Source: an uncultured Bacilli bacterium (GTDB lineage Bacteria; Bacillota_I; Bacilli_A; RF39; UBA660). From it: a stretch of 18,234 nt of DNA. The notes below the pieces were generated by a model. That model made no database searches. It saw only the letters and a program-made list of their open reading frames with translations, and was not told the origin of the DNA. Positions 1 through 18,234 of this stretch are shown here, one piece after another; within the stretch, counting starts at the first letter, position 1; every line of letters starts with the position of its first letter. Location of the stretch: contig CANQHE010000024.1 in NCBI GenBank assembly GCA_947623735.1, positions 1-18,234 of the forward strand, read 5' to 3'. The position numbers and the translations under genes were made by a program.

Positions 1-92
1 CATAATTATAATTGATTATTTTTCAACAACTTAGTGCACTGGTTATAAAAATCGGGAACTTTCAATTTTAATTAATCGATCTAAATTTATGA

Positions 93-121
93 TTGATTTT
101 TTAATAGATAAGTGTTAGAAT
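93..121 (+). promoter_or_regulatory. Candidate sigma-A promoter for the pheST leader
   Basis: -35 TTGATT (93-98), a 17-nt spacer, then an extended -10 TGtTAGAAT (113-121). It sits just upstream of the T-box leader. AT-rich DNA produces such matches easily. Confidence 0.45.
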
Positions 122-127
122 AGTTTT

Positions 128-337
128 ATAAATGTTGATTAAGTAATTAGTATTTGCTTCTAGTTCTTTTTAGAGATTAAGTATCAAAGGCTGAAAATAC
201 TTAAAGATAAAAGAAGTAAAGAAATTCATACTTAGGAGTTTTAATAGTAAGTCGTGCTATAAACGAAAAAGAGCTAGTTATCCTAGAAGTTGGGTGGTAC
301 CGCGGATATATTTCGCCCCAATATTCTGGGTTTTTTT
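128..337 (+). promoter_or_regulatory. T-box riboswitch leader with a Phe (UUC) specifier, controlling pheS-pheT
   Basis: The canonical T-box core, AAGTTGGGTGGTACCGCGG, lies at 287-305. An AGAGA box lies at 172-176. A Stem I distal helix pairs TTAAGTA (177-183) with TACTTAA (198-204) around a GGCTGAAAA loop. A candidate specifier TTC (225-227) is followed by a purine (A228). Downstream, CCCA (317-320) pairs with TGGG (327-330) and is followed by a T7 run (331-337), giving a short terminator. TGGG of the T-box could pair with the same C-run as an antiterminator. The leader lies directly upstream of a Phe-tRNA synthetase operon. Confidence 0.85.
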
Positions 338-353
338 ATGTATAGGAGGATAT

Positions 354-1358
354 ATGGAAAGTAAGATAACTAAAATTAAAGAAGAATTAGAAAAGGCTTT
401 AGAAAAAGCAGAAAAAGAAGCTGATATATTAAATATTAAATCAGATTATGTTGGTAAAAAAAGTGAAATTCAGGGTATGCTTGCATCTTTAAAAGATATG
501 AGTGTTGATGATAAAAGAAAATATGGTAGTTTAATTAATAATACAAAGAAAGAAATGGAAGAACTTATTAATAAAAAGTTAGAAGATATTAATAATAAAG
601 TTAATATTACTTTTGATGATACTACTTTATATGAAATAGAAAAAGGTTCATTACATCCTGTTAGTATCGTAGCACGTGAAGTTACAGATATTTTAAAAAG
701 AATGGGTTTTACAGTTGTAAGCGGGCCAGAAATGGAAACAGAATATTATAATTTTGAAGCTTTAAATATACCTGAAGATCATCCAGCAAGAGATATGCAA
801 GATACTTATTATTTAGATAATGGAATGCTTCTTAGAACCCAAACTAGTGGGGTCCAAGTTAGATCAATGGAGAAATATGGTGCACCACTTCGTATTTGTG
901 TTCCTGGTAGAGTTTTTCGAAATGAAGATTTAGATGCTAATCATGAAAATACTTTCTTTCAAATGGAAGGTATGGTTATTGATAAAAATATTTCGATTGG
1001 AAATTTGATGTATGTTATGCAAAGTGTTTTGAGAGAAGTATTAAAAAGCGATGTTAATGTACGTATTAGACCGGGTTTTTTCCCATTTACAGAGCCATCT
1101 TTTGAAATAGATTGTTCTTGTACTATATGTGGAGGTAAGGGATGTCCTACTTGTAAAAATAGTGGATGGATAGAAATAATTCCGGGAGGAATGGTGCATC
1201 CGAATGTTTTAAAAGCAGGTGGTATTGATCCAGATGTTTATACTGGTTTTGCTTTTGGTATTGGTTTAACAAGACTAGCAATGATGAAATATAAAATAAA
1301 TGATATTAGGGTTTTAAATAGTGGAGATATAAGATATTTAGAACAATTTAATATTTAG
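354..1358 (+). CDS. pheS: Phenylalanine--tRNA ligase alpha subunit
   Basis: AGGAGG (344-349) precedes the ATG at 354. The ORF-track start at 294 lies inside the T-box/terminator and is rejected. Class II aaRS motifs are present (HPARDMQDTYY, FRNE, GFAFGIGLTRLAM), along with the Cys-rich insert CSCTICGGKGCPTCKNSGWIEI that I recall as typical of Firmicutes PheS. Confidence 0.95.
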   Translation: MESKITKIKEELEKALEKAEKEADILNIKSDYVGKKSEIQGMLASLKDMSVDDKRKYGSLINNTKKEMEELINKKLEDINNKVNITFDDTTLYEIEKGSLHPVSIVAREVTDILKRMGFTVVSGPEMETEYYNFEALNIPEDHPARDMQDTYYLDNGMLLRTQTSGVQVRSMEKYGAPLRICVPGRVFRNEDLDANHENTFFQMEGMVIDKNISIGNLMYVMQSVLREVLKSDVNVRIRPGFFPFTEPSFEIDCSCTICGGKGCPTCKNSGWIEIIPGGMVHPNVLKAGGIDPDVYTGFAFGIGLTRLAMMKYKINDIRVLNSGDIRYLEQFNI

Positions 1359-1377
1359 ATATATAGGAGGAAATATT

Positions 1378-3702
1378 ATGTTAATATCATGTAATAAATT
1401 AAAAAGTTATATAAAAAATAGTGAAGATATAGATTTTCTTAAAATATGGGATACTTTTACAATTAGAACAGCGGAAGTGGAAAATGTTAAAGTAGTAGGT
1501 AATACTTTTGATAAAGTAGTTGTTGCTGAAATTAAAGAATGTGAGGAGCATCCTGATAGTGATCATATGCACGTTTTAAAGGTAGATTGTGGAGAAGATG
1601 AATTAGTTCAAGTTGTATGTGGGGCTCCAAATGTTAGAGTTGGACTTAAGACGGCTTATGTTAAAGTGGGTGGCCACATTGATAATATGGAGATTAAAGC
1701 TCGTCCTTTAAGAGGAATAATCTCTAATGGAATGTGTTGTAGTGGAAGAGAACTTGCGATAAGTGATAATCATGATGGAATTATGGAACTACCTAAGGAA
1801 TGGGTAAATGGAAAAGATATTAAAGAATATCTACCAATAGATGATATAATTGTTGAAATTGATAACAAATCTTTAACTAATCGCCCGGATTTATGGGGAC
1901 ATTATGGAATTGCAAGAGAAATATGTGCGATAACTAATCATGAATTATTGCCACTTGATATTTTAGAAATTGAAAATAATAAAGAAGATTTAGATATTGT
2001 TATTAAAGATAAAGAATTATGTTATAGATATACAGGGTTAAAAATAGAAAATATTCTTAATAATAAAACGCCTTTGGATATGCAAATATTTTTATATTAT
2101 GTGGGGATGCGCTCTATTTCTTTACTCGTTGATTTAACCAACTATTTAATGCTGGAACTAGGGCAACCAATGCACGCTTTTTCAGCAGATATAGTTAAAA
2201 ATATTGAAGTAGGACTTGCAAATAAAGGCGATAAATTTACGACTTTAGATGGCCAAGAAAGAGTATTAGATGATGATATTTTAATGATTAAAAATGGTAA
2301 TGAATACTTTGGTATTGCCGGTATTATGGGAGGACTAGATAGTGAAATTTTAGATAATACAACCAGTGTATTTTTAGAAAGTGCAAATTTTAATGCCGGA
2401 GTTATTAGAAGAGGCGCGGTAAAGTTAGGCCTTAGAACCGAAGCATCAGCCAGATATGAGAAAAGTTTAGATCCTAATATGACTATACTTGCAATTAAAA
2501 GACTTGCTTATTTATTAAAAAAAGAAAATCCCGAGATGGTTATTGCTTCTAATTTAACCGATATTTATCCGAAAAAATTAGAGGAAGAAGAAATAGTATT
2601 AGATAAAAAGACGCTTGAAATATATATGGGAGTAGATTTAGAGGAAGAAGAAGTTAAAACTATACTTAGTTCTTTAGGCTTTAAAGTAGAAGTAGAAAAT
2701 GATAGCTATAAAGTAGTTGTACCAACATTTAGAGCAACTAAAGATATTAAAATTAAAGAAGATTTAATTGAAGAAATAGCCAGAATTTATGGATTAGAGA
2801 AGTTTAGTCCTAAACCTTTAAAGTTAGATTTAATAAGTGTGGAACATGAAAATATTTTTAATCAAGAATATGAAGTTAAAGAAATGCTTGCAATGAAATA
2901 TAATATGCATGAAGTTCATAGTTATATTTGGTATGATACACCTTTATTAAAGAGTTTAGGAATAGTTAAAGATAATGTGAAGTTATTAGGGAAAGATGCT
3001 AATAATATTCTTAGAGATGATATGAGTTTTTCACTTCTTAATATCGTAAAAGAGAATTTTAAAAATTATAATAAGTTTAAAATATTTGAAATTGGGACTA
3101 TAATCCGTAATAATGAAAATAAAAGAGTGTTAAGTTTAATTTTAACTGATGAAGAGAAAAATATAGAGAATATATATAATGAAGCTAAAAATATTGTGAT
3201 GTATATATTTAAAATATTTAAAAATAAGACAGTAGAATTTAATAATAATATTAATGTTAAAGAATATTATGATAAAACTTTGGGGAAAAATATCAATGTT
3301 TTAGATAATAAAGTGGGAGAACTTAATATTGTTTTAAAAAGTATGGCTAGTAAAATTGGGAAGAAGAAAGCAATAGTTTGTGTAGATATAGATTTTGATA
3401 TGTATACCGAACTTTTAAAAGAAGATATAATTTCCGAAGAAGTTAGTAAATATCCAACAGTTAGTTTAGATTATACGATTAAGCTTAGGGATATGAAATA
3501 TCAAGATTTAAAAGATATTTTACAAGAATTTAGAAGTAATTTAATTAAAAGCTATAAATTAATGGGTGTTTATCAAGATAAATATACGATTAGATATGTA
3601 ATTGGAAGTAATAATAAAACTTTGGAACAAAAGGATATTCAGAACTTTAAAGATAGATTTATGCTTTATATTAAAGATAAAGGGTTAATTATTGAAAGTT
3701 AA
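1378..3702 (+). CDS. pheT: Phenylalanine--tRNA ligase beta subunit
   Basis: AGGAGG (1365-1370) precedes the ATG at 1378, 19 nt after the pheS stop. It has an N-terminal tRNA-binding (EMAP-like) domain (VVAEIKECEEHPDSDHMHVLKVDCGE...VCGAPN), a B3/4 region (NRPDLWGHYGIAREI), a B5 domain and a C-terminal FDX-ACB-like end (SKYPTVSLDYTI). Confidence 0.93.
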   Translation: MLISCNKLKSYIKNSEDIDFLKIWDTFTIRTAEVENVKVVGNTFDKVVVAEIKECEEHPDSDHMHVLKVDCGEDELVQVVCGAPNVRVGLKTAYVKVGGHIDNMEIKARPLRGIISNGMCCSGRELAISDNHDGIMELPKEWVNGKDIKEYLPIDDIIVEIDNKSLTNRPDLWGHYGIAREICAITNHELLPLDILEIENNKEDLDIVIKDKELCYRYTGLKIENILNNKTPLDMQIFLYYVGMRSISLLVDLTNYLMLELGQPMHAFSADIVKNIEVGLANKGDKFTTLDGQERVLDDDILMIKNGNEYFGIAGIMGGLDSEILDNTTSVFLESANFNAGVIRRGAVKLGLRTEASARYEKSLDPNMTILAIKRLAYLLKKENPEMVIASNLTDIYPKKLEEEEIVLDKKTLEIYMGVDLEEEEVKTILSSLGFKVEVENDSYKVVVPTFRATKDIKIKEDLIEEIARIYGLEKFSPKPLKLDLISVEHENIFNQEYEVKEMLAMKYNMHEVHSYIWYDTPLLKSLGIVKDNVKLLGKDANNILRDDMSFSLLNIVKENFKNYNKFKIFEIGTIIRNNENKRVLSLILTDEEKNIENIYNEAKNIVMYIFKIFKNKTVEFNNNINVKEYYDKTLGKNINVLDNKVGELNIVLKSMASKIGKKKAIVCVDIDFDMYTELLKEDIISEEVSKYPTVSLDYTIKLRDMKYQDLKDILQEFRSNLIKSYKLMGVYQDKYTIRYVIGSNNKTLEQKDIQNFKDRFMLYIKDKGLIIES

Positions 3703-3723
3703 GCAATAAATTTTGTGTAAAAT

Positions 3724-3752
3724 TTGACAAATTCATCATTTTGTGGTAATAT
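3724..3752 (+). promoter_or_regulatory. Near-consensus sigma-A promoter
   Basis: Perfect -35 TTGACA (3724-3729), a 17-nt spacer, then an extended -10 TGgTAATAT (3744-3752). The predicted TSS is near 3759, upstream of the GGAAGGGGGA SD (3768-3777). Confidence 0.6.
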
Positions 3753-3783
3753 ATGTTACATCTTTTTGGAAGGGGGATATATT

Positions 3784-4149
3784 ATGACAGCAAACGAATT
3801 AATGGAAACAGCTAAAAATAATTTAATTCCTTATATTAATAAAGTATTATTTATTGATAAAATATTAGGAGTTAGATTTGACGGGGATATAACTAATATG
3901 CGTAGAGCTGCTAATTTAGACTTATATGCTAAATTATTATCTGATGAGGAATATAGAAAGTTAATAGTTGATAAAATAGCTACTTATGCAGTTGAAAAAA
4001 ATATTATGTATTATAAAGGTTCTATGCCATTACTTGTTAGAGCTATGAAACAATTTTTAGATCCTTATCAAATTATATTATTAGCTAACTATTTTGATAA
4101 AAATTTAGAACAATCTAATTTAGATCAAAAAGAAGTTAAATTAAAATAA
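3784..4149 (+). CDS. Hypothetical small cytoplasmic protein (121 aa)
   Basis: A strong SD precedes the ATG at 3784. The ORF-track start at 3724 overlaps the promoter and is rejected. It has its own promoter and terminator. I recognise no family motif, and it appears helical and charged. Confidence 0.6.
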   Translation: MTANELMETAKNNLIPYINKVLFIDKILGVRFDGDITNMRRAANLDLYAKLLSDEEYRKLIVDKIATYAVEKNIMYYKGSMPLLVRAMKQFLDPYQIILLANYFDKNLEQSNLDQKEVKLK

Positions 4150-4180
4150 TCATTTAGTATTGTCTAAATGATTTTTTTTT
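4149..4180 (+). terminator. Rho-independent terminator
   Basis: A perfect 9-bp stem pairs ATCATTTAG (4149-4157) with CTAAATGAT (4164-4172) around a 6-nt loop. A T8 run follows (4173-4180). Confidence 0.75.
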
Positions 4181-4188
4181 GGTACAAT
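4160..4188 (+). promoter_or_regulatory. Candidate promoter for the 4213 gene
   Basis: -35-like TTGTCT (4160-4165), a 17-nt spacer, then an extended -10 TGgTACAAT (4180-4188). It overlaps the preceding terminator. Confidence 0.4.
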
Positions 4189-4212
4189 GATTTATAGAAT
4201 AGGGTGGATGTT

Positions 4213-4923
4213 ATGGAAGATACTGAGGCTAAAAAAACAAATCAAATAAATATTTTAGCAGCACTTATTATAGTTATGTCACTTATTATTATTGCACTTA
4301 GTGCTTCTTATGCTTATTTTATGAATGTTGTTAAAGAAAATGAAGAGCATAAGGTTAATAAAGGGGTTAATATTACCAGTGGAGAATTGACGATGAGTTT
4401 TGCTACTGCTAATGAGCAATATATAAATAATGATAGTGCTGATTTATTAGATGATGATGATGTTTTAAGTGATAGTAATAATGATTATACAGAATTTAGC
4501 GTAACATTGCCAGCTAGTTCTACAGTAGATTCTGCTACTTATTTCTTTTACTTAACAGATTTAGAAATAACTCAGAATTTTAAAAACAAAGATGTTAAAT
4601 GGGCATTATTTAAAAATGGTTCAACCGCATCTTTAGAAGATGCGGTTGCCAGTGGAGATTTTTCAACAGTTAACATACCTGATGGAGCTGAAAGTGGAAC
4701 TGCACCTGATAGCAAGAAAGCAAAAGATTATTCATTGATGTATAAAGGTGGCGATCAGCAAAGTAATTTTACAATTAAAAGGACTGGTAAAGAAGGAACT
4801 ACTGATAGTTATAAGTTATATATTTGGTTATCGAATGATCCTAATCGAAATCAAGTGGGACTTCTTAATGGAAGCTTAAGTGCTAAAGTAGCATTTAAAG
4901 CCGTTTCATCCGCTGCTGAATAA
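4213..4923 (+). CDS. Secreted or membrane-anchored protein with a SipW-type (TasA/camelysin-like) N-terminus
   Basis: The AGGGTGG SD (4201-4207) favours the ATG at 4213 over the GTG at 4204. The N-terminus has a basic stretch, a hydrophobic core and then SASYAYFMN...VNKGVNITSGELTMSF. This resembles the ...GGTFAYFSD...NNTFAAGTLDL pattern of SipW-processed TasA/camelysin proteins as I recall them. The remainder is Ser/Thr/Asp-rich with no recognisable catalytic motif. Confidence 0.45.
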   Translation: MEDTEAKKTNQINILAALIIVMSLIIIALSASYAYFMNVVKENEEHKVNKGVNITSGELTMSFATANEQYINNDSADLLDDDDVLSDSNNDYTEFSVTLPASSTVDSATYFFYLTDLEITQNFKNKDVKWALFKNGSTASLEDAVASGDFSTVNIPDGAESGTAPDSKKAKDYSLMYKGGDQQSNFTIKRTGKEGTTDSYKLYIWLSNDPNRNQVGLLNGSLSAKVAFKAVSSAAE

Positions 4924-4948
4924 AATAATAGTAATTGGTCTTTGAAAA

Positions 4949-4977
4949 AATTACCTCTTTTAGGGGTAGTTTTTTTA
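4949..4977 (+). terminator. Rho-independent terminator
   Basis: A stem pairs TACCTC (4952-4957) with GGGGTA (4963-4968), including one G-U pair, around a TTTTA loop. It is flanked by an A-run and a T7 run (4970-4976). Confidence 0.6.
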
Positions 4978-5015
4978 AGAATAGAACATTTATAAACTAA
5001 GTAAAACTTTAAATT

Positions 5016-5056
5016 TATATTATTTTTTGTATATATACCTATATTATTTTTTGTAT
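5016..5056 (+). repeat. Perfect 17-nt tandem direct repeat (TATATTATTTTTTGTAT x2) upstream of the AAA+ gene
   Basis: The copies at 5016-5032 and 5040-5056 are identical and separated by the 7-nt spacer ATATACC, giving a 24-bp period. Each copy contains a TTGTAT -35-like hexamer. Confidence 0.8.
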
Positions 5057-5079
5057 GCTTATGTTAGAATATATATAAT
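5051..5079 (+). promoter_or_regulatory. Candidate promoter(s) for the three-gene cassette
   Basis: There are two overlapping options. Option 1 is TTGTAT (5051-5056), a 17-nt spacer and TATAAT (5074-5079), but its TSS would fall inside the SD (5081-5087). Option 2 is an extended -10 TGtTAGAAT (5062-5070) without a good -35, which leaves the SD in the leader. I cannot resolve this from sequence. Confidence 0.3.
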
Positions 5080-5089
5080 GAGGTGGAGT

Positions 5090-7015
5090 ATGAATAAAGA
5101 ATTTACATTACTTACTGAAGATCAAGTTTTTGAAAATAAAATTGGTTTAATAAAAAAAGTGAGTAATAAATGTGCAGTTACAGATTTTGCTATATTGTTG
5201 GGAGCTTGTATTCCTGGTGGTCTTTATGTAGATTATGATCATTCTTTAAAAGGTCGTATAGTGTGGTATTATTTATCATCCGTAGGTGGAGTTCGTGATT
5301 GTGATGTTCGTGTGGTTACTAATTTTGGTGATAAGGCAACGGCTGTTGCTGGTGATAGGGCAGGTGGGGTTCGCCCGGTTTTACCATTATCTGCTATTTC
5401 TGATATCTCTTTGAATGGTGAGAGACTAAAGAAAGGAATTTTTAAAAATTTTTTTTCGAGCAAAGTAGAGAAAGATAGTAAATGTTTAGAAATAGAGTAT
5501 GGAGAATATCCCCAATATGTTGTTAGTACATCTATGGAATCCGAATTGGAACAAGCATATCGTTCTGGTACTATAAGAAAAACGGGAAAAACATATACAA
5601 CGGATTCTAGAAAATGGAACTATAATTCTTCTCCATTTAAAGCTGTAGAACATGAAGAATATGAATATAATGGAAAAAAATATATAAGAGCATATTATAG
5701 AAATACAGATATCTTTACACTTTCAAATGGTAAACAATATAAAGAAGGAGATAATGTTTGGATAGAAGTATCTCCTCTTAAATGGTATGTTGATTACGAT
5801 GCTAGAATTATGTTGTGCAAAAATTTGGTTGTATCGGGAATAAGATTTTGTAATGATCATAGTTATGATGGCAATTTTAAAAATACAGAGATGTACAAAT
5901 TCTTAAATACATATTTTGCAAGAGATATAGAACCAAGTACAATTCATCAAATGCAACAAAAAGAAGAAATCTCGGAACTTAAAGAATCTCGAAAAGAAAT
6001 TAAGAAAAGAGAAAATCCTTATAGATTAAATTTTGGACAAGTAAGTGAAGAAGAAATTATTAGAGGGTCAATCGAAAGTGGAGTGGCGGTCTTTTTACAC
6101 GGGGCATCAAGTGAAGGAAAAAGTGCAAGGGTAAAACAAATTGATCCAGATACTGTAATTATCTATTTAAGAAATGCTACACCTGAAAGTTTAAATGGGA
6201 AAAGTGTTTATAATGCTCAAAAAGGTGAAATGATTGATATAAAGCCTTCCTGGTTAAAAAAATTAGAAGCAAAATGTGAAGCTGAGCCTGATAAATTACA
6301 TATTGTTTTCTTTGATGAAATAACAAATGCTTTACCTAGTATTCAAGGGATAGCTTTTAATATTGTTTTAGATAGAGAAGTAAATGGGATGTGGCAATTA
6401 CCAGAAAATGCAAGAATAGTCGCAGCTGGAAATGAAATGAAAGATTCTTTAGCCGCGAATCAACTTGCTGAACCATTATTTAATAGATTTGCTCATGTTT
6501 ATATCAAAACAACAACTGAAGGATGGTTAAAATGGGCAAGTGAACATAATATTCATCCGGCAATTTATTCTTATATTGCTTATAAAAAAGGTGAAACATT
6601 AAGAAGTAAGTATGATGGAGAAAAGCCAAATGCTGATCCAAGAAAATGGGAAATGGCTTCTAAAATGCTTTATGCTACTGGAAGTCCAGAAATGTTAAGG
6701 GCTTTAGTTGGCGAAGATATAACGAGAGAATTTGTAGAGTTCTGCAATCAACGAGTTATAACATTAGATGATGTAATAAATGGAAATTATAGTGAAAGAG
6801 ATATACAATCATTAAATACTGCGGAAAGATACGCTACGACTATGGGACTTTCTCAAGTTGATGAAGAAAACATGGAGAAAGTAAGAAATTTTGTAATAAA
6901 TCTTGGAGCAGAATTTGGAGCAGTATTTGATTCATTATGGGCCCATGGAGATGAATCTAGATTAGAGTTAATTGCCGAAGTTAGACTTGCTGATTTAGGA
7001 GGTAGAAAAATATGA
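5090..7015 (+). CDS. Fusion protein: N-terminal lectin-like ('WWLRS...GVRPAL'-type) module plus C-terminal MoxR/AAA_5-type ATPase
   Basis: The AGGTGGA SD (5081-5087) precedes the ATG at 5090, and the ORF-track start at 5027 is rejected. ATPase motifs are Walker A GASSEGKS (6101-6124), Walker B HIVFFDE (6299-6319), sensor-1-like RIVAAGN, and LFNRFAHVYI, the arginine region typical of MoxR/AAA_5 proteins. The N-terminal ~300 aa carry FTLLTEDQV...CAVTDFAILLGA...VWYYLSS...GGVRPVLPL and later EYGEYPQ...LKWYV...MLCKNLV...MYKFLNTYF. There is no signal peptide. The stop is TGA. Confidence 0.8.
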   Translation: MNKEFTLLTEDQVFENKIGLIKKVSNKCAVTDFAILLGACIPGGLYVDYDHSLKGRIVWYYLSSVGGVRDCDVRVVTNFGDKATAVAGDRAGGVRPVLPLSAISDISLNGERLKKGIFKNFFSSKVEKDSKCLEIEYGEYPQYVVSTSMESELEQAYRSGTIRKTGKTYTTDSRKWNYNSSPFKAVEHEEYEYNGKKYIRAYYRNTDIFTLSNGKQYKEGDNVWIEVSPLKWYVDYDARIMLCKNLVVSGIRFCNDHSYDGNFKNTEMYKFLNTYFARDIEPSTIHQMQQKEEISELKESRKEIKKRENPYRLNFGQVSEEEIIRGSIESGVAVFLHGASSEGKSARVKQIDPDTVIIYLRNATPESLNGKSVYNAQKGEMIDIKPSWLKKLEAKCEAEPDKLHIVFFDEITNALPSIQGIAFNIVLDREVNGMWQLPENARIVAAGNEMKDSLAANQLAEPLFNRFAHVYIKTTTEGWLKWASEHNIHPAIYSYIAYKKGETLRSKYDGEKPNADPRKWEMASKMLYATGSPEMLRALVGEDITREFVEFCNQRVITLDDVINGNYSERDIQSLNTAERYATTMGLSQVDEENMEKVRNFVINLGAEFGAVFDSLWAHGDESRLELIAEVRLADLGGRKI

Positions 7016-7407
7016 ACAATGATAAGATGAATATGTTAAAAAGTTATCTTTCTATTAATGTTGCACCTGTACTTATTGATTTAGAATTTAGTATTGATAT
7101 TCCAAAATCTATAATAATCCCGGCAAACTGTGAAGTAAAAGAATTAAATGGGCATTATGAAGGAGAGGATTTTCTTGCTCCTAAATGGTATTATGATTTA
7201 ATTAATACAAATGAAGCTAAAGTAATTGTTATAAAGGATATTGATAGCATCTCTAAAGAAGAACAATTAAAATTCAAAGAATTATTAGAGTATAGACAAG
7301 TTTCAACATTTAAAATACCGGAAGATACAAGAATTATTTTAACGGCTAAGAATATAAATAAAGAAACAATTAATGAAGAAATATATTCATTAGTTGCTCA
7401 TATTTAA
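7012..7407 (+). CDS. Degenerate AAA+ core paralog lacking a P-loop (131 aa)
   Basis: AGGAGG (6997-7002) precedes the ATG at 7012, which overlaps the upstream TGA as ATGA. The protein aligns by eye along the whole ATPase core of the upstream protein. The GxxxxGKS segment is absent, FDEI is replaced by KDID, and NRF is replaced by SLV. Confidence 0.7.
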   Translation: MNNDKMNMLKSYLSINVAPVLIDLEFSIDIPKSIIIPANCEVKELNGHYEGEDFLAPKWYYDLINTNEAKVIVIKDIDSISKEEQLKFKELLEYRQVSTFKIPEDTRIILTAKNINKETINEEIYSLVAHI

Positions 7408-7417
7408 GGAATAAATT

Positions 7418-8809
7418 ATGAATTTTGATATTGAATCAATAAAAAGAAAAATGCTTGTAAAATATCCTTTCTTTGGAAGTGTAGTAGCGAATGTAAACTA
7501 TAAAGAAAATAGAGAAATCCAAACAGCAGGTACTGATGGTCAAATAATTTATTATAATCCTGAATTTTTAGGAAAGCTTAAATCTGATGAGCAAGCTTTT
7601 ATATTTGCTCATGAAGTATGTCATATAGCTTTTGATCATATAAGAAGAAGTGAAGGAAAAGATCCGAGAGTTTGGAATATAGCAACAGATGGGGTAATAA
7701 ATCAATTTTTAAAACGAGATGGGATGAAACTTATTAAAGGGTGCATAGATATTAGTGATGCAATAAATTATGATGCAGAACAATTATATGAGAAATTGCT
7801 TAAAGAAAAGCAACAAAAACAAAAGCCAAAAGAAAAGAACTCATTATTTTCTAAACCAGGAGAAGGCGAGCAACAAAATGAAAATCAGTCCCGAGGGCAA
7901 GGATTATCATCTTCTAAACCAGAGCAACAGAGACAAGAGCAAAATTCTTCTGACGGATCAAATTCTCTTGATCGTCAAAATGAAGATGTAGGTCATGATA
8001 CTCATGGTATGTGGGAAGATGCTATAAAACGGCAAAAAGAAGCGGAATCGAAGGTTAAAGGTGAAGAACAAAAACAACAAGAAGAAAGATTACAGCAAGA
8101 AAAAGATAAAATTAGTGAGATGGGAGAGCAAAGGGCTTTTAATAAGAATTTGGTAGAAAAGAGAAAAGAATTAGAAAGGTTAAAGCAAACTTTATCTCAA
8201 CAAGCGATGGGGTCACAATCGGATGGAAGAGGGAGAATTATAAATGATATAGGAAAGTCTAACCCGATAATTGATTGGAGATATGTTTTAAGAAAGACAA
8301 TTCAATATGATGTTGATTGGTCTTATAAAAATGCTTATGTTGAGGATGGAGTTGTAAGGGCTACTTTAGAAGAACAACCAAGGGTCGAAACAGAGATTTT
8401 ATTAGATACGAGTGGTTCTGTCAATGAATTGTTACTTAAAAATTTTTTAAGGGAATGTAAAAATATTTTGCAATATTCAAAAGTAAAAGTTGGGTGCTTT
8501 GATACAGAGTTTTATGGATTTCATGAAATAAGAACTGAAGAAGATATTGATAATATGAAATTTGAAGGTGGAGGAGGAACTAACTTTAATGTGGCAGTTC
8601 AAGCCTTTACTAGAAGAGTAGAAAATAAAATAATATTTACTGATGGAACTTCAAGTATGCCTGATATTCCTATGGATGCTATATGGATTGTTTTTGGTGG
8701 AGCAGAAATTCATCCTAAAGGAGGAAAGGTAATACAAATAAGTAAAGAACAATTAAATAAAATGTGTTCTTATGAGCAAGATATATCTTATAAAGGAAAA
8801 AGTCGATAA
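7418..8809 (+). CDS. Metallopeptidase-like (HExxH, DUF2201_N-type) plus vWA (MIDAS) two-domain protein
   Basis: An AAGGA SD precedes the ATG at 7418, 10 nt after the previous stop. The N-terminal region YPFFGS...TAGTDG..IYYNPEF...FAHEVCHIAFDH contains HExxH at 7610-7624. A Q/E/K-rich low-complexity linker spans about 7790-8230. The C-terminal vWA-like domain has all MIDAS elements: LLDTSGS (DxSxS at 8405-8419), GGGGTNF and IIFTDGTS. Confidence 0.8.
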   Translation: MNFDIESIKRKMLVKYPFFGSVVANVNYKENREIQTAGTDGQIIYYNPEFLGKLKSDEQAFIFAHEVCHIAFDHIRRSEGKDPRVWNIATDGVINQFLKRDGMKLIKGCIDISDAINYDAEQLYEKLLKEKQQKQKPKEKNSLFSKPGEGEQQNENQSRGQGLSSSKPEQQRQEQNSSDGSNSLDRQNEDVGHDTHGMWEDAIKRQKEAESKVKGEEQKQQEERLQQEKDKISEMGEQRAFNKNLVEKRKELERLKQTLSQQAMGSQSDGRGRIINDIGKSNPIIDWRYVLRKTIQYDVDWSYKNAYVEDGVVRATLEEQPRVETEILLDTSGSVNELLLKNFLRECKNILQYSKVKVGCFDTEFYGFHEIRTEEDIDNMKFEGGGGTNFNVAVQAFTRRVENKIIFTDGTSSMPDIPMDAIWIVFGGAEIHPKGGKVIQISKEQLNKMCSYEQDISYKGKSR

Positions 8810-8856
8810 TAAAATGATATAAGGGATTAAGTTTTTTCTTTTTCCTTTTTTTGGTG

Positions 8857-8885
8857 TTTAAATCATATTATATTTGTGATATAAT
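8857..8885 (+). promoter_or_regulatory. Candidate promoter for ftsEX-M23
   Basis: Perfect extended -10 TGaTATAAT (8877-8885), with a weak -35 TTTAAA (8857-8862) at 17-nt spacing. The SD at 8903-8909 lies downstream of the predicted TSS. Confidence 0.5.
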
Positions 8886-8915
8886 GGTTATAGTATGCTA
8901 GTGGGAGGAAGTAGA

Positions 8916-9617
8916 ATGCGATTTATTCAAATCAAAAATTGTTATAAAGTATATAAAAATGGAGTTACAGCTATTGCCGATTTAACACTTAATGTTGATA
9001 AGGGTGAGTTTGTGTTTGTTATTGGTGCTAGTGGTTGTGGCAAGTCGACATTAATTAAAATGCTATATCGTGAAGAAAAGCCAACTAAAGGAGAAGTTTT
9101 AATTGGGGGAATAAGTGTTGGTAAACTTCGAAATAGGACTGTTTATAAACTTAGAAGAAAACTAGGGATAGTTTTTCAAGATTTTAAGTTGCTTCCAAAA
9201 CTTACAGTGTATGAAAATGTGGCTTTTGCCCTTGAATGTATAGGAATGAAGAGTAAAGATATTAGGCCTAAAGTTCTTAAAGCTTTAGAGCATGTTGGAT
9301 TAAAAGATAAAACAAGAAGTTTTCCTAGTGAATTATCAGGTGGAGAACAACAAAGAGTATGTATTGCCCGGGCGATTGTAAATGAACCGAAGTTACTTAT
9401 ATGTGATGAACCGACTGGTAATTTGGACCCTAAGACTTCAAAAGAAATAATGACTGTACTCGATACAATTAATAAAGATTTAGGAACAACTATTGTAATG
9501 GCGACTCATGATAGTGAAATAGTTAATCGTATGAAGAAAAGAGTTATCGTATTAGATAATGGAGTACTTGTAGAAGACCATATGAAAGGAAGTTTTAAGA
9601 TAAGTGAAAGTGTTTAG
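8916..9617 (+). CDS. ftsE: Cell-division ABC transporter ATP-binding protein FtsE
   Basis: The GGGAGGA SD (8903-8909) precedes the ATG at 8916. Motifs present are Walker A GASGCGKST, the ABC signature LSGGEQQR, Walker B LLICDEPTGNLD, and an H-loop ATHD. It is followed by ftsX. Confidence 0.92.
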   Translation: MRFIQIKNCYKVYKNGVTAIADLTLNVDKGEFVFVIGASGCGKSTLIKMLYREEKPTKGEVLIGGISVGKLRNRTVYKLRRKLGIVFQDFKLLPKLTVYENVAFALECIGMKSKDIRPKVLKALEHVGLKDKTRSFPSELSGGEQQRVCIARAIVNEPKLLICDEPTGNLDPKTSKEIMTVLDTINKDLGTTIVMATHDSEIVNRMKKRVIVLDNGVLVEDHMKGSFKISESV

Positions 9618-10497
9618 AATTATTGGAAGAAGTATAAGAGATTCTTTCAAAAGCGTTTTTAGAAATTTTAGCCTTAGTATGGCGAGTGTAATATGTACAA
9701 CAATAACTTTAGTGTTAGTGGCAATTGCGATTGTTTTAACGGTTAATGTTAATCATATTACGAAAACTATGGAAGAAGAGTTAACGATTGTAGTTTATGC
9801 TAAAAAAGGAACAAAAGAAGATCAAGTAAATGAATTAGAAAAAAAGATAAAAGAAATTAAAGGAATTAAAGAGGTAGTTTATAAAAGTAAAGAAGAGTGG
9901 AAATTAGAGATGAAAGAATACTCTGATACTTTAGAAGTTACACTTGATTATTTGGATAATAACCCTCTTTTAGATTCGTTTATTGTTAAAGTAAATGATG
10001 TTGAAGATTTAAGCCCGATTGCAAAACAAATAAAGAAGTTTGATGGGGTTGAAAGCGCTAATTATGGCGAAGGTATGGTCGAAGATATAATTGGAGTATT
10101 TAATGTGATTAAAACAGCAACATTAGTTGTAGTTGTAGCATTAGTTTTAGTAACAGCATTCTTAATTAGTAATACGATTAAACTTACAATATTTTCAAGA
10201 AGAAATGAAATTGAAATTATGAGATTAGTTGGAAGTAGTAATATATCTATTAAATTACCATTTATAATTGAAGGATTTTTACTTGGAATAGTTGGTTCTT
10301 TAATTCCAATTATATTGACGGTTTATGGTTATATTATTGCTTATGAAAAATTAGGTGGTAAAGTATCTTTTGGAGTTATAGAATTTGTTAAGCCAATGCC
10401 ATTTATATTATATACCGCGCTTATTTTAGTGGCGATTGGGTCAATAGTTGGTATGATTGGTTCATCAAGAGCGGTTAGAAAGTATTTGAAGATATGA
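9604..10497 (+). CDS. ftsX: Cell-division permease-like protein FtsX
   Basis: The GTG at 9604 overlaps the ftsE end by 14 nt, and the GTG at 9610 is an alternative start. The topology is one TM helix, an extracellular loop domain of about 110 aa, then three C-terminal TM helices (the FtsX fold). It ends in TGA, which overlaps the next start. Confidence 0.88.
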   Translation: MKVFRIIGRSIRDSFKSVFRNFSLSMASVICTTITLVLVAIAIVLTVNVNHITKTMEEELTIVVYAKKGTKEDQVNELEKKIKEIKGIKEVVYKSKEEWKLEMKEYSDTLEVTLDYLDNNPLLDSFIVKVNDVEDLSPIAKQIKKFDGVESANYGEGMVEDIIGVFNVIKTATLVVVVALVLVTAFLISNTIKLTIFSRRNEIEIMRLVGSSNISIKLPFIIEGFLLGIVGSLIPIILTVYGYIIAYEKLGGKVSFGVIEFVKPMPFILYTALILVAIGSIVGMIGSSRAVRKYLKI

Positions 10498-11690
10498 TGA
10501 AGAAAGTAATAGTAATTTTATTAGTGGCTTTTATTAGTAGTTCAATCTTTATAGGTAAAGTTAATGCCGCCGCGGAGACTTTGGGAGATCTTAGGAGGGA
10601 GTATGAATCTTTACTTCGCGAAAAACAGGATAATGATAATAAAAGTGCTGAGGCTAAAAATGAAATTGCGCAAAAACAAAGTCAGATAGCCCAAGCTGAA
10701 AAAGATTTAACAAAAGCTGAGGCCGACCAAAAAGATGCGGAAAAAGCAATTGAAGATTCCAATGATAAAATTGTATCTTTGAAAAAAGAAAGTGAAAAAG
10801 TTTTAATGTATATGCAACAAATTCAGGGCCAAAATGCTTATTTGGAATATGTAACAGGGGCTACTGATATGACGGAGTTAATTACAAGATTAGAAGCTGT
10901 AAAACAAGTAAGTGGTTATATTAGTACAACTGTGAGTGATTTGAAGACCGAAATTAAGAAAAATGAAGATTTAACCGAAGAATTAAAAGAAAAGCAAAAA
11001 AAATTAGATGCCGAAATTGAAAGATATAAAAATAAGATTGTAACTTTGACAGAGAGTGCTAATAGTTATGATAAGTTTGCTTTAGGAATTAATGATAAAC
11101 TTAAAGCCGCGAAAGATTCACTGGATGCGAATGAAAAAATTTGTCGCGAAAACTTAGGAAGAACTGATGATGATGTAAAATTATCAGAGTGTTCGAAAGT
11201 ACCGGTTAATGGAAGATGGATGATGCCTTTAACTGAAGGGATTATTACTAGTACCATTGGATGGCGATGGGGAAGTTATCATAATGCCTTAGATATTGGG
11301 GGAAACTGGGAAGGAACACCAGTATATGCGGCAGCATCAGGAACAGTTGCAAGTATATTATGGCATACAAGTTGTGGAGGTAATAGAGTTTATATATATG
11401 TAACAGTTGATGGAAAACAATATACAACTTTCTATTATCATTTACTTGAAATAAAAGTTAATGTGGGAGATATAGTTGACCAAAATACCGTAATTGGAAC
11501 AGTCGGGGGAGGAACAACTTCAACCGCTTATGGAGGATATGATGCTTGTACAACAGGGGCGCATCTCCATTATGGAGTAGCTGAAGGTTGGTATCCATAT
11601 CATGTGGGTGAAGGTTATGTTATTACACCACCAGGATTACCTAATTATGAAGGATATAGTTTTTCTTCTAGGCTTGATTTTTATCAATAA
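10494..11690 (+). CDS. Secreted coiled-coil / M23 (LytM) peptidoglycan hydrolase, an FtsEX partner of the EnvC/PcsB type
   Basis: The ATG at 10494 overlaps the ftsX stop. It has a signal peptide (KKVIVILLVAFISSSIFIGKVNA-AAE) and about 200 aa of coiled coil. The C-terminal M23 domain has intact metal ligands: HNALD (HxxxD), YYHL and GAHLHYG (HxH). Confidence 0.88.
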   Translation: MMKKVIVILLVAFISSSIFIGKVNAAAETLGDLRREYESLLREKQDNDNKSAEAKNEIAQKQSQIAQAEKDLTKAEADQKDAEKAIEDSNDKIVSLKKESEKVLMYMQQIQGQNAYLEYVTGATDMTELITRLEAVKQVSGYISTTVSDLKTEIKKNEDLTEELKEKQKKLDAEIERYKNKIVTLTESANSYDKFALGINDKLKAAKDSLDANEKICRENLGRTDDDVKLSECSKVPVNGRWMMPLTEGIITSTIGWRWGSYHNALDIGGNWEGTPVYAAASGTVASILWHTSCGGNRVYIYVTVDGKQYTTFYYHLLEIKVNVGDIVDQNTVIGTVGGGTTSTAYGGYDACTTGAHLHYGVAEGWYPYHVGEGYVITPPGLPNYEGYSFSSRLDFYQ

Positions 11691-11691
11691 T

Positions 11692-11727
11692 AAAAAACAT
11701 CTTATGAAAAAACGAAGATGTTTTTTT
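11692..11727 (+). terminator. Rho-independent terminator
   Basis: A stem pairs ACATCTT (11697-11703) with AAGATGT (11715-11721). It is flanked by an A-run and a T7 run. Confidence 0.7.
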
Positions 11728-11772
11728 CTATACAAATTAGAAAAAATAATATATAATTAAATAGGTGATTAG

Positions 11773-12177
11773 ATGGTAAGAATAATTAATGCTAAAAAAG
11801 GAGATATATCGCTTTTAATTGAGTATAAACTAAGAACTATTTTACCATTTGTTAGTGATAATAGAGAAAAGTTAAGAGTCATTAGTTATGTTAATAATTT
11901 TATGAGAGATAATTATAGTTTAGGATATATAATAAAAAAGAATTTTAAAGTTATTGGGGCATATTTAATCAAAGAAAAAGAATTAGATTTGTTATATATT
12001 GAAGAAAAATATCAAAATAAGGGAATAGGTAGAAAAGTAATAAACAAAATTAAAGAAGATATAGATATAATTAAAGTAAGAGAAGAAAATAAAAAAGCAA
12101 TTAATTTTTATGTTAAACAGGGGTTTAAAGTTAAAGATAAAAATAAAGATATTATAATATTAGAAATGAGGAGTTAG
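11773..12177 (+). CDS. Small GNAT-family N-acetyltransferase
   Basis: The AGGTGA SD (11762-11767) precedes the ATG at 11773. The acetyl-CoA-binding motif YQNKGIGRKVINKI (Q/RxxGxG/A) is present, and the C-terminal NKKAINFYVKQGFK is typical of GNAT. Confidence 0.8.
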   Translation: MVRIINAKKGDISLLIEYKLRTILPFVSDNREKLRVISYVNNFMRDNYSLGYIIKKNFKVIGAYLIKEKELDLLYIEEKYQNKGIGRKVINKIKEDIDIIKVREENKKAINFYVKQGFKVKDKNKDIIILEMRS

Positions 12178-12180
12178 GTA

Positions 12181-12936
12181 ATGAATGGTTTTTTAAAAAA
12201 GATTGCTCAAGATATGAAGATGAATGAAAGAGAATATACAAAAGAGGATTTTTATTATATTCTTAAGTATATAGGAGTAGAAAAAGATACTAGTTTAGAG
12301 AAAGATATTGAAAAGTTTTATAAAGATTTTGTGGGGAATTTAAGTAATTCTTTAGTTAAATATCAAGAAAGACAAGTAAAAAGTGGAGAGAATGCTACTT
12401 ATTATATTGCTTTTTATACAGATAAGAAAGCAGATTATAAGAAAGCGATTAAAGTTTATTTTCCGGCGAAATATGAATATACAATTAGTGCTTTAAAAAC
12501 AATATTTTTATACTTAATTAGAAATAATATTGCGAGTCAAGTTAAGTTTCATGTAAAAGCTACTAATGAAGCAATTGTTATTAGATTTTATGATGAAGCT
12601 GATGTTCTTCCGTTTATAAATTATTGTAATAATAGTTTTATTTTAAAAGATTTATTAGTGGATGTTCATCCTTTTATGGCAACGATGTTTGGAATTGGAA
12701 CAGTTAGAGATGATAATACGGTTAATACTTATAATGGGACTTTAAGTTTAATGTTAGAGGAATATTTTAAATTTTTAAAGGCTAATAATAGTTTAGATAA
12801 AGCTAGTGATTTAGATTTTTTAGATTATGTAATTAGAAGAGGAGAATTAGAGGAAAACGCGGCTTTAAAATTTGATATTAAAGCCATTCAAGATAGTATT
12901 AAAGCAATTTTAAATCATACAAGTATTCTCGGATAA
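12181..12936 (+). CDS. Hypothetical protein (251 aa)
   Basis: The GAGGAG SD (12168-12173) precedes the ATG at 12181, 3 nt after the GNAT stop. It has no TM segment or signal peptide, and I can support no catalytic motif. Confidence 0.6.
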   Translation: MNGFLKKIAQDMKMNEREYTKEDFYYILKYIGVEKDTSLEKDIEKFYKDFVGNLSNSLVKYQERQVKSGENATYYIAFYTDKKADYKKAIKVYFPAKYEYTISALKTIFLYLIRNNIASQVKFHVKATNEAIVIRFYDEADVLPFINYCNNSFILKDLLVDVHPFMATMFGIGTVRDDNTVNTYNGTLSLMLEEYFKFLKANNSLDKASDLDFLDYVIRRGELEENAALKFDIKAIQDSIKAILNHTSILG

Positions 12937-12945
12937 AAAAAGGAC

Positions 12946-12974
12946 TTGAAACTTAAGGCATCTAGTAGTAGAAT
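12946..12974 (+). promoter_or_regulatory. Candidate promoter for tilS-ftsH
   Basis: TTGAAA (12946-12951), a 17-nt spacer, then TAGAAT (12969-12974). The GGAGA SD at 12985-12989 lies downstream. Confidence 0.45.
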
Positions 12975-12995
12975 AATAGGGCATGGAGATATTAT

Positions 12996-14321
12996 ATGAA
13001 TAGTGTACTTAATTATTTAAAATCCTTATTAAGTGATGGTGATATTATAGTTGTAGCAATATCAGGAGGACCAGATTCAATGTGCCTTTTAGATTTGTTA
13101 TTAAAGGTAAGATTACATAAGGATATCAAAATTGTTGTTGCAAATGTTAATCATAAATTAAGAAGCGAAAGTGATGAAGAGTGCGAGTTTGTTGAAGAGT
13201 ATGCGAAAAAAAATAATTTAGATTATCAGTATATGGAAATAAAAGAGTATAATCATGATAATATTGAAAATGCCGCGAGAGTGAAGAGATATGAGTTTTT
13301 TAATAGTTTAATTAATAAATATCAAGCGAAATATTTAATGACCGCACATCATGGTGATGATTTAATGGAAACAATATTAATGCGGATGGTTAGAGGTAGT
13401 AGTCTTAAAGGTTATAGTGGTTTTAAAAAAGTTAGTGATATGGGTAGTTATAAAATAGTTAGACCTTTAATAGAACTTACTAAAGATGATATTGTTAGTT
13501 ATATGGATAAACATAATTTAAAATATTTTATTGATAAAACTAATTATACTTTAGATTATACGAGAAATAGATATCGCATCGAAGTATTACCTTTTTTTAA
13601 AAAAGAACAAAAAGATGTCCATTTAAAGTTTTTAAAGTTTAGTGAAGAATTAATAGAGGCGAGTAATTTTTTAGATAAGTATGTTAAAGAATTAGAAGCA
13701 AAATTTAAAACAAAAGATGGTTTAATTATTAAAGATATTCTAGAGTTAGATGATTTCTTAATAAAGAGAGTGATACAATATGAACTTAGTTTGATATATA
13801 CTAATGATTTATTTTTAGTAAGTGATAAGAATACGAAATTAATTATTGAACTTCTTAAAAGTAAAAAGAGTAATGGTTATGTTAATTTACCTAATGGGTA
13901 TGTAGCAATTAAAGACTATAAATTGTTTAGAATAGAACATAATATAAAAGAAAATAAATATCATTATATAATAGATGATATAGTTAAAATACCTAATAAA
14001 GGAATAATAAAAAAGATTAAGAGTAGTGATAGTAAAAGTAATTATGTAATAAGACTTAATAGTAAAGATATTAAATTACCCCTTATAGTTAGAAATAGAA
14101 ATAATGGGGATAAGATGGAAATAAAGAATTTAGGGGGAACAAAAAAGATTAAAGATATATTTATTGATGAGAAAGTTAGCTTAGGGAAAAGAAAGGATTT
14201 TCCAGTAGTAGTTGATAGTAATAATGTTATACTATGGCTACCTGGTGTAAAAAAATCAAAATTTGATGTAGAAAGATTAGGAAAATATGATATAATACTT
14301 TCATATGAGGAGGAAAAATAA
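12996..14321 (+). CDS. tilS: tRNA(Ile)-lysidine synthetase
   Basis: It has the N-terminal PP-loop [12 protein letters not shown] (SGGxDS), TAHHGDD, and a C-terminal TilS substrate-binding end (GDKM...[12 protein letters not shown]....R...PVV). It lies immediately upstream of ftsH, as in many Firmicutes. Confidence 0.92.
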
Positions 14322-16213
14322 TGAATGTTAAAACAAATAAAAATAATGCAGTTAAAAGCTTTTTTCCATATTTAATATTATTTATTATTATTGGAGTTAC
14401 TCTTTTTGTTCTTAATATGGGTACTAATACCGTGAATGAACTTAAAACTGGAGAGTTAATTCAAGCTTTAAAGAAAGAAGAAGTAACTGAGATTAAAGTT
14501 ATGCCTAAGAGTAGTGAATCAGTTTACTATGTGGAAGGAAAACTTAAAGATTATAAGAAGAATGAAACTTTTAAAGTTAAAGTTGTAGAAGCCGAAATTG
14601 AGAATATCATTAATTATGTTAATGAAAAAGATATTAAAGAATATGATACAGAATCAGATCCGGGTTCTAGTCCAATATTATATATAATAGTTAATGTTCT
14701 TCCTTTAGTAGTATTTGTAGTTATTGCGTATATTTTATTTTCAAAACTTGCAAGTACTAATAAAGGTTCAATGGATTTTGGAAAGAGTAGAGCTAAACTT
14801 AGTGATGATAAACATCAAGCTAAATTTAGTGATGTAGCCGGACTTAAAGAAGAAAAAGAAGAAGTTAAAGAATTAATTGATTTCTTAAAAAATCCAAAAA
14901 GATTCCAAAAATTGGGAGCTAGAATACCTAAAGGAGTATTACTTGTAGGGCCTCCAGGAACTGGTAAAACATTACTGGCGAGAGCTGTTGCCGGAGAGGC
15001 AAACGTACCATTTTTCTATATTAGTGGTTCAGATTTCGTGGAATTATTTGTCGGAGTTGGAGCTAGTAGAGTTAGAGAAATGTTTAAAGATGCTAAGAGA
15101 AGTGCACCTTGTTTGATATTTATTGATGAAATAGATGCGGTAGGTAGAGAGCGGGGTACTGGTCTTGGTGGAGGTCATGATGAGAGAGAACAAACATTAA
15201 ACCAATTACTTACCGAAATGGATGGTTTTGGCGAAAATGAAGGAATAATCATTATGGCTGCGACGAACAGACCAGATGTCTTAGACCCAGCTTTACTTCG
15301 TCCAGGAAGATTTGATAGACAAGTTACCGTAAGTTTACCAGATGCCGATGAGAGAGAAGCAATATTAAAAGTTCATGCTAAAAATAAAATTTTAGGTAGC
15401 GATGTTAATATTAAGAACTTAAGTCTTAGAACGCCAGGTTTTAGTGGTGCCGATTTAGAGAATTTACTTAATGAGGCCGCATTACTGGCTGTTAGAAGAG
15501 GTAAAGATGCGATAAGCATGGATGAGATAGATGAAGCAACAGATAGAGTTTTAATGGGACCAGCAAAGGTTAGCAGGAAGATTACCGATAAAGAAAAAAG
15601 ATTGGTTGCTTATCATGAATCTGGGCATGCAGTTATTGGGATAAAATTAGAAGATGCCAATGAAGTTCATAAGATAACCATTATTCCACGAGGTATGGCT
15701 GGTGGTTATACGATGATGCTTCCAAGAGAAGAAAAGATTGCCATCATGACGAAAAAAGAGTTAGAAGCGCAAATTACCGGTTTACTTGGAGGCCGTGTGA
15801 GTGAAGAAATGTTCTTAGGAGAAGTAACAACCGGGGCGAGTGATGACTTTAAAAAAGCAACTAATATTGCGAGAGCTATGGTTACCGAATATGGAATGAG
15901 TGATTTAGGACCTGTGCAATATGAACAAAAATCCGAAGGAGTATTCTTAGGTCGCGATTATGGGAAAACGAAAAACTTCTCGGATAAAGTTGCTCATGAA
16001 ATAGATGAAGAAGTAAGAAAGATAGTTGAAGAGTGCTATCAAAAAGCAAAAAAGATATTAAAAGAAAATAAAGCTTTAGTTGATTTACTCGCGGATACTT
16101 TAGTAGAACATGAAACACTTACTAAAGAACAGATTGATGCTTTAGTGGCAACTGGGGAATATTTAAGTGAAGAAGAAGCCAAAGATAAAAAAGAAGATAA
16201 TAAAAAAGATTAG
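14321..16213 (+). CDS. ftsH: ATP-dependent zinc metalloprotease FtsH
   Basis: The ATG overlaps the tilS TAA by 1 nt (TAATG). It has two N-terminal TM helices, Walker A GPPGTGKT, Walker [10 protein letters not shown], an SRH region ([19 protein letters not shown]), and the zinc motif HESGHA. Confidence 0.97.
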
Positions 16214-16237
16214 TTTGTTTGAGCTAATCTTTTTTTA
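16203..16237. terminator. Bidirectional rho-independent terminator shared by ftsH and the convergent RHH gene
   Basis: A stem pairs AAGATTAG (16206-16213) with CTAATCTT (16224-16231) around a 10-nt loop. An A-run lies 5' and a T-run 3', so either strand reads as a hairpin followed by U-run. It overlaps both stop codons. Confidence 0.7.
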
Positions 16238-16429
16238 AGATTTTACTTTCTTTTTTGCTTGTTGTTCTTCGATATCCTTTAGAGCATATTCACATGCTTG
16301 TATAACAAATTTAGAAAAAGATACATTGTTTTCACTTATAACTTTTTCGATATCATTTATAACATTTGTTGGAAATCGAACACATTTATTTATTGATTCT
16401 TTACGTTCAATATTTAAATTAAATGCCAT
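16235..16429 (-). CDS. Ribbon-helix-helix (CopG/Arc-like) DNA-binding protein (64 aa)
   Basis: The pattern is a beta-strand KCVRFP, helix NVINDIEKVISE, the turn NNVS, helix FSKFVIQACEYAL, then a basic tail. This matches the RHH fold pattern. An AAGAGTGG SD-like sequence lies upstream on the minus strand. No partner toxin gene is adjacent. Confidence 0.55.
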   Translation of the reverse strand: MAFNLNIERKESINKCVRFPTNVINDIEKVISENNVSFSKFVIQACEYALKDIEEQQAKKKVKS

Positions 16430-16596
16430 ATTTTACCACTCTTTCTAATTACATTTTATATTAAAGTTTTGATTAATTAAATATTAGAAAAAGTTATATT
16501 ATTTGTATTGCATAAATATAACATAGAAAAATGTGTAGAAAGTTGTAGCATTATTTTAAAAAACGTGATAATATTATGGTATAGTTAGAATAGGGA

Positions 16597-18234
16597 ATGA
16601 GAGTAATGAAGAAAAGGTTTATATTTGATGAAAATTATATAAAAAGATATGCTAAGAAAGATAAAACAAGAATATTAGTTATTGGAGTATGTGTATTACT
16701 TTTAATAATGGTTTTAATTATTGTTCTTTTAATTAGTAAAGGAAATAAGAGAAAAAAGCCAAATGCAGCGATACCTAATTATGAATTAAAAGAAGAATTA
16801 ACATTGGAATCTGGGAATACTTTACCGGAGGCTATAGATTATTTTAAAAAGTTAGAAAATATTGATGTTAAAAGTATTGAAGTTACTTATCCTGAAGATT
16901 TTGAAGTTAGTTATGATATTGGAGCTTGTAGTGAAGATATTCAAAAAGAAATAAGTAGTACTGAAAATCCTAATTTTGATGATTATGAATGTGCAGTTAG
17001 AATACTTAAAACACCAACTACTTATGGAGTAGTAGTAAAAGTACTTGGAGAAGAAAAAACAGTTAATTTAAAAGTTCAAGATACTCAAGCACCTGTAGTT
17101 ATTACCAAAGATTTAGAAATATATGAAGGTGAAGAGTATAAGATAGATGATTTTATTAAAAATATTTATGATGCGACAGATGCATATGCGATATCTTATT
17201 ATACGGAAGATTTAGATAAAGATGGAAATATGATAGATTATGGCAATATTACAGAAATAGGAGAGCATACAGTTAAGTTAATAGCTAAAGATGGTTATGA
17301 TAATACAACAGATGTAATAGAGGTTAAATTAACGATTAAAGAGCCTGATGCCACTATTTATAGTGTTACATTTAATTCTAATGGAGGAAGTAATGTTAGA
17401 ACTATTAAAGTTGAAGCGGGGAAAAAGATTACAGCGCCAGCATCACCAGTTAGAGATGGTTATAACTTTGTTGGGTGGTATTTAGGTAATAATGTCTTTG
17501 ATTTTAGAGAAGCAATAAATAGTGATATAACACTTGAGGCTCGTTGGGAAGAAGCAAGTAGTGGTAATAGTCAAGGAGGAAATGGAGGTTCCGGAGTAGT
17601 TAATCCTGGAACTGTTGATGTTGATAGTGTTTGGATTAGTATGCTTCAAGTTTCAATAAATGTTGGGGAATCTAAAACAGTTACAGCTTCAGTTAAACCA
17701 GCGAATGCGACAAATAGAAATATTACTTGGAGTTCAAGTAACAATGGTGTTGCGACAGTTAATAATGGTGTAATTACCGGAGTTAGTGCTGGAACTGCTA
17801 CCATAACCGCGAGTGCTGGAGGAAAATCAGCAAGTCTTAAAGTTATTGTCAGTGGTGGTTCTGGAAGTAGTAGTAGTTGTAATTTTGGTAATGATGATTA
17901 TAATAGTGATAAATTTACATTATCTGTTAATTTAAGTAAAAATGGTTGTGCTGTAGATCCAAATAAAAAATATAATGATAGTAGTTATTTATCAACTACT
18001 GATAGTACTAAAGTTAAGAATGAACTTAAAGCTAAAGGGTATCGTTTACCAGATAAAGATGGTTATGTATATAAATATGTTCCTGTTTATAATAAAAAGG
18101 GAACTGGTTTAGTAGGATATCAATTAGAAGTTGAAGTTAAAGCTTTCTCTGATATAAAATTACTTGTTTCTAAATATATTGTACGAAGTAATGGTACACG
18201 AATATTTATTAGTAATGGTATTGGACTTAGTTAA
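16597..18234 (+). CDS. Membrane-anchored multidomain surface protein (Ig-like, Listeria-Bacteroides repeat and Big_2 domains)
   Basis: It has an N-terminal signal-anchor (RILVIGVCVLLLIMVLIIVLLI), and the ATG at 16606 is an alternative start. An Ig-like module of DUF5011/HYR style follows (APVVITKDLEIYEGEEYKIDDF...GEHTVKLIAKDGYDNTT). Next is a Listeria-Bacteroides (Flg_new) repeat (YSVTFNSNGGSNV...APASPVRDGYNFVGWY...ITLEARW), a Gly/Ser linker, and a Big_2 domain (VGESKTVTASVKPANATNRNITWSSSNNGVATVNNGVITGVSAGTATITA). The C-terminal ~130-aa region contains Cys and is unassigned. Confidence 0.75.
   Translation: MRVMKKRFIFDENYIKRYAKKDKTRILVIGVCVLLLIMVLIIVLLISKGNKRKKPNAAIPNYELKEELTLESGNTLPEAIDYFKKLENIDVKSIEVTYPEDFEVSYDIGACSEDIQKEISSTENPNFDDYECAVRILKTPTTYGVVVKVLGEEKTVNLKVQDTQAPVVITKDLEIYEGEEYKIDDFIKNIYDATDAYAISYYTEDLDKDGNMIDYGNITEIGEHTVKLIAKDGYDNTTDVIEVKLTIKEPDATIYSVTFNSNGGSNVRTIKVEAGKKITAPASPVRDGYNFVGWYLGNNVFDFREAINSDITLEARWEEASSGNSQGGNGGSGVVNPGTVDVDSVWISMLQVSINVGESKTVTASVKPANATNRNITWSSSNNGVATVNNGVITGVSAGTATITASAGGKSASLKVIVSGGSGSSSSCNFGNDDYNSDKFTLSVNLSKNGCAVDPNKKYNDSSYLSTTDSTKVKNELKAKGYRLPDKDGYVYKYVPVYNKKGTGLVGYQLEVEVKAFSDIKLLVSKYIVRSNGTRIFISNGIGLS

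Follow-up and report, generated by a model that had tools for sequence, protein, structure and literature searches.

A retroelement-diversified DUF6273-like module on a divergent AAA+ ATPase in a conserved three-gene cassette of gut Bacilli

We propose that the three genes at positions 5090 to 8809 of the window (the whole stretch of DNA analysed, 18,234 nucleotides from an uncultured Bacilli bacterium) encode an ATPase that bears a variable sensor and acts in the cytoplasm through a protease effector. The system probably serves in conflict or defence; this function is one that we infer, and we give the explanation as a whole a probability of roughly 60%. Gene A joins a DUF6273-like binding module of about 290 aa to a divergent AAA+ motor, and in many related gut Bacilli a diversity-generating retroelement (DGR) rewrites some 21 codons (aa ~73-93) of this head by adenine-directed mutagenic homing. 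Gene B encodes a catalytically dead structural member of the AAA+ superfamily that derives from the motor of A, and gene C a predicted zinc-peptidase head joined through a floppy linker to a vWA/MIDAS domain. That the N-terminal module is the hypervariable DGR target in relatives, a point overlooked in the preliminary description of this DNA, is what gives the architecture its meaning.

In the model that we favour all three proteins would be cytoplasmic; no transmembrane segment or signal peptide was found. A would assemble into a ring showing its variable heads. A cognate ligand that evolves quickly would bind these heads, a phage or mobile-element protein being the most plausible candidate, and would alter the ATPase activity or assembly state of A. 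The motor, like those of other AAA+/vWA pairs, would then act on the vWA domain of C, so that the metallopeptidase of C might be freed or activated as the effector, while B could tune assembly as an inert subunit of the ring, as a cap or as an adaptor. The order from ligand to ATPase to protease is drawn by analogy with NorQD, CbbQO and ternary conflict systems.

A, B and C form a genuine conserved operon (Table 1). The three same-strand genes have the layout first described for them, with an ATGA overlap between A and B at 7012-7015, a 10-nt gap between B and C at 7408-7417 (both read from the sequence) and a Shine-Dalgarno-like sequence each, GAGGTGGA at 5080-5087 for A, AGGAGGT at 6997-7003 for B and AAGGA at 7406-7410 for C. 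The ATG at 5090 is taken as the true start of A because its homologues begin there; a TTG at 5027 was considered and rejected. About 70 loci in other species show the same order of genes with the same close spacing, which puts the arrangement far beyond chance. The promoters formerly placed upstream of the cassette and at 8857-8885 could not be verified, since the 18 promoter-like matches between 4800 and 9000 do not exceed the 22.6 +/- 5.5 found in shuffled sequence; the candidate at 8857-8885 matches 10 of 12 consensus positions, and in the sequence just upstream of 5090 no match reaches 9/12.

Table 1. Features of the cassette, in window coordinates
Feature	Position	Strand	Description	Basis
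Gene A	5090..7015	+	641 aa, DUF6273-like variable-sensor module fused to divergent AAA+ ATPase	ORF, start, homologues, phrog_1297, AlphaFold model
A sub-domain 1, aa 1-104	5090..5401	+	Apparent equivalent of the C-terminal, VR-bearing part of DUF6273	pLDDT, DUF6273 match of a relative
Segment homologous to DGR variable repeat, aa 64-103	5279..5398	+		Aligns with VR and TR of L001 and L002
Hypervariable core, aa 73-93	5306-5368	+		VR coordinates in relatives, entropy, regional identities
GGTGGGGTTCGCCC	5363..5376	+	Conserved 3' end of VR, IMH-like	Single match in window
Linker of A, aa 105-131	5402..5482	+	Low-confidence linker	pLDDT 28-49
A sub-domain 2, aa 133-283	5486..5938	+	Beta-rich, apparent equivalent of the N-terminal part of DUF6273	pLDDT 87-96
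AAA+ alpha/beta core of A, aa 320-470	6047..6499	+		Motifs, invariant columns, Foldseek
Walker A GASSEGKS, aa 338-345	6101-6124	+		Motif
Walker B FFDE, aa 407-410	6308-6319	+		Motif
Sensor-1 AAGN, aa 445-448	6422-6433	+		Motif
FNRF, aa 464-467 (NRF 465-467)	6479-6490	+	Arginine-finger region	Motif
All-helical lid and C-terminal domain of A, aa 471-641	6500..7012	+		Secondary structure of model; phrog_1297 match reaches aa 612
Gene B	7012..7407	+	131 aa, AAA+ alpha/beta core without P-loop	hhalign against A, model, Foldseek, homologues
Gene C	7418..8809	+	463 aa, predicted DUF2201_N zinc-metallopeptidase head, low-complexity linker, DUF2201 vWA	Pfam, phrog_1314
HEVCH of C, aa 65-69	7610..7624	+	Putative zinc-binding motif	Motif
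Linker of C, aa ~125-280	7790..8257	+	Q/E/K-rich, low complexity	Sequence
vWA domain of C, aa 327-441	8396..8740	+		Pfam DUF2201
MIDAS of C, DTSGS, aa 330-334	8405-8419	+		Motif
MIDAS of C, T388	8579-8581	+		Motif
MIDAS of C, D409	8642-8644	+		Motif

The diversification of A is read from its relatives. Upstream sequence was sufficient for a judgement at 58 related loci. Of these, 15 carry a retroelement (Avd, template repeat (TR) and reverse transcriptase (RT)) directly upstream of A, a further 8 carry decayed reverse transcriptases and 35 have none, the three states being interspersed on the tree. At L001 and L002 Avd (bAvd) and RVT_1 stand immediately upstream of A, the RT bearing an LGNQSSQ motif. 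Pairs of TR and variable repeat (VR) emerged from an unbiased repeat search (find_repeats). In 13 distinct pairs, template and target differ at 153 positions, of which 137 are adenines in the TR, a base that makes up 30% of the TR (Fisher p ~1e-62). These adenine-biased pairs, together with the adjacent RT and Avd, mark the A protein family, as judged from sequence, as a DGR target. Identical TRs accompany different VRs between loci, and sister A proteins are ~100% identical outside the VR patch and 48-67% identical within it; L001 and L012, for example, agree at 259/259, 240/241 and 81/81 positions outside the VR and at 13/21 inside. The alignment of A homologues peaks in entropy, at ~3 bits, over aa 75-91, with a nearly invariant AAA+ domain. 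Other loci hold arrays of A paralogs whose motors are 96-100% and heads 24-71% identical.

The claim that A carries a ligand-binding type of module at its N-terminus is borne out, and the module resembles DUF6273. This domain is described as C-type-lectin-like and as a target of DGRs, its VR lying at the C-terminus (PMC10743442, PMC11792537), and placing the VR of A in such a domain draws on DUF6273 matches that are weak or partial across the A family. Profile positions 114-171 match sub-domain 1 in one relative (P0295), and in another (P0241) the match runs from sub-domain 2 of one module into sub-domain 1 of the next. The module of A appears to be permuted, with its VR-bearing part first. 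Precomputed PF19789 matches exist on A homologues, with weak matches in 3 of the 21 members tested, and sub-domain 2 holds an EYGEYPQ motif at 5495-5515. In the AlphaFold model the pLDDT of sub-domain 1 is mostly 81-94, falling to 66 at aa 61-70; the linker contains a short insertion (aa ~118-132) whose columns are filled in few or none of the listed homologues. The Foldseek lists, whose top matches were all to the AAA+ part, held no fold match to the head.

Behind the head lies a divergent AAA+ ATPase that belongs to the MCM/MoxR/dynein group. A has more than 2400 homologues, and most of the 120 listed are full length. All motifs first cited for A and C (Walker A and B, sensor 1 and NRF; HExxH and MIDAS) were found, and homologues, those of RT-less loci included, show little or no variation at the ATPase, HExxH and MIDAS residues. 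The phage family phrog_1297, an ATPase, matches A at 3.2e-47 over aa 322-612. The narrower view of A as a MoxR-class protein is less secure than first stated: intact motifs, fold matches to NorQ, dynein and MCM and a vWA partner speak for it, and C does lie downstream of A, directly or past B, in every locus with sufficient downstream sequence, but A scores 15.7 bits against Pfam AAA_5, below the cut-off of 22, and the AAA_5 matches in 20 of 21 family members are every one sub-threshold (best E 0.0038). Foldseek returned NorQ (prob 0.99), dynein and MCM at low TM scores, as well as phage AAA proteins, and model confidence is low at 410-420 and 446-470, the stretches in which helix-2-insert and pre-sensor-1 hairpin inserts would lie; a PDB sequence search with the A family profile found nothing. 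The assignment to the MoxR class is thus weak.

That B is an inactivated paralog of the AAA+ core of A, as first suggested, is upheld by the alignment and the model. Residues 7-130 of B align with 322-469 of A at E 6e-5 (hhalign, stated probability only 65%), with the P-loop deleted as an 8-residue gap facing HGASSEGKS of A and with neither the Walker B glutamate nor the counterpart of R466 of A preserved. Lacking the P-loop and that glutamate, B cannot bind nucleotide in the usual way. Its confident model (pLDDT 88.5, pTM 0.83) has the AAA+ fold, matching FlrC, NorQ, Rea1, CbbQ and MoxR 2r44 in Foldseek (prob 1.0, TMq 0.6-0.67). B has 338 homologues; those listed are without a Pfam match and are 129-133 aa long except for three shorter ones. 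As the third component of the system the inactivated copy recurs in a widespread triad, but it is missing from an entire sister clade, which makes this part of the earlier claim weaker than stated.

The description of C as a peptidase-vWA protein is confirmed by Pfam matches above threshold to DUF2201_N (1.1e-35, 124.1 bits) and DUF2201 (1.8e-13, 51.1 bits), together with the HExxH and a complete MIDAS, and phrog_1314 matches at 4.8e-69. By a crude extraction of 66 homologues, HEVCH is retained in 59 and D.S.S in 60. The linker differs in length between species, and C ranges from 454 to 761 aa across loci.

The pairing of an AAA+ motor with a vWA protein, the fold similarity to NorQ and CbbQ and the highly conserved motor could also describe a dedicated housekeeping chaperone that matures, or inserts a cofactor into, one host complex, the head of A binding a fixed client. 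The setting lends itself to this, as the cassette adjoins pheT among core genes in the window and occupies the same post-pheT site in two other species (L016 and L035). We nevertheless hold such a chaperone to be improbable, as a retroelement that randomises the binding patch is ill-suited to a fixed client, and neither the paralog arrays with differing heads, nor the varied genomic sites, one of them a conjugative element, nor the absence of the cassette from most genomes (193 matches only among 185,579 species genomes) fits such a role, which also leaves the peptidase head on the vWA partner unexplained. NorQ/NorD, CbbQ/CbbO and RavA/ViaA share with A and C the AAA+ fold class, a MIDAS-bearing partner and probably the mechanism by which the motor acts on the vWA domain; they differ in that they lack both a variable sensor and a peptidase head and serve fixed metabolic clients, and A, for its part, misses the Pfam thresholds for both AAA_5 and AAA_3.

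Genomic settings vary between loci, and the triad is not universally syntenic with pheST/ftsEX. In the window it sits between these housekeeping operons, outside any defence island, and the "non-housekeeping block" proposed earlier reduces to the cassette and two unconserved ORFs. A PADLOC search gave zero defence-system matches, which together with this location counts against a defensive role, in our explanation as in the one formerly suggested.

The strong phrog_1297 and phrog_1314 matches raise a second alternative, namely that the cassette is a phage or mobile-element module serving the element, by rival exclusion or host takeover, and that what remains in the window is a remnant, either domesticated or stranded. 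N4-like and jumbo phages hold an ATPase and a DUF2201 protein of the same families as the AAA+ part of A and C, in the shared order ATPase, small ORF, vWA-peptidase; in N4-like phages, where this pair is common, the two genes are neighbours separated by one small gene, as at genes 061-059 of Acinetobacter phage nACB1. The preliminary description did not notice this phage pair. The cassette at L001 lies within a conjugative element carrying PemK and recombinases, and one IMG/VR contig holds the full Avd-RT-A-B-C set. That contig, however, is the single instance of the fused form in 2.9 million viral contigs, most loci, the window included, have core genes as flanks and no integrase nearby, the phage ATPases (~350-400 aa) have no sensor module, and the phage small gene is without similarity to B. 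We consider this origin unlikely, although it overlaps with our preferred explanation because the mechanism would be the same.

The window copy itself shows no sign of hypermutation. No RT or Avd was found in the 18 kb by tblastn or HMM, nor any TR-like repeat, and GGTGGGGTTCGCCC occurs there once, so that no template-repeat copy is present. The same holds for the clade of the window, in which no member with enough upstream sequence has a retroelement nearby. The sensor of the window copy is therefore frozen, unless a retroelement at another place in the genome services it. A decaying relic, drifting since loss of the retroelement made the cassette useless, might be expected from the frequency of RT pseudogenes and RT loss and from the apparent truncation of A or C at some loci (by crude extraction). 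We give this very little credence, as the three ORFs of the window are intact with complete catalytic motifs, the tight coupling of the genes is kept, and the 84-98% identity of the AAA+ region and 67-93% identity of B within the RT-less clade indicate purifying selection.

The variable-sensor model allows for a more specific but tentative extension, which we think rather less likely than the model itself to be correct. Gut Bacilli with small genomes, annotated as uncultured Bacilli or Tenericutes, might carry a cytoplasmic programmable "antigen receptor", a retroelement-randomised lectin-like head on an AAA+ motor that RT-less lineages keep as a germline array of paralogs, the dead AAA+ subunit wiring the motor to a vWA-tethered metalloprotease directed against phage or plasmid proteins. 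The window would then hold a fixed-specificity allele of such a receptor.

The A-B-C cassette is a variant within known retroelement-linked NTPase systems. In the DGR-diversified MoxR-vWA ternary conflict systems (VMAP/iSTAND; Kaur et al. 2020, PMC7159879; Dore et al. 2024, PMC10907252) one operon likewise combines an AAA+ ATPase with a vWA protein and a third component, and a DGR hypermutates a binding domain of lectin-like type, a type to which the head of A may belong, with peptidase effectors and a predicted sensing of cytoplasmic invaders. There the variable C-type-lectin/FGS domain is at the C-terminus of the vWA protein or on a separate target, whereas here the ATPase carries it at its N-terminus; a VMAP or iSTAND protein, not a dead AAA+ core, makes up the third component; the vWA partner is unlike our DUF2201 protein with its putative zincin head; and the hosts are mainly cyanobacteria, actinobacteria and purple sulfur bacteria instead of small-genome gut Bacilli. 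Direct fusion of a DGR target to an AAA-type ATPase is shared, as far as the available descriptions go, with the C-type-lectin-AAA ATPase targets of CPR bacteria (Paul et al. 2017, as cited in PMC10907252; "Midasin" UVR4 targets in Wu et al. 2018, PMC5758913). These targets, compared by description only, differ in lineage and VR class, and those descriptions mention neither a DUF2201 partner nor a dead paralog. The head family, finally, appears to be shared with the DUF6273 targets of gut phages (tentaclins and Faecalibacterium prophages; PMC10743442, PMC11792537), whose VR occupies the stretch corresponding to the DUF6273 C-terminus. The phage targets are receptor-binding proteins, either secreted or part of the virion, that contain Ig-like domains, unlike the apparently permuted, motor-fused and predicted cytoplasmic module of A, although an N-terminal VR position, as in A, also occurs among the tentaclins.

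Comparison across relatives shows that the cassette is an operon for an AAA+ protein with a variable head (A), a dead AAA+ core (B) and a peptidase-vWA protein (C), and that in relatives the head is re-randomised by a retroelement. Full-length homologues of A are numerous in gut metagenomes, and in the first two relatives examined A-B-C lies directly 3' of genes for a bAvd-like protein and an RVT_1 reverse transcriptase (RT), with an 80-103-nt repeat of a segment of gene A between Avd and RT. When each species was scanned through a single genome, 193 relatives emerged, and 75 loci were analysed. In 13 distinct pairs of template repeat (TR) and variable repeat (VR), scored in an unbiased manner, 137 of 153 mismatches fall on template adenines, which form 30% of TR bases (p about 1e-62), and loci that have a TR in common differ in their VRs. 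Outside aa 73-93 the encoded A proteins are all but identical, and within it identity drops to 48-67%; for the L001 and L012 proteins the outside segments are identical at 259/259, 240/241 and 81/81 positions, and the inside at 13/21. Entropy over 116 homologues is highest at aa 75-91, at about 3 bits, and the AAA+ domain is almost invariant. The RT contains the motif LGNQSSQ, the signature of the RTs of diversity-generating retroelements (DGRs). The retroelement of the relatives acts on A by mutagenic homing directed at the ATPase's N-terminal module. That the cassette is instead a chaperone with a fixed client strikes us as distinctly improbable.

The window holds the retroelement-less form of this family, with no RT, Avd or template repeat anywhere in its 18 kb. 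Among 58 non-redundant loci with enough upstream DNA, an intact Avd-TR-RT precedes A in 15, a frameshifted or fragmentary RT in 8, and no retroelement in the remaining 35. RT pseudogenes, as frameshifted pieces or short fragments, lie directly 5' of an otherwise intact A-B-C in L030 (3896-4311), L037 (3903-4318), L026 (8440-9926), L011, L021, L023, L056 and L062; they represent intermediate stages in retroelement loss. Two loci carry a full-length RT upstream of A, yet gave no TR/VR pair in a search of the 800 nt 5' of the RT: L043, and L042, where the contig begins too close to the RT. A conserved 162-aa ORF of no known family, which may be an extra accessory gene, occurs just 5' of Avd in L002 (7325-7813) and also in L025, L033, L034, L040 and L049.

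The closest relatives of the window cassette come from rabbit-gut Bacilli MAGs (L004, L006, L008, L009, L014, L016, L018, L022). No RT was found in this clade, where upstream sequence is sufficient only in L004, L016, L022 and the window. Within the clade identity is 84-98% for the AAA+ part of A, or motor, and 62-84% for the head outside the VR-equivalent patch, but only 33-57% for that patch, so that the patch is still the fastest-evolving part of the protein. Past retroelement activity, a retroelement acting in trans and ordinary diversifying selection are all possible causes. Against three related TRs, differences of the window VR show a mild enrichment at adenines on a background of high overall divergence (p 0.12, 0.036 and 0.006). 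A search for a trans template, in which metagenome contigs were scanned for the 14-nt VR end, returned 120 unrelated contigs, mostly environmental, with no gene for A, B, C or an RT on any of them; the pattern was non-specific. We attach almost no weight to the idea that the window copy is a decaying remnant, as every one of its catalytic motifs is intact, which argues against decay. All the motifs cited in the preliminary description were found at the positions given there and are invariant or nearly so across homologues.

The window is AT-rich (GC about 29%), and every long ORF is on the + strand (see table). No related locus has a counterpart of the two ORFs between pheT and A in front of its cassette, and both were rejected as members of the cassette; in L016 pheT adjoins the cassette directly, without intervening ORFs. 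The sequence AAAAAATTACCTCTTTTAGGGGTAGTTTTTTT at 4946-4977, 3' of the 239-aa ORF, reads as a hairpin followed by a T-run and resembles an intrinsic terminator; no comparable structure follows gene C, and the element is absent from the output of the consensus scan. The same scan bears on the promoters first proposed around the cassette: 8857-8885 is a good match to the consensus, but shuffled sequence yields no fewer such matches, and the promoter claims are not upheld. The database protein P0001, from a 17,056-nt ENA contig, has Q at residue 555 where the window A has R (window 6752 region); together with a second database record, on an NCBI contig of 18,358 nt, this difference points to two near-identical assemblies from the same population.

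Features of the window and of the compared loci
Feature	Sequence	Position	Strand	Remarks
pheS, pheT	window	upstream of cassette	+	first genes in window order
121-aa soluble ORF	window	3784-4149	+	between pheT and A; no family assignment
239-aa ORF	window	4204-4923	+	between pheT and A; one N-terminal TM helix; no family assignment
gene A	window	5090-7015	+	ATG at 5090, 5 nt after GAGGTGGA; stop at 7015
gene B	window	7012-7407	+	start within ATGA overlap; preceded by AGGAGGT
gene C	window	7418-8809	+	start after 10-nt gap; preceded by AAGGA
ftsE, ftsX, M23 peptidase, GNAT, uncharacterised ORF, tilS, ftsH	window	downstream of C, in this order	+	
tandem A array	L044	6593-20349		[A-A-B-C] repeated
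other tandem A arrays	L008, L009, L050, L054, L045			
sister clade without B	L057, L061, L063-L065, L067, L069-L071, L075, L078, L079, L081			13 loci

The head of about 290 aa is modelled with confidence as one sub-domain at aa 1-104 and a second at aa 133-283. It belongs to a large family with 1598 cluster representatives, of which many are either free-standing proteins of 270-350 aa or proteins with several copies of the module. Foldseek with the full-length A model returned AAA+ matches only and none to the head, which that search therefore left unclassified. Some relatives reach Pfam DUF6273, with the VR-bearing first sub-domain corresponding to the C-terminal third of the profile; in a protein of tandem modules, one DUF6273 match covers sub-domain 2 of a module and sub-domain 1 of the next. 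From these match positions we infer that the head is probably a DUF6273-like domain in permuted order. In the literature DUF6273 figures as a DGR target domain of gut phages that resembles C-type lectins and carries the VR at its C-terminus (PMC10743442, PMC11792537). An insertion in the window protein, FKNFFSSKVEKDSKC (window 5441-5485, aa 118-132), is found in few or none of the listed homologues and falls in the low-confidence linker that joins the sub-domains.

The C-terminal half of A is a divergent AAA+ ATPase. AAA_5 is matched by 20 of 21 members of the A family, all below the Pfam threshold. A PDB sequence search with the family profile gave nothing usable, and NCBIfam searches yielded noise alone. 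The AlphaFold model (mean pLDDT 75) matches the folds of MCM, NorQ (probability 0.99) and dynein in Foldseek, all members of the pre-sensor-1-hairpin/helix-2-insert group of AAA+ proteins, which also includes MoxR. A comparison with viral models gave matches at probability 1.0 to phage ATPases, both N4 gp24-like and 'dynein-related', and in PHROGs A matches phrog_1297 (3e-47) and C phrog_1314 (5e-69). In Pfam, C matches DUF2201_N, a putative metallopeptidase domain (1.1e-35), and the vWA-like domain DUF2201 (1.8e-13); a Q/E/K-rich linker of variable length lies between the two, and on this sequence evidence the assignment of C to DUF2201_N plus DUF2201 is unambiguous. None of the three proteins has a TM segment or signal peptide, and PADLOC gave no matches to them or to the two upstream ORFs.

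Gene B has no Pfam family; its own family comprises 338 proteins, of 129-133 aa in all but three of those listed. A profile-profile comparison pairs B 7-130 with A 322-469, the entire alpha/beta core (E 6e-5; stated probability 65%), with an 8-residue gap exactly opposite the P-loop of A and with both the Walker B glutamate and the NRF arginine of A substituted. The confident model of B (pLDDT 88.5, pTM 0.83) superposes on the AAA+ cores of FlrC, NorQ, Rea1, CbbQ, MoxR (2r44), Lon and RFC (probability 1.0; TMq 0.6-0.67), and a PDB sequence search with the B profile gave a chance match only. The alignment lacking the P-loop, the lost residues and the AAA+ fold support the initial proposal that B is a dead AAA+ paralog. 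B occurs throughout the Bacilli clade and is missing from a Clostridia-type sister clade, where C directly follows A. Most records of this clade carry the label Clostridia, Bacillota or Firmicutes, with Zhenpiania and Lentihominibacter among them, and its A proteins are shorter (568-628 aa). No RT was found there, 4 of the 13 loci having too little upstream sequence to judge, and by a crude motif check the C proteins of L061 and L078 have no HExxH. A fused form of A was seen on one IMG/VR contig only, with a full retroelement.

Several loci carry arrays of A paralogs with one common B-C pair. Array motors are 96-100% identical while the heads diverge, with VRs at 24-71% and, in L009, a whole head just 45% identical. 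No RT lies near these arrays, which look like a germline sensor repertoire with motor gene conversion or a trans-acting diversifier. The extra A copies of L052 (12187-17962) and L060 (7711-11469) are 100% identical over head, VR and motor, differ solely in the last ~80 residues and may reflect either duplication in the very recent past or an error of assembly. The cassette follows pheT in the window, L016 and L035, lies between rpsR and rpmE in L004 and L006, beside a methylase in L002, and in L001 within a conjugative element with PemK and serine recombinases. Universal synteny with pheST/ftsEX is rejected, the post-pheT site of the window being shared only by L016 and L035. That the cassette is a module serving an element is unlikely in our view.

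Taking NorQD, CbbQO, midasin and the ternary conflict systems as analogues (PMC13036017, PMC7159879, PMC10907252), we propose a model for the cassette as a sensor-motor system. A ring of A would present the heads, and its ATPase or assembly state would change when a fast-evolving ligand binds, an invader protein being the most plausible candidate. The motor would then engage the vWA domain of C, with the tethered zinc peptidase of C as the putative output, and B may modulate assembly of the ring.

It is for surface proteins and the proteins of phage tails that DGR hypermutation is best understood. To our knowledge its use on cytoplasmic NTPase sensors is a proposal from genomics only, mainly for multicellular and CPR bacteria. 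The A family would carry this idea over to gut Bacilli that are abundant, uncultured and small in genome, and to a compact cassette of three genes (sensor-motor, dead paralog and protease-vWA) that is small enough for heterologous testing. Furthermore, its loci with an active, decayed or absent retroelement, or with paralog arrays, provide a natural series that could reveal how a programmable sensor becomes hard-wired. DGR-linked MoxR-vWA systems are already known (Kaur 2020, PMC7159879; Dore 2024, PMC10907252), and the literature also records lectin-AAA proteins as DGR targets of CPR bacteria (cited in PMC10907252; Wu 2018, PMC5758913). Large DGR surveys may already list these loci as targets with 'internal or N-terminal VR and uncharacterised C-terminus' (10.1101/2020.04.01.020958; PMC5758913). 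In the literature examined we found no description of an N-terminal DUF6273-like VR module on a motor combined with a DUF2201 zincin-vWA protein and a P-loop-less AAA+ third subunit, in small-genome gut Bacilli hosts, with the series from active to decayed to no RT and the paralog arrays.

Finally, genes for the ATPase and a DUF2201 protein are neighbours in N4-like phages, and A-B-C would supply a functional context for this widespread, unexplained pair. The N4-like Acinetobacter phage nACB1 has the same three-gene layout as the cassette: a MoxR-like ATPase, then a 137-aa ORF that overlaps the gene after it, and a DUF2201 protein (L082 1375-4158). The 137-aa ORF has no detectable similarity to B and was rejected as its homologue. 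PHROGs calls the DUF2201 family phrog_1314 an 'HNH endonuclease', a label that, given the Pfam result, looks like a mis-annotation.
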